A DNA stretch of 60,938 nt from an uncultured Chthoniobacteraceae bacterium. Its GTDB lineage: Bacteria; Verrucomicrobiota; Verrucomicrobiia; Chthoniobacterales; CAKUMP01. Location: positions 1 through 60,938 of the forward strand of contig CBDUBV010000003.1 of NCBI GenBank assembly GCA_965365475.1. Reading direction: 5' to 3'. Shown piece after piece: positions 1 to 60,938 of this stretch; position 1 is the stretch's first letter; the number at the start of each line of letters is the position of its first letter. The notes under the pieces are model-generated. The model made no database searches. It was given only the letters and a program-made list of their open reading frames with translations, and was not told where the DNA came from. Made by a program: the position numbers and the translations under genes.

Positions 1-170
1 GCGCCGAGTTCTCTCCATTTCAAGACCACGCTGAGCGTGTCGTGCCCATCTTTAAAAACATCGGCCTGCACGACGAGGTCCTCCCCGACTGCGCGTTTGA
101 TTGGGTAGCGACCGCCGTCGAGGAAAGGCGTGAGGTTCTCGACGATCACAGTTGGGAAGCTGTCTTTCAT
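1..170 (-). CDS. glgE: GlgE (alpha-1,4-glucan:maltose-1-phosphate maltosyltransferase), N-terminal fragment; gene continues past the left edge
   Basis: Own translation of the minus strand from ATG at 170-168: MKDSFPTVIVENLTPFLDGGRYPIKRAVGEDLVVQADVFKDGHDTLSVVLKWRELG. This fits the conserved GlgE N-terminal pattern (P-x-(L/V)DGGRYP-x-KR-x-VGE ... ADVF-x-DGHD). The ATG overlaps the TGA of the upstream gene (ATGA, 167-170). Absent from the ORF track because it is truncated. Confidence 0.6.
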   Translation of the reverse strand, partial: MKDSFPTVIVENLTPFLDGGRYPIKRAVGEDLVVQADVFKDGHDTLSVVLKWRELG

Positions 171-2074
171 GGATGTATAGTAATCAGATCATGCAAAACT
201 CTGTCGAGCGCGGGGAACGCCCCGCTCCGTTTAGAGACTTCGTGCAGCGAACGGATTGCGGTCGGGATAAAGTCCAGAAAGCGGGGTTTGGCTTTCACCA
301 GACCGAGGAACCCGTAGGCGCCCAGTGCTTGCATGAGCCGTTGCATGGCACAGTGTTGGAAAGTCTGTAGAAACTCGGTTTCGATCTGTCCGCCTTCTTT
401 TCGGACCAACTCCAGATAGCAACAAAGATATGCCTCACGGTCTGCCTCCGTAAGCTCCACGTAGGGGTCATAGAGCAAGGACGCCACATCGTAGGTCGGC
501 AGCCCGAAACGCATGCCCTGAAAGTCGATGAGACATGCTTCGCCCTCCAGGATCATGATGTTCTGCGACTGGAAATCGCGATGGACCAATTGACGTGGGA
601 GATCGGCCAGAGTGGCTGCGAGGCGTTGCAAGGCAGGATCGCTGCGGAGCGTGTCGCGGGTCTCGGCGGAGAGACCGAAATGACGGCCCAGACAGTTGTC
701 AAAGAAGTATTCCTGTTCCCACCGGTAAAGGTCGGCATCGAAGGGAGCATGCAAGGGCAAAGGCTGAGTCTGCATGGCCTGCGCACCGTGCACGTGGAGA
801 CGGGCGATCTGCGCGAGAGCTTTCTCATATAGTTTACCGCGTTCTTCCGGCGGAGCGTTCCGGTAGGACCAGAGGTCCACGTTGCCGAGGTCTTCCATGA
901 GGATGATGCCCTGGGTGCTATCGCAAAACGTCATCTCGGGCACCCGCACGCCGATGCCTGCAAGGAACCTTGCCACCGCGACATAGCGCTCGTTCTCGCC
1001 GTCGCTATCGCCAGTGTAATGCAGGGCGATGCGGGACGGGCTCCCGTCGATGTGCAACCGATAAAATTTCCTGTCGGAGCCTCCTTTTTCCAAAGGCTCG
1101 AGGTTGGCCTCGGTGAAGTGCAGATGCTTGCGCAGACATTGCACGATGCGTCTGCGCACAAGGCCCGGCGCAGTCCGTTCGGGCCAGCCAATGCCAGTGG
1201 CATGAATCGTGTAAGCAGGTCGCCAGCCTTCCTGGATGCGCTGCTGCATGGTGGCGTATTGCTCCAACGTGCCGAGGTCCCACCAACTGCCTTCGTCCAG
1301 CACCACTCCGGCCACGGGCTCTCCAGCGCGCAGCATATCGCAGAGGATGGGCACGATGGAAATCTTCGTGTCTGGCGGGATGCGTGCGATGAACCCGGGT
1401 TCAACGATATAGATGCCGGTGAAAAGATAGGCCTCAGCAGCTCCCGTCTGAAGCATGTTGCGGATGTCGCGCACACGCCCGGATTCCGGATCGAACGCGA
1501 TATGCAACGGCCCGCCGCCCGAGCGCAGTGCCATGGTGATCTCGGCGTTGGAAGCCTGGTGCGCGGCCATGAGTTTGCCGAGAGGGAGATCGGTGAGCAC
1601 GTCGCCATTGTAAATGAGCAGCGAGGTGCCATCCGGAATGAGGTCGGCGATGCTGCGGATGCCGCCGCCTGTCTCCAGCAATTGCGGCTCATGGCGGAAG
1701 GTGATGTCGGCGCCGCAATAATTTGCCTCGGGGAAATGTTCTGCGTAGCGATGCGCACAATGGTGGGTGTTCACGATGAAACGGTCGAACCCGGCATCCA
1801 GCAGATGATCGAAGGCGAAAGTGATGAGTGCTTTGCCGCAGACGGGCACCAGGGGTTTCGGCTGGTGCTCGGTCACGGGGCGCAGGCGTGTGCCTAGTCC
1901 GGCACCGAGGACAAAAGCTGTATGGTATGAAGAATCCCGCACGATGTTTTGCAAAGTGGACACACTGCGCAAGGGCAAGCCGCTTTGCAACCCGAAGATG
2001 GGAAAGGTAAAGCGGGTGTTTAATGCGAAAATTCCGATGGATGAAGAAAAGTTTCCATGACATATTTGCGGCAT
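167..2074 (-). CDS. Fusion protein: N-terminal sugar-1-phosphate nucleotidyltransferase (MurU-like) plus C-terminal APH-fold sugar kinase (AmgK-like)
   Basis: NTase glycine loop AFVLGAGLGTRLRPVTEHQPKPLVPV. Kinase motifs VHRDFQSQNIMI, CLIDFQGMRFG, YDVASLLYDPY. The track start at 2194 would read through the divergent gene at 2073, so I took the first internal ATG (2074). The true start may lie further downstream. Confidence 0.7.
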   Translation of the reverse strand: MPQICHGNFSSSIGIFALNTRFTFPIFGLQSGLPLRSVSTLQNIVRDSSYHTAFVLGAGLGTRLRPVTEHQPKPLVPVCGKALITFAFDHLLDAGFDRFIVNTHHCAHRYAEHFPEANYCGADITFRHEPQLLETGGGIRSIADLIPDGTSLLIYNGDVLTDLPLGKLMAAHQASNAEITMALRSGGGPLHIAFDPESGRVRDIRNMLQTGAAEAYLFTGIYIVEPGFIARIPPDTKISIVPILCDMLRAGEPVAGVVLDEGSWWDLGTLEQYATMQQRIQEGWRPAYTIHATGIGWPERTAPGLVRRRIVQCLRKHLHFTEANLEPLEKGGSDRKFYRLHIDGSPSRIALHYTGDSDGENERYVAVARFLAGIGVRVPEMTFCDSTQGIILMEDLGNVDLWSYRNAPPEERGKLYEKALAQIARLHVHGAQAMQTQPLPLHAPFDADLYRWEQEYFFDNCLGRHFGLSAETRDTLRSDPALQRLAATLADLPRQLVHRDFQSQNIMILEGEACLIDFQGMRFGLPTYDVASLLYDPYVELTEADREAYLCCYLELVRKEGGQIETEFLQTFQHCAMQRLMQALGAYGFLGLVKAKPRFLDFIPTAIRSLHEVSKRSGAFPALDRVLHDLITIHP

Positions 2075-3359
2075 GAGTGAGTCCCCCGAATCGAGCAACC
2101 CTATTAAGGCATTCATAGCGACGCTGTCCCGGTCGCGATTTTTCACCATCTCCGCACTACTGCATGTGCTGGTGATTTTTATTTTTGGCGGCACGGTTTT
2201 GTTTAATGTCTATGTCGAGCCCGGGGATTTCGAGGGCGAAGGCGGTGGCGGATTTGTGCCGAGCGAACCTTCTGTGCAGGCTCCGCAAACGCCGACCATG
2301 CCGGTGCAGACCACACCGACGGTGACGCCTTCGATCACTTCGCCGACTACAAGCATGCAGACAATCACGACGATGAGTCAGCAGCCTACGAATTTCCAGT
2401 TGCCCAGCATCGCACCCACGTTTGCGCCAGGGCGAAATATAGCGGCCGCCGCGCCAGCTCCTGCAGCACCTTCGATGGGGACCGCTGGCATGACGCGCGA
2501 GATTGCCACCGGCATCGCTGGTTTTTCACAAGGCTGGGCAAAGGGCGCGGGAACTGGGTCAGGCACCGGTGTTCGCAGCCGCGAATTTGAATTTACCGCA
2601 TATGTGGCGAAATACAGCGGTGGCAACTGGAACTCCACGGTGCGCGTGGTAAACAATAAGATCGTTTTCGGCAGTCTGCCCAATCTGCTTTACATCATGC
2701 AGTTCTGGTCTCGTGACAAAATCAAAGCCAACCCAAACCCGGTGCCGCTGGATCTTGCTAGCGACCAGATTTTTGCTGTTAAGCCGCCGTTCATCTTTTT
2801 CACCGGGCATCGGGATTTCAAGCTGAGCGATAAAGAGGTGGAAAATCTGCGAAAATATATTCGCCTGGGTGGTGCCATCTGGGGCGACAGCTCCGTGCCT
2901 GGGCAGCGGTCGCGGTTCGACATCGCGTTTCGGCGGGAGATGAAACGCGTGGTGGCCGACAAAGACAAGGAGTTCGAACCGTTGCCTCCCAACCACGCCA
3001 TATACAATGAGCGCAAAGTGTATTTCCCTGAAATCCGCGAAGTGCCGCATGGCATAAATTTTTATAAAGAACCAGTGTATGCGCTGAAGGTCTATGATGA
3101 GATCGCAGTTCTTTATACTGCCAACGACTACGGCGACATGTGGCAGATGGGCTTGGACAAAGACGGTAAATTCGATACGCGTCGCAATGACAAGGGACAA
3201 CACGTCGCGATGAACATCGACATATTCAACCGCCGGGATACGTATTTTCGCGGCATCTCGGAGGAGTCCGTTGTGAATTCCTATAAGTTCGGCACAAATA
3301 TCGTCCTGCACCTGCTCACTCGCTGGGAAGACAAACTGCGCAGCGTGCCGCGCTTGTAA
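2073..3359 (+). CDS. DUF4159-domain membrane-anchored protein
   Basis: N-terminal TM helix (FFTISALLHVLVIFIFGGTVLF), then a Pro/Thr-rich linker. The C-terminal region (FTAYVAKYSGGNWN ... PFIFFTGHRDFKLSDKEVENLRKYIRLGGAIWGD) is typical of DUF4159 proteins. Confidence 0.7.
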   Translation: MSESPESSNPIKAFIATLSRSRFFTISALLHVLVIFIFGGTVLFNVYVEPGDFEGEGGGGFVPSEPSVQAPQTPTMPVQTTPTVTPSITSPTTSMQTITTMSQQPTNFQLPSIAPTFAPGRNIAAAAPAPAAPSMGTAGMTREIATGIAGFSQGWAKGAGTGSGTGVRSREFEFTAYVAKYSGGNWNSTVRVVNNKIVFGSLPNLLYIMQFWSRDKIKANPNPVPLDLASDQIFAVKPPFIFFTGHRDFKLSDKEVENLRKYIRLGGAIWGDSSVPGQRSRFDIAFRREMKRVVADKDKEFEPLPPNHAIYNERKVYFPEIREVPHGINFYKEPVYALKVYDEIAVLYTANDYGDMWQMGLDKDGKFDTRRNDKGQHVAMNIDIFNRRDTYFRGISEESVVNSYKFGTNIVLHLLTRWEDKLRSVPRL

Positions 3360-3361
3360 CT

Positions 3362-4354
3362 TCACGTCGAGCCATACCATGCTTCAAGCTGCCTGCGGGC
3401 TGAAGCAAATGACAGCCGCTCGCTGGCCAGTTCTCGCGCCTGTTCTATCGTGCGCACAAAATATCCGTCGTCCGTAATCAACTGCTTCGCGCGCTCGAGC
3501 AGCTCGTCATCTCCCACGCGGTCGCCGCTCAAGTCTGGATAAACCTCACGATCCACCGCACCATCTCCGCCTACGCAAGGGATGCCACACAGCAGGGCAT
3601 CGCCTGCGACCTGCCCAGGCACGCGGCTTCGGTCCAGTTGCCACACAAGTCGGTGTTGCGCCATGAGCCGTAGATAGTCGCAGTAGTCCATCCGCTTCTC
3701 CACGGTCCGAAGGCGCGGCAAGCCAATGCTCTCCAGACGCTTCCGGCCTTTCCTGCCATCCAGATTCATGACGGTAACGCTGGTCTCGGTGGCCAGCCCG
3801 CGTGCTGTCACCAAAGCCGCAAGATGCCTGCGAGAAGGAACATCCCACTCTCGCGTGCCGATGAAAACTCCATGCCGCGAAGGGTTCTCAAAATTCCATC
3901 CTGGAATATCGAACGGATAAGGAGTGGGAATGTATGTCGTCCGCGCGGCACCTGCCTGGGTAAAAAAAGGCACCAACTCTGGTGTCGTGGCGATGGCACC
4001 ATCTGCCAGTGAGACCAATTCTTGAAACATCTCCCAAGGTTTCACCTCGCGCAATGTTTCCGCGACCTGGTGCATGCCCGCCTCTTTGAAAGCAAGCATC
4101 GTAGGGTTGCCCGCTCTTTTCAGCCGCCGCATGGCAGCGAGTGCCCGCGATGGATTTCTCCCGATGAGCAGAAGCACCGGGCGCGTGCCGCACTGCGATA
4201 CTTCGCGCAGGAAAGCTCCCCCTGTGCACGCAGCAAGCGCGTGGTAATTTACTGGCGGATGCCATTTCTGCCCCGGCTGTCCGAGCCCGGCAGCGAACTC
4301 CTGATTCGAGTCGTTGCCGCCCGCGTTGACCACCGCCAGTTGGAATGCACTCAT
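3362..4354 (-). CDS. Hypothetical GT-B-fold glycosyltransferase-like protein
   Basis: Coding-like 330-aa ORF downstream of waaA. The C-terminal half has a weak GT-B-like pattern (GVFIGTREWD ... LLCGIPCVGGDG). Start trimmed to ATG 4354 (MSAFQLAVV) because the track start overlaps waaA. Confidence 0.4.
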   Translation of the reverse strand: MSAFQLAVVNAGGNDSNQEFAAGLGQPGQKWHPPVNYHALAACTGGAFLREVSQCGTRPVLLLIGRNPSRALAAMRRLKRAGNPTMLAFKEAGMHQVAETLREVKPWEMFQELVSLADGAIATTPELVPFFTQAGAARTTYIPTPYPFDIPGWNFENPSRHGVFIGTREWDVPSRRHLAALVTARGLATETSVTVMNLDGRKGRKRLESIGLPRLRTVEKRMDYCDYLRLMAQHRLVWQLDRSRVPGQVAGDALLCGIPCVGGDGAVDREVYPDLSGDRVGDDELLERAKQLITDDGYFVRTIEQARELASERLSFASARRQLEAWYGST

Positions 4355-4409
4355 GCGCTCCAAACTATGCGCGTGCGCGGGGGAACACGTCAATCCCCGC
4401 TCCCGTTGA

Positions 4410-5693
4410 TTACAGCTTTCGCAGCAGTTGCGCTGTGCGTTCCGCCGCGCCTCGGTGAGGTGCGAGCACGGCGCAGGCTCCTCGGAGCATCTCAGCTCGC
4501 AGAGCTTCATCCTCCAGCAACTCGGCGAGCACCACCCGAAGCTGCTCGGCATCCGTCACCTGTCTGGCAGCACCTGCTTCGAGCAGCTTCGCGGTGATCA
4601 CAGGGAAATTCTCCATATGCGGACCGCACACCACAGGGCACCCCGCCACCACTGCCTCCACCGGATTTTGTCCCCCGTGAGCGAGCATGCTTTTACCAAT
4701 AAACACCACGGTTCCCACTGCATACCACGCTGCTAGTTCTCCGGTAGTATCCAGAATGAGCACGTCTGGACGCGGCGTGCCCGACGGCGCGGGGAGTGCC
4801 GAGCGTCGCAGCACGGTAAAGCCTGCTTCTGCCAGCTCGCCAGCCAGTGCTTCAACACGCTCCACATGCCGCGGCGCGACGACGAGTAGAGAATCCTCCG
4901 ACCGAATGTCGCGATGGATTTCCGCCAGGAGCATTTCCTCCCCTGCGTGAGTGCTTCCAGCGAGCAGAAGCTGTGTGCGTTCCGACACCCCCAAGCTTGC
5001 AAGCAATTCACGACACCAGCCACCATCCGGCTGCGCGTCACGAGCATGATCGAACTTGATGCTTCCCGTGCAATGCACCCGGCGCGTGTCCACCCCGAGC
5101 AAGCCCCACGTCTGCACATCCTCCAACTCGCACACGCCGATGAAGCTCAGGCGGCGGAAGATTGGGCCGGTAAAAAAACGGAACTTCTCGAATCGGCGTG
5201 CGCTGCGCGGAGAGAGTCGTGCGTTGACCAGTGCCATCGGGATGCCGTTGCGCGCCGCCAGCCACGTGAGATTCGGCCAGACCTCCGCTTCCACCATCAC
5301 GATACGTCTGGGCCGGATCAGATTCATCGCACTTCTCACAAAGGGCAGAAAGTCCACGGGATTATAAATGATTTCCATCCAGTCTTCCGATCGCTCTCGC
5401 GCCAGCGCGAACCCGGTGGATGTAGTGGTGCTGAGCACCAGCTCGAGATCGGGCTCCAGACGTTTCATCTCACGGGCCAATTTCAATGCGATGCCCACTT
5501 CACCTACGCTCACAGCATGCATCCACGTGCAACGCCGTCCGGCGATGCGTTGCCGTACCGCGTGCGAATAAATCCCAAAGCGCTGGCCGAAGCGATGCCG
5601 ATAGTTTCCCCGCCTCAACATGCGCAGTAGGAAACCAGGCAGCATGGCCAGAAAAACAAATGGAAACAGCAGATTGTAGAGGAACTGCGTCAC
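4410..5693 (-). CDS. waaA: 3-deoxy-D-manno-octulosonic acid (Kdo) transferase
   Basis: FLYNLLFPFVFLAMLPGFLLRMLRRGNYRHRFGQRFG ... WMHAVSVGEV ... STTTSTG is the classic WaaA/KdtA N-terminus. GTG start at 5693 overlaps the rsmD stop (GTGA) and gives a typical 427 aa. Confidence 0.85.
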   Translation of the reverse strand: MTQFLYNLLFPFVFLAMLPGFLLRMLRRGNYRHRFGQRFGIYSHAVRQRIAGRRCTWMHAVSVGEVGIALKLAREMKRLEPDLELVLSTTTSTGFALARERSEDWMEIIYNPVDFLPFVRSAMNLIRPRRIVMVEAEVWPNLTWLAARNGIPMALVNARLSPRSARRFEKFRFFTGPIFRRLSFIGVCELEDVQTWGLLGVDTRRVHCTGSIKFDHARDAQPDGGWCRELLASLGVSERTQLLLAGSTHAGEEMLLAEIHRDIRSEDSLLVVAPRHVERVEALAGELAEAGFTVLRRSALPAPSGTPRPDVLILDTTGELAAWYAVGTVVFIGKSMLAHGGQNPVEAVVAGCPVVCGPHMENFPVITAKLLEAGAARQVTDAEQLRVVLAELLEDEALRAEMLRGACAVLAPHRGAAERTAQLLRKL

Positions 5694-6244
5694 GCGTGCA
5701 CCAGGGTGAGGACTTCCGTTTTGCCGTAGCTTTTCGCGCGCACCACCTGCCAGCTTTGACATGCTGGAAGCGGGCGAGCGGGATCTTTTTCCAGGATCAA
5801 GACGCCTTCCGTGTCGAGCAATCGCGGAAGCTCTTCTGATTGCAGAAGTCGCTCCGCATGGTCCGCTGCGCCAGGCTGCATCGAGCGTTTCATATAAGGC
5901 GGATCTGCAAATATAATATCGAATACGCCTTGCGCGTGACGCACCCACGCATGCACATCGGCCCGCACCACTTCGCCTGCAAGCCGCACGCGGGCGAGAT
6001 TGGCGCGGATGCTTTCCGCTGCAGGTTGGTATTGATCAACAAACACAGCGGACGCCGCGCCCCGACTGAGTGCTTCGATCCCGAGAGCACCGCTCCCGGC
6101 AAACAAATCCAGCACACGTGCACCAGGCACCCGCGAACCCAGGCTTGAGAAAATCGCGGCTTTCACTTTGTCCATCGTAGGCCTCACATCGCCCGATGGC
6201 ACATCCAGCCGAAGCCCTCCAGCCTCACCGGCGATCACTCTCAT
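5690..6244 (-). CDS. rsmD: 16S rRNA (guanine966-N2)-methyltransferase
   Basis: MRVIAGEAGGLRL ... RPTMDKVKAAIFSSL ... VLDLFAGSGALGIEALSRGA ... IIFADPPY. Reading frame re-checked codon by codon. Confidence 0.85.
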   Translation of the reverse strand: MRVIAGEAGGLRLDVPSGDVRPTMDKVKAAIFSSLGSRVPGARVLDLFAGSGALGIEALSRGAASAVFVDQYQPAAESIRANLARVRLAGEVVRADVHAWVRHAQGVFDIIFADPPYMKRSMQPGAADHAERLLQSEELPRLLDTEGVLILEKDPARPLPACQSWQVVRAKSYGKTEVLTLVHA

Positions 6245-7662
6245 GGCTCGGGCAACGGCGCGACTTCATCCTCGATCGAAGGGCCTGAACTGCCACCGAA
6301 GAAGCTGCGCAGGACGCGATTTACTTCCTTCTCCAGTTTTTCTCCGATGAACCGCTCGATGAGGTTGGTCCGTGGCCGGTCGAGCGTGCCGGAAATATCG
6401 AAGTCCAGCGCGGCGTAATGTTCATCGGCTTTCTCCAGATTGCTTTTGGCAAGGCGCGGCAGCTTCTTCTGAATTTTTTCGTTAAGAAAAAGTTTTGCAT
6501 CCATGTCGAGGCGACCGCCTTCCCGGATCCATCCGCGTGCCTCCAATTTTAAGTTCGTGGTCGCCAGATACAGGCGTTCCAAACGCACCTCACCACCGCG
6601 CACTTTATATTCCGCTTCGGCGGTGTCCAACCTGAGGTGCGCAATTTCCTCGATCTTCAATGCCTCCCCGATGGTCTTAAGGAAATCGACCTGGCTGATC
6701 TCTCCGCCTACCATGGAGACTTTGCCGGCACCATGCACGCTCTCCGGCTTGCCGGGCAGCGCACGCAGCAGGAAACTTCCCGAGAGCGACCCCTTGAACC
6801 GATCAGAACTCATCCCGCTGGGCATAAGCAGCACCGGCAAAGAGGCGTTTTTAAAATGCACGAACAATTCAGCTGGTGCTTCAGGATCGCGCTCTTTCCA
6901 GACAAAGGTGCCATCCACCGTGCCCCCGGCGAATTCTGCTGTGATCTCACTGAGCTTGAAGAGCCCATTTTTATAATGAAACGGACTGGTGAACTCGGTG
7001 AACTCAATCGCGTCGTCCAGGATCACGCTTGCAATTTGCAGCGTGCCGGTGGCATCCGGCGCCTCTGCCAGCTGGGATTCCACATCGATGCCGGTGAGGC
7101 GCACAACTGGGCGGCGGTGATCGTCGAGATACGTGAGGCGTCCGTCGTCCAAATAAGCGCGCTGCACAGTAGTCGTTCGAGGCTGCTCGGGCGTTGCGGA
7201 GGCAGGAGGCGGCGACTGCTCCACGATCTCCCCCGCAGGCATCGGGCCGGGATCGGGTTGAGGCTGCGGCGTCACGGACGCGACATCTTCGCCAGGCGTG
7301 GGCAGCAAAGTCAGTCCGGGTGAAAGCGTGATCTCCGGCTCTTGCACGCGCACTTCATCGACGAGAAGATCACGACCGAACATCGACGATAGCCTGATCT
7401 TGGCGGTAAAACTTTTCGCCGTAAACAGGTCCGGTCGGCCCTCCTCTCCCGCGATGCGCACCCCGCTCAGGCGCACGCCGCCCCACGGGGTGTAGCTGAT
7501 GCGACGGATCGTGACATCGATCCCGAGTGCATCGTGCAGCCCAGCACTGATGCGGTTTTGCACGGATGAAGATTGCACATAGACATTGATCACGAGCAAA
7601 AGTAACGCGGCCAGCACCACCGGAGCGCCCAGCGCGAAGAGAAGAATTTTGCGATGACTCAT
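6241..7662 (-). CDS. AsmA-like outer-membrane assembly family protein
   Basis: N-terminal signal anchor (ILLFALGAPVVLAALLLLVINVYV) followed by a long beta-rich region with AsmA-like N- and C-terminal patterns. Its stop overlaps the rsmD start (ATGA). Confidence 0.5.
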   Translation of the reverse strand: MSHRKILLFALGAPVVLAALLLLVINVYVQSSSVQNRISAGLHDALGIDVTIRRISYTPWGGVRLSGVRIAGEEGRPDLFTAKSFTAKIRLSSMFGRDLLVDEVRVQEPEITLSPGLTLLPTPGEDVASVTPQPQPDPGPMPAGEIVEQSPPPASATPEQPRTTTVQRAYLDDGRLTYLDDHRRPVVRLTGIDVESQLAEAPDATGTLQIASVILDDAIEFTEFTSPFHYKNGLFKLSEITAEFAGGTVDGTFVWKERDPEAPAELFVHFKNASLPVLLMPSGMSSDRFKGSLSGSFLLRALPGKPESVHGAGKVSMVGGEISQVDFLKTIGEALKIEEIAHLRLDTAEAEYKVRGGEVRLERLYLATTNLKLEARGWIREGGRLDMDAKLFLNEKIQKKLPRLAKSNLEKADEHYAALDFDISGTLDRPRTNLIERFIGEKLEKEVNRVLRSFFGGSSGPSIEDEVAPLPEP

Positions 7663-7756
7663 CAGGTCGGGACCCTATCCCTCCCGCAAGTAAAGTCCAG
7701 TCCAACTCCCGGCCCATGCGGGCGGTGAGCACACAACAGCCGGTAAAAACAGCGCA

Positions 7757-8977
7757 TCAGTGAAAAGAAAGAGTCCCGCCCGGTGATGGCGCGCTTACGA
7801 TCCGCTGAAGCTCCTCAACCACCACGCTGAAGGGTATTCTTTCCTGCTCCAGTCTTGGCGCACTGGCATCCCCCTGCATACCAAGTGCCTCCCAGCACTC
7901 GCGCTCTTCACACGTCAACAGCGGAAGCACCACGCGCCTGGGAGAAGATTCCGTCGTCCACAGCGCGCGGTGACGCAGCAATATCTCCCGCGTCATGAGC
8001 ATCGACTGCGTATGTGGCAGGGCATGCCGAAGCTGATTCAATATCGCAAAGCCATGCGTATCCAGATCGCCCCAGTAAAAAATTTCCCGCGTCCGCAGCC
8101 AAGCCGCGTTGGCCAATGCGCTCCATCCATAGCCAGCGCCAAACACCACCAGGCTCCGCGCACAATCCGGGAACGCGAGAAAGTTTATCTCGTTCTCGGT
8201 GATGAAGACACGGCCCACATCCGGGTCCAGGCTGGCAAAAGCACTCGCATTCATGGTCACGTCCAGCCCGAGACGCTCTGGCGCGATCGCGCTCGCAGTG
8301 TCCAGGAAACGAACCCGGATGCGCTCAGGTTTATCGCGGAATCCATAGCGTCGAGCGAAGCCTTCGGCTCCTCGCGAGCTGGCATCCCACCCGTCAGCAG
8401 GCAGCACACGCTCAAGCAACTCGGAGATGATGCCGCGATGAGTCTCCACCAATTTCGTATGCACACCCGGAGCATCCAACTGGCGTAGAAACACGCCACT
8501 GCGCGGATGATCGCGCACCCAGGCTGTCGCCGCGAGAATTGCCGACCAATCTTTTGCAAGCGTGAGCGCGGTCATACACCGCCGTGCAAGCCAATCCAGA
8601 AGCTCCGGAAACACTTCACGGCACGCGGCGGTCATTTGCAGAAATGTATCCAGCTCGCGCTGCATGTGGATGATCTTCGTAGCAAGTCTGGCGTCAGCAA
8701 TCACCACGGCGGAAGGCATTTGATTTTCCCCAAAAATACGATGCGAAAAGCTGCGCCATTCCACGGAAAAAAGAGTCTGCTCACGCCATGTCGCCGTCCA
8801 GTCCCGCACTTTACTGAAGTCCGCCGTGATCTGCGCAGAGTTTGGGCCTCTGATCGGCAAGCGAAGTGGGAAAAGCCCGTCCTCCCGGATGGTGCTTGCC
8901 AGAATGTCCCCGCGTTGCCAGCGCCGCAACAGCCGACTTCGCACATCAGCAGGAGTTGTCCATCCCGATCCGGTCAT
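7757..8977 (-). CDS. jetD: Wadjet JetD (DUF3322 N-terminal plus DUF2220/Toprim-like C-terminal nuclease subunit)
   Basis: N-terminus WTTPADVRSRLLRRWQRGDIL ... FPLRLPIRGP. C-terminal Toprim-like acidic motifs VFITENEINFLAF and IFYWGDLDTHGFAIL. ATGA overlap with the jetC stop. Confidence 0.85.
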   Translation of the reverse strand: MTGSGWTTPADVRSRLLRRWQRGDILASTIREDGLFPLRLPIRGPNSAQITADFSKVRDWTATWREQTLFSVEWRSFSHRIFGENQMPSAVVIADARLATKIIHMQRELDTFLQMTAACREVFPELLDWLARRCMTALTLAKDWSAILAATAWVRDHPRSGVFLRQLDAPGVHTKLVETHRGIISELLERVLPADGWDASSRGAEGFARRYGFRDKPERIRVRFLDTASAIAPERLGLDVTMNASAFASLDPDVGRVFITENEINFLAFPDCARSLVVFGAGYGWSALANAAWLRTREIFYWGDLDTHGFAILNQLRHALPHTQSMLMTREILLRHRALWTTESSPRRVVLPLLTCEERECWEALGMQGDASAPRLEQERIPFSVVVEELQRIVSAPSPGGTLSFH

Positions 8978-11900
8978 GAGGCTCTTTTTTCCTCCCGATA
9001 CTCTTCGATCGTGAGGTTGCGGAGTTGCGAGTCGCGGCCCTCGGCGTTGTGCACGAACCCCACCGAAGACACGTGCGGCTCGATCACGTGTATTTTTTGC
9101 AATGGCGTGACGATCAGCAACTGGAGGTTTAGTTTTGCAAAAAGCCGCAGTCCGTATTGCGTGGACTCATCCGATCCGCGTCCGAAGGCTTCATCGATCA
9201 CGACAAAGCGAAAAGACCGCGAGCGCACTTGACCCCATTCCAATCCAAATTGGTAAGCCAGACTCGCAGCAAGGATCGTGTAAGCGAGCTTCTCTTTTTG
9301 CCCGCCAGATTTTCCGCCCGAGTCGGAATAGTGCTCGTGCTCCGTGCCGTCCTCGCGCCACCGTTCGCTTGCCGCAAAAGCAAACCAGTTGCGCACATCG
9401 GTCACCTTCCGCGTCCATCGCTTGTCGATCTCGGTCGTTCCTTCACTTCCTCGAAACCGCTCGATGATGGCTTTCACCTGAAGAAATTTCGCTTCCGAAT
9501 ATTGGTCATCTTCCGACCCGGTGAGCGCTCCTTCCGTGCAGGCCCGGAGTTCGCTCTGAAACGCCCGGATGTCCTGGTCGGGCACAGGCGTGGCTTCGAG
9601 CACAATGTAACGAGCGGGATTGTAGTCGATCTCGATGAGCGATTGATTAATGCGCGCCACTCGCTCGCGGATTGTTTCGCGTTGCTGATTCAGATGCGCG
9701 TTGAAATTCGCAATCTCGCGAATCGTATTTTGATTCAGCAGCTTTTTAAACTGCGCCTCGAAGCGCGGAAGATCGTCGCCGCGCAAGCGCTCCAGCAATT
9801 GCCCATATTCCCCGGCAGCTTCGACAGCAGCATCGATCTCGCGCGTCTCCGCCTCAAACTCACGGCGAAATTCGCTCATCCGATTTATCAGACGATCACG
9901 CACCGTGGTGATGGATTTGTCCCGGGAATCTATCTGGCTTTGCAACCATTCTCGCGTCTCTTTCTCACGCGCATCACAGCCCTCGATCGTGATGGCCTTG
10001 TCGCCCAGCGCATCGCTGCGGATCGCGTCCAGGCGTTCCTGCAAAGCTGCCAGGCTCGCGGCATCTGTGCTGGCGATCAGCGCCCGGGTAGTGGCGAGAG
10101 CAGCGTCGTTGTTTTCCATGCGATTCTTGAGCCCGCCGATCTTCTCCGTTTCGCTCGCGTATCTGGCGCTGCCCTCTGCGATGGATTTCTCTACCACGCG
10201 CAATTTCTCATTGAGCTGGCGCAGCACGTCGGATGCGGTCTCGAGCTGCCGACGTTCCTCCTCCAACGCAGCGATCTCCGCAGCCACACTCGCCCAATCG
10301 ATCTCCCGGAACTCGCGATACTCTTCCAGCTTGGACAGCAAGCTCACGCGCTCACGCAATGCCCGCCGCTCGGAACTCGCCTTGCTCAAGCGCGCCGCAA
10401 TCCTAGCGCCTTCAGATTCAATGCGCGCTTTCTGATTTTCAAACGTGGCAATCTTTGTCTCGTTGCTCCAACCCAGGATAAACCGCGACCGATCATCGAT
10501 GCGGTGCCGGTCGTCTTTCTCGTGGCGTTCGCCCGCGCGTTTCATCTGCCCCGCCAGCGTCATGGCATGCGTCTCACGCCGAAACTGCTCGATCGTAGCG
10601 CAGCACGCCACATCGAAACGCAGCGCAAGTTCGCGCTCCATCCATTCGTAAAATGGCGAGTCAGGACGGATTTGCAGCTTGCGAACAATCGAGTCCGGAT
10701 GCAGCTCCACGCCCTCGCTCGCCGCACGCTGGCGGATTCGAAAATACACAATCCGCCCGCGCAAGTGAGTGCGGTCCACCCACTCCACCACCTTGGAATA
10801 ATGCTCATCGGCGACCAGCAAGGAGAGACCGAAATTATGCAGCAGCCGCTCAGCCGCGCCCTCCCACGCTGCATCCTCCGGGCGAATCTGCAGCAGCTCG
10901 CCAGCAAACGGCATGTCCTGGATCGGCACATGGATGGCCGCGCACAACTCTTCACGAACGGCGATTTGTTGCGACGGGATGTTGCTGCGACGCGCCTTCA
11001 AGCTGACAAGCTCTGAGTTCACCGCATCGAGTTCGTCCTGCAATCTGCGCATGCTCACCGTGTCGTCCGTGATGCGGTTCTCCAGGTCGGACTCGGCGGC
11101 TGCTCCGGCCTCTTTCCACGCAGCGATGCGATCATACTGTGCATGGAAAGCCGAAGCTTCTTGCACCATCGGCTCGTCGAGCTTCGCCACAAGTCCGGCG
11201 TAAAGGTCGGCTTTATTTTTGCGCCGGTCTCTCTCCCCGGCGCGCTCATCGATGCGAGCCGCGATGGTGGCGATGCGGTCCCCACCATTATCGGCGATCT
11301 GACGATGAAGGTCCGCCTCGTCGCGCCGCAGTGCAGTCAGCGCATCCTCGATGTCCTGGATGCGGGCAGCGTGCCGTTCGTGCTCGGAGGCAAGCGTCAC
11401 CGCACGGCCTTCCAACAACTCCAGCTTGAGCGTGGCAAAATGCGCTTCGAGAAATTGCCTCGCCCTGCGCAGTTCCTCCACCTCGCCACGCAGCTTCTCA
11501 TGCCGACCGCAATCCGCGACGATGGGCTCCAGCAGCGATACCTGGCGTTTGGCACGGAGCACCGCTGCGTGCGCCCGATCCAGATCATCGAAATGAGCCA
11601 CGAGCGCTGCGATGCGAGCTTCTACATCGAACGGCTCCAGCATGTGCCCACGCACGAAGTCGGTAAGATTGCCCACCGATTTCATGGACACCGTCTGGTG
11701 GAAAAGGTCCAATGCCTGTTCGCTTTCGATCCCAAATCTGCGACGAAACCACGAACTGTATTCCGGGAAAGTATCGAAAGGCTCCGCTTTATTCTGCCGC
11801 AGCCTGCGACGAAGTTTCGCAATGTCCGCATCGAAATCTGCGAAGTCGCCAGCGATCGAGAGATTCTGTTCCGCGCCGACATAGAATCGAGCAGGCTGGC

Positions 11901-12336
11901 CCGCTGGGTCTTTCATCCACAACACACACGCCAGGCTGATCGTCTGATCATAGCCGCTGTTATGGAACACCGCGAGGATGACGGAGAAACTATGAGCCGA
12001 CCTCAACCCCACAGGCTTCGCCGCACCCACGCCGCCCTCCGAGCGCTCGGTGCGATGATAGCCCAGCACATACGAGCGCAGGCTGCGTTCCTTGTGCTCA
12101 GCACCAGCAGCTTTGTTAAAAGCAATCCGGTTCGCAGGCACAAGCAGCGTGGTGATTGCATCGACCAGCGTTGATTTGCCAGAGCCAATGTCGCCAGTGA
12201 GAAGACAGTTGCGACCCGCCGGATGCAGCGTCCACACGCGCTGATGAAAAGTGCCCCAATTATACACCTCCAGCCGTTGCAGACGGAACCCGGTGAGGGC
12301 ATCGTCCGCCGCAAACTCAAGCATCTCCTCACTCAT
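8974..12336 (-). CDS. jetC: Wadjet JetC (SMC/MukB-like ATPase)
   Basis: FRLQRLEVYNWGTF, Walker A LLTGDIGSGKSTLVDAI, about 800 aa of coiled-coil-like sequence, signature-like DSGGKSGGQKEKLAYTILA, Walker B FRFVVIDEAFGRGSD. Start trimmed to ATG 12336 (MSEEMLEF). ATG 12324 is an alternative. Confidence 0.9.
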   Translation of the reverse strand: MSEEMLEFAADDALTGFRLQRLEVYNWGTFHQRVWTLHPAGRNCLLTGDIGSGKSTLVDAITTLLVPANRIAFNKAAGAEHKERSLRSYVLGYHRTERSEGGVGAAKPVGLRSAHSFSVILAVFHNSGYDQTISLACVLWMKDPAGQPARFYVGAEQNLSIAGDFADFDADIAKLRRRLRQNKAEPFDTFPEYSSWFRRRFGIESEQALDLFHQTVSMKSVGNLTDFVRGHMLEPFDVEARIAALVAHFDDLDRAHAAVLRAKRQVSLLEPIVADCGRHEKLRGEVEELRRARQFLEAHFATLKLELLEGRAVTLASEHERHAARIQDIEDALTALRRDEADLHRQIADNGGDRIATIAARIDERAGERDRRKNKADLYAGLVAKLDEPMVQEASAFHAQYDRIAAWKEAGAAAESDLENRITDDTVSMRRLQDELDAVNSELVSLKARRSNIPSQQIAVREELCAAIHVPIQDMPFAGELLQIRPEDAAWEGAAERLLHNFGLSLLVADEHYSKVVEWVDRTHLRGRIVYFRIRQRAASEGVELHPDSIVRKLQIRPDSPFYEWMERELALRFDVACCATIEQFRRETHAMTLAGQMKRAGERHEKDDRHRIDDRSRFILGWSNETKIATFENQKARIESEGARIAARLSKASSERRALRERVSLLSKLEEYREFREIDWASVAAEIAALEEERRQLETASDVLRQLNEKLRVVEKSIAEGSARYASETEKIGGLKNRMENNDAALATTRALIASTDAASLAALQERLDAIRSDALGDKAITIEGCDAREKETREWLQSQIDSRDKSITTVRDRLINRMSEFRREFEAETREIDAAVEAAGEYGQLLERLRGDDLPRFEAQFKKLLNQNTIREIANFNAHLNQQRETIRERVARINQSLIEIDYNPARYIVLEATPVPDQDIRAFQSELRACTEGALTGSEDDQYSEAKFLQVKAIIERFRGSEGTTEIDKRWTRKVTDVRNWFAFAASERWREDGTEHEHYSDSGGKSGGQKEKLAYTILAASLAYQFGLEWGQVRSRSFRFVVIDEAFGRGSDESTQYGLRLFAKLNLQLLIVTPLQKIHVIEPHVSSVGFVHNAEGRDSQLRNLTIEEYREEKRAS

Positions 12337-12964
12337 CGGAACCTCCGGAATCGGCCAGGTAGCGACGATACGCCTCCAATCGCTCGTCAAACTCTGCCAG
12401 CCACTGGGCATCCACAAATGCTTTGAGAATGCGACGCACTTCGTAGGAAGCGACCTGCGACGCGGTGGAGCTTTTCATTTTTCGTATAAATCCCATCTCC
12501 GCAATGCGATTGAGATGAGTTTCCACCTGGTCGGTGAGCCGGGCATCGTTGCTGTTCGCAGGAAGAAAGAGCCGCATCATTTCCGTAATCTCATCGCGCG
12601 TTACCACCAGCCTGGATTCGCCGCCCGAAGCGTCAGATTCCACCAGCTTTTTCCGCAACAACGCGATCAGCAGACTCACCGGAAAAGACAACGGCCGCCG
12701 TGGAAACAAGCGCGGGATTGCACGTGCACTTCCCGCCTCAGCTTCCTCGTTTTCGCACGAACGCAGAAATGCGTAACCCTCCGCCTCATCCAGCACCAGC
12801 TCGAGATGGAGCACCCGCACGTAATCTCGCACCCGAGCGTCGAGAGCGACAAGATCACTCCAGAGCTGACGATCATTTTCCTGGTACAGCACGCCCTTGA
12901 GCAGCGGGATGACCACCGCAGAAAGCGCAGGTTCTGCTTCGGGGATCGGCTGCGAAGAGTCCAT
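12329..12964 (-). CDS. jetB: Wadjet JetB (DUF4194, MukE/kleisin-partner-like)
   Basis: Acidic 211-aa protein: SAVVIPLLKGVLYQENDRQLWSDLVALDARVRDYVRVLHLELVLDEAEGYAFLRS is the DUF4194 pattern. Position between jetA and jetC supports the call. Confidence 0.8.
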   Translation of the reverse strand: MDSSQPIPEAEPALSAVVIPLLKGVLYQENDRQLWSDLVALDARVRDYVRVLHLELVLDEAEGYAFLRSCENEEAEAGSARAIPRLFPRRPLSFPVSLLIALLRKKLVESDASGGESRLVVTRDEITEMMRLFLPANSNDARLTDQVETHLNRIAEMGFIRKMKSSTASQVASYEVRRILKAFVDAQWLAEFDERLEAYRRYLADSGGSDE

Positions 12965-12967
12965 ATG

Positions 12968-14440
12968 TCAGCGCATCTTACTTTTTAAAAAAATCACCCG
13001 TGGCATCCGCACGGATTTTGAGAGGACGGTGCCGTCCTCGCCCGCGCTGGACCACGCAATCACGTCCTCGGCGGATTCGTCCACCGTGCTCGTGAAGGAA
13101 GTGTGAGCGAGTTCCAGATAAGCCACGATCTCCGCGAGTCCATGCTCCGGGGGCCGCGCTTCGACAAGCTGGCAGAGTGTGATTTGTTCGGTGTCTCTCA
13201 GGGTGCGTTCAATATGCGAAGTGAGCACTTTTTTGTCCACATAATGCACGGCGAAAAGTGCCGCAGCATCGATCTCCTCCCCGCTTGCGTTCACGATTGC
13301 AGCAGCCAGCGACGGTTTGAACGGAGGCGCAAACAGCCGCCGATCGAAGGGCAGCGCGATGGCAGCAGACGTATCGCCTATTTCCATAAATGCCGCATAG
13401 GGAGGTGCCGACTCACGCACAGCCAGAGCTTTGCTTTCAATGCTGCGCAGCAGGTCCATGATGCGCCGGTTCTCCAGCCATGCCTGGTCGTCCAGAAACC
13501 GGCGGAGTTGTTTCGACAGCTCCGCCACCGTGCGCTGGGTATGATCCCCCGCTTGCAGCCAATCGTAATGAACCCGTCGCAGCCGAGGGTCCGGTTCGGT
13601 GGCTGCAATCGCCGGGTGCTCCAGCACGGCGTCAAGCATCTGAGTTAGCTCGTGCTGGCGGCTGTCGGACATGAGAAAATCCCAGAATGCACGAAAACTG
13701 CGGCCCTGATCGGAATCGTCAATCGCATCTTTGCGCCCCAATATTTCATCGAGCAGCGCAGCCTTGCCGCCCTCCCAGCGTGCGATGCGTTCGCGCACCG
13801 AGCGATCCAGCAGACGGAAGTTTTGCTCAACCTCGCGGAAATCCGAGAGCAGATCACGGGCGAGAATTGTAAACTGCTGGAAGCGGTCACGCATGGCAGT
13901 GCCGTCAAACACAGCGACTTCACCGGCCAGGATTTGCGCGATCTCGGCATCGATACTTTCCCGGCGTTTTTGCAGCTCCGCGATGCGCACCTCGGGGTCA
14001 CTCTCAGACCCTACGATCAACTGCCGCAGCAGATCGAACAACAGCAGAAGTCGGGACTCCGTGCCCACGAACGTGCGCGCTTTCAGTTCGCCGAGCCAGG
14101 AGATGGCACGTTCTACAGCAGGCACGAGGTCATAGTTGGGCTCGTCTGTGCCGGGCGGATAGAATTTCCTGAGCCAGCCTTTGTCGGGCGATGCCCAATC
14201 GGTGAGGTATTCGCGGGCGGAGCGGGGGAAAGCGTCCGGGCCGAGTCGTTCACGCAAGATGAAAAGATCGTCCTCCAGAGCTTCGGCAAGGTCCGCCTCG
14301 GCGATCTGGCGCACATTGGGTTGAATAAAAATCCGATGAAGAAACGAGAGCACCAGCGGCGCATGATCCGAGCGCAGCACTTTCCAGGAAGGATGTTCCT
14401 TCTGCAGAATGCGGAGCGTATCAAAATCGAAACCGGCCAT
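12968..14440 (-). CDS. jetA: Wadjet JetA (DUF3375, MukF/kleisin-like)
   Basis: FDFDTLRILQKEHPSWKVLRSDHAPLVLSFLHRIFIQPNVRQI ... YLTDWASPDKGWLRKFYPPGTDEPNYDLVPAVERAISWL is the DUF3375 pattern. First gene of the operon. Confidence 0.85.
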   Translation of the reverse strand: MAGFDFDTLRILQKEHPSWKVLRSDHAPLVLSFLHRIFIQPNVRQIAEADLAEALEDDLFILRERLGPDAFPRSAREYLTDWASPDKGWLRKFYPPGTDEPNYDLVPAVERAISWLGELKARTFVGTESRLLLLFDLLRQLIVGSESDPEVRIAELQKRRESIDAEIAQILAGEVAVFDGTAMRDRFQQFTILARDLLSDFREVEQNFRLLDRSVRERIARWEGGKAALLDEILGRKDAIDDSDQGRSFRAFWDFLMSDSRQHELTQMLDAVLEHPAIAATEPDPRLRRVHYDWLQAGDHTQRTVAELSKQLRRFLDDQAWLENRRIMDLLRSIESKALAVRESAPPYAAFMEIGDTSAAIALPFDRRLFAPPFKPSLAAAIVNASGEEIDAAALFAVHYVDKKVLTSHIERTLRDTEQITLCQLVEARPPEHGLAEIVAYLELAHTSFTSTVDESAEDVIAWSSAGEDGTVLSKSVRMPRVIFLKSKMR

Positions 14441-14448
14441 TTATTTAC

Positions 14449-14465
14449 TTCGGAGTTCGGAGTTC
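14449..14465 (-). repeat. Tandem heptamer (GAACTCC)x2+GAA in the jetA 5' leader
   Basis: The minus strand reads ACGCGGCGAACTCCGAACTCCGAAGTAAATAA-ATG(jetA). Near-identical to the motifs at 23634 and 39262. Confidence 0.8.
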
Positions 14466-14749
14466 GCCGCGTTCGTTAGATCTTCCAGTATTGGTCGAAC
14501 TTTCGCATCAGCTCGGTGATCTGAGTGAGGTCTTGCGGCAGAGGTGGCGCGGAAAGAGAAGCTAATCGGAGTAGAGTCAGTCTGCGGAGATCTCAGTGGG
14601 ATGGTTTGGGTTGTAGGTTGATATTGCTTTGGGGTCAAGGGCGCGCTGGGCTTGGTTCCGTGTAAAATACATCCATTCGCCTGCCGAGCGAGGATTGGTC
14701 AACAATAGTGCTTGGCCAGAGGCGCTGTATTCATGTTAGATGCGGCTTG

Positions 14750-15496
14750 ATGTCTCCCAAATCCCGTAAGTCTTCAGCCGCAGTGAAACTTAAATATCGC
14801 CGCGTGGTTATCAAACTTAGTGGCGAAGCTCTCCGCGAGGTCGGCACTGGAGACAATATCTCCCCACAAATTGTTAAAAGCATCGCGCAGCAGATCAAAG
14901 CGATCAAAGAACTCGGCATTCAAGTCGCCATCGTCATCGGCGGTGGCAACATCTGGCGCGGCCTCTCTGCAAGTCATCGCGGCATGGACCGCACCACTGC
15001 AGACTACATGGGCATGCTGGCCACCGTGATCAATGGCTTGGCCATCCAAAGCCAGCTTGAGCAGCTTGGAGTCGAGACCCGCGTGCAGACTGCAATCGAG
15101 ATGAAAAATGTGGCTGAACCGTTCATCCTGCGTCAGGCAGTGCGCCATCTCGAGCTGGGCCGCGTGGTTATTTTTGTGGCTGGCACGGGCAATCCTTACT
15201 TTTCCACGGACACCACTGCCGCTCTGCGGGCCAGTGAGATTCGGGCAGAAGTCATAATCAAAGCCACCAAGGTGGATGGCATTTATGACAGTGATCCTGT
15301 GAAAAATCCGAACGCCAGGAAGTTCGAGCGTTTGTCCTTCCGCGATGCCATCAGCAAGGAACTCAAAGTTCTGGATTCCACGGCCTTTGCATTATGCATG
15401 GAAAATAATGTCCCCATCATCGTGCTCAACATGACCGAGAAAGGCAGCATTCAGCGGGCACTAAGCGGGGGCAAGGTCGGCACCCTGGTAAGTTGA
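14750..15496 (+). CDS. pyrH: UMP kinase
   Basis: [13 protein letters not shown] ... [13 protein letters not shown] ... [14 protein letters not shown] ... [22 protein letters not shown]. Start trimmed to ATG 14750. Confidence 0.95.
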
Positions 15497-15665
15497 CCCG
15501 CAGCATATCGGCCCGCCGCAGTGCCGGTGGCCAGCTTCAGGCAACGGTGTTGCATGAGGCAAACTCGCCATTTGACATCACTCATGGCCAGCACGAAACT
15601 ACTTGCTTTCCGGGGCGTTCCCTTACACTTTCCCGCCGATTCGAATTTTTGAATACCACAACATT

Positions 15666-16817
15666 ATGAAAACCAAATGGGGCGACATCCGCTGGCGCAA
15701 TCTTCTTTTCCTCAGCACCACACTTTTTCTTACCCTCACAGCTGTTCCGGTGTGGATTTTTTTCAATGGGCTCGATCTGTTTCAGATCAGCCTGTTCTTC
15801 GTTTTCTTTCTGTCGTGCGGATTCAGCATCACCTTGGGATATCACCGGCTGTTCTCGCATCTTACGTTCGACGCGAGTCGCCCGGTGAAACTTTTCACTC
15901 TCATCTTCGGCGCAGCGGCCTTCGAGGGATCAGCTTTGGAATGGTCTGCAGACCATAGGCGACATCACAAACACGTCGATCACGACGAAGACCCTTACGA
16001 CATTAATAAAGGCTTGTTCTGGGCGCATATCGGCTGGCTGCTTTTCCGCAACGGACCGGATACTCCGCTCACGTGGGTGCGCGATTTGCAAAAGGACAAG
16101 CTCGCTATCTGGCAGCATCGCTACTATGTGCCCATCGCATTCGTAGTGGGCTTTATCGTTCCTCCGATCATCGGGTTTTTCTACGGCGGATGGAATGTGG
16201 CTCTGGGCGCATTTCTCATCGCGGGTGTGGCGCGGGTGGTTTGCCTGCACCATGTCACATTTTGCATTAACAGTCTGTGCCACTGGATCGGGGATCGTCC
16301 GTATTCCAAGCGATGCAGTGCTCGCGACAGCATTCTGATGGCCGTGTTTACTTTCGGTGAAGGCTACCACAATTATCACCACGAGTTTCAGTATGACTAC
16401 CGCAACGGCGTGAAGCCCTGGCAGTTTGACCCCACCAAATGGATCATCTGGACTTTGAGCAAGTTGGGGTTGGTAAAGAAATTGCGCACTGTGCCACAGG
16501 AGCGCATTCTCAAAGCTCAGATCGCAGAGCAGGAACGGGAGTTGGAAGACCGGCTCAAGGCAGGCAACGTGGCCCTTTCCGATTCTCTGGGGCAGATGTT
16601 GCTCACTGCCCGCACGGGAGTGAACGACGCGGTTGCGCGCTGGGAGACCAAGCTCTCTGAATACCAGGATGCGGTGCGTCGCACCGGCGAAGCCTCACGC
16701 GCCATGCGCAAGCAACTCAAGCGCGAACTCCAGCACTCTACGCGCGAGTTGCGCGAAGCTTTCGAGCACTGGATGCATACGCACCAGATGATCTCGACGC
16801 AGATCGTCACGGCGTAA
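15666..16817 (+). CDS. Acyl-CoA (delta-9-type) fatty-acid desaturase with C-terminal helical extension
   Basis: Three His boxes (HRLFSH, HRRHHKHVD, HNYHHEF) and four TM segments. Start trimmed to ATG 15666 (MKTKWGDIRW). Confidence 0.85.
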   Translation: MKTKWGDIRWRNLLFLSTTLFLTLTAVPVWIFFNGLDLFQISLFFVFFLSCGFSITLGYHRLFSHLTFDASRPVKLFTLIFGAAAFEGSALEWSADHRRHHKHVDHDEDPYDINKGLFWAHIGWLLFRNGPDTPLTWVRDLQKDKLAIWQHRYYVPIAFVVGFIVPPIIGFFYGGWNVALGAFLIAGVARVVCLHHVTFCINSLCHWIGDRPYSKRCSARDSILMAVFTFGEGYHNYHHEFQYDYRNGVKPWQFDPTKWIIWTLSKLGLVKKLRTVPQERILKAQIAEQERELEDRLKAGNVALSDSLGQMLLTARTGVNDAVARWETKLSEYQDAVRRTGEASRAMRKQLKRELQHSTRELREAFEHWMHTHQMISTQIVTA

Positions 16818-16840
16818 GAGGTGCCGAAGCGATATTTTCC

Positions 16841-18337
16841 TTAGGCTCCGAAGACTTCCAGGTAGGGTCGATCAGGGTCCGTGCGCAATGTCCACTCGAG
16901 AAGCTGGAGTTGCAGCGCTGAAGTGATGTCTGCATAGCGCGGATCGCCATAGAGGTTTTCCATTTCAAATGGGTCTTCCGCCACATGGAACAGCTCGTTG
17001 CCACCGGTCTCTCGAACGACGAGTTTCCATTGATTTGTCCGCACCATTTTGCATCGCGCCATGGCATCGGGACACTGCTGGTAGGTGAGCTGTTTGCCAC
17101 CGGTCTTTTTGATTTTGCGTCCGTGGCGTTCGTCCCAAACCTCATGCGAGAACCGGGCCCGCATGGCCTCTTCGTGGCCGCCATCGGCAAATACCGCTCG
17201 TTTGCCAGAAGCACCGGCCAACATCGGCAGCATCGAGGTGCCGTGCCACACCCACGAAGCAGGCTTGGTGAGCCGGAGATAATCCAGGATAGTAGCGGGC
17301 AGATCGACATGCTCGCTCAGGCCAGCCAACCGCAAGCCGGCAGGCACTCCAGGCCCAGCCAGGATAAATGGCACGTGCAACAGGCAGTCCTGCAATGAAG
17401 CGTCCCATTTCTCATTGATCCCATATTGCCCTGCATAGTCGCCGTGGTCCGATGTAAAGACGATCAGCGTGTCCTCCACAAGACCCTGCGCCTCCAGCGA
17501 CTGCAACACCTGACCCACCAGGTCGTCGATGAAGCAAATCATCGCGTAATAAACCGCCTGTATCTCCCTAAGCGATTCCGGAGCAATGCTCTCACCAAGG
17601 CGCCATGTGCGCTGGGCACGCAGAGGCAGGCTGGCGCCTTTTGGCAGGGAATGAGGAAATGGAGAGATCGTAGCGGGATCGATGCGTGAGTAGTAAGGCT
17701 CGTGAATTTCGTAATCCGGATGTGGTTTGCTCAAATTAAGTTGAAGGAAAAACGGCTTGTGCGGATCGCGCAATTTTTCCAAAAACAAACACGCTTGGTC
17801 CGCGCGGTTTTCATCGCAGAACTTCGTCCTGCTCCCCGAGCACAGCCCGATGAAATCCACTTCCGCCAGCGCATCGATATGGGGCCCGGTGCGGGGCGTG
17901 GCGTCAGGGTATGCTCGTGGACGCATGGCGATCTCTGCCAAAGGTCCCTTGGTAAAGGAAGTGTAATCCACCACACCTGCGCCGCGTTCATTAGCAAGAT
18001 TTTTGGCTCCGTAAAACACAGACTCCTGCCAGACATGGTTCAGCCCCAGGACAGCAGTTTCGTAGCCTTGCTCTCGGAGAAACTCACCCAGCGTGGGCAC
18101 GCCCGCTGGGAGATGATTTGCCGCCATGACCGTGCGCAGCCCATCGGTATGCGTATAGCGTCCGGTGTGCATGGCACAGCGGGAAGGCACGCACTTGGGA
18201 AATGGAACAAAATGATTTTCCAAAACTGTCCCGCGTGCAGCCAGCGCATCGAGGTTCGGCGTGGGCACATCCGCATTGCCCATAAAGCCCACGCTGTCGG
18301 CACGCATCTCGTCCGCAGTAATTAAAAGGATATTCAT
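16841..18337 (-). CDS. Sulfatase (formylglycine-dependent), no signal peptide
   Basis: MNILLITADEMRAD ... CVPSRCAMHTGRY (C-x-P-x-R motif) ... VFTSDHGD. Confidence 0.85.
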   Translation of the reverse strand: MNILLITADEMRADSVGFMGNADVPTPNLDALAARGTVLENHFVPFPKCVPSRCAMHTGRYTHTDGLRTVMAANHLPAGVPTLGEFLREQGYETAVLGLNHVWQESVFYGAKNLANERGAGVVDYTSFTKGPLAEIAMRPRAYPDATPRTGPHIDALAEVDFIGLCSGSRTKFCDENRADQACLFLEKLRDPHKPFFLQLNLSKPHPDYEIHEPYYSRIDPATISPFPHSLPKGASLPLRAQRTWRLGESIAPESLREIQAVYYAMICFIDDLVGQVLQSLEAQGLVEDTLIVFTSDHGDYAGQYGINEKWDASLQDCLLHVPFILAGPGVPAGLRLAGLSEHVDLPATILDYLRLTKPASWVWHGTSMLPMLAGASGKRAVFADGGHEEAMRARFSHEVWDERHGRKIKKTGGKQLTYQQCPDAMARCKMVRTNQWKLVVRETGGNELFHVAEDPFEMENLYGDPRYADITSALQLQLLEWTLRTDPDRPYLEVFGA

Positions 18338-18526
18338 AACGGAACGATTTGCATGCGGAACAGTTACTTTACGCCCAGTGTGGCTGGCGACAAAGAATCA
18401 GCCTGGTTGTCCTGGGTGCTGTCCCATCGGCGATGGCTCCCATCGCAGTGCGTGCGGGGTTGGCGGTTGCGCATGGGTCGGAATCGCCGTATAAACGCCA
18501 ACCCCGCCCTATCCACCACCGGCTTT

Positions 18527-19132
18527 ATGAAAATCCGCTCCGCAGAATTCCTGGTCAGTGCTCCGGATGTCGAGTCGTGCCCGGCGCCGGATATGTGGGA
18601 GTTTGCGTTCATCGGACGATCCAATGTCGGCAAATCGTCGCTGATCAATATGCTCACGCGCAAAGCGGCGCTCGCCAAGGTGTCTGGGACTCCGGGCAAG
18701 ACGAGTCTGATTAATTTCTACACGATCAATGGACACTGGCGCCTGGTGGATTTGCCCGGCTATGGCTATGCGAAACTGAGTAAAAAAGCGCGCGAACATT
18801 TTCACTCCATGATTCGCAGCTACTTGGCCCAGCGCACAAGTCTGCGAGGAATCTTCGTGCTGCTCGATGCCATGTTGCCGCCACAGAAAGCGGATGTCGC
18901 TTTCATCGAATGGCTGGTCCAGGCTGGCTTGCCGTTCATGCTTGTTTTTACAAAAACAGATCGCATCTCTGCGGCCCGCGCGGAATCTCATTCGCAAGCC
19001 TGGCTGCACGCTCTGCGCGAGATCAGCGCCGACACGCCTCCCACGATTCTTTCCTCTGCCAGGACTGGAGCAGGCCGGGACGATATCCTCTCGAGTATCG
19101 CAGCAGCCATCGAGGAGACCCCTGCAGCATGA
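18527..19132 (+). CDS. yihA: Ribosome biogenesis GTP-binding protein YihA/EngB
   Basis: FAFIGRSNVGKSSLINML (G1), GKTSLINFY, VDLPGYGYA (G3), FTKTDR (G4). Start trimmed to ATG 18527. Confidence 0.9.
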   Translation: MKIRSAEFLVSAPDVESCPAPDMWEFAFIGRSNVGKSSLINMLTRKAALAKVSGTPGKTSLINFYTINGHWRLVDLPGYGYAKLSKKAREHFHSMIRSYLAQRTSLRGIFVLLDAMLPPQKADVAFIEWLVQAGLPFMLVFTKTDRISAARAESHSQAWLHALREISADTPPTILSSARTGAGRDDILSSIAAAIEETPAA

Positions 19133-20214
19133 GGCTGGAAGACCTGGGCTGGGATGCGCATTTCGCAGAGGCATTTGCACGCTGCCCCAATAAGGATTGG
19201 GTGCCTGCACGGCTCATCCGGGATAATAAAATCTCCTACGGCGCGCTATTGGGCGATGGGAGGGAATATGAAGTGACGTGCAGCGGGCGCGTGTACCATG
19301 CGGCAGCGACCGATGCCGATCTACCCGCAGTCGGCGATTGGGTAGCTCTGGATTCTGATGAATGCGTGATTCGCGAGCGTCTTCCCCGTCGCAACACGCT
19401 CTCACGTAAGATGCCCGGACGCAGCACTCAAGAACAGGTGTTGGCCGCGAATGTGGACGTGGTCGCGGTAATCACCAATGCGGGCCCGGACTTCAATCTT
19501 CGTAGGATGGAACGCTATTTCGCAATCATCGCCCGCAGTGGCGCTCGCGTGGTCGTGCTCATGAACAAAGCCGATCTTTTCACAAATCAGAAAAATCAAG
19601 CTGCTTTGGAAGCCGTCCAGGCGTTGCATCCGGAAGCTGACATCCATCTCACCAGCATCGCCACACCGCGCAGTCTCACGGTGCTCAAGCAGTATCTGTC
19701 TCCGGGGAACACGGTGGCGTTCATTGGTTCCAGCGGCGTGGGTAAATCCTCGATCATAAATCATCTTCTGGGCGGGGATTTTCAGTGGACGGATGAGGTG
19801 AACGAGATCACGGGCAAAGGCCGGCATGCCACCACTGCTCGGGAGCTGATGGTGCTGCGGCGCGGCGGAGTGATCATCGATAACCCCGGCATCCGCGAAG
19901 TGCATATGTGGACCGATGAAAGCATGATGCGTGAACGCTTCGCAGACTTGGAAGAGCTGGGCAGGAGTTGTCAGTTTGACGATTGCACTCACGGGCCGCG
20001 TGTGCCCGCACGTGCATGCGCGATCCGCAAGGCACTGGAGTCTGGCACACTGGATGCCGCACGCTTTGCGGCGTATCTGAAACTTGAGGACGAGATCAGC
20101 AAGCTGCAGGTAAGTCGCAAGAAACGCGAAGCCACTGTCGCCCGGCGGACACGGCGCGATGATCGTGCGAGATCGACCAAATACGCTGACCGACACGAGT
20201 CGGCACAGGAATAA
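19129..20214 (+). CDS. rsgA: Ribosome small-subunit-dependent GTPase A
   Basis: Circularly permuted GTPase: LMNKADL (G4) precedes GSSGVGKSSIIN (G1). C-terminal Zn cluster is CQFDDCTH. ATGA overlap with the yihA stop at 19129-19132. Confidence 0.85.
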   Translation: MRLEDLGWDAHFAEAFARCPNKDWVPARLIRDNKISYGALLGDGREYEVTCSGRVYHAAATDADLPAVGDWVALDSDECVIRERLPRRNTLSRKMPGRSTQEQVLAANVDVVAVITNAGPDFNLRRMERYFAIIARSGARVVVLMNKADLFTNQKNQAALEAVQALHPEADIHLTSIATPRSLTVLKQYLSPGNTVAFIGSSGVGKSSIINHLLGGDFQWTDEVNEITGKGRHATTARELMVLRRGGVIIDNPGIREVHMWTDESMMRERFADLEELGRSCQFDDCTHGPRVPARACAIRKALESGTLDAARFAAYLKLEDEISKLQVSRKKREATVARRTRRDDRARSTKYADRHESAQE

Positions 20215-20236
20215 GTCCCGGCCTGTAAATGCCAAA

Positions 20237-20261
20237 GGCCGGCCCGCATGACGGACCGGCC
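20237..20261. terminator. GC-rich hairpin between convergent rsgA and ppdK (possible bidirectional terminator)
   Basis: GGCCGGCCCG-catga-CGGACCGGCC forms a 10-bp stem with one mismatch. On the minus strand it is followed by TTTGGCATTT. The T-tract is weak. Confidence 0.3.
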
Positions 20262-20283
20262 TCGAGCATATTCGGGATAGTCT

Positions 20284-23028
20284 CTAGCTTTCGAGCGAAG
20301 CCTGCGCTGCTGCCAGCCGCGCGATTGGCACACGGAATGGCGAGCAGCTTACGTAATTGAGCCCAGCACGGTGACAGAATTTCACCGACTCGGGATCGCC
20401 GCCGTGTTCGCCGCAGATTCCCAGCTTGATGTCGGGACGGGTTTTGCGGCCCTTGGCGATGGCTATTTCCATGAGCTGCCCCACACCGGTCTGGTCGATC
20501 GTGGCGAACGGATTGTTCTTCACGATGTCTTTCTCGGCGTAATTGCCAAGGAAGCTGCCGGAATCGTCGCGGCTCATGCCGAGCGTGGTCTGCGTGAGGT
20601 CGTTTGTGCCGAAGCTGAAGAACTCTGCAGTCTGTGCGATCTCGTCCGCGGTGAGCGCACCGCGCGGGACTTCGATCATGGTGCCGACCAGGTATTTTAG
20701 TTTGACCTTGTGTTGCTTCTGCACTTCCTGCGCGACACGATTCACGATCTCTACTTGCAAATCGAGTTCGCGCTTGAAGCCGACGAGCGGGATCATCACT
20801 TCGGGGTTTACTTTGATGCCTTGTTTCTGCACTTCGACTGCGGCTTCGAAGATGGCGCGTGCCTGCATCTCGGTGATCTCTGGGTAAGCAATGCCAAGTC
20901 TGCATCCGCGATGCCCGAGCATGGGGTTCATCTCGTGCAGATCGTGCACGCGCTTGGAGACGACTTCCTGTTTCACACCGAGCTTCTCGGCGAGACTGCT
21001 CTGCGAGGCGTGATCGTGCGGAAGGAATTCGTGCAATGGCGGATCGAGCAGGCGGATCGTGGCGGGCAGACCTTTGAGTGCCTTGAAGATGCCCACGAAA
21101 TCCGATTTCTGATACGGCAGAAGTTTCGCGACGGCTGCCTGGCGGGCTTCAGCTGTGTCGGCGATGATCATCTCGCGCACGGCATCGATGCGGTTGCCTT
21201 CGAAGAACATGTGTTCCGTGCGGCACAGGCCCACGCCCACTGCGCCGAATGCCACTGCGTTGGTGACCTGGTCGGGTGAGTCGGCATTGGTGCGGACGCT
21301 CATTTTGCTGACCTTCGAGCACCACTCCATGAGCTGGACGTAGCTCTTGTATTTCTCCGTCTTCTGCGCGGCTTTATTATTCTCGAGCAATCCTGTGATG
21401 ATCTCCGATGGCGCGGTCTTGATCTGGCCTGCATACACAGTGCCCGCAGTGCCGTCGATGGAAAGGAAATCGCCTTCTGCGAAGCGGTCTTTGCCCACAG
21501 TGAGCGTGCGGGTGTCGTAGTCGAGGCTCAACTCGGCGGCACCGCACACGCAGACTTTGCCCATCTGGCGGGCAACGAGCGCGGCGTGAGAGGAGACCCC
21601 GCCGCGTGCGGTGAGGATGCCTTCGGCAGCGATCATTCCGCGCAAGTCTTCGGGCGAAGTTTCTACGCGGACGAGCAGGACTTTTTCGCCCTTGTCAGCA
21701 GCAGCCACTGCGCGGTCGGCATTGAAATAGATACGCCCGGTGGCCGCGCCCGGACCCGCAGGCAGGCCTTTGGCGATGGGTTTGGCTTTTTTCACTTCCG
21801 CGAGATCGAATACCGGAGCGAGGAGTTGCTCGAGCTGGTCCGCAGGGTTGCGGCGGATGGCGGTCTTCCAATCGATGAGTTTCTCTTTCACCATGTCCAT
21901 GGAGAACTTGAGTGCGGCCATGGCGGTGCGTTTGCCGTTGCGGGTCTGCAACATGAACAGCTTGCCTTCCTGGATCGTGAATTCCACGTCCTGCACATCT
22001 TTAAAATGCTTCTCCAGGAGCGCACGCACCTTCAAAAGTTCGGCGTAGGATTTCGGCATTTTCTTTTTCAAATTGATGACCGGCTCGGGAGTGCGGACGC
22101 CGGCGACCACATCTTCGCCCTGCGCGTTGATGAGGAACTCGCCATAGAATTCGTTCTCGCCGTTGGCCGGGTTGCGCGTGAACGCCACGCCGGAGCCGGA
22201 GGTCTCGCCCGTGTTGCCATAGACCATCGCCTGCACATTCACCGCAGTGCCCCACTCGGCGGGGATGTTGTATTTGCGGCGGTACACGATCGCGCGATCA
22301 TTCATCCAGGAACCAAACACCGCGCCTGCTGCTCCGCGAAGCTGCTCCCACGGATCGTTCGGGAAGCCTTTGCCGGTGCGCTCTTTGACAAGGTTCTTAA
22401 ACCGCTGCACCAGCTCTTTCTGGTCATCTGCGGTGAGCTTGGAATCTTCGACATCGCCGTGGTAGCGCTCGTGTTTGAAGCTTTCGATCACGGTCTCGAA
22501 GGGCTCATGGTCTTCGCCTTCCTTCTTCTGCACACCGAGCACCACATCGCCATACATCTGGATGAAACGGCGGTAGCAATCCCATGCGAAACGTTCGTTC
22601 TTGGTGGCCGCCGCGAGAGCGATCACGGTCTCGTCGTTGAGCCCGAGGTTGAGGATGGTGTCCATCATGCCCGGCATGGAATCGCGCGCACCGGACCGCA
22701 CTGCGACCAGGAGGGGGAAATTTTTGGCGTCGCCAAACTTGTAGCCCATGATTTTTTCCATGTTCCGCACACCGGCTTCCATCTCGGCCTGCAGGGTGGG
22801 GGGATACGTGCGTTTGTTCGCGTAGAAATACGTGCAGACTTCCGTGGTGATCGTGAACCCGGGAGGCACAGGCAGGCCGATGCGGGTCATTTCGGCGAGG
22901 TTCGCGCCTTTGCCGCCGAGGAGGGGTTTCATTTTTCCGTCGCCGTCTGCTTTGCCCGCTCCCCATGTATAGACATACTTCGCGGACTTGGTGGATTTCT
23001 TGGTTTTTGCTGCTGGTTTTTTGGGCAT
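20284..23028 (-). CDS. ppdK: Pyruvate, phosphate dikinase
   Basis: 914 aa. [10 protein letters not shown], the phospho-His region [15 protein letters not shown], and the PEP-utilising C-terminal CGEHGGDP. Confidence 0.95.
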
Positions 23029-23202
23029 ATTTGGAGTTGGGGTAAAAATGAGGCGACGAAACTAGCAAACGGACCCTACCTGTCAATGCAGTATCAGATT
23101 TCCCAGACTCATCTTTTATAAGGAAACTTTGGCGGTGCTGTGGCGAGAGACTTTTCTGCTTGGCTCGCTGCGGTCTGCCGATAGAGTCCTGCTCTCATTT
23201 TT

Positions 23203-23625
23203 ATGGAAACAACACTTATTCTGCTTAAACCCGATTGCATCACTAAAAATCTCAGCGGTGAAGTCATCCGCCGTTTTGAAGCTGCCGGGTTCCAGCTTCG
23301 TGGCTGCAAGATGATGCAGCTCGATACCATTATTTTAAAAGATCACTATAAACATATCGCGGACAAACCTTTTTTCCCCGAGGTCGAGCAGTTCATGAGC
23401 AGCAGCCCGGTGATTGCTCTGGCACTGGCCGGCGAAGATGTCATTCAACGCGTGCGCGACCTGGTGGGGCCTACGGATTCCACCAAAGCTGAGAAAGGCA
23501 CCATCCGCGGCGATCTCGGCGTGGATGTGATGAAAAACGTGGTGCACGCTTCCGACTCTGAGGAAGCGGCAAAGGCTGAGCTGGGACGGTTCTTTTTTCC
23601 GGGTGAGCTGTTTGATTTGGGGTGA
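23203..23625 (+). CDS. ndk: Nucleoside-diphosphate kinase
   Basis: METTLILLKPD ... NVVHASDS (active-site His). Confidence 0.95.
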   Translation: METTLILLKPDCITKNLSGEVIRRFEAAGFQLRGCKMMQLDTIILKDHYKHIADKPFFPEVEQFMSSSPVIALALAGEDVIQRVRDLVGPTDSTKAEKGTIRGDLGVDVMKNVVHASDSEEAAKAELGRFFFPGELFDLG

Positions 23626-23633
23626 AACCCTGT

Positions 23634-23657
23634 GAACGCCGAACGCCGAACGCCGAA
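23634..23657 (+). repeat. Tandem heptamer (GAACGCC)x3+GAA
   Basis: CTGTGAACGCCGAACGCCGAACGCCGAAGGTATT-ATG(23664), located right after the ndk stop. Confidence 0.85.
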
Positions 23658-23663
23658 GGTATT

Positions 23664-24758
23664 ATGCAAAAGAGCGATGGGATGAATTACGCTCCGCAGG
23701 GCAAACCTGCGCCGGTTTGTAAGGCCGACGAATTTCCCATCGCGGCGGTTGCCCTCGATCACGGCCACATCTACGGACAATGCAACGGCCTGTGCGAAGC
23801 CGGTGCTACGTTAAAATGGGTCTATGATCCCGATGCCGGACGAGTAGAGAATTTTCTTAAAAGTTACCCGGGATGCCGCGCCGCACGCTCTCTCGAAGAA
23901 GTCCTCGATGATCCTGAGGTCCGGCTCATTGCTGCCGCCGCCATCCCAAACGAGCGCGGGCCCCTGGGCTGTCGAGTCATGCAAGCGGGCAAAGATTATT
24001 TCACCGATAAAACGCCTTTCACCACTCTCTCGCAACTTGAAGAAGCACGCGCCGTGGCCGCACAGACCAGGCGGAAATACATGGTCTATTTCAGTGAGCG
24101 TCTGCATGTCGAAAGTGCGATGGCGGCCGGCGAACTCATCGCGCAAGGTGCCATCGGACGAGTGGTGCAAGTGATCGGTATGGGTCCGCACCGTCTCAAT
24201 GCCGCTTCCCGGCCCGCATGGTTTTTTAATCACGAACAGTATGGCGGCATCCTGTGCGATATTGGCAGCCACCAGATCGAGCAGTTTCTTTTCTACACGG
24301 GAGCGCGCGATGCCACCGTGAGCCACGCTGCGGTGGGCAATTTTGCAAATCCAAAGTATCCGCAACTGGAGGACTTCGGAGAGGCAAATCTCGTGGGCGA
24401 CAATGGCGCGACAAACTTCTTTCGAGTCGATTGGCTTACGCCGGATGGGCTGGGTACATGGGGCGATGGACGCACCATTATTCTTGGCACCAAGGGCTAC
24501 ATCGAGTTGCGCAAATACATAAACGTGGCTACGGCAAAAACGGGGGATCATCTGTTTCTGGTGGATCAGAAGGGAGAGAAACACCTGGAACTCTCGGGTA
24601 AAGTCGGATTCCCATTTTTCGGGCAGCTTATCATGGATTGCCTGGAGCGGACCGAGAGAGCCATGACGCAGGAGCACGCTTTCAAAGCCGCCGAGCTGTG
24701 TCTGAAAGCACAGCAAGCCGCCACACAGCTTCGTCCGCATGAGCGGCCTCCCCTGTAG
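23664..24758 (+). CDS. Gfo/Idh/MocA-family oxidoreductase
   Basis: N-terminal Rossmann-type region (FPIAAVALDHGHIYGQ ... LIAAAAIPNERG) and a C-terminal alpha/beta domain. Start uncertain: ATG 23664 or 23682, or GTG 23622 overlapping the ndk stop. Confidence 0.75.
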   Translation: MQKSDGMNYAPQGKPAPVCKADEFPIAAVALDHGHIYGQCNGLCEAGATLKWVYDPDAGRVENFLKSYPGCRAARSLEEVLDDPEVRLIAAAAIPNERGPLGCRVMQAGKDYFTDKTPFTTLSQLEEARAVAAQTRRKYMVYFSERLHVESAMAAGELIAQGAIGRVVQVIGMGPHRLNAASRPAWFFNHEQYGGILCDIGSHQIEQFLFYTGARDATVSHAAVGNFANPKYPQLEDFGEANLVGDNGATNFFRVDWLTPDGLGTWGDGRTIILGTKGYIELRKYINVATAKTGDHLFLVDQKGEKHLELSGKVGFPFFGQLIMDCLERTERAMTQEHAFKAAELCLKAQQAATQLRPHERPPL

Positions 24759-24775
24759 TGCTGCAACCGGGTGCC

Positions 24776-26209
24776 TCACACCGATCCGCGCCGAGCTTCC
24801 AACGCAGCTCGGATTTCTTCCATACGCTGCCGGGTGAGCGGGTAGCGCCAGATGCACAGCAGGCATAGACTCCAGAAGCCAATCGGTATCCAGACGTAGA
24901 GCGTTTTCAGGTGAGCCAGCACCTCGGGAGGTTGCGCAGCTCCACGCGACACCTGGAAACCAGTCCACACCAATAGCAACCCGCCCAGGCCGTTGGTCAA
25001 GGCTGTAGACAGTTTGAAAGTCCATGAGAAAACAGCCGAAAAACTTCCCTCCCGACGCTGGCCCGTGCGCAGCTCATCGTAGTCGGCCACGTCGGCCTGC
25101 ATCGAAGGAACCACCAACCACAGCCCAACGCCCAGCGGAAATATCAACAGTGCTGGGATGATTTGTAACCACGGATTGCTCGGCGTCACAAAAAAATACA
25201 CAGAAAACGAGCCCGACATGCCGACCAACACCGTGACATAAAGTAGCGTCTTTTTTTCCCAATGATTGGCGATGGCCGTGCACAGCGGCACGGCTATCAG
25301 ATTGGGCAAGACCAGCGAGGTGGCAATCACACCTGCGATGGTGGTGGCCAGCGCGATGTCTCCTTTGCAAGCGTAGTAGGCGTTTAGATAAAAGCCCAGC
25401 GAGGCAACAAGCCCGAATCCGAATGTCTTCGTAAACGCTATGGCCACGATCCACAAAAATGGCGGTGTGGTGAGCGTGAGTTTCATCCCGGCAAGCAGCG
25501 GCTGTTTCGCCTGTTTGCTAGCTTCTTTTGCATAATACCGTTCCCGCACAAAGATGCCAGGCAGCACACCAAATAGGATCGTCACAGCAGCAAGCCCGAT
25601 GCTGACCGTCCGCATGCCGTTGGCAAGGTCCGGAGACCCCGTCGCTGTCTGTCCGAACATAGGCAAAGCCGCAAGTGCCAACACCCATCCAGCCGCCGCA
25701 GAACAGATTTGTTGCGGAAATGCTCGATACGCCGAGATACTCGTCCGCTCGTTGTAATCAGGTGTCATCTCCAATTGCAGACTGTAATAAGGCATCGCCC
25801 AAATGGAAAAACAGGTGTAAAATGCCATGCCGCACCCGATCAGCCATGCGGTCATCCCAAGCTGCGACATTCCCGTGGGCATCCACCAAATAAGCGGCAT
25901 GGTCATACCAGTAAGCACGGCACCCAGCACGATAAACGGACGACGGCGGCCCCAGCGAGTGCGCGCATTATCCGAGATATTGCCCATCACAGGATCCGTG
26001 ATCGCATCGTAAAGCCGCCAGACCATGAGCACCACGCCGATGAGCGCCGGGTTCAGGCCCATAGCGATATTAAAGACAGGCGTCAGATTAGCTTGTGGAA
26101 TCCACACAGCAGTGTGCTCCACAGGCCCCCCAAGACCGTAAGCCAGCTTTTGAATAAAAGGAACACGGTCCCGTGGCCTGGGCGTCGGCTGAGGTGTATT
26201 ACAATCCAT
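24776..26209 (-). CDS. GPH-family (glycoside-pentoside-hexuronide:cation symporter, MFS-fold) transporter
   Basis: About 12 TM segments. The N-terminus FIQKLAYGLGG ... DAITDPVMGNISDNARTRWGRRRPF is the GPH signature. Confidence 0.8.
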   Translation of the reverse strand: MDCNTPQPTPRPRDRVPFIQKLAYGLGGPVEHTAVWIPQANLTPVFNIAMGLNPALIGVVLMVWRLYDAITDPVMGNISDNARTRWGRRRPFIVLGAVLTGMTMPLIWWMPTGMSQLGMTAWLIGCGMAFYTCFSIWAMPYYSLQLEMTPDYNERTSISAYRAFPQQICSAAAGWVLALAALPMFGQTATGSPDLANGMRTVSIGLAAVTILFGVLPGIFVRERYYAKEASKQAKQPLLAGMKLTLTTPPFLWIVAIAFTKTFGFGLVASLGFYLNAYYACKGDIALATTIAGVIATSLVLPNLIAVPLCTAIANHWEKKTLLYVTVLVGMSGSFSVYFFVTPSNPWLQIIPALLIFPLGVGLWLVVPSMQADVADYDELRTGQRREGSFSAVFSWTFKLSTALTNGLGGLLLVWTGFQVSRGAAQPPEVLAHLKTLYVWIPIGFWSLCLLCIWRYPLTRQRMEEIRAALEARRGSV

Positions 26210-26224
26210 GGCGGCGGTAAGTAT

Positions 26225-27835
26225 CTACTCGACGATGAATTCCCAGGTCACCATCTCGCTCGGCGCATAGCCCATGCGAACCGAACGAGCACTTATCGTG
26301 TGCTCGCCCACGGGCATCCGCAGCAAGGGGCCGGCCAGGTGCCAATCGTCGGCAGAGTCCAGTCGGTAGTCAGTGGATGCGCCGGGCGTGGCTGAATACC
26401 AGCGCAGATACACCGGGCCGGTGAGTGTATCTCCGCTGGCCAGCGGAATCTGGCCATCGTGGTGCTGCCCGTGAGCAATGAGCATGGGTGCGCAGGTCTG
26501 CGGCCGCTTCCCCGTCGGCCACATGCTCGAAATCAGGGTGGCCTCATCGATGTCCCGATACGGGTCTGCATCGCGTTGCCATTCGTCCATCGCAGTGCGC
26601 AGTCGGCAAAGAGTGTCGGCGTATTCAGCATCGTCCACCAGGTTGCACATCTCCCATGGGTCTGATTCGCAATCGTAAAGCTCTTCCGGCCGCCGACGAT
26701 CCATCGATAGTTGAGCGCCTCGGGGCCCGTTTCCCCCCTCCGCATCTGCCCAGCAGGAATCGAGTCCACGCTGAATCGGGTGTCGAAACGCATAAGGCGT
26801 CCAGACAGTGCCGGTCAAATCCGGATGGTAATTGCGAATATATTTAAACCGTGCATCCCTGACGGCCCGGACCATGTCATGCCCTTCATCGTGTCGGTCC
26901 CGCGCTGCAAATACAGTCTCCCGAGTCAGGGCACGATTGCCAAGAAATGGCATGCCCTGATAATGCACCGGGATGGGAACACCCGCGAGGCTGAGCACAG
27001 TAGGTGCGATATCCATGGTGCTCACTAGACGTGTGTCGCTGCTGCCAGGCGCGATATTTCCCGGCCATCTCACAATCAAAGGAACCCGGATACCGGTGTC
27101 GTAAAGCCAGCGTTTGGACCGCGGCAACCCTTCGCCATGGTCGCTCCAGACGATAACAATCGTGTCGCTGGCAAGGTGATCCTCCTCAAGGGCGGAAAGT
27201 ATCGTGCCTACTCGTGCATCCGCTTCCTCCAGCCGATCGTGGGCTCGCGCCAGCGCGAGGCGGTTCTCGAGCGTATCGGGAAGATATGGCGGCAACGAAA
27301 CGCGCCCAGGGTCCGTGCGAACAGGTTCCGGTTGCTCCGCCCACATGCGGCTCTCGTGGGTCTCTCCCAAATTAAAGGCCGAGAAAAAGAAGGTGCCAGC
27401 AGGGCGCTGACGCCACGGTGCGGGGTACTGGTCTTCGCCCTGCTTATCCCAGGCAGTGAAAGGTGCCTGCATGATATCCAGCTCGAACTGGGTATCCGAC
27501 TTCCCATAGGTCGTGCAATATAGTCCGTGGGCACGCAGGGTCTCGCTGAAAAACTTTACGTAAGCAGGAGGCACACACGTGTACGGCCGCAGTTGCGGCA
27601 CGAACGGGTTTGTATGTGTGACCCGCATGTGCTGAGCACCGAGAAATGTGGGATACATCCCCGTCGCAGCAGCGGCCCGAGCGGGGGAACACACCGGCGC
27701 AGTGGAAAATGCATGGGTATAAACACAGCCCTCTCCGGCCAGTCTGTCGAGATGTGGTGTGCGCGCGGCAGCATTGCCATGGCATCCCAGACGCGGACTG
27801 GTGTCCTCCAGGCAGATAGATACGAAATTGCGCAT
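26225..27835 (-). CDS. Sulfatase (formylglycine-dependent), no signal peptide
   Basis: CSPARAAAATGMY (C-x-P-x-R), VIVWSDHGEG. Start is ATG 27835 (MRNFVSICLED) or GTG 27847. It lies 15 nt upstream of the transporter gene. Confidence 0.85.
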   Translation of the reverse strand: MRNFVSICLEDTSPRLGCHGNAAARTPHLDRLAGEGCVYTHAFSTAPVCSPARAAAATGMYPTFLGAQHMRVTHTNPFVPQLRPYTCVPPAYVKFFSETLRAHGLYCTTYGKSDTQFELDIMQAPFTAWDKQGEDQYPAPWRQRPAGTFFFSAFNLGETHESRMWAEQPEPVRTDPGRVSLPPYLPDTLENRLALARAHDRLEEADARVGTILSALEEDHLASDTIVIVWSDHGEGLPRSKRWLYDTGIRVPLIVRWPGNIAPGSSDTRLVSTMDIAPTVLSLAGVPIPVHYQGMPFLGNRALTRETVFAARDRHDEGHDMVRAVRDARFKYIRNYHPDLTGTVWTPYAFRHPIQRGLDSCWADAEGGNGPRGAQLSMDRRRPEELYDCESDPWEMCNLVDDAEYADTLCRLRTAMDEWQRDADPYRDIDEATLISSMWPTGKRPQTCAPMLIAHGQHHDGQIPLASGDTLTGPVYLRWYSATPGASTDYRLDSADDWHLAGPLLRMPVGEHTISARSVRMGYAPSEMVTWEFIVE

Positions 27836-28197
27836 TGGAGGTAGCACCTAGACAATCTTCCGAAAGCAAACCCGCAGGATGAAAGACATCACGGACGTGT
27901 AACTGACAAGCAGCAGCTTTGGCAACTCAATGCCACTGCGGCAGCAAGTAAAACACATCCCCATGTGGCAGGCCGTATTTAGAGGCTTGCCATGGGCTTT
28001 ATCTTACACTACCGGTGTGCGCGTGAAGGAAATAAGGGGTCCGGGTTGGTGATCATTTGAAACCTTGACGGACTTTTCCAATCACACCAGACGGCGTTCA
28101 TTTACCGGAGTTCGCACCGCGTGTGCCAGTGTTGATCGATTTGCCACGTGGATTGACGAACAGACGCCCTATCGCAGTAACAACTAAACTATACAAC

Positions 28198-28713
28198 ATG
28201 ACAACATCTACCTCATCCGGATCGCCCCGCAGACCGCGGCGCGGCGGGTCGCGCAGGTCCGGCCCGCAACGGCGTAGCCGGAATCAGGATGCTCCGCAAG
28301 CACCTGTAAAAAAATCAGGTTTTTTCGATAAAATCCTGTCCTTTTTTAAAGGCAACTCGAAAGCTCCCAGCACAACGCCGCGCCCCAACCAGCAGGAAGG
28401 CCGAACAGCCCGGCGCACGGAACCCTCCAGTCCACGCACAACCCATGAAGTCACTGGCCCTCGGCTATACGTGGGGAATCTGTCTTACGACACCACCGAG
28501 AGCGACTTGTTCGAACTCTTCAATGGAGTAGGCAAAGTCCAGAACGCAGAGATAGTAGCCAATAAACACACGCACCGATCCAAAGGGTTCGCATTTGTTC
28601 AAATGCAATCTCTGGAGGAAGCCAAACGCGCAGTGGAAGAACTCCACGATAAGGAGTTTATGGGCCGCAAACTCGTAGTGAGCGGAGCCCGCGAGTTGGG
28701 GCATCAAACGTAA
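28198..28713 (+). CDS. RRM-domain RNA-binding protein with Arg-rich N-terminal extension
   Basis: RNP2 LYVGNL and RNP1 KGFAFVQM. Start trimmed to ATG 28198. Confidence 0.85.
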   Translation: MTTSTSSGSPRRPRRGGSRRSGPQRRSRNQDAPQAPVKKSGFFDKILSFFKGNSKAPSTTPRPNQQEGRTARRTEPSSPRTTHEVTGPRLYVGNLSYDTTESDLFELFNGVGKVQNAEIVANKHTHRSKGFAFVQMQSLEEAKRAVEELHDKEFMGRKLVVSGARELGHQT

Positions 28714-28740
28714 AGCAATCGCTTCCATGCATGCACGGAG

Positions 28741-28772
28741 CCCGTCCTGGCAATCCAGGACGGGTTTTTTTT
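28741..28772 (+). terminator. Rho-independent terminator of the RRM gene
   Basis: Perfect 10-bp stem CCCGTCCTGG-caat-CCAGGACGGG followed by T8, 28 nt after the stop codon. Confidence 0.8.
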
Positions 28773-28860
28773 ACACCCTTCGCCAGGCAGACTTGCCGCT
28801 GTACGCTAAGATTTTGACTCCTGCTCCTGGGCGGAGTAATCTCGCACGGTTTCATCATTT

Positions 28861-28934
28861 GCACCCGTAGCTCAGCCGGATAGAGCAACGGATTTCTAAT
28901 CCGTGGGTCGCAGGTTCGAGTCCTGCCGGGTGCG
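28861..28934 (+). tRNA. tRNA-Arg (anticodon TCT), CCA not encoded
   Basis: Hand-folded cloverleaf. Acceptor GCACCCG/CGGGTGC, D stem GCTC/GAGC, anticodon stem ACGGA/TCCGT with loop TTTCTAA, T stem GCAGG/CCTGC with TTCGAGT loop, discriminator G. Confidence 0.9.
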
Positions 28935-28986
28935 CGGAGATTTGCTGCGTGCAATCCGTGTGGGTCCGGCGTTAAGCTCTATCTCC

Positions 28987-29295
28987 GTGAGTGCCAAAGC
29001 TAAAGAAACACCCGGCCGTTTGGTGGCCAAAGAACTCACCTCGCTTCGTTCCTTGTTCCGCGAAACTAATGCGGCATACATTGCCCGCATCGAAGGCGAG
29101 ATCGAACAAATACGCGACCTCATCGTCACCACCGCCACGCGGCCCACGCGAGCGCAGACTCATTCCCTGCGCGAGATGCTGGGGCTGATCCGCCAGCTCT
29201 CGATCCGGCCCGAAAAAGGTCGCCGCAAAGACATGAAAAAGATCGATTCTCTCATCAGCGAACTACGCCTGCTCATCGACGACTGGCAACAATAG
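28987..29295 (+). CDS. Hypothetical small helical protein
   Basis: The track ORF (28903) overlaps the tRNA. A GTG at 28987 gives about 102 aa (VSAKAKETPG ... LLIDDWQQ). No recognisable domain. Confidence 0.3.
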   Translation: MSAKAKETPGRLVAKELTSLRSLFRETNAAYIARIEGEIEQIRDLIVTTATRPTRAQTHSLREMLGLIRQLSIRPEKGRRKDMKKIDSLISELRLLIDDWQQ

Positions 29296-29322
29296 AGCTT
29301 CCCGCTACGGGGGCGGCGGATG

Positions 29323-29350
29323 TTGACTGCCCCCCAGCTCTGCCTATACT
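29323..29350 (+). promoter_or_regulatory. Putative sigma70-type promoter of the fur-family gene
   Basis: TTGACT, 16-nt spacer, TATACT. The -10 element ends 19 nt upstream of ATG 29370. Confidence 0.4.
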
Positions 29351-29369
29351 CGAGCCACTTTCTCCGATC

Positions 29370-29849
29370 ATGGACCCCAGCGTGCGCGACAAAATTTTAG
29401 AATTCCTCCGAGCCAAAGGTCTGCGGCGGACAAGTCAGCGCGACGCCATCGTCGAAGCTGCTTTTGGCACGCACGATCATTTCACGGCAGAGGACCTCAT
29501 CCGCATGGCCAAAGCGCGCGATGGCTCGGTGTCTCGCGCCACGGTGTATCGGACGCTGCCTTTGCTGGTGGAAAGCGGGTTGCTACGTGAAGTGGACCTG
29601 GGGCGCGACCAGAAATACTACGACCCAAATTACATTGATCACCCAAATCATAATCACCTCATCTGCACGGATTGCGCGAAAGTCGTGGAGTTCGACGATC
29701 CACACATCAACGTGCTGGAGGAATGCATATCGCGCAGGCTCGGGTTCTCGCCTCATGTAAAGAGCGTGCGGATCGAGGCCAGTTGCGAGACGCTAAAACA
29801 GCAGGGCAAATGCGAGCATCACCACGGCGAGTGTGAGCGTAAAGGTTGA
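29370..29849 (+). CDS. Fur-family transcriptional regulator
   Basis: RRTSQRDAIVEA ... ATVYRTL winged helix. Metal sites HNHLICTDCAKVVEF and C-terminal Cys/His-rich CEHHHGEC. Confidence 0.85.
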   Translation: MDPSVRDKILEFLRAKGLRRTSQRDAIVEAAFGTHDHFTAEDLIRMAKARDGSVSRATVYRTLPLLVESGLLREVDLGRDQKYYDPNYIDHPNHNHLICTDCAKVVEFDDPHINVLEECISRRLGFSPHVKSVRIEASCETLKQQGKCEHHHGECERKG

Positions 29850-29859
29850 CTGACTGGTT

Positions 29860-31227
29860 ATGTGGAAAGGTCGTTTTCAAAGCACTACAGCACCCGCAGT
29901 TCAGCGCTACACGGAGTCGGTCTCGTTCGATTGGCGGCTCTACCGGCACGATATCCGTGGCTCCATCGCTCACGCGGCTGCCCTGGAAAAGGCAGGCATC
30001 CTCTCAGCGCAGGAAAAATCAGCCATCGAAGACGGACTGAACGCGATCTGCGATGAGATCGAACGCGGGCAGTTTGCTTTCAGCACAGAACTCGAAGATG
30101 TGCACATGAACATCGAGTCCGCGCTCACGCAACGCATCGGCCCCGCAGGAGCAAAGCTCCACACTGCCCGATCTCGCAACGATCAAGTGGCACTGGACCT
30201 GCGCTTGTATCTGCGCGACACGACGCGCTCGATTCAATTTGCCGTGCGCACATTGCAGGCGGCTTTTGTGGATGTTGCAGATAAAAATGCCACCCTCATC
30301 CTGCCTGGCTACACGCACCTTCAGCGAGCGCAACCGGTGTATCTGGCGCATCATCTTTTGGCATATGTCGAGATGCTTGAGCGCGATCACGCCCGGCTGG
30401 ACGATGCGTATCGGCGCATGGATGTGATGCCGCTTGGCTCCGGTGCCATCGCGGGTTCCACCATCATTCTGGACCGCGAACTGATCGCCAAGCTGCTCGG
30501 TTTTTCTACCATCACGCAGAACAGCATGGACGCCGTAAGCGACCGGGATTTTGCCTGCGAACTTCTGTCCACGCTCGCGATCCTCGGCATGCATCTCTCC
30601 CGCTTCAGTGAGGATGTGATTCTGTGGGCTTCCAGCGAGTTTGGTTTTGTGACGGTGGACGACGCTTACGCCACGGGCTCCAGTCTCATGCCACAGAAGA
30701 AAAATCCGGACGTGGCCGAACTCACGCGTGGCAAGACGGGGCGGCTCTACGGCAATTTATTTTCTTTGCTGACGATCTTAAAAGGTCTGCCGATGACCTA
30801 TAATCGCGACCTGCAGGAGGATAAAGAGCCGGTGTTCGACTCGGTGGATACGATCCACACGACATTGGAAGTGCTGACGGGCATGGTGTCCACGCTGCGT
30901 TTTCAGAGCGATCGCATGCGTGCGGCTGCGTCTGATGCTGCGCTCCTGGCGACGGACCTTGCGGATTACCTGGTGTTGCGCGGCGTGCCGTTTCGCCATG
31001 CGCACGAGTGCATCGGCAAACTGGTCGCGCTCACCGTGCAGCGCGGGGTGAGCCTGCGGGAGCTGACGCTCGCCGATTACCACGCAGTGTCTGAGGCATT
31101 TGCGGAAGATGTTTTTCACGTGCTGGACCTGGACGGCTCGATGCCGCGCCGAGCGGGCGTAGGTGCCCCTGCACCGGAAAACATTGCAGCGCGGATCGCA
31201 CATTGGAAGCGACATCTCCATGCATAA
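29860..31227 (+). CDS. argH: Argininosuccinate lyase
   Basis: MWKGRF ... SVSFDWRLYRHDIRGSIAHAAAL ... GSSLMPQKKNPD (fumarate-lyase signature). Confidence 0.95.
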   Translation: MWKGRFQSTTAPAVQRYTESVSFDWRLYRHDIRGSIAHAAALEKAGILSAQEKSAIEDGLNAICDEIERGQFAFSTELEDVHMNIESALTQRIGPAGAKLHTARSRNDQVALDLRLYLRDTTRSIQFAVRTLQAAFVDVADKNATLILPGYTHLQRAQPVYLAHHLLAYVEMLERDHARLDDAYRRMDVMPLGSGAIAGSTIILDRELIAKLLGFSTITQNSMDAVSDRDFACELLSTLAILGMHLSRFSEDVILWASSEFGFVTVDDAYATGSSLMPQKKNPDVAELTRGKTGRLYGNLFSLLTILKGLPMTYNRDLQEDKEPVFDSVDTIHTTLEVLTGMVSTLRFQSDRMRAAASDAALLATDLADYLVLRGVPFRHAHECIGKLVALTVQRGVSLRELTLADYHAVSEAFAEDVFHVLDLDGSMPRRAGVGAPAPENIAARIAHWKRHLHA

Positions 31228-31231
31228 GATC

Positions 31232-31810
31232 ATGGCAGACGCACCTGGATGGCAGACCGTGCGGGTGGAAGAAAAATATGAGGATGCCTGGACGCGTTTG
31301 TGTGTCGAGCATGTGCGGCGCCCTTCGAGCAGCGAGCCGCAAGCGTGGACGGTGGTGCATCGACGCGCGGCAGCGGTGATCGCGCCTTTTACTCCCGAAG
31401 GTCACTTGGTCATGGTGCGGCAGGAGCGCATCCCGATTCGAGCTGCAATCTGGGAATTTCCCGCAGGCCAGATCGACCAGGAACATGAACAGGACGATGC
31501 CGTGGTGCGCGAGACCGCTCTGCGGGAATTGCACGAGGAAAGTGGTTATGGGCCCGGGCCTGAGTTCGAGATGATCCCGCGTGGCATATTTTTTTCGTCT
31601 CCTGGGTTCACGGATGAACATGCATATTTCTTCGAGGCGCGGAATGTGGTGCCGCTCGGGGGTCGGGCGGAACCTGATGGTGGTGAGTCGATTTTGGAAG
31701 TGGGCGTGTTCACTGCATCGGAATTCCGCGCCATGGTTCATGAGGGCACCATCCGCGATGCAAATACGCTGGCACTGTTTGCGCGCATGTGCGCGGCGGG
31801 TAGTATGTGA
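31232..31810 (+). CDS. NUDIX hydrolase
   Basis: Nudix box GQIDQEHEQDDAVVRETALRELHEESGY. Start trimmed to ATG 31232, just after the argH stop. Confidence 0.8.
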   Translation: MADAPGWQTVRVEEKYEDAWTRLCVEHVRRPSSSEPQAWTVVHRRAAAVIAPFTPEGHLVMVRQERIPIRAAIWEFPAGQIDQEHEQDDAVVRETALRELHEESGYGPGPEFEMIPRGIFFSSPGFTDEHAYFFEARNVVPLGGRAEPDGGESILEVGVFTASEFRAMVHEGTIRDANTLALFARMCAAGSM

Positions 31811-31816
31811 GGCACC

Positions 31817-32611
31817 ATGGCGTTGCGCGATCTTTTCAGCTTCCGGGATGACCCCGAAGAGGGGGCGGTAAAGCCTTTCCTCGACCATCTTGAAGACCTG
31901 CGGTGGATGCTGGTGAAAATGGCTATTGCGCTGGGCGCCACCATGGCGCTCTGCTTTGCATTCCGCGTGCAGCTCGTGCGCATCGTGCAAGGTCCGCTGG
32001 ATGCTGTGGACCCGGCGCTTGCCGCCAATCTGCAATCGCTGGGCGTGGCGGACTCGATGACCATCTCGCTGCAATTGGCGTTCTACGGCGGTATCGTCCT
32101 GTCGTTCCCGATCCTGCTGATGTTTCTGGGGGAGTTTGTACTTCCCGGCCTCACGCCGCGCGAGCGCCGCATCGTGCTGCCAGCCTTGGCAATAGGGTTT
32201 GCATTGTTTTTGAGCGGTGTGGCGTTTTGTTATTTCATCGTGTTGCCGCAGACGCTCGCGTTTTTCTTCGAGGACGCGCAACAACTGCAATGGCAACCCA
32301 CGTGGACAGTGCGCGAGTATTATTCGTTTGTTACGCAATTCACCATCGCGTTTGGCTTGTCCTTCGAACTGCCATTGGTCGTGCTTGTGCTTGTAAAGCT
32401 CGGCATCCTGGACCGCAGCAAGCTCGCTCATGCGCGGCCTTACGCAGTGGTGCTGATATTTATTTTCGCCGCAGTGATCACGCCCACTCAGGATGTGATC
32501 ACTTTGTTATTTATGGGTGGCCCGATGGTGCTGCTTTACGAGTCCTGCATTTTTATATCGTCGCTCATGGAAAAACGGCAGGCCCGGAAGGATGCCAGCC
32601 TCCGTAAATAA
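31817..32611 (+). CDS. tatC: Twin-arginine translocase subunit TatC
   Basis: PFLDHLEDLRWMLVK, six TM segments, and FELPLVVLVL / TPTQDVIT motifs. Confidence 0.9.
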   Translation: MALRDLFSFRDDPEEGAVKPFLDHLEDLRWMLVKMAIALGATMALCFAFRVQLVRIVQGPLDAVDPALAANLQSLGVADSMTISLQLAFYGGIVLSFPILLMFLGEFVLPGLTPRERRIVLPALAIGFALFLSGVAFCYFIVLPQTLAFFFEDAQQLQWQPTWTVREYYSFVTQFTIAFGLSFELPLVVLVLVKLGILDRSKLAHARPYAVVLIFIFAAVITPTQDVITLLFMGGPMVLLYESCIFISSLMEKRQARKDASLRK

Positions 32612-32620
32612 TCGCTTAGT

Positions 32621-35197
32621 CTATCCCACAACGAAGTTCACCAGCTTGCCTGGCACCACGATCACTTTGCGCTCCGGTTTCCCCTGCAACTGCTCAGCTA
32701 CACGAGCGTTGGCCCGCGCGAGTGACTCAAGCTCAGAAGTTGTGGCAGTGCGGCTCACACGTATTCTGTCCCGCAGCTTTCCGTTGATTTGCAAAATGAT
32801 CTCCACCTCGTCGTCCTGAAGCAAAGCCGCATCGTGCACAGGCCAGGGAGTATCCGCGATCTGCGTCGGAGTAGCTCCAAAATTCTGGTCCAGTTCATCC
32901 CACAACTCGCTGGTAATATGCGGTGCAAACGGATTCAGCAACTGCAACAGCGTGCGGATCGCGATCAGCGGACGCTCAGTCAACCCCGTCAATGCATTCG
33001 TGCAGATCATCATTTGCGAGATCGCCGTATTGAAGGCGAGTTTGTCGATGTCGCCAGTCACTTTCTCGATCGTCGCATGCAGCACCCGCGAGACACTGCG
33101 CTCGGGCTCGACCTCGCGCACGCGCTGCGAGAGTATCCATTCACCAGCCTGATTCTCTTCCATCACCAATCGCCAAACCCGCGCCAGAAACCGATATACC
33201 CCTTCCACCCCGGTCATGCTCCAAGGTTTCATCTGCTCCAGCGGTCCCATGAACATCTCATAACACCGGAAAGCGTCGGCTCCATACAGGCTGATCACAT
33301 CGTCCGGATTCACCACATTGCCCCGGGACTTCGACATCTTCTGGCCGTCTTCGCCGAGGATGATGCCTTGATTTACCAAACGTTGAAAAGGTTCTGGCGT
33401 GGAGAGATGTCCAAGATCGAACAACACCTTGTGCCAGAATCGGGCGTAGAGCAGATGCAGCACAGCGTGCTCTGTCCCGCCCACGTAAAGATCGATGCCG
33501 CCTGGTTTGTCTCCGCCCATCCAGTATCGCTCCGCATCGCGACCGACAAATCGCTCGGAGTTGTGGGCATCGCAATACCGGAGGTAATACCAACAAGACC
33601 CCGCCCATTGCGGCATGGTATTCACTTCGCGCGTGGCGGTCTCGGAATAGCGAACCCAACCGGTGGCTTTGGCCAATGGCGGTTCCGCAGTGCCAGTGGG
33701 CCTGAAATCCTCAAGCTCCGGCGGTTGCAGCGGCAGCTCACTCTCGTCCAGCGGACGGTGGTTGCCATCCTCCCAGATTACAGGAAAAGGTTCGCCCCAA
33801 TAACGTTGGCGCGAGAAGAGCCAGTCGCGCAATTTATACTGCACACGTCCCCGACCCAAGCCGCGTGATTCCAGTTCGCGAATGATCATCGCTTTCGCAT
33901 CCGCTGTTGGAAGTCCATCCAGAATCGAGGAATTAGTTGCGAATCCTTCTCCGGTGTAGCATTCCACTGGTTCCGCGTTGCAGGCGCGACTTCCCGCGAG
34001 CGACAATGTCGGCGTGGCGGACACCACTTCGCGAATGGGCAGCGAGAATTTGTGAGCAAATTCCCAGTCCCGCTCATCGTGCCCGGGCACAGCCATGATC
34101 GCGCCCGTTCCGTAGCTGATAAGCACGTAATCCGCGATCCAGACGGGGATGCGCTCATCGTTCACAGGATTCACTGCAAACGCGCCAGTCCATACACCGG
34201 ATTTTTCCTTGGTAAGTTCTGTGCGTTCCAGATCGCTCTTTGTCGCGACACTTTCCCGATAATAGCGAACGGCCTCGCGCTGGGCATCGGTGGTGATCGC
34301 GTCCACCAGCGGATGCTCGGGCGCAAGCACCAGATAGGTGGCGCCGAAAAGCGTGTCCGGTCTGGTGGTAAACACTTCCACCGTATGGCCATCGATGTGA
34401 AAAGAAACTTCCGCGCCTTCGCTGCGGCCGATCCAATTGCGCTGGAGCAGCTTGATCGAGTCCGGCCAATCTAGACCGTCTAGCTCATCGATAAGCCGCT
34501 CGGCAAATGCCGTGATGCGCAGCATCCATTGTCGCAACGGACGGCGCTCGACCGGGTGACCCCCGACCTCGCTTTTCCCGTCCACGATCTCTTCGTTGGC
34601 GAGCACGGTGCCAAGTGCCGGACACCAATTTACAGGCACCTCCGCAACGTAAGCCAGCCGCACCGAGTTTGGGTCCGGCCCGGTGTATGTGGAGATCGGT
34701 TCCGCACGACGCGTCTCGGGATTAAACCACGAATTATAAATCTGCAGAAATATCCACTGCGTCCACCGGTAGTACTCCGGGTCGGTCGTGTTGATCTCGC
34801 GCTGCCAATCGTAAGCAAACCCGATCGCTTGCAGTTGTTCTTTGAACCGCGCGACATTGCGAGCCGTGGTGACCGCAGGGTGCTGCCCGGTCTTGATCGC
34901 ATATTGCTCGGCCGGCAATCCGAACGCATCCCAGCCCATGGGATGCAGCACCTGGTAACCCTGCATCCGCTTGCAGCGAGCCACGATGTCGGTCGCAGTG
35001 TAGCCTTCCGGATGTCCCACGTGCAGCCCTGCACCACTCGGGTAGGGAAACATATCCAGCACATAATATTTCGGACGCGCAGCATCGAATCCCGGCTCAC
35101 CAGGGTTAGGCACGTGGAAAGTCTGCTCCACGTCCCACAGCTTCTGCCAGCGAGGCTCAAATTGATCGAACGGATACTGTCTGCGCTTTTCGTGCAT
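32621..35197 (-). CDS. leuS: Leucine--tRNA ligase
   Basis: [22 protein letters not shown] (HIGH) and KMSKSRGN (KMSKS). Start trimmed to ATG 35197 ([10 protein letters not shown]). Confidence 0.95.
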
Positions 35198-35222
35198 GGG
35201 AAAAATAGAGATTTGAAAAAAA

Positions 35223-35840
35223 TTATGCTGTGGGTTGTGCGGACTGGCGGCTGCCGACCTGCTGCATGCGATCCAGATATTTTGCCAGAATATCGAATTC
35301 CACATTCACCAGCGAGTCAGCCGCCAGCCGTCCCAGATTGGTGACCGCGAGAGTGTGCGGAATGATCCAGATCAAGATGGATTCAGCAAGCACTTCGGCC
35401 ACGGTGAGGCTCACGCCATTGATTGCAATCGAGCCTTTATACGCGACGTAATGGGCGAACTCCGGTGCTATCGCTATCTCCAGCCGCACATCCGGGCCTT
35501 GTTTTTGCGCACTCCGCACGGGTGCCACGCAATCGACATGGCCCTGAACGAAATGTCCACCAAGCCGCCCATTTGCCGCGAGGGGACGCTCCAAATTCAC
35601 CGCGTCGCCCGGGCGCACCCTACTCAAGTTCGTGCAACGAAGCGTCTCCTCGAGCAGATCGAAATTGAGATGATCGTTTTTCTGCGATGTGAGAGTAAGA
35701 CAGCATCCGTTGACCGCGAGGCTGTCGCCCACGGCCATACCCTCGATGCCAATGCCCGGTTGCAGCCGCAACTGCGTAGCGGATTCCGTTTTTTTCAGCC
35801 ATTGCACGGTGCCCATGCTTTCGACGATGCCAGTGAACAT
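35223..35840 (-). CDS. ribE: Riboflavin synthase
   Basis: [12 protein letters not shown] plus two lumazine-binding repeats ([10 protein letters not shown] / [10 protein letters not shown]). Confidence 0.9.
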
Positions 35841-35940
35841 AGCGGGATACCGTGAGGTATTTCACCCTGGATGAACAGATTTTTGCAGCGCGATTTTTCT
35901 CCTCTCTTTCGTCCTTGCGGTGCTGTAAAGAACGCGCGGC

Positions 35941-37242
35941 ATGTTTACCTATCTTGGCATCGTGGCGAGTATCTTCCTGCTGGCTCTCGCGTGGAGCCGA
36001 TGGGTGCGTCCCGCTCGAGAAGTGCGCGATGCTTTGCACCGGCTCGCTTCGGGCGATCTTCGGCCCGTGCTCGCAGGAAGATGTGGCAATTTTCATCACG
36101 CGCAACTTGTAGAGATCGATCGCATCGCGCAGCAGATTCGCACCATGCGTCAGCAGTTGAATGAGGAAGGGTTCAGTCTGCGGGCGATCCTGCGCAGCAT
36201 GGTGGAAGGCGTCATCATTACTGATCGCAACTTTCGTATCCGACTGGCGAACGAGGCACTGATGGGAATGTTTCTTCTGCGCAACAGCGTGTTGAATCGC
36301 AGTGTGATGGAGGTCTTTCACGACAGCAGTCTCCAACAGGCAATGGATAATGCACTCGGCGGCGAGGCAGCCCGTAGAGTCTTTGCAATGGAGATTCCCG
36401 TGGAGGGCAGATTTGTAAAAAAATATTTCGAAGTAAGTGCCGTGGCGCTTCGGCCCGGTGACTCCACACGTGCAGCAGGGGTGCTTGCAGTGTTTCACGA
36501 TGTCACGGAAACGCGGGCGTTGGAAGTGATCCGCCAAGACCTTATCGTCAACGTCTCGCACGAATTGCGCACACCTCTTTCCATCATCAAAGGCTATGTC
36601 GAGACGTTGTTGGACGGCGCAGTGCAAGACCCGGAGCTGGCGGAGAAATTCCTGCGTATCATGCATAAACATGGAGAGCGTCTGGACCTGCTCATAGCAG
36701 ATTTGCTCAACCTTTCCCGTTTGGAATCCGGCAAAGCCCGGCTGCACCTCGAGTGGATCGATCTACGACGATGTGTCGAAGTGGTGATGCAACGCCTCGA
36801 AGTGCGTGTGCAACAGCAACGCGCGGTGATCGAACTGATTTTTCCGAAGGAGTTGCCGCAAGTCCGCGCAGATGTGCACCGGCTCGACCAGGTCTTCACG
36901 AACCTGCTTGAGAACGCACTAAAATTCAGCCCGCAAGGCAGGGCTCTGGTGGGAGTGGAAGCGCGGCAGTGCGATGGTGAAGTGCGTGTGACCGTCTCCG
37001 ACAATGGCCCCGGCGTACCGCTCTCCGACCAGCCTCATGTCTTCGAGAGATTCTACCGTGTGCAGAAGGATCGCAATCGGGATGCAGGAGGAACAGGGCT
37101 CGGATTATCCATCGTGAAACACATCGTCTTGCTGCACGGGGGCAAAGTCTGGTTGCAGAGCGTGCCGGGTTCTGGGGCCGAGTTTGGATTTACCCTGCCA
37201 ATCGGTGGTCCCGAGCCCCATGCGATGGACGAGGCTAGTTGA
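35941..37242 (+). CDS. Sensor histidine kinase (TM, HAMP-like, PAS, HisKA, HATPase_c)
   Basis: H-box NVSHELRTPLSIIKGY, N-box LLENALKFS, G boxes DNGPGV and GGTGLGLSIV. No response regulator is adjacent. Confidence 0.85.
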   Translation: MFTYLGIVASIFLLALAWSRWVRPAREVRDALHRLASGDLRPVLAGRCGNFHHAQLVEIDRIAQQIRTMRQQLNEEGFSLRAILRSMVEGVIITDRNFRIRLANEALMGMFLLRNSVLNRSVMEVFHDSSLQQAMDNALGGEAARRVFAMEIPVEGRFVKKYFEVSAVALRPGDSTRAAGVLAVFHDVTETRALEVIRQDLIVNVSHELRTPLSIIKGYVETLLDGAVQDPELAEKFLRIMHKHGERLDLLIADLLNLSRLESGKARLHLEWIDLRRCVEVVMQRLEVRVQQQRAVIELIFPKELPQVRADVHRLDQVFTNLLENALKFSPQGRALVGVEARQCDGEVRVTVSDNGPGVPLSDQPHVFERFYRVQKDRNRDAGGTGLGLSIVKHIVLLHGGKVWLQSVPGSGAEFGFTLPIGGPEPHAMDEAS

Positions 37243-37322
37243 GCGGACGGCGCGGTTGTCAGGATCTGCCCTGGCTGGAGAATTGTGTTGTGCGCGGTGG
37301 GATATGTGGTTGGGTCGTGAGG

Positions 37323-38096
37323 ATGAATTGGATTGATCGTTTGGAGAGACGTTCTGGGCACCTGGCTATTCCTGGTCTGACCCGCATTGTCGTGGGATTT
37401 AATGCTCTGGTCTATATACTCCTGCTCACCAATCCAGGGTTCGTGGAGGCTCTCACGCTGGATCCCAAAGCGGTGATGAGTGGTCAGGTATGGCGCTTGT
37501 TCACTTACGTTTTCATACCAGCTTCCACGCATTTTTTCTTCGTTTTGATCGCGCTGTATTTCCTGTGGTTTGTAGGCGATGCACTGGAGGCAGAGTGGGG
37601 TGCGTTCCGCCTGAATTTGTTTTATTTCCTCGGCATGTTTGGCTGCACGATTGCTGCGTTTTTCTTCGGAGCAGGTTCGACAAATTTTTACCTGAATCTC
37701 TCGCTGCTGTTTGCGTTCACGACATTGTATCCCAACTACACGTTGATGTTATTTTTGGTATTGCCGGTGCAGGCCAAGTGGATCGGGTGGTTTTCGTTAT
37801 TTTTGGTGGCGTTAAATTTCCTTGCCGGACCCATGTCGGCGCGGATGGCAATCGTGGTTTCCTTGGCGAATTATCTCTTATTTTTCGGCCCACAGCTTTG
37901 GTCCCAATGGCGCGAGCGAAAACAGACTGCCGAGCGGCGCGCAAAGTATGAGGGTGCCAGGCAGGAGTCGGATTCGCTTTATCAATGCACGGTGTGTCAG
38001 CGCACGGACGTGAGCGATCCGGCGTTGGAATTTCGCGTCGGCGCGGACGGGAATGATTACTGCGAAGAACACCTTCCAGGAGCGCGCGAGTCTTAG
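37323..38096 (+). CDS. Polytopic membrane protein (rhomboid-like features) with C-terminal CxxC...CxxH zinc-ribbon tail
   Basis: About six hydrophobic segments, GQVWRLFTYVFIP, and the tail YQCTVCQRTDVSDPALEFRVGADGNDYCEEHL. Start trimmed to ATG 37323. Confidence 0.45.
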   Translation: MNWIDRLERRSGHLAIPGLTRIVVGFNALVYILLLTNPGFVEALTLDPKAVMSGQVWRLFTYVFIPASTHFFFVLIALYFLWFVGDALEAEWGAFRLNLFYFLGMFGCTIAAFFFGAGSTNFYLNLSLLFAFTTLYPNYTLMLFLVLPVQAKWIGWFSLFLVALNFLAGPMSARMAIVVSLANYLLFFGPQLWSQWRERKQTAERRAKYEGARQESDSLYQCTVCQRTDVSDPALEFRVGADGNDYCEEHLPGARES

Positions 38097-38102
38097 AGAA
38101 TC

Positions 38103-39212
38103 TTAAAAAAATTCCCTCCACCAAGGTTGTTTGCGCCCACGTTGTTCGCGGGCGCGAGCCAGGTGGCGACGCGTAGCAAGCCAGCCTTTGCGCAGGCGTT
38201 CGAAATGCCGATCACCGTGGTGCAGGTATTGGTCCAGGCCCGCAAGATAGCGCGCGAGCACCAGCCGCTCAGCGTGCGGATTCTGTTGGCTCGCGTTATG
38301 CTCCCGCAGCACTTTGTCATACAAAGCCAGCAAGTTTCTCCCCATCTTTTTGGTAGAACACTGCTCACGCACCTGTCTGGAGACGTCCGCAGTTTCCTCC
38401 GGTGAATATTTTTCCAATTCCGCAAAAATCGATTCGACCGTGAGATCGGGCGCACCCACGCGTATCGCGAAATTTTTCTCACGAAGCTCGGAGAAGTTCT
38501 CCGCCGTGACCAGTGGCCCGCTGCGAGTATCCGATTGCAGGACGACCGCGCATCCACACGCCATGGCCTCCAATGCACTGCGCCCGGTTGCGAAGACCAC
38601 ATCGTATTGCGGAAGCGTTGTCCCGGGATCGAGAAGCGTCTGGTTGAAAGCTGCGCCGAATACATCAAGCGTGATCCCAGCCTGTGCGCATGCTGCACGG
38701 ATTGCCTCCGTATGCAGGCCGGGCGCGGTGTGATTATTAAAAATCGCCGCTTTGCGTGGATTGATCGCTGCGGCACGTTGGGTTGGGAAAAGCTCCGGGT
38801 CGAAACAACTCGGCACGACACTGATCTGCTCGGGAACGAGCGCGGACTCTCGACACATCCATGGGATGATCTTGGGCGAGGTGACGGCATAGTGAATTAT
38901 GCGCGGATGCACAGGCACGCGTTCTTCCCAAGGCCGAAAGCCATGACAGAAATAAAGCGCAGGCACCTCGGGCCACGCGGTGAGCGCGGCCATGGCGGGA
39001 AGATGATGCTGCGCATGGATCACGTCCGGTGGGGAGACATCTGTGGGGTCAGACACGACACGCACACGGGCCATCTCGGCCAATGCGCCGGGCCGAGGTG
39101 TAAACACCTCGGGCTCATGTCCCGCCGCTTGCAACAACCGGACGAGATCAAGCACAAACAGTTCACTGCCCGTGCGCTGCGCCAAAGCGTGATTGGTAAT
39201 AAGAATCCGCAT
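38103..39212 (-). CDS. Glycosyltransferase family 1 (GT4-like)
   Basis: MRILITNHALAQRTGSELFVLDLVRLL at the N-terminus and GT-B C-terminal ATGRSALEAMACGCAVV. Start trimmed to ATG 39212. Confidence 0.75.
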   Translation of the reverse strand: MRILITNHALAQRTGSELFVLDLVRLLQAAGHEPEVFTPRPGALAEMARVRVVSDPTDVSPPDVIHAQHHLPAMAALTAWPEVPALYFCHGFRPWEERVPVHPRIIHYAVTSPKIIPWMCRESALVPEQISVVPSCFDPELFPTQRAAAINPRKAAIFNNHTAPGLHTEAIRAACAQAGITLDVFGAAFNQTLLDPGTTLPQYDVVFATGRSALEAMACGCAVVLQSDTRSGPLVTAENFSELREKNFAIRVGAPDLTVESIFAELEKYSPEETADVSRQVREQCSTKKMGRNLLALYDKVLREHNASQQNPHAERLVLARYLAGLDQYLHHGDRHFERLRKGWLATRRHLARAREQRGRKQPWWREFF

Positions 39213-39261
39213 CGGTCTCGGAGCATGTCGCCGCTCGGGTGCGCAGGCAATAAATCTCGGC

Positions 39262-39278
39262 GAACGCCGAACGCCGAA
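39262..39278 (+). repeat. Tandem heptamer (GAACGCC)x2+GAA
   Basis: TCGGCGAACGCCGAACGCCGAAATTTT. Same motif and orientation, relative to the downstream gene, as at 14449 and 23634. Confidence 0.8.
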
Positions 39279-39283
39279 ATTTT

Positions 39284-39318
39284 CACTCTTCACTCTTCAC
39301 TCTTCACTCTTCATTCTC
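39284..39318 (+). repeat. Tandem heptamer microsatellite (CACTCTT)x4 plus degenerate CATTCTC
   Basis: Read directly from the sequence. It ends 5 nt before ATG 39324, within the divergent GT / GPH-transporter intergenic region. Confidence 0.9.
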
Positions 39319-39323
39319 CCCCC

Positions 39324-40754
39324 ATGATTAGCCACAACCGGCAGCCGCTTACCAAAGCCACAAAACTTGCTTATGGAGCAGGTGAATTCGGCCCCGCCAT
39401 GGCCGGTAACCTGGTCATCTTTTACCTTCTCTATTTCCTCACCAGCGTCGCGGGTATCCCCGCCGCAATGGCCGCTGTCATCCCGCTCGTGGGCAAGGTC
39501 TGGGATGCCATAAACGATCCACTCATCGGCTGGCTCAGCGATCACACCAAGAGCAAATGGGGCCGACGCCTGCCATGGTTGCTTTACTCCGTGGTCCCGT
39601 GCGCCATCGTTTTCATTATGCATTGGTGGGTGCCGGGCAGCGGTAAAAATTCTACGCCAGATGTGTGGATGCTGTTCTGGTACTACGTGGCCGTCACCCT
39701 GGTCTATAACGCGGTCTCGTCCGCGATCACAGTGCCCCACACGGCTATGATGCCCGAGCTGACGGAAGACTACGAGGAACGCACGAATCTTGTGAGCTAC
39801 CGGTCTGCGTTTTCCATCCTGGGCAGCATCGGTTTCAATGTGATGGCGGTGCTGGTGTTCCTTTTAGTAAAAGATTCCCGTTACCACTATCTCACGATGG
39901 GCGGCGTGTGTGCCCTGGTGCTGGTGGGCTCGGTGATCTGGTGCGTGGCCGGTGTGCGCCGCCGTGTGCTCGAGCGCGAAGCCGTGCTCATGGCCCGCAC
40001 AGCGGGCGCGAGACGCATGCCGATGTCGGAGCAGTTGCGCATCATTTTTACCAATCGTCCGTTCCTCTGCGTGTGCGCCATCTACCTGTGCAGTTGGCTC
40101 GCGGTGCAGGTCACTGCCAACATCATGATTTACTACGTGGTCAACATCATGCGCATGCCGGAATCGGCGTTTGCGGTGATTGCGCTGACGGTCATGGGCA
40201 CGGCGTTTATCGTGCTACCAGGTTGGGTGTGGCTCAGCCATCGGATCGGCAAGAAACAGGTTTATTTTCTGGGGATGTTCATCTGGATCGGGGCGCAGGT
40301 CGGGTTGCTCACGTTGCAGGCTGGGCAGGACACGCTGCTCTACGTGCTCTCGGTGCTGGCCGGGTTCGGCGTGTCGGTGGCGTATCTGATTCCCTGGTCG
40401 ATGCTGCCCGACGTCATCGAATACGATGAATTGATGACCGGCCAGCGGCGCGAAGGAGTGTACTACGGGTTCATGGTGTTGTTGCAAAAACTGGGGCTCG
40501 CACTGGCTGTCGCGCTGGTGGGCAAAGCTCTGGGCGCAGCAGGTTTCGTCTCGCAAGTGCAAGGCCAGCCCGTGCCCGAACAGCCCGAGAGTGCGCTCGC
40601 AGCCATCCGGTTTGCCATGGGGCCATTGCCTGGAACTGCGCTGGTGCTCGGCTTGATCTTTGCCTGGATGTACCCGATCACGAAAGAACGCTATGCAGAC
40701 ATCGTCCGCCAATTGAAAGAACGAAACGCTTCGCGCGATGCGGCGGGCGGGTAA
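39324..40754 (+). CDS. GPH-family (MFS-fold) sugar:cation symporter
   Basis: TKLAYGAGEFGPAMAGN ... VWDAINDPLIGWLSDHTKSKWGRRLPW is the GPH signature, with about 12 TM segments. The track ORF from 38535 is an artefactual upstream extension, antisense to the GT gene. Confidence 0.8.
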   Translation: MISHNRQPLTKATKLAYGAGEFGPAMAGNLVIFYLLYFLTSVAGIPAAMAAVIPLVGKVWDAINDPLIGWLSDHTKSKWGRRLPWLLYSVVPCAIVFIMHWWVPGSGKNSTPDVWMLFWYYVAVTLVYNAVSSAITVPHTAMMPELTEDYEERTNLVSYRSAFSILGSIGFNVMAVLVFLLVKDSRYHYLTMGGVCALVLVGSVIWCVAGVRRRVLEREAVLMARTAGARRMPMSEQLRIIFTNRPFLCVCAIYLCSWLAVQVTANIMIYYVVNIMRMPESAFAVIALTVMGTAFIVLPGWVWLSHRIGKKQVYFLGMFIWIGAQVGLLTLQAGQDTLLYVLSVLAGFGVSVAYLIPWSMLPDVIEYDELMTGQRREGVYYGFMVLLQKLGLALAVALVGKALGAAGFVSQVQGQPVPEQPESALAAIRFAMGPLPGTALVLGLIFAWMYPITKERYADIVRQLKERNASRDAAGG

Positions 40755-40826
40755 TAGGGGATACCTGACGCGTGTGTTCCATCGACGGCATTGACCTGGT
40801 CATGAACATGGTCTAGTTACTTCGAC

Positions 40827-41089
40827 ATGGTCATGGTAAATATCAACGAGGCGAAGACGCATCTCTCGCATTACGCGAAGCGTGTCAAAGCCGGGGAAAC
40901 AATCATACTATGTGACCGGAATGTCCCTTTCGCCGAACTGCGTCCGATCTCCGCACCAAAAGGAGTGCCCGGCGCAAACTTGGTCAACTCAAAGGACAGT
41001 GTCCGGTTGGCAAAGAGTTCTTTGCTAGTGATAAAGAAATCGCGAAAGGATTCACGAACCCGCTCATCTCTGCCCGCTCCCGACCGTGA
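40827..41089 (+). pseudogene. Phd/YefM-type antitoxin, interrupted by an apparent 1-nt deletion
   Basis: Frame A reads MVMVNINEAKTHLSHYAKRVKAGETIILCDRNVPFAELRPISAPK. The expected C-terminus (RSARRKLGQLKGQCPVGKEFFASDKEIAKGFTNPLISARSRP*) lies in the -1 frame and ends in a TGA that overlaps the vapC GTG (GTGA, 41086-41089). The locus is 263 nt (3n-1). The break is near the A4 run at 40958-40961. Confidence 0.6.
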
Positions 41090-41472
41090 ACATCCTGCTC
41101 GATACGTGCACCTTCCTGTGGATGATTGACGACGTCTCCATGCTCGGGCCTGAGATACGCCCGCTGCTGGAGGATGCTTCCACGCGGGTCATCCTGCACC
41201 AAGCTTCATGTTGGGAAATCCAAATCAAGTTCGATCTCGGAAAACTGCCTTTGAAACGCCCTCCACGCGAGATCGTCACTGACGGTCTTCGTGCGCATGC
41301 AGTGGAGTATCATCCATTTCAGGATGCAGACATCTGGCATCTGGGGAAAATGCCTCAACTCCATAGCGATCCGTTCGATCGCATTTTGATTTCACACGCC
41401 CTATGTGAGGGTCTGAGATTGGCCACGCCAGACCCCGCGATTCATAAATATCCCGTGGCAACAATCTGGTAG
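41086..41472 (+). CDS. vapC: PIN-domain toxin (VapC family)
   Basis: ILLDTCTFLW (first acidic residue) ... SCWEIQIK ... HSDPFDRILISHA, which is the PIN pattern. Confidence 0.8.
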   Translation: MNILLDTCTFLWMIDDVSMLGPEIRPLLEDASTRVILHQASCWEIQIKFDLGKLPLKRPPREIVTDGLRAHAVEYHPFQDADIWHLGKMPQLHSDPFDRILISHALCEGLRLATPDPAIHKYPVATIW

Positions 41473-41525
41473 CTGCCAAACGCATGGACGGCCCCGTTGC
41501 GGAATAATTTGCGGCAGTGTTTAAA

Positions 41526-41916
41526 TCAGCCGCACAGGGAAGAGCGTTTTACGCATGACGCCTCAAGCCATAGCGCGAACTCACGGGCATCGATCCCACT
41601 TGCCGCGAGAGCAACGGTTTGCAGCACAGCTTCTTCTTCGGGGGCGATCAACTGCCAGCCGTTGGCAGCTAAAAATGTGTATGCCACCATGAATCCGGCA
41701 CGTTTATTCCCGTCCAGGAATGGATGGTTTTTCACGACTCCCTCAGCATAGGCGGCTGCCAACTCAAACACATCTGGCTTGCCATAATGATAAAGTTGCC
41801 GTGGCCGAGTCAAGCAGCCCACCATCGCGCATTCCGTTGATTCCTCCAAAGCCCGCGATAAGATGCTCATGGATCGCGTGAGCCAGATCAATTGTGATCC
41901 AGATTGGTTCCCTCAT
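41526..41916 (-). pseudogene. doc: Doc (death-on-curing, Fic-fold) toxin, interrupted by an apparent 1-nt insertion
   Basis: The C-terminal part in the track ORF carries the Fic/Doc motif HPFLDGNKRAGF. The conserved N-terminus (MREPIWITIDLAHAIHEHLIAGFGGINGMRDGGLLDSA...) is in another frame, starting at ATG 41916, which overlaps the antitoxin stop (ATGA). That frame stops at 41764. The locus is 391 nt (3n+1). The frame switch is near 41800-41815. Confidence 0.65.
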
Positions 41917-42143
41917 TTGGCAAGCTCGCGCAAAGCATTGCGGTAGCGATTCATGCCATCCTCTGCCAGTTCCATCATCTCGTTAAATCCCGGACCTTCA
42001 GCCGTGATTGCGAGCGAGGAGTTGGGTGCCTCAGTCAGGTATAGAGTGGTCCCTTCTTCTACACGCAACGCTTGCAAAGCCTCTTTGGGCAAAACAATTC
42101 CAAGCGAATTTCCAATACGGCGTACTTTGGTCTGGATAGGCAT
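41913..42143 (-). CDS. AbrB/MazE/SpoVT-family antitoxin (partner of Doc)
   Basis: MPIQTKVRRIGNSLGIVLPKEALQAL is the swapped-hairpin beta-barrel motif. Start trimmed to ATG 42143. Confidence 0.7.
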   Translation of the reverse strand: MPIQTKVRRIGNSLGIVLPKEALQALRVEEGTTLYLTEAPNSSLAITAEGPGFNEMMELAEDGMNRYRNALRELAK

Positions 42144-42407
42144 GGAATAACATTCGATGTCACGCAAAGAGATGTCAAAGGGCATCTTCCAGTGCTGGTC
42201 GGATGCTGGAAAACCCTTCCGGCTGCACGGCTCCGCGTTGAATTGAAATCCGCAATGATCACAATGGTGTTTGCCCGATGATGCGACGTGCTCGAAAACT
42301 GCGCGGGGTTGGCTGTCGGTCTTTGGACACGCCTTGGAGCCCGCAGAGCCACGCTAAAAATTTTTCAGCAAGACGCGGGGGCGGAGTCAGGCTATAGATG
42401 GGCTTGT

Positions 42408-42770
42408 ATGTTCCAGATCGTTTTCAATGAAATCAGCGCGGCGGAAATGTCTGCTTTGTCTGTGCCGCTGCAACTGGAGTTGCTCGAAGAGTTTCAGGTC
42501 GATCCGGAGGAACTTAGAGAAAACGGTGCTGGGGGAAAATTCGGAATCATCGAACGAGACGGGCGCACGTTCTATCGCTATCGGGCCAATGATTACCGCA
42601 TCTACTTCGAACTGACGGAGGAAGGCATCTGTGTCCATCGCGTGTTGCATAAAAACACCATCCGCGATTTTCTTTTCCGAGCCGGACTGCCTATGGCGGA
42701 GGAAGAACAGGACGCGGCGGGCTTCTGGGAATTGATAGACGAAGGTGCACGTGCGCGTCGCAAACCATGA
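42408..42770 (+). CDS. RelE/ParE-superfamily-like protein with acidic C-terminal tail
   Basis: FYRYRANDYRIYFELTEEGICVHRVLHKN resembles the RelE/ParE core (R-x-x-DYRI-x-Y ... V-x-x-V-x-H). Start trimmed to ATG 42408. Confidence 0.5.
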   Translation: MFQIVFNEISAAEMSALSVPLQLELLEEFQVDPEELRENGAGGKFGIIERDGRTFYRYRANDYRIYFELTEEGICVHRVLHKNTIRDFLFRAGLPMAEEEQDAAGFWELIDEGARARRKP

Positions 42771-43021
42771 AACGCTCCTGGCTCATCGGCATCATTGTGC
42801 TGGCCGTGCTCATTCACATCGGAGTGTTTCTGGCTTTCGCCAATGTGAAACCTTTGCCCAAAAAACGCCATGTGCCGCCGCCAAATTTCAGCGCGGCGGA
42901 AGCGTCGTATGTGGACCCCACTAGCGGTGAACGCATGGTGGTAAGGGAATATAAAGTCAGCACAAAACTCGCCACACCGCCCGAACCGCCTACCACCCAT
43001 GATCCAACAACTGCTCGCTAA
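42767..43021 (+). CDS. Small single-pass membrane protein with Pro-rich tail
   Basis: TM helix WLIGIIVLAVLIHIGVFLAF. ATGA overlap with the preceding stop. Overlaps the next gene by 23 nt. Confidence 0.4.
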   Translation: MKRSWLIGIIVLAVLIHIGVFLAFANVKPLPKKRHVPPPNFSAAEASYVDPTSGERMVVREYKVSTKLATPPEPPTTHDPTTAR

Positions 43022-44153
43022 TGAGTCCTTCCGCAACCAGCAATTCCCGGTCACGCAACACTCCGTCTTTTTCGGACACGCGGGCGTCACGGTGCTGCCC
43101 CGCTGCGTGGCCGACGCCGTGGTCAGCTACACCGAGGCAAGCTGCGAACAGCATCAGGAATTCGGCGATGTGCTCGTGCGAATCCAAACCGCTCGCAGAG
43201 ATTGTGCAGAGCTGATCGGCGCATCAGCCGACGAGATTGCATTGCTCGGCCCGACTTCTCTGGGGCTGAGTTTATTTGCCAATGGTCTCGACTGGCAGGA
43301 GGGCGATGAAGTGGTCTGCCACGCGGACGATTACCCGGCCAATGTCTATCCTTGGATGCATCTGCAACGGCGCGGTGTGGTATTGAAAATGTTGCGCCCG
43401 GAAGTGCCTGGCGACATCACCCCGGACTTGGTCGCGCAGCAGCTCACGCCCCGGACCAAGCTGGTCGCGCTGGCTTCGTGCCATTATCTAAGCGGCACGC
43501 GCATCGACATCGATGCGATCGGAAAGTTGGTTCACGAGCGAGGCGCGTTGTTTGCTCTCGACGCGATCCAGACGCTCGGGGCCTTCCCCACACGCGTGGA
43601 GCAGGTGGATTTCCTCAGTGCCGATGCCCATAAATGGCTGCTGGGACCGCTCACTGCGGGCATCGTGATGGTAAAGCGTGAGCACTTCGCCCGGCTCGAA
43701 CCCACGCTGATCGGCGCGTGGAATGTGCACTCGCCAGACTTTATCGCGCAGGACGAAGTGAAATTCTTCGACACCGCAAGACGCTACGAGCCCGGTGTCT
43801 TGAACGCTTCGGGCATCTTCGGCATGCATGCTGCGGTGAAGATGCTCAGCACGATTGGCATTGAGGCCGTGGCTGCCCGTATATTGGAACTTAAAAGCTA
43901 TCTTGTCGCCACGCTGCGTGCGATGGACTGCGAGTTCCTGGGCGTGACCGACGGGCCGTTGGCGAGCGGAATCACTACGTTCACCCATCCCAGACACTCC
44001 GCTGCTGCGATGGCGAAAGCACTTGCGGCTGCGGACATCGTTGTCTCGCATCGGCACGATCGGCAGGGGCGCGATTACATCCGTCTAAGCCCGCATTTTT
44101 ATAATACCGAAGAGGAAGTCGATGCGCTGATCGAAGTGATCACGCAGATGTGA
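42999..44153 (+). CDS. Class V aminotransferase / cysteine-desulfurase-like PLP enzyme
   Basis: FGHAGVTVLP ... FLSADAHKWLLGP (PLP lysine) ... IRLSPHFYNTEEEVD. Confidence 0.8.
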   Translation: MIQQLLANESFRNQQFPVTQHSVFFGHAGVTVLPRCVADAVVSYTEASCEQHQEFGDVLVRIQTARRDCAELIGASADEIALLGPTSLGLSLFANGLDWQEGDEVVCHADDYPANVYPWMHLQRRGVVLKMLRPEVPGDITPDLVAQQLTPRTKLVALASCHYLSGTRIDIDAIGKLVHERGALFALDAIQTLGAFPTRVEQVDFLSADAHKWLLGPLTAGIVMVKREHFARLEPTLIGAWNVHSPDFIAQDEVKFFDTARRYEPGVLNASGIFGMHAAVKMLSTIGIEAVAARILELKSYLVATLRAMDCEFLGVTDGPLASGITTFTHPRHSAAAMAKALAAADIVVSHRHDRQGRDYIRLSPHFYNTEEEVDALIEVITQM

Positions 44154-44159
44154 TGCTGG

Positions 44160-46100
44160 TCACCGCGAGAGTTTGGTCTTGAGTTCCTCGCTCAGGTTGG
44201 AGGTGGCGAGCCAGGACGTGGCTGCCTGACGATCGCTCCGCTTCCAGTTCTGCAATGTCTGTTCCACTGCGCGATCCCGCTTGTTCTCATCTTGTATGCT
44301 CATGCTCCACAGCACGGCAGCTTCCGGATCGCTGCGCACCAGTTGCCGCGAGAATTGTCCCACCGCATCATCCTTGAGTTCTCCCGCAGGCAGACGCTCC
44401 AGCCACAGCGAAGCCGAATAGCTGTCCGACCTGCTCCAGGTGTTCAAAAGACTATTCACCGCAGTCTGTTGGGCAGGACCACTGGGCAGAGACAATGCCC
44501 ACCGGGCTGCTGCTGCCGGATCGTAGTTGGCCCAGTTCGAGCTGATCATTCCCATCGCATTATTCCGTTGATTGATTTCCGTGATGCTCGCGGCCAGGTT
44601 GGCTGCTGCTGCCGGATCGTATGTGGCCAGATTCGACACGATGCCGCTCAGCGCATGCGCACGTTCCTTCTCGTCTTTGAGCGAACTCGCCCAACGCCGG
44701 GCTTCGTCGATGTTCACCTCGGCCCATTGATTGGTGAGGGTGTTGATCAAGTTCGCCCGGTTGTCGCCCTCAGGCATCGAGAGGATCACGGCAGCAGTGC
44801 GCGCCGGATTCTGCATGCCCGACTGGTGGATGATCTGACGCATAAGATCTTCCTTAAGCTCGGCGGAATCCAATCGAGCGACCCAGGCCATGGACTTGTC
44901 GAAATCCAGATCGGCCCAGGCATTGACCACGTTCATCAGCTCGCCGGAGCGGATTTCGCCTTCACTGTTTTCATATATGTAACGCGCTGCGGCTTCCGGA
45001 TCGGTCTGGCCCCAAGTGGATGTGATTGTTTGCATGGCGCGTTGGCGTGCTGAGCCCGGTGGCAACTTCTCCGCCCATGCCAGTGCGGCAGTCATGTCCG
45101 CTTGCGCCCAATACATGGCAGCTTCCCCGATGGCCTGGTCGCGCCCCTGGCTCGGCGGCAGTGCCATGGCATACTCCGCGCCTGCCATGGGGTCCGTCTG
45201 GGCAAGGGCTCGTGCGATGCCTTGCAACGCCGCATCCCGTTCTCTGCCAGGTTGCAAAGTCGCTGCCCATGCCTGCGCGGCATCCAGGTCCTGAACGGCC
45301 CAGACATTGATTAAAGATTGGACCGCACTTTGCCGCACACGTCCTGGCGGCAACGTCATGGCGCCGACCGCAGCCGCTTGCGGGTCCTTCGTTCCCCATC
45401 GATTCATGAGCGCACTCACGCCTCCACCCCACATGCCCCAATGTCGCGCAGACCCCTCTGTTTTGCTATACATCGCAAGCGCGGCCTGCGGATCGTTTTC
45501 GATGAGGGCATAGGCCATCACGCTTTTGGCTTGACGCTTGAATTGACTTTCCGGTTGCTCATCGAGCCATCGCGACGCAGCGTCCCAATCCGCTTGCGCC
45601 CAACCGCCCAGGACCGACTGCATGGCACTTTGGCTCTCGTTGTGTTTTTTGATCGATTGCGCATGGCGCATGGCTGCGAGCGGGTCCTGTTCCGCCCAGG
45701 CATTCAGGAGTTCATTCACAAGAAATGGGCGCTCTTGCAAGGTAGTCATGGTGTCCAGAGCGGCAAGGGCGGTGGGTATTTGGTCCAATGGACATTGCTC
45801 TATAAAAGCAGTGAGTTGGCGGTACCTCCGGCGTGGAGTGCTCCCGGACAGGATGTTGTCGATCGCCTGCTTGAGCGCGGTGGCGGAGCCGAAAGACGAG
45901 GGTCCCGTTCCAGCAATCATCGTGCGCGTTCCAGCCGTGGACGTCGTGGGAAGCGTGCCATCGGGAACTGCGGAAGAGCGCCAGAAGTTTGTGGAGGAGG
46001 CTTTCGAAGTAGATTCCGCGTCTGACTCAGGAGTGAAAGCGCGCCCCAGTAGAAATCCTGCAAGGACACACACTGCCCCGACAACGAGTAGGAGTTTCAT
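44160..46100 (-). CDS. Membrane-anchored tandem-repeat (HEAT/ARM-like) protein
   Basis: Signal anchor MKLLLVVGAVCVLAGFLLG. It is followed by about 12-13 repeats of roughly 36 aa with the pattern W(A/G)xxDPxAAxxWxxxLPxGxxRxxAxxxI. Start trimmed to ATG 46100. Confidence 0.6.
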   Translation of the reverse strand: MKLLLVVGAVCVLAGFLLGRAFTPESDAESTSKASSTNFWRSSAVPDGTLPTTSTAGTRTMIAGTGPSSFGSATALKQAIDNILSGSTPRRRYRQLTAFIEQCPLDQIPTALAALDTMTTLQERPFLVNELLNAWAEQDPLAAMRHAQSIKKHNESQSAMQSVLGGWAQADWDAASRWLDEQPESQFKRQAKSVMAYALIENDPQAALAMYSKTEGSARHWGMWGGGVSALMNRWGTKDPQAAAVGAMTLPPGRVRQSAVQSLINVWAVQDLDAAQAWAATLQPGRERDAALQGIARALAQTDPMAGAEYAMALPPSQGRDQAIGEAAMYWAQADMTAALAWAEKLPPGSARQRAMQTITSTWGQTDPEAAARYIYENSEGEIRSGELMNVVNAWADLDFDKSMAWVARLDSAELKEDLMRQIIHQSGMQNPARTAAVILSMPEGDNRANLINTLTNQWAEVNIDEARRWASSLKDEKERAHALSGIVSNLATYDPAAAANLAASITEINQRNNAMGMISSNWANYDPAAAARWALSLPSGPAQQTAVNSLLNTWSRSDSYSASLWLERLPAGELKDDAVGQFSRQLVRSDPEAAVLWSMSIQDENKRDRAVEQTLQNWKRSDRQAATSWLATSNLSEELKTKLSR

Positions 46101-46201
46101 AGCAGCCGCAGAGCATGTCGGAAAAACATACGCCCGACAACTCGATTTAGGAAACATCCTTGATCGTCTGCGAGACGTTACTTAGTTTGCAACATCCCGC
46201 C

Positions 46202-47293
46202 ATGGTAGCTCTTCTCAATTCCCAATCTCTCGAAGACAAAATCCTCGAAGGCGCACGCATCACGCCCGAAGAAGCTCTGGAGCTTTACACATTGCCACTG
46301 GAAGAACTCGGCGCGCTGGCCGATGCGCGGCGCAAACTCGCCCGAGCCGACGCATGGAACGGTCGCGGCAACGAGATCGTGACCTACATCATAGACCGCA
46401 ACATCAACTACACGAATGTCTGCAACGTCTATTGCAAATTCTGCGCGTTCTATCGCACGGAAAAAGATGACGACCACTACGTGCTCTCGCGCGAAGAGCT
46501 GGACGCCAAGCTCGACGAACTCAGCGCCAACGATGGCGTGCAGGTGCTTCTGCAAGGCGGGCACCACCCGAAGTTAACCATCAATTTCTATCTGGAAATG
46601 CTCGAGCACATGCGGTCGAAATATCCGCATATCAACATCCACGGATTCAGCCCGCCGGAGTTCAATCATTTCGCTGAAGTTTTTAATATGCCGCTGCGAG
46701 AGGTCATCTCGCGATTCCAGCAAGCCGGGCTGGGCTCGATCCCGGGCGGCGGTGGAGAAATCCTTGTGGACCGCGTGCGCAACCGCATCGCGCCGCTCAA
46801 GTGCAATAGCGATCAATGGTTGAAAGTCATGGAGATAGCGCACGAGCTGGGGCTCAATTCCAGTGCCACCATGATGTTTGGCCATGTGGAGACCGTGCAA
46901 GATCGCGTGCAGCATCTCGAACGTCTGCGCGTGCAGCAGGACGCGACCGGCGGGTTCACCGCATTCATCTGCTGGACTTACCAGCCGGAGAATAACGTGC
47001 TGCGCGCGGAGCCAGTGGGCTCAGCGGAATATCTCCGCATGCAGGCGCTGTCGCGCATTTATCTGGATAATTTTCCCAACGTCCAAAGCTCGTGGGTCAC
47101 GCAAGGCCCACGCATCGGACAAGTCGCGCTCGCTTTTGGCGCAAATGATTTCGGCTCGGTCATGATGGAGGAGAACGTGGTCACCCCTGCCGGCGCATCG
47201 TTCCGTTTGCAAAAAGAAGAAATCGAATCCCTCATCCGCGATTCCGGGTACGAGCCACGTCGGCGCAATAATTGGTATCAACTGCTGGATTGA
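46202..47293 (+). CDS. Futalosine-pathway radical-SAM enzyme (MqnC/MqnE family)
   Basis: IIDRNINYTNVCNVYCKFCAFYR (CxxxCxxC). I cannot separate MqnC from MqnE by eye. Confidence 0.8.
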   Translation: MVALLNSQSLEDKILEGARITPEEALELYTLPLEELGALADARRKLARADAWNGRGNEIVTYIIDRNINYTNVCNVYCKFCAFYRTEKDDDHYVLSREELDAKLDELSANDGVQVLLQGGHHPKLTINFYLEMLEHMRSKYPHINIHGFSPPEFNHFAEVFNMPLREVISRFQQAGLGSIPGGGGEILVDRVRNRIAPLKCNSDQWLKVMEIAHELGLNSSATMMFGHVETVQDRVQHLERLRVQQDATGGFTAFICWTYQPENNVLRAEPVGSAEYLRMQALSRIYLDNFPNVQSSWVTQGPRIGQVALAFGANDFGSVMMEENVVTPAGASFRLQKEEIESLIRDSGYEPRRRNNWYQLLD

Positions 47294-47327
47294 TTTTTAT
47301 CCGGTCGCACTGTTCACTCCCACGCTT

Positions 47328-48245
47328 ATGTCTGTCCTCGTCGCTGGTTCCATCGCACTCGATTCCGTTAAGACACCTCTCGCTTCGCATGAAGATTTGC
47401 TTGGAGGGTCGGCATCGTATGCAGCAGTGGCTGCGGCGTTCTTCAGTCCCGTGCAAATGGTGGGCATCGTGGGTGAAGATTTCCCGAAACAACACATCGA
47501 GCTGTTTCGCAGCAAAGGCATCGATCTCGAAGGTTTGCAAGTGGTCGCGGGCAAGACATTCCGTTGGTCGGGTGAATACCACTGGGACCTCAACACCCGC
47601 GACACCCTCAGCACAGAGCTGAATGTATTTGAGCATTTCACGCCCACGCTGCCTGAGTCGTATCGCGATGCCAGTTTTGTGCTGCTCGCCAACATCGCGC
47701 CCGACCTGCAGAATCACGTGCTCGATCAGGTCAAAAAGCCGCGTTTTATCATCGCCGACACCATGGACCTCTGGATCAATATCGCGAAGCCAGAGCTCCT
47801 GCGGCTGCTTGGCAGAGTCGATCTTCTCATACTCAACGACAGCGAAGCGCGGCATCTCACCACCGAGACCAGCCTCATCAAAGCCGCTGCCGTGATCCGC
47901 GGCATGGGGCCGCGCTATCTGGTGATCAAGAAAGGCGAGCACGGTGCATTGCTTTTCGGTGATGAATCTTTCTTCAGTTGTGGGGCATATCCGCTGGAGG
48001 ACATTCACGATCCCACGGGTGCGGGCGATACGTTTGCCGGTGGACTCGCGGGCTATCTGGCCAGCACAAGTCCGGGGGAAGTGACATTTGAAAAACTTCG
48101 CAAAGCAGTGGTGTTCGGCAGTGTGCTGGCGAGCTTCAACGTGGAGAGCTTCAGCATGGACCGGCTGCAGCGGCTCACGCACGAGGGCATCCAGGCACGC
48201 TATTCCATGTTCAAAGCGATGAGCGAGTTCGAGGTGTTGCCGTAG
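47328..48245 (+). CDS. PfkB-family carbohydrate kinase
   Basis: SVLVAGSIALD ... LGGSASY ... DPTGAGDTFAGG (PfkB signature 2). Confidence 0.8.
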   Translation: MSVLVAGSIALDSVKTPLASHEDLLGGSASYAAVAAAFFSPVQMVGIVGEDFPKQHIELFRSKGIDLEGLQVVAGKTFRWSGEYHWDLNTRDTLSTELNVFEHFTPTLPESYRDASFVLLANIAPDLQNHVLDQVKKPRFIIADTMDLWINIAKPELLRLLGRVDLLILNDSEARHLTTETSLIKAAAVIRGMGPRYLVIKKGEHGALLFGDESFFSCGAYPLEDIHDPTGAGDTFAGGLAGYLASTSPGEVTFEKLRKAVVFGSVLASFNVESFSMDRLQRLTHEGIQARYSMFKAMSEFEVLP

Positions 48246-48247
48246 TC

Positions 48248-49471
48248 TCAGTTCTCCGCGTCAGCCACACGCACAGCAGGCAGGATGCGCCACATCCATA
48301 TCGCCACGCCGAGCACCCACGATAGCGCTGCGTAAGCATAGTGCGTAAGCCGGATGTCCGGCATCCAGTCCGCCGACACGCGCGTCAGCATGGCCAGGAG
48401 AACGAGCCCGATCATCCACAGGATAGATGGAAGCGTAGCGCGGAACTTTTCGCTCTGACCGCTGTGCCCCAGCACCACACGGCTCGCCACGATGAACGTG
48501 ATCAAGCTGAACCCGCTGATAAATAGGATGTGCAGCAGAGAGAAGGAACGCTCAGGCCAGAAAGCCATCGCCGCATAACCCAGCGGGATGGAGAAAAGTG
48601 CAAACCGCAAACCCAAGGCCAGCGAGCCACCTCCTAAAGTGCCTTTGTGCACGGGCACTTCGCGTAAGAAATACACCACCACAGCAGCCGCGCGTAGTCC
48701 ATTGCCCCATCCCGGCTCTCCAACTGCTTCGAGTATAAACCCCGCCAAGACCACCAACCCGCAGGTGAACGCAAAAGCCGCGCGCCCCAACCACCCCGGT
48801 GGCAACGAGAGCGATTCCGGAAAGTTCTGCCGATTGGGCAGCCCGAAAAATCGAGGTAACAAGAATGCGCCGATGCCCATGATCGGAAACAACAGATAGC
48901 CCTGATACAGGAAAAGTTTGGATAGCGGCATCGCCCAGGCTGGAAGCGAGTCGGGGATTAATTGCCACAGGATGAGCCCAGCGGACCCCAGCAGTGCGCA
49001 CGCGATGCCCATGAGCACCAGGACGAATGCGGGCGGCGGCACATCTTTACGAAACATCACCGCCCGTCCGCCCAGCAGCACGACAAACAAGGCCAGCAGC
49101 AGGAAAAACAACTGATCGCCGATGAGCGTCAGGCCGCTCGCGTGCAGCATCGCCACGACCGCAAGTCCCACAGCAAAAGTCAGCGATTCTCCAGCCCCGA
49201 TGCGAGGCACGCCGAGCAATCGTGGAAGCGCAGTGCCCAGGAAGCCGAGGACGAACGCCGTGAGGAAACCTTCGATCATGACTCGGGCATGCCATTGGCC
49301 GGGATAAGCTGGCAGCACGTGCCACACATGCGCAGGCCACATGAGCGCGCCCAGAATTCCGATCAGCGCACCGACAGGAAAGAGCAAGCGGAAGGGTTCG
49401 CCAGCCGCCACCAGTTCCCACCAACCTTGCGCCGCAGCGCGCCCCGCCTTGTTCGAATGTTTGCAACTCAT
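48248..49471 (-). CDS. NnrS-family membrane protein
   Basis: About 12 TM segments. The EPFRLLFPVGALIGILGALMWP N-terminus is typical of NnrS. Start uncertain (ATG 49471 or TTG 49507). Confidence 0.65.
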   Translation of the reverse strand: MSCKHSNKAGRAAAQGWWELVAAGEPFRLLFPVGALIGILGALMWPAHVWHVLPAYPGQWHARVMIEGFLTAFVLGFLGTALPRLLGVPRIGAGESLTFAVGLAVVAMLHASGLTLIGDQLFFLLLALFVVLLGGRAVMFRKDVPPPAFVLVLMGIACALLGSAGLILWQLIPDSLPAWAMPLSKLFLYQGYLLFPIMGIGAFLLPRFFGLPNRQNFPESLSLPPGWLGRAAFAFTCGLVVLAGFILEAVGEPGWGNGLRAAAVVVYFLREVPVHKGTLGGGSLALGLRFALFSIPLGYAAMAFWPERSFSLLHILFISGFSLITFIVASRVVLGHSGQSEKFRATLPSILWMIGLVLLAMLTRVSADWMPDIRLTHYAYAALSWVLGVAIWMWRILPAVRVADAEN

Positions 49472-49561
49472 AGGCGTAAGATTTCCCCAAGCAGTCCCGT
49501 CACTCAAGCCCGGTCTGCAATTTTCCGAATCGGAGTCTCCTTAGTGCCATCTGCCGATTGG

Positions 49562-51835
49562 CTAGAACTCGTCAAATGCAATCTGACTCTGTGCGACACC
49601 CAATGTCGAAAGCATCTTGGTGCACGCTTTGACCATCATCGGAGGCCCGCAAAGATAAAACTCGACTGCCCGGATATTAGCATGCTTTTCGAGGTGATTT
49701 ATCAGCACCACTTCGTGGATAAACCCTCTATGAAGCTGCCAGTCATCCTCAGCCAGAGGCTCAGACAAAGCGGGATGAAAAGAAAAATTAGGATGGCGTT
49801 GCGCAAGCTTCTCGAACTCGTCCTGGTAAAAAATCTCCTGACGCGAACGGGCTCCGTACCAGAAGCTGATCCGGCGTGAGCTTTTCTCCGTCTCCAGCAA
49901 ATGAGATATATGCGCCCGTAAGGGTGCCATCCCCGCGCCACCGCCGATGTACACCATTTCCTTCTGGGTAGGTTTGATGTGAAAGTCCCCAAATGGTCCT
50001 ATCGCCGTGACAGTGTCGCCAGGCTTTAAGTTGAAAACATAACTCGATCCCACGCCTGGCAGACAGATCTGACCAGGGGGCGGTGTCGCGATGCGCACGT
50101 TGAATTTTAAAGTGCGCTCCTGTGCGGCATTGCTCGCTATGGAATAATTATTGCGCCGGTTTTTTAAAGAATTGCTTACCGTGAGATCAAACAACTTATG
50201 CCGCCTCCATACCGACGCATATGGCTCAGGAATATCAAAGTCCGCAAACCTTATTTCTTCATACTCCGGAATATCGAGTTGCATGTAATCTCCCGGAGTG
50301 AACTTCACCACCTCCCCGATCGGCTCCAGCTCCAGTTCTTTGATAAAAGTGGCCACATTGCGGTTGCTGACCACCCGAAGCTGGTATGTCTTATGCGCTT
50401 GTGCGCCGACACCGCCAGGGTTCAAGACATTGAGCCACAATCTTCTGTCGCGTTCTTCCAGCGCATATGTCGCAAGGCCTCTGCACACAGGCGCGCGTGC
50501 GGGTGAGCCATCCGAAAGATTGAATCGCCCATTGTGTTTGGGGCACTCGATTATTCCGCCCTTAACCAGACCGTCGGCCAGGTGCGTGTTGCCATGCGTG
50601 CACACGCCATCGGTCGCATACAACCTGCCTTGGATGTCACGGATCAAAGCAAAAGTTTTTTGTTTGTAATCAAACCGGATCACATCCTCCACCCCGAGAT
50701 CAGCAGCGGCGCACACCTCCAACCATCCGGCAGCATCGGGCTCTCCCGCAGCACCATGCTGAGGCTCGGGCGGCAACACGCGCGGCTCAGGCAGCTTCCT
50801 CTTCACATGGTAACTCGTATCTTTCATCTGCCGCAGCAAGGTAGGCCAGATCTCACGCCAGGCCGCAAAGATGGAGGGATAAGGCGGAGGACAATCGTCT
50901 TTCACTTCCTGATGCAATCTCGGCAATGCATGGTAAGGCACCAGCGGAAACATGTGGTGCTCCACATGGTAGTTCATATTCCAATAAATGAAACGGCTGA
51001 TTGGGTTCATATATACCGTCCGACAGTTCAGCCGATGATCGAGCACATTCTCCGCCAGGCCGGCGTGCTGCGTCGTGTTGTGCACAATCATCAACCACGT
51101 ACCGAAAAGTTGCGGCAGGACAAAAAGAAAAATGGGAAGCCAGCTTCTCATCACAACCGCCGAGACTATGATGACGGCATAGATGCCCAGATAGACGCGG
51201 GCGTGCAGTATGATTTTGGGAAATTCACTCGTTGGGATGTAGGTTTTCTCGTCCTCAGAGATTCTGCCTAGACTGTGCTGGATAAGCTTTGGGAAAAAAG
51301 TCTTGTAGCCAGAAAAATTAAATAGATTCAAAATCAACCCTTTGATGTCCGGTGGGCGAGGCACCTGAATCTCAGGATCGCGTCCCACGATGATCGTGTC
51401 GCTATGGTGCCGGGTATGACTCCATCGCCACACAGTGGATTCGCGCATGACCATGAAAGAGGCAACTTCATATACGAGGTTGTTCAGCCAGTCTGTGCGG
51501 AAAGCGGTGCCGTGGCCACACTCATGCCAGCGAGAGTCGGAGCTGGTTCCGTAGAATGTCGCATAGACAAAATAGGGGATCACTGCCCACCAGCTTCCCC
51601 ATAGCATGGCAGTCGCGTAGCCTGTGCCTGCCAGGATCGCCAGCAGCAGCAAAGTGTCACGCACCGCCGGACCATCTTTACGCTCCAGCAGACTACGTAG
51701 CCGGGCGCGCGGGATCGGTGTCTGGTACCAGTCCGCCTCCGCCAGCCCAATCTCGATGGCACGCTGTGAGTTTTTGCCCGTCAAACTGTAGTCGAGCTGT
51801 TCCGGGGGTCGCAGAAGGGTTTCTGTGGGGTCCAT
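49562..51835 (-). CDS. Fusion: membrane His-box fatty-acid desaturase/hydroxylase, Rieske [2Fe-2S] domain, NqrF-like FAD/NAD(P)H reductase
   Basis: His boxes HECGHG, HTRHHSDT, HVEHHMFP. Rieske motif CTHGNTHL ... CPKHNGRF. Reductase motifs RNNYSIAS, GPFGDF, YIGGGAGMAPLRAHI, CGPPMM. Confidence 0.8.
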   Translation of the reverse strand: MDPTETLLRPPEQLDYSLTGKNSQRAIEIGLAEADWYQTPIPRARLRSLLERKDGPAVRDTLLLLAILAGTGYATAMLWGSWWAVIPYFVYATFYGTSSDSRWHECGHGTAFRTDWLNNLVYEVASFMVMRESTVWRWSHTRHHSDTIIVGRDPEIQVPRPPDIKGLILNLFNFSGYKTFFPKLIQHSLGRISEDEKTYIPTSEFPKIILHARVYLGIYAVIIVSAVVMRSWLPIFLFVLPQLFGTWLMIVHNTTQHAGLAENVLDHRLNCRTVYMNPISRFIYWNMNYHVEHHMFPLVPYHALPRLHQEVKDDCPPPYPSIFAAWREIWPTLLRQMKDTSYHVKRKLPEPRVLPPEPQHGAAGEPDAAGWLEVCAAADLGVEDVIRFDYKQKTFALIRDIQGRLYATDGVCTHGNTHLADGLVKGGIIECPKHNGRFNLSDGSPARAPVCRGLATYALEERDRRLWLNVLNPGGVGAQAHKTYQLRVVSNRNVATFIKELELEPIGEVVKFTPGDYMQLDIPEYEEIRFADFDIPEPYASVWRRHKLFDLTVSNSLKNRRNNYSIASNAAQERTLKFNVRIATPPPGQICLPGVGSSYVFNLKPGDTVTAIGPFGDFHIKPTQKEMVYIGGGAGMAPLRAHISHLLETEKSSRRISFWYGARSRQEIFYQDEFEKLAQRHPNFSFHPALSEPLAEDDWQLHRGFIHEVVLINHLEKHANIRAVEFYLCGPPMMVKACTKMLSTLGVAQSQIAFDEF

Positions 51836-51973
51836 AAGATTATAATATGTTCAAAGCTATCCGAAGATAAGCTGAGGAGAAATTCACCATGCCATCGGCG
51901 ATTTCGCCGGGCAAGTTACAACAACTATTAATTTGCGACATCGGTTCTTGCACAGCATCGAGCAGATCCTACC

Positions 51974-52843
51974 GTGTATGGAATGCAATCTGCCTTCTCC
52001 TATCCGCCAGTCAGCACCCAAGCCATTGCCAGTGGGTGCTACATCACCTCGATTGGGTGTTTGCACCATCCCGTAGGGCTGAAGTATCCGTCACAATCGC
52101 ATCCTGAACACTTTTATTTCGAATGGGACAAAGGCCGAACCATTGCTGATACTACCTTGGTAATCATTGCACGTGGAGCTGGCGAGTGGGCTTCACGCGA
52201 TGCCAGTGGCCATCTTGAAGCGGGCGACGCCTTATACATACCTTCTCGCGAATGGCATCGCTATCGCCCCATGGCGGACACGGGCTGGAGCGAATCCTGG
52301 CTGTGCATGCGCGGAACAAATATCCATCAATTACGCCGTGCCGAGCTTATTGATACTGAGATTAAGGTATTAAAATGCGACACTGCCACCCAATCGCAGT
52401 TGGCGCGTTTGCACTCGGATGTGCTTCGGGAACCTGGCATCAACAACCCTTCGTGGGGCGCGAGAGGATTGGCCATACTGCTGGAACTGACGGAGCGAGG
52501 AACCATGCGCCGGACGCCTCCAGTGGAGTCCCTGGCACGAGCTGTCACATATATTTGTGAGAACAGCCACCTGCCCATCAGCGTCAACAATGTGGCGGAG
52601 GCCTGTGGTAAATCCCGCCGCAGTATGGAGCGCATGTTTGCAGCAGGCGCATTGGGCACCGTGGCGGACATGATCACCCGCGAGCGAATGGACCGCGCCA
52701 GAGCACTGCTGCGCAGCACCAGGCTATCCGTGAAGGAAGTCGCAGCCGATTCCGGTTTCCAATCCACTCAGCATTTGATCTCAAATTTCAAACGGATTGA
52801 GCACTGTACCCCCTCAAAGTTCCGAGCCCGTGCCGCGTCCTGA
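51974..52843 (+). CDS. AraC-family transcriptional regulator
   Basis: N-terminal cupin-like sensor domain. C-terminal double HTH (VNNVAEACGKSRRSMERMF ... VKEVAADSGFQSTQHLISNFKR). Start is GTG 51974 or ATG 51983. Confidence 0.8.
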   Translation: MYGMQSAFSYPPVSTQAIASGCYITSIGCLHHPVGLKYPSQSHPEHFYFEWDKGRTIADTTLVIIARGAGEWASRDASGHLEAGDALYIPSREWHRYRPMADTGWSESWLCMRGTNIHQLRRAELIDTEIKVLKCDTATQSQLARLHSDVLREPGINNPSWGARGLAILLELTERGTMRRTPPVESLARAVTYICENSHLPISVNNVAEACGKSRRSMERMFAAGALGTVADMITRERMDRARALLRSTRLSVKEVAADSGFQSTQHLISNFKRIEHCTPSKFRARAAS

Positions 52844-52928
52844 TCGCATCTGTGGTCGTTCGCATAATCGCCCGGCAGACGCACGCCGCCCTGGCAAGAA
52901 GCGGCCGCCGCCCGGCACTGCTTATCGT

Positions 52929-54485
52929 TTAGTTCTGGGGGAGCTTGAGATCAGGATCATTTATCACTTTCAGCACAGCCCGGCGACGATGCGCCTGCTC
53001 GTCGGGCTGCCCGGGATATTCGCCCAGATTATCGTATGTGCCGTAGCGGCCTGGGTTGGCGTAATCACTAAAGAGCACCATTATGCCGGGCGTATTCTCA
53101 AACCATTTCCTTAGGTATTGTTCCATCGAAGCCTCAATGCTGGGATCTCGCGAGGCTTCTATCACAAGGTCAGTTGCTGCTTTTACGTTTATCACTTTGC
53201 GCGGTGTGGCAAATACGATGCCCCCTTCATAGGCGATGAGGGGCAGGTTGAATTCCTTGGCAAGAGCTACGTTCTGAGGCAGACGCTCGCTTAGAAAATT
53301 CTCTATCTGCGCTGGCACCTGTGCGGCAAGCTCTGCACCCGTGTATTTTTCGTGATCAAAGTCCCCGGTCATAATGTCGCGGCTGAAGCCAGTGTAAGGT
53401 GCGATCGCAAAAACATCTGCTGACTTGTAAAGATCGTAAGCTTGCAGTTTCGCTTTGGACACTTCCGGACGGTTATACCAACCTGCCGCCACGCGGATGA
53501 GCCGCTTGGAAGCTTCTTCCCTGCCTCCAAAGACTTCGTCCCATATATCCCAGATTTGCTTGGACCGATGGGCATACCAGGAAGCCATGGGCATGTTGGC
53601 ATTGGGGATCGGCTGTGGTAGGGTTTTGGCTTTCTCTACGGAATAAGCGGTTTGTTTGAAGAACGGAGACGTATTCCAAATCTCATTGCTGTATTCCACG
53701 TAAATGCTGAGCGATGGGTCGAGTTTCTCTTTCACCATGGTGGCGAAATTGCGGACATATTCGTCGTCCGCTTTGTGTGGGATGCAGAACCAAGGGTTCA
53801 CTTTGACCAGATTCGCAAATTCAATCATGTATTCCAATGGTGCTCCCTGCGAGCCTTCAAGCCGGAATGTCTGCATCGCTGGGATGGGACGGTTCTCCCA
53901 CTTCTCTTGGTCGCTGGAGTTTGTAATCTGCCAGTCCATGTAGCGAACGGTGCTGAGTTTATCGATACCGTTCTGCCAATACCCTTTGCGGAATGGGCTG
54001 GGATCATTTTCCGAGCCTGGAACAAAGCAGCGGATGTTGCGCACGGGATCGGCGGGGTCACTTTCACTTATCTGCAATGTGATCGCGGGGCTTTCGGTCG
54101 CCTCAAGTTCAAGCCGGTTGGGCTCCGCTTTGCCAGGGGTTACTTCCGCCCGGCGCTGTTTGAGTTCCACCTTTCCCGTTCCTTCCCATGTCACCACATA
54201 GGTACCGACAGGTCCTCGGGCTTCAGTGAGAATAACTGGGGTAAACGGAATCTTGCCTTCTTCTGGTATCCAATTTCCCAACGCATCGGTCTTGGGCTTG
54301 GGCGCATTGCGATCGTAATCATACATCCACGGGCGGGATTGCTTCATCAGATCGTTGAACGGAATCGGCGTGGTCCAGTCGGTGAAATGAGTCAGATTAG
54401 CACCAAAACGTTCACGGTGAATGGGCGGCTCTTGCGCAACGAGATTAAGACCAACGAGGAGGAATACTACAAGGAGGGGTTTCAT
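52929..54485 (-). CDS. Secreted TIM-barrel glycoside-hydrolase-like protein (clan GH-A features)
   Basis: Signal peptide MKPLLVVFLLVGLNLVAQE. YVEYSNEIWN resembles the clan GH-A acid/base NE motif. Family not assigned. Confidence 0.4.
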   Translation of the reverse strand: MKPLLVVFLLVGLNLVAQEPPIHRERFGANLTHFTDWTTPIPFNDLMKQSRPWMYDYDRNAPKPKTDALGNWIPEEGKIPFTPVILTEARGPVGTYVVTWEGTGKVELKQRRAEVTPGKAEPNRLELEATESPAITLQISESDPADPVRNIRCFVPGSENDPSPFRKGYWQNGIDKLSTVRYMDWQITNSSDQEKWENRPIPAMQTFRLEGSQGAPLEYMIEFANLVKVNPWFCIPHKADDEYVRNFATMVKEKLDPSLSIYVEYSNEIWNTSPFFKQTAYSVEKAKTLPQPIPNANMPMASWYAHRSKQIWDIWDEVFGGREEASKRLIRVAAGWYNRPEVSKAKLQAYDLYKSADVFAIAPYTGFSRDIMTGDFDHEKYTGAELAAQVPAQIENFLSERLPQNVALAKEFNLPLIAYEGGIVFATPRKVINVKAATDLVIEASRDPSIEASMEQYLRKWFENTPGIMVLFSDYANPGRYGTYDNLGEYPGQPDEQAHRRRAVLKVINDPDLKLPQN

Positions 54486-54622
54486 AAAGTGTTCGATAAG
54501 GTGCTACATGGGCTGGGGGAGTCAAGCTCATGAGACAGAACCCATATTTTATCTAGATGACGTAAGTTCTTATTCGCGGGTTGCGTTGATTGTGTTCTCG
54601 CGGCACGATCTCCGCCTTTCTC

Positions 54623-55393
54623 ATGCGGCGCGAAACACTCGTTCTATTCTTTCTGTCGGTCGTTGTAGCCTGGATCATCGCGGCTTTTGCCGTTTCTTAT
54701 TTTATCCGTCGTCCTCTGCCCTCATCCGGGGGAATTTACTTTCCCGCTCGACTGGAATTGCCGGTGCCGCTGTTTCGTCAGGCAGACCCGCTATGGGCGC
54801 ACGATCGACTTGGGCCCACCGACGGAACGCTGGGGGCAGAAGGGTGCGCCGTGGCTTCTGCCGCCATGGTGCTTGCATATTACGGAGTCGATACCGATCC
54901 AGGGCGGCTCAATCGTTTTGTGACCGACATCGGGGGCTACACTCCGCAGGGATGGATTTACTGGGAGGCGGCAGCAAAGCTCGCCCCGACGCGCGTCGAG
55001 CATGTGTATGAGGCCTTGCCGTCATATTATCTCATCGACCGCAACCTGCTGCACGGCAACCCGGTGATCGTGCGCTTGCGCTATCCCAGCGGGATCACCC
55101 ATTTCGTCGTCATCGTAGGCAAGGAGGGATGGGACTATCTCATCCGCGATCCGGGGGCAGGAGCGGATAAAGGGGTATATGCTCTGCGCGAATTCGGCAG
55201 CGGTATCGAGGCTCTGCGGTTTTATCGACGACTCAACCGTCTGCCCGCGTCAAAGCCTCTGAGCCGCAGTGCATTTCCCAACACACACAGACTCGAGGCT
55301 GCCATGGCAAAAGCCGCAAACGCCGGCGACATGCGGATGCCTGCCAGCGGAACCAAAACTCCCGCAGCCACCGGGATAAGAGCTGCATTATAA
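54623..55393 (+). CDS. Peptidase C39-like domain protein (membrane-anchored)
   Basis: TM anchor. Cys motif [18 protein letters not shown] and His motif [10 protein letters not shown]. The ORF has no stop until 55393, so its tail overlaps the copA 3' end. Confidence 0.55.
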
Positions 55394-57414
55394 AAAAACG
55401 CCCAAAATAAATTCTGGCGGATGTTGCGGATCACCGCACGCGACAGGGCTATCGCCACGGGCACGCGCGAGAGATCGCCAGACATGAGCACAACATCGGC
55501 CGACTCCATCGCGATGTCAGTGCCTGTGCCAATGGCGATGCCGGTGTCCGCACGGGCAAGCGCGGGCGCGTCATTGATGCCGTCTCCGACGAAAATCACC
55601 GGTCCCAGCCGGGATTGGTAGTCCTCGATCGCTGCGACTTTATCCGCAGGCAACGCCCGAGCCCGCACGTCCTCGATACCGGTCTGAGCTGCGACAGCCG
55701 ATGCGGTCTGCTGCGCATCGCCGGTGACCATGGCGAGGTGCAGCCGCATGTCCTTCAATCTCGCCAGGGCCGAACGGGCGGAATCCTTTACCGGATCGGC
55801 AATTGCGAGGAGGGCTGTCGGGACATCGTCGATGCTTACCTGGATGACAATTTTTCCCTGGTCGGCCCATTCATTTGCCTGCGTTGCAAAAGGTGATCCG
55901 CTCTCTGGCATCCGGCCTACCACCACACGCTTGCCAGCCACTGTGGCCTGCACGCCCTCCCCGGTGAATGATCGGAAATCCGTAGCGGGAAGCAATTCCA
56001 GATTCCTGTCGCGAGCGCCAGAGACGATGGCCTCGGCAAGTGGATGCTCGCTGAGATTCTCCACAGACGCAGTCCACCGCAGCACTTGGGGCTCGTCCAC
56101 TCCGGGCGATGTCACGATATGTTCCAGCACCGGTCGGCCCATGGTGAGTGTACCAGTCTTATCAAACATCACCACCCGTGCATCCCGCATGCGCTGCAGA
56201 GCTTCGCCTTGGCGGAACAGCACTCCCAACTCCGCCCCGCGCCCGGTGCCGACCATGATCGATACCGGAGTAGCCAGCCCCATCGCACACGGACACGCGA
56301 TGATCAATACCGTGACCGCATTCATTAAAGCAAAAGCAAGACCTGCATCCGCCAGCCACCAGACCAGCACCGTGACCACGGCAATCGCGAGAACGATCGG
56401 CACGAAAACCCGTGTGATCCTGTCCACCAACGCCTGGATAGGCAGTCGCGCGGATTGCGCCTCGCGCACCAGTGCCGTGATCCGGGCGAGCACGGTTTCC
56501 TCCCCGGTGTGCCGAACCTCCAGCGTGAAAGCGCCCGTCGTGTTCAACGTGCCGCCGATCACTTCGGCACCGACATCTTTCGCCACCGCCAGCGGCTCGC
56601 CCGTGACCATGCTCTCATCGACATGCGATCGGCCTTCTACCACCGTGCCATCGAGCGGCACGCGTTCCCCCGGCCGCACGCGCAGATGATCGCCCGGTCT
56701 CACCGACTCGATTGAAACAGATCTTTCCATTCCCTCCTTTATCAGCCAGGCCACAGCCGGTTGCAGCCGAAGCAGCGAGTGAATAGCCCGCCCTGTCCGC
56801 GCCCGAGCCCGCCCCTCCAGATGGCGCCCCAGCAACACGAGCGTGATCACCACCATGGCACTCTCAAAATAAAGGTCCGCTCCAGGCAGTATCGCCGGAA
56901 ACAACAACTGAACGAGTGAATACCCATACGCTGCGCCGGTGCCGATCATGACCAGCGAATTCATGTCCGGCATACCACGCCAGAGCGCGGGAGCACCTTT
57001 CTTGATAAACACCCACCCCGCTCCAAATTGCACCGCAGTCCCCAGAGCAAGTTGCGTCCACGCCCACCACGCCCCACTCAAGTGCACTCCCGCCGTCATA
57101 TGCCCGGCCATTTCCAGTAAAAATACAGGTGCCGTGAGCAACGCAGCCCAGAGCATCCGCCAGAAATCCGCATCCTGCTGCGTCACGATTTCCCCAGCCG
57201 CTGCATCCGCCTCATAGCCCGCCGTGCGGACAGCTTCCACAGCGGATTGAGTGATCTCCTCCGTCGCTGCATCCACTTCCAGCGTGGCTTCTCTCAGAGC
57301 CAGATTTACCGTTGCCCGGTGGACGCCTGGCACTTCCAGCAGCGCGCGTTCCACTCGCCCCGAGCAGGATGCGCACGACATGCCGTGCACGGAAATTCGA
57401 ATCCTCTCGCTCAC
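55222..57414 (-). CDS. copA: Copper-translocating P1B-type ATPase
   Basis: HMA domain [18 protein letters not shown] ([11 protein letters not shown]), [20 protein letters not shown] start at 57414 overlaps the stop of the upstream gene (GTGA) and gives 730 aa. Confidence 0.9.
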
Positions 57415-58517
57415 AGGCCTGCCGGTGTCAGAAGTTCCCAATACCACGCCACCAATTGCGGCCCGAGAGCCATCCAAAGCACCGCCCCAAGCGCGAGATA
57501 CGGCCCGAAAGGAATCTTGGCCGATGCCTCGCGCCCTCCGATCAGCATCGCTGCGCCTCCGGCGAGTGCGCCCACGATCGACGCCGAGAAAATCGTGAAG
57601 AACACTGCCTTCCATCCCAGAAACGCCCCGATGCACGCGATAAACTTTACATCTCCGAAGCCCATGGCCTCACGAGGGATCGTGATGGAACTCACGCGGC
57701 CCGCGACACGGTCGATTGTTTCCAGCATCCGCTCTCCGGCGGGAAGCAGCACACGGTTGTAATAAAAAACCAACTCTTCCTGTGGCAACCTTTCTGCGGG
57801 CGATTCATCGATGGAAAAGCTGCGTGCCTTGAGCACAAGCCGGTCGCTTTCGCGGGAAAAAATATCCGACCACCGTGTGGTTTCCTCGCCCACGATCAGA
57901 TCGGCATCCTGGCCTTTGCGAATCCAAGTGAAGGCCGTTTCCTCCGGAAGTTGGATGACCTTTTTGCCAAAAAAAATCTTCCCCGCTTCGACTACGACAT
58001 ACAAAGAAGCAAAACCCACAGCAGCACCCGTGAGGGACCAGACCAACGCCATAAGCCGCGAATCAGCGTGCATCAACGAAGGCACCGCCACACTGCACAC
58101 CAACCCCGCCACCGTTCCACCCCAAGTGATTTCATCCGGGATGATAAAATGATCGAAATCAATAAACGTGGCTGTGATTAATAATGATACGAATATCCAC
58201 AGCGGCAACGCCCAAGCGAGAGGGTAATGCCAGACCACCAGAGCAAATGCACAGGCGGTGAGCAGCTCTACAAAAAAATAGCGAAATGGAATATGCGCTC
58301 CGCAATTTGCACATCGAGCACGCAACAGCAGCCAACTAAACAGTGGCAGATTGTGGAACCAAGGGATCTGCCATTTGCAATGGGGACAGAATGAACGGCG
58401 TGGTTCGTTCACCGACATATCCAGCGGCATGCGGTAGATGCAAACATTCAGGAACGAGCCCACGATCGCTCCGAGAACAAAAGCGAAAGAGATAAATAAC
58501 CATTCAAAGGAATCCAC
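57411..58517 (-). CDS. Prepilin peptidase (A24 family) with a large cytoplasmic insertion
   Basis: [12 protein letters not shown], Zn-finger-like CPHC...CANC, first Asp region [12 protein letters not shown], second Asp region AMGFGDVKF, and [13 protein letters not shown] start. Confidence 0.85.
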
Positions 58518-58856
58518 CGGCGAAGATTACACCCACCTTTCTGGGGGACGTCAATGCTGGTGAAATACAACCGCGCCCGGTAAACAGAGCTGGTGGAAAT
58601 TGCGCAGAATGAGCTGGAGACTGACGAAATATTACCATGCTTGGTGTGACGTTATCGTAATATTCGTCACCACCGGTTGCCAGTTTGCTAATCAAATGCG
58701 CAAATTGAACGAGCTAACGCTCGGTTTATACGATTCTGAGCGAGGTTGGCACGACACTGGCTTTGTGGCGGACAAGAAAAAAACTTGTATGCGTTATGAT
58801 TCCGGCGGATCATCAGTGCGGTGAAATTCCCAGCGTAACCTCTTATCTATAAACTA

Positions 58857-59561
58857 ATGAAAAACTTATACTTCGCTATTTTAATATCGTCCGTTCTCAC
58901 TGTTGTAGCTGGCGCACAGGTCGTGACCAACATCAGCTACACATGGAATTTCGACACCGCCACACCACTGGAGCCTTCCAGCTCCTCTTCGTCCGTTGGG
59001 TCCGTCGGCACCTATGTATCCTCCGGACCGGTCATTACTGCTCTCGGTAATTCTAACTTGATCGTTTATAGCAACAGCACTTCCGATTACACAAATGCGT
59101 CTGGAAACAACAATCTGGGGACGAACGTCAATGGGACCAATGCTTCTTCGCAAGGCATGGCATTCTCCATCACGCTTTCCAATTCCAACCACACCTTTCA
59201 ATTAACAAACTTCGACTTGGGAAGTCGCAGCACAACCACGGGCCCGACCACAATCCAACTCTTGGCCAGTAGCAGTTCCAACTTCACCACACCGGTCACC
59301 ATTTTTTCCGCTACTGTGTCAAACAACTCCAACTGGTCGTTTCTGAACCCTACGCTCAATGCGTTCTCCAGTTCTAGCAACCAAGTGTATTTCCGGCTGC
59401 AGGGCTTGAATGGCAACAGCTCTGGCCCAGGTAACTGGCGTGTGGACGACATAACCCTCGCAGGTTCCGTCATTCCCGAGCCGACCACCTACGTGCTCGT
59501 GGCTGTGGCACTGGCGGGCGTCGTCGCTTTCAGCCGTCGCAAGGCCAAGCACAAGGCCTGA
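58857..59561 (+). CDS. PEP-CTERM sorting-domain secreted protein
   Basis: Signal peptide, a Ser/Thr/Asn-rich body, and C-terminal VIPEPTTYVLVAVALAGVVAFSRRKAK (PEP motif, TM, basic tail). Confidence 0.8.
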   Translation: MKNLYFAILISSVLTVVAGAQVVTNISYTWNFDTATPLEPSSSSSSVGSVGTYVSSGPVITALGNSNLIVYSNSTSDYTNASGNNNLGTNVNGTNASSQGMAFSITLSNSNHTFQLTNFDLGSRSTTTGPTTIQLLASSSSNFTTPVTIFSATVSNNSNWSFLNPTLNAFSSSSNQVYFRLQGLNGNSSGPGNWRVDDITLAGSVIPEPTTYVLVAVALAGVVAFSRRKAKHKA

Positions 59562-59588
59562 TCTTTGCCTCGAAGCAGAGAGCCTTCC

Positions 59589-60647
59589 TCAACCCGCTCC
59601 CGTGAGCGATTCAAGCACCTCGGCAATGGAGAGCATAGCACCACACACAAAAGTGTCCGATGCACCGTAATAGATCGTTAACCGGTCGCCATCAACGAGG
59701 TGGCCGTTGGTAAAAATCACATTGCCAAAAAAACCTTTCTGCTCGTAGCCAGCTGTCGGTTCCATGATCGGCTTCCGTGAGCGAGCCAGCACGCGCCAGG
59801 GTTCATCCCGATCCAGCAACAGCGCGCCGAGGCAGTATCGGTGGTTGAAATCTGCGCCGTGATAAATTTCCAGCCACCCGCGATCCGTTAAAATCGGCGC
59901 TGCTCCTGCACCGACCCGCGCCTCGTCCCACATGCCCGCCCGCGTCCGCGCCACACAGCGGTGACCGCCCCAATGCACCAAGTCTTCGCTCTCCGCATAC
60001 CAGATATACGGCCCCCAGCCATCCGACCCCACCGGGCGATGCAGGCAAGCATAACGCCCCGCAACTTTCTCGGAAAAGATCGCCGTGTCCTTGTTATGCG
60101 GCGGAAAGATCACGCCGTGACGATGGAACCGCTCCCAGTCGCGCGTCTCCATCAAACCTACCGCAACCCCGCTGCGAGACACAGCGGTATAACTCAGCAA
60201 CCAGCGACTCTCCAGCTCAACCACCCGCACATCCTCGATGCCAAACTCTTCCAGCTCCCCGTCTCCGATCAGGAAAGGCGTGGTCTCGACCTCGAATTGA
60301 CATCCGTCGCGGGAGATCGCCCGGCGGAAATGCGATATGGTGGTCAGATAAGGCTCATCTTTATAATGAAAAATTCGCGCATCCTCACAGCGCAGGTCCG
60401 GATCATCTTTACGATAAGTCACCGTGCGCAATCCGCCAGGAGCACCCGCATCGGAGATCAACGTGGCTACCGTATGCTCTTGCGGGGCCGGACGCTCCGC
60501 TACCCTCAATAGCAACACTGTGCGCCCCTGCGCATCGCGAAACACGCCCGGATTGAGCACTCCCTCCACCGAGAGTCCTGGTAAACTGGGTGAGACATCA
60601 GCGGGAGTGATGAGAGGATTTTCTGGGAATCGCTGGGCTATATCCAT
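59589..60647 (-). CDS. GH130-like glycoside phosphorylase/hydrolase (beta-propeller)
   Basis: FPENPLITPADV ... GVLNPGVFRDAQGRTVLLLRVAE ... WLLSYTAV ... IYYGASD pattern. Start trimmed to ATG 60647. Confidence 0.65.
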   Translation of the reverse strand: MDIAQRFPENPLITPADVSPSLPGLSVEGVLNPGVFRDAQGRTVLLLRVAERPAPQEHTVATLISDAGAPGGLRTVTYRKDDPDLRCEDARIFHYKDEPYLTTISHFRRAISRDGCQFEVETTPFLIGDGELEEFGIEDVRVVELESRWLLSYTAVSRSGVAVGLMETRDWERFHRHGVIFPPHNKDTAIFSEKVAGRYACLHRPVGSDGWGPYIWYAESEDLVHWGGHRCVARTRAGMWDEARVGAGAAPILTDRGWLEIYHGADFNHRYCLGALLLDRDEPWRVLARSRKPIMEPTAGYEQKGFFGNVIFTNGHLVDGDRLTIYYGASDTFVCGAMLSIAEVLESLTGAG

Positions 60648-60884
60648 TGGTGAGGAATATAAAAGGGGGCGGTGCCTACCAGAGCACGCGCCTGCAATAC
60701 TTATCGCGGCATGTGCTCGTTGCGGCCCCACCACGTGCACATCCACAGGAGCCACGGTGGCCACCCAAATCATCGCGTCGCCCGCATGCGTGAGCGTTTC
60801 AGCACATGGCTTCTACCCGACCAACTCCACGCCCTCAAAATTTAGACTTTTCTAAATAATCTGGACCGCTATGCTGTATTCACC

Positions 60885-60938
60885 ATGAAAGCGCATCTGG
60901 CGGCGATATTGCTTCTGGTCGTTCCCTCGACGCATGCA
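60885..60938 (+). CDS. 5' end of a secreted protein gene (runs off the right edge)
   Basis: ATG at 60885 followed by MKAHLAAILLLVVPSTHA, which looks like a signal peptide. Only 18 codons are visible. Confidence 0.25.
   Translation, partial: MKAHLAAILLLVVPSTHA

Follow-up and report, generated by a model that had tools for sequence, protein, structure and literature searches.

Wadjet (JetABCD, equivalent to MksBEFG and EptABCD) is a known defence family, and its mechanism has been described for several systems (10.1101/2022.10.04.510915; PMC10889018; 10.1101/2023.11.03.565488; PMC10586767). In E. coli, the substitution E1022Q in JetC abolishes restriction, and mutation of the metal-binding residues of JetD leads to the loss of cleavage (10.1101/2022.10.04.510915). 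The same loss is described for mutation of E236 and D279 in the C. glutamicum nuclease MksG (PMC10123090).

The locus considered here adds an ordinary complete copy to this family. It lies in a stretch of 60,938 nucleotides (the window, meaning the whole DNA that was analysed), in which the region 7757–14440 can be assigned, with a probability of about 0.9, to a complete and intact type I Wadjet system. The genes and the two adjoining spacers are as follows.

12968–14440, minus strand: jetA, ORF of 490 aa, kleisin-like subunit (DUF3375)
12329–12964, minus strand: jetB, 211 aa, acidic KITE/MukE-like subunit (DUF4194/MksE)
8974–12336, minus strand: jetC, 1120 aa counted from ATG, SMC/MukB-like ABC ATPase
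7757–8977, minus strand: jetD, 406 aa, nuclease subunit with an N-terminal DUF3322 and a C-terminal Toprim (JetD_C) domain
14441–14749, no strand: divergent spacer between jetA and pyrH, 309 nt, presumed operon promoter region
7663–7756, minus strand: spacer running from the jetD stop to the start of the asmA-like gene, 94 nt

The genes jetA, jetB, jetC, and jetD are co-directional, tightly packed, and arranged in the type I Wadjet order over 7757–14440; the coordinates, sizes, and junctions of the four minus-strand genes, as obtained from the ORFs and read directly from the sequence, are those described in the earlier note. The jetA/jetB junction is TGA-CAT-ATG, that is, a 3-nt gap; jetB and jetC overlap by 8 nt at ATGAGTGA, which would become a 4-nt gap if translation began at the next ATG, M32 in the numbering of the long ORF; and the jetC/jetD junction is ATGA, a 4-nt overlap in which the jetD start overlaps the stop codon of jetC. 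The junctions are translationally coupled. An exact-sequence look-up of the window's JetD yielded no record; a 99% identical JetD led to a metagenome contig, L001, with the same arrangement and 99.8% identity. A TTG extension of jetC reaches position 12417 and gives a long ORF of 1147 aa. This start was set aside in favour of the ATG at 12336, since a GGAGG ribosome-binding site is found 5 nt upstream of the latter, the alignment to the PADLOC model JetC1 begins at long-ORF residue 30 (residues 30–1146 correspond to model positions 4–1119 of 1123), and JetC is also 1120 aa in the independent gene call for L001. Long plus-strand ORFs within jetC (e.g., 9157–11016) are presumably antisense artefacts of GC-rich coding DNA.

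All four proteins match Wadjet families over their full length in both Pfam and PADLOC, with E-values far past chance. JetA residues 13–484 match DUF3375 (7.9e-150), the best PADLOC model is JetA1 (4.5e-211), and solved JetA structures are matched at 2e-24 (8dk1_A) and 1.7e-20 (8q72_E). JetB, for which the computed pI of 5.0 agrees with its earlier description as acidic, matches DUF4194 (8.9e-46), MksE (1.8e-16), JetB1 as the best PADLOC model (1.5e-87), and, among solved proteins, JetB 8dk1_E (1.2e-5). JetC matches AAA_29 (1.3e-25), SbcC_Walker_B (3.2e-25), and, over its full length, JetC1 (E = 0, 1593 bits), and aligns end to end with solved JetC (8dk2, 3.8e-69; 8as8, 2.8e-64). JetD matches DUF3322 (2.6e-52) and JetD_C (2.6e-47); its best PADLOC model is JetD1 (2.5e-134), with the JetD3 models reaching just 4e-5 to 3e-4, and its best solved match is MksG 8b7f (3.8e-29), the others being JetD 8q72 and 7til. 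Every significant PADLOC match of JetA, JetB, and JetC is to a "1" model, i.e., type I. Thus, the profile-HMM search that the earlier note had proposed matched the DUF3375, DUF4194, SMC-head, DUF3322/JetD_C, and type I PADLOC models alike. Lamassu was considered and rejected: JetC gives only weak partial LmuB matches in PADLOC (on the jetC long ORF, 6.5e-9 at residues 44–92, the N-terminal P-loop, and 9.2e-5 at coiled-coil residues 672–929), and LmuA is absent.

JetC carries the Walker A motif GDIGSGKST (K54), the signature SGGQKEKLAY (SGGQ at 1010–1013), and the Walker B motif FRFVVIDEAF (D1048, E1049), with a long coiled coil and a hinge between Walker A and the signature/Walker B part. The three motifs align with those of the solved E. 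coli and P. aeruginosa JetC, with E1049 aligned to E1022, the glutamate of Walker B in the E. coli protein. The metal-binding residues of JetD, E261 (in ENEINF) and D304 and D306 (in WGDLDTHGF), correspond in the alignments to E. coli JetD E248, D290, and D292 and to MksG E236 and D279; E261, N262, E263, D304, and D306 are invariant across 34 homologues. Every one of the motifs named previously is found in the sequence, and careful alignment, by which a loss of Walker or Toprim residues could have been seen, shows K54, SGGQ, E1049, E261, D304, and D306 all retained; judged by these alignments, the catalytic residues of both JetC and JetD are intact. The structure prediction suggested for JetD gave an AlphaFold2 model (pLDDT 87.8), whose top Foldseek matches are MksG (1.8e-23) and JetD (1.7e-19). 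Profile HMMs, alignments to solved structures, and the JetD fold therefore concur with the original assignment to a complete type I Wadjet with its catalytic residues in place.

The mode of action may be taken by homology from the E. coli GF4-3, P. aeruginosa PA14, and C. glutamicum systems. The JetC SMC ATPase, the JetA kleisin, and the JetB KITE protein would form a dimer-of-dimers motor that loads onto DNA and extrudes loops with ATP. On small circular DNA (up to ~100 kb) extrusion would be completed, and two motors would meet; this would license the Toprim nuclease JetD to cut, and incoming plasmids would be destroyed, with linear DNA and the far larger chromosome escaping cleavage. Since the proteins are homologous over their full length to subunits of 8as8, 8q72, and 8dk2, JetABC is predicted to form a dimer of dimers to which a JetD dimer is recruited, and by the same analogy the extrusion of loops, a selectivity for circles, and plasmid restriction may be expected in this organism. 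As JetD is just 22–25% identical to the characterised proteins, the size limit, the preferred metal, and the need of JetD for JetABC could differ.

One flank of the operon holds the co-directional genes waaA (Glycos_transf_N), rsmD (Cons_hypoth95), and an AsmA/DUF748-family gene, and the other holds the divergent pyrH (AA_kinase); a desaturase and a sulfatase are also among the flanking genes. These identities agree with the location between pyrH and asmA/rsmD/waaA given earlier. The sole tRNA of the window is at 28861, ~14 kb from the operon, and Rfam gave nothing else; no flanking repeats beyond chance were seen around the operon, and no integrase or transposase genes were found in its flanks. 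The jet genes have GC3 of 0.63–0.68, and their codon-usage distance is inside the window's range. The flank, repeat, tRNA, and codon-usage scans are thus in line with the claim that the operon shows no mobility genes, tRNA, repeats, or compositional break, and a recent genomic or defence island was rejected on the lack of a mobility gene, repeat, adjacent tRNA, and compositional signal. Ten further large ORFs of the window gave no PADLOC matches to other defence genes.

Upstream of jetA, the one non-coding stretch of any size is 14441–14749, which presumably holds the promoter of the operon. No sigma-70 consensus was found in this spacer, the consensus being that of E. coli, which verrucomicrobial promoters need not fit; compared with L001, the spacer is hypervariable (six substitutions and two indels). 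At the other end of the operon, no terminator-like site was detected in 7663–7756, and the fold of this spacer is no more stable than that of shuffled sequence (z = 0.08); hence, read-through from jetD into asmA-rsmD-waaA is possible, and jet and asmA may be co-transcribed.

The closest relatives of the operon are found in Verrucomicrobiota MAGs (Akkermansiaceae, Luteolibacter, Haloferula; L002, L003, L007, L009), with identity of 75–82% for JetC, 69–80% for JetA, 68–77% for JetB, and 57–65% for JetD; the search for homologues gave roughly 8000 of them. The gene order in these four operons is the same as in the window; their genomic neighbourhoods differ. Neighbours of the nearest Wadjet operons include AbiEii, RhuM, and PIN; a DDE transposase remnant; HNH_2; and YknX and PaaX. 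These contexts are unrelated to that of the window and partly defence-island-like. When related Wadjet loci were compared with the window by tblastx, to set the divergence of housekeeping genes beside that of the Jet proteins, a single doubtful shared gene (~37% identity) was obtained, too little for such a comparison. Since the closest operons, at 57–82% protein identity, lie in quite different neighbourhoods, the cassette has moved horizontally; since synonymous sites are saturated relative to the nearest homologues, its acquisition was not recent.

The synteny comparison of the pyrH–asmA interval proposed in the earlier note did not recover the operon at this site in any relative. A PyrH scan of representative genomes gave 80 loci, many of them verrucomicrobial, none of which has a jet or asmA gene less than 10 kb away; the three nearest PyrH contexts (76–77% identical), which were looked up in addition, differ from the window and have no Wadjet. 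A scan of the same kind for the AsmA-like protein found no relative in representative genomes, and only three distant homologues (27–32% identical) were found among 5.8 billion proteins, none of them with Wadjet alongside. On these scans, the pyrH-jet-asmA arrangement is lineage-specific; the collections covered contained no complete genome from a closer relative of the lineage. The proposal of old or stable residence is therefore retained in part: the saturated synonymous sites, the host-like codons, and the lack of mobility genes and repeats speak for an acquisition that is not recent, while an ancestral locus finds no support, as Wadjet was seen at the site in no relative sampled. What lies here is a horizontally mobile cassette at an insertion point specific to the lineage, and an ancestral locus is not demonstrable. 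On the preferred reading, the cassette very probably took its place at a break in synteny, with pyrH on one side and the asmA-rsmD-waaA envelope block on the other, and did so not recently.

Between the window and L001, jetABC show five synonymous and no non-synonymous differences, and dN/dS in related operons is 0.06–0.16; these values indicate that the jet genes are under purifying selection. The fastest-evolving of them is jetD. Most differences between the window and L001 fall in this gene, in two clusters and with four non-synonymous changes; its dN/dS is higher than that of jetABC, and its dS exceeds that of jetABC in the three operon pairs compared, about twofold in two of them and modestly in the third. 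Small PIN toxin–antitoxin-like pairs are nested between the jet genes of L002 and L003, and are absent from the operon of the window; in the relatives, such pairs sit at the jetC/jetD boundary.

The operon is surrounded by housekeeping genes, the ten further large ORFs include no other defence gene, and no terminator was found before asmA; it might be read as a chromosome-organising condensin of the Mks/MukBEF type in housekeeping use, the more so as P. aeruginosa MksBEF has a part in organising the chromosome (PMC10586767). We consider this very improbable: condensin-type MksBEF has no nuclease, whereas JetD here is intact and under purifying selection, the best matches of all four proteins are Wadjet type I models, and, unlike a core condensin, the operon is missing at this site in every relative examined and shifts contexts. 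Still less credit is given to a decaying or silent relic whose function has been lost. The lack of a recognisable sigma-70 promoter upstream, the hypervariable upstream spacer with its indels, and the four non-synonymous jetD differences between two near-identical contigs would fit a relic; however, the four ORFs are full length relative to the profile models, all catalytic residues are retained, the differences in jetABC are synonymous only, and verrucomicrobial promoters may depart from the E. coli consensus. The Wadjet operon is apparently functional.

With the machinery taken as Wadjet, its main natural targets might be small circles other than classical plasmids, e.g., phage-plasmids, phage genomes in circular form, or integrative elements after excision. 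Size and shape of the DNA, rather than its sequence, govern recognition (10.1101/2022.10.04.510915; PMC10586767), so any small circle is formally a substrate, and the quick evolution of jetD would be consistent with an arms race against inhibitors that mobile elements carry; however, the cited Wadjet literature documents plasmid restriction, with no report of phage protection in the text consulted (10.1101/2022.10.04.510915; PMC10586767), and the window carries no pointer to the target range, so that we regard a shift of main targets as improbable. A tentative idea, still unlikely in our view, is that jetD in the verrucomicrobial Wadjet clade is a separately exchangeable, fast-evolving module, which would imply an ongoing arms race with anti-Wadjet factors aimed at JetD, and that the cassette of the window may in addition have come to be transcribed as one unit with the essential asmA-rsmD-waaA envelope operon. 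Behind the idea of a jetD module stand the higher dN/dS and dS of this gene, the toxin–antitoxin-like pairs at the jetC/jetD boundary of relatives, and the two clusters of jetD differences between the window and L001. The preferred reading remains a complete type I Wadjet, settled between pyrH and the envelope block.

The gain for the field is small, as the structure and mechanism of type I Wadjet are well characterised, and standard defence annotators would flag the locus at once. In practical terms, small circular plasmids are expected to transform the carrier lineage poorly; deletion or mutation of jetC or jetD, or the use of linear or integrating vectors, would be a route to tractability, and such workarounds of Wadjet are reported for other non-model bacteria (PMC12287153; PMC12645576). 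The fast, possibly modular jetD, together with the nested toxin–antitoxin pairs, could be a starting point for comparing how Wadjet systems evolve and how they are countered.

Compared with the Wadjet systems of E. coli GF4-3 (8as8, 8bfn, 8q72) and P. aeruginosa PA14 (8dk1-3, 7til), the operon of the window has the same subunits, gene order, and domain families. JetC is 1120 aa, compared with 1096 and 1119 aa in those systems, and both JetC and JetA align over their full length; the catalytic motifs Walker A, SGG[QE], hhhhDE, and, in JetD, E...DxD are identical. JetD is 22–24% identical to its E. coli and P. aeruginosa counterparts in structural alignment, and JetB is matched at just 1.2e-5. 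The operon is chromosomal, among housekeeping genes of an uncultured verrucomicrobium, while that of E. coli is plasmid-borne according to the title of PDB 8q72. The best solved match to JetD by both sequence and fold is C. glutamicum MksG (8b7f; ~25% identity), the metal-binding E and D residues of which are conserved in the window; this protein is reported to cut DNA without MksBEF in vitro, whereas JetD of E. coli and P. aeruginosa is said there to have strictly needed other factors (PMC10123090). The MukBEF/MksBEF condensins have the SMC-kleisin-KITE architecture in common with the window, and Pfam MksE matches its JetB, but they have no nuclease subunit; a condensin-only MksBEF/MukBEF system was accordingly dismissed on the intact jetD, and the presence of JetD places the operon of the window in the defence branch.

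The operon at 7757-14440 belongs to the established type I Wadjet family as a member not characterised before, and as such is an ordinary finding; judging from its sequence, it is intact and probably active, and its neighbours are core genes of an isolated verrucomicrobial lineage. The ORF list gives the four minus-strand genes at the coordinates of the earlier note, and all of the motifs quoted there are found on direct reading of the sequence. The genes are:

12968-14440, minus strand, jetA, 490 aa (ORF list)
12329-12964, minus strand, jetB, 211 aa (ORF list)
8974-12336, minus strand, jetC, 1120 aa, from the ATG at 12336
7757-8977, minus strand, jetD, 406 aa (ORF list)

By sequence reading, jetA and jetB are separated by a 3-nt gap (TGA-CAT-ATG); jetB and jetC overlap by 8 nt, with the jetC ATG lying within the end of jetB (ATGAGTGA); and jetC and jetD have ATGA in common. 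The mechanical ORF list runs jetC out to a TTG at 12417. This start is set aside for the ATG at 12336, since GGAGG lies 5 nt upstream of the latter, the PADLOC JetC1 alignment starts at residue 30 of the TTG-extended ORF, and the independent gene call on a near-identical metagenome contig (L001) gives a jetC of 1120 aa. Plus-strand ORFs antisense to the jet genes (9157-11016, 11143-12174, and 13652-14479; the longest of 619 aa) are taken to be putative artefacts of GC-rich coding sequence.

Each of the four subunits matches its own Wadjet family over essentially the whole length in Pfam and PADLOC. JetA matches DUF3375 (7.9e-150), JetA1 (4.5e-211), and, by sequence, the solved Pseudomonas aeruginosa JetA (8dk1, 2e-24); JetB matches DUF4194 (8.9e-46), MksE (1.8e-16), JetB1 (1.5e-87), and the solved JetB (8dk1_E, 1.2e-5). 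JetC matches AAA_29 (1.3e-25), SbcC_Walker_B (3.2e-25), JetC1 (E=0, 1593 bits), and the solved JetC proteins 8dk2 (3.8e-69) and 8as8 (2.8e-64). JetD matches DUF3322 (2.6e-52), JetD_C (2.6e-47), JetD1 (2.5e-134), the solved MksG of Corynebacterium glutamicum (8b7f, 3.8e-29), and the solved JetD proteins 8q72 and 7til (~1e-15); the type III JetD models of PADLOC reach only ~1e-4. No Jet subunit has a specific model in NCBIfam, which returned weak generic SMC matches alone.

The alignments pair the JetC Walker A motif GDIGSGKST (K54) with GPTGSGKTT and the signature SGGQKE with SGGEKE of solved JetC; the Walker B motif FVVIDEAF pairs with IILDEAF of Escherichia coli JetC and with VLDQAF of the P. 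aeruginosa E-to-Q head construct. The Walker B glutamate occupies the position equivalent to E. coli E1022, where the E1022Q mutation abolishes restriction (10.1101/2022.10.04.510915). In JetD, E261 of the ENE motif falls opposite ENE of PA14 JetD and the MksG glutamate; in the E248A mutant chain 8q72_M the paired residue is the alanine. D304 and D306 of DLD correspond to E. coli JetD D290 and D292. An alignment of 34 JetD homologues, down to 46% identity, shows no variation at E261, N262, E263, D304, or D306. The AlphaFold2 model of JetD (mean pLDDT 87.8) has strong PDB matches only to MksG (E 1.8e-23) and P. aeruginosa JetD (E 1.7e-19), with modest global TM-scores (0.43-0.54), probably owing to the interdomain hinge. 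In the MksG study (PMC10123090), E236A and D279A lose nuclease activity, and the hinge region is flexible.

The neighbouring genes are:

4410-5693, co-directional, downstream, waaA
5690-6244, co-directional, downstream, rsmD
6241-7662, co-directional, downstream of jetD, AsmA/DUF748-family gene
14750-15496, divergent, upstream of jetA, pyrH

Past pyrH lie genes for a fatty-acid desaturase, a sulfatase, two GTPases, and pyruvate phosphate dikinase. A 330-aa ORF (3362-4354, minus strand) without Pfam or PADLOC matches adjoins waaA. As the 94-nt jetD-asmA spacer has neither a terminator-like site nor an unusual fold, transcription read-through from jetD into the envelope genes is predicted as possible.

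No close relatives of the host, an uncultured verrucomicrobium of a poorly sampled lineage, have been sequenced. In a search of 5.8 billion proteins, PyrH finds a best identity of 76-77%, and the AsmA-like protein finds just three homologues, 27-32% identical (one carries the JGI label "type II secretion system protein N"); against the best representative genomes (Spartobacteria, Chthoniobacterales, and Verrucomicrobiota metagenome-assembled genomes), PyrH is 70-72% identical. One contig of the asmA relatives (L004) retains the whole asmA-rsmD-waaA block, the other two being too short for the complete block. The two contigs reaching upstream of asmA (L004 and L006) have a divergent diacylglycerol-kinase-like (DAGK_cat) gene there, and neither Wadjet nor pyrH; likewise, no jet or asmA genes are seen near pyrH in 80 scanned loci and the three nearest PyrH contexts. 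The usual pyrH-frr pair is present in two of these three contexts (L091, L092). In the window (14750-16817), pyrH is followed not by frr but by the desaturase gene, hence synteny breaks at the Wadjet site towards pyrH too. The site is a lineage-specific synteny breakpoint.

Akkermansiaceae, Luteolibacter, and Haloferula-type metagenome-assembled genomes, along with metagenomes, are the sources of the nearest Wadjet operons (identity for JetC 75-82%, JetA 69-80%, JetB 68-77%, JetD 57-65%). Their neighbourhoods, unrelated to that of the window, hold AbiEii, RhuM, PIN, and HNH_2 genes, a DDE transposase remnant, an AAA_21 ATPase, YknX, and PaaX. These neighbourhoods clearly show horizontal movement of the cassette. 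Around the operon, repeats do not go beyond short chance matches, the sole tRNA of the window is at 28861, and PADLOC finds nothing in ten other large ORFs of the window. The earlier note had suggested old or stable residence rather than a recent island. Saturated synonymous sites between the operon and its nearest homologues (pS ~0.75) and fully host-like composition (GC3 0.63-0.68; GC3 and codon-usage distance inside the window's distribution) argue that the acquisition is not recent, upholding the second half of that claim and supporting the first only in part.

Between the window and L001 (an ENA metagenome contig, 99.81% identical across 18,987 nt, with the same gene arrangement), jetA, jetB, and jetC together have 5 synonymous and no non-synonymous differences, and jetD has 6 and 4, respectively. 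Related operons give a dN/dS of 0.06-0.12 for jetABC and ~0.15-0.16 for jetD. By these substitution patterns the operon is under purifying selection and no relic.

The differences from L001 are distributed strongly non-randomly; their binomial values overstate the significance, as clustered sites are not independent. jetD has 10 of the 26 substitutions (1.7 expected), partly in two clusters (7878-7919 and 8870-8885); the jetA-pyrH spacer (14441-14749) has 6 (0.4 expected) and indels of 9 nt and 1 nt; and 6.6 kb of flanking housekeeping genes (waaA, rsmD, asmA, pyrH, desaturase, sulfatase; all identical) have none (9.1 expected). Recombination tracts, diversifying selection, or assembly of a mixed population could each account for this uneven distribution.

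Across the clade (related operons L002, L003, L007, and L009), jetD is the fastest-evolving subunit; L002 and L003 are 94% identical in JetA, 89% in JetB, 93% in JetC, and 78% in JetD. Of three operon pairs, two (L002 and L003, each against L007) have a jetD dS roughly double that of their jetABC (1.6-1.7 vs. 0.67-0.97), hinting at jetD exchange independent of jetABC; in the third, L002-L003, the excess is modest (0.75 vs. 0.5-0.6). In another related operon (L008, a JGI metagenome contig, 5660-8844), jetC is split into ORFs of 221 and 840 aa, and in the otherwise matching L007 it is intact (1118 aa); the split in L008 reflects a disrupted Wadjet or else an assembly error.

Unlike the window operon, those of L002 (4592-5222 and 9303-9970) and L003 (9302-10004; RHH + PIN) hold nested pairs of a small ORF and a PIN-domain gene, located between jetA/jetB and between jetC/jetD, that look like toxin-antitoxin modules. 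The sequence gives no argument for a departure from the characterised Wadjet homologues (10.1101/2022.10.04.510915; PMC10889018; 10.1101/2023.11.03.565488; PMC10586767), and we infer that the operon works as they do: JetABC would form a dimer-of-dimers SMC motor extruding DNA; on a small circle, up to ~100 kb, extrusion would be completed and the motors would meet, licensing JetD for cleavage, while linear DNA and the chromosome would escape it.
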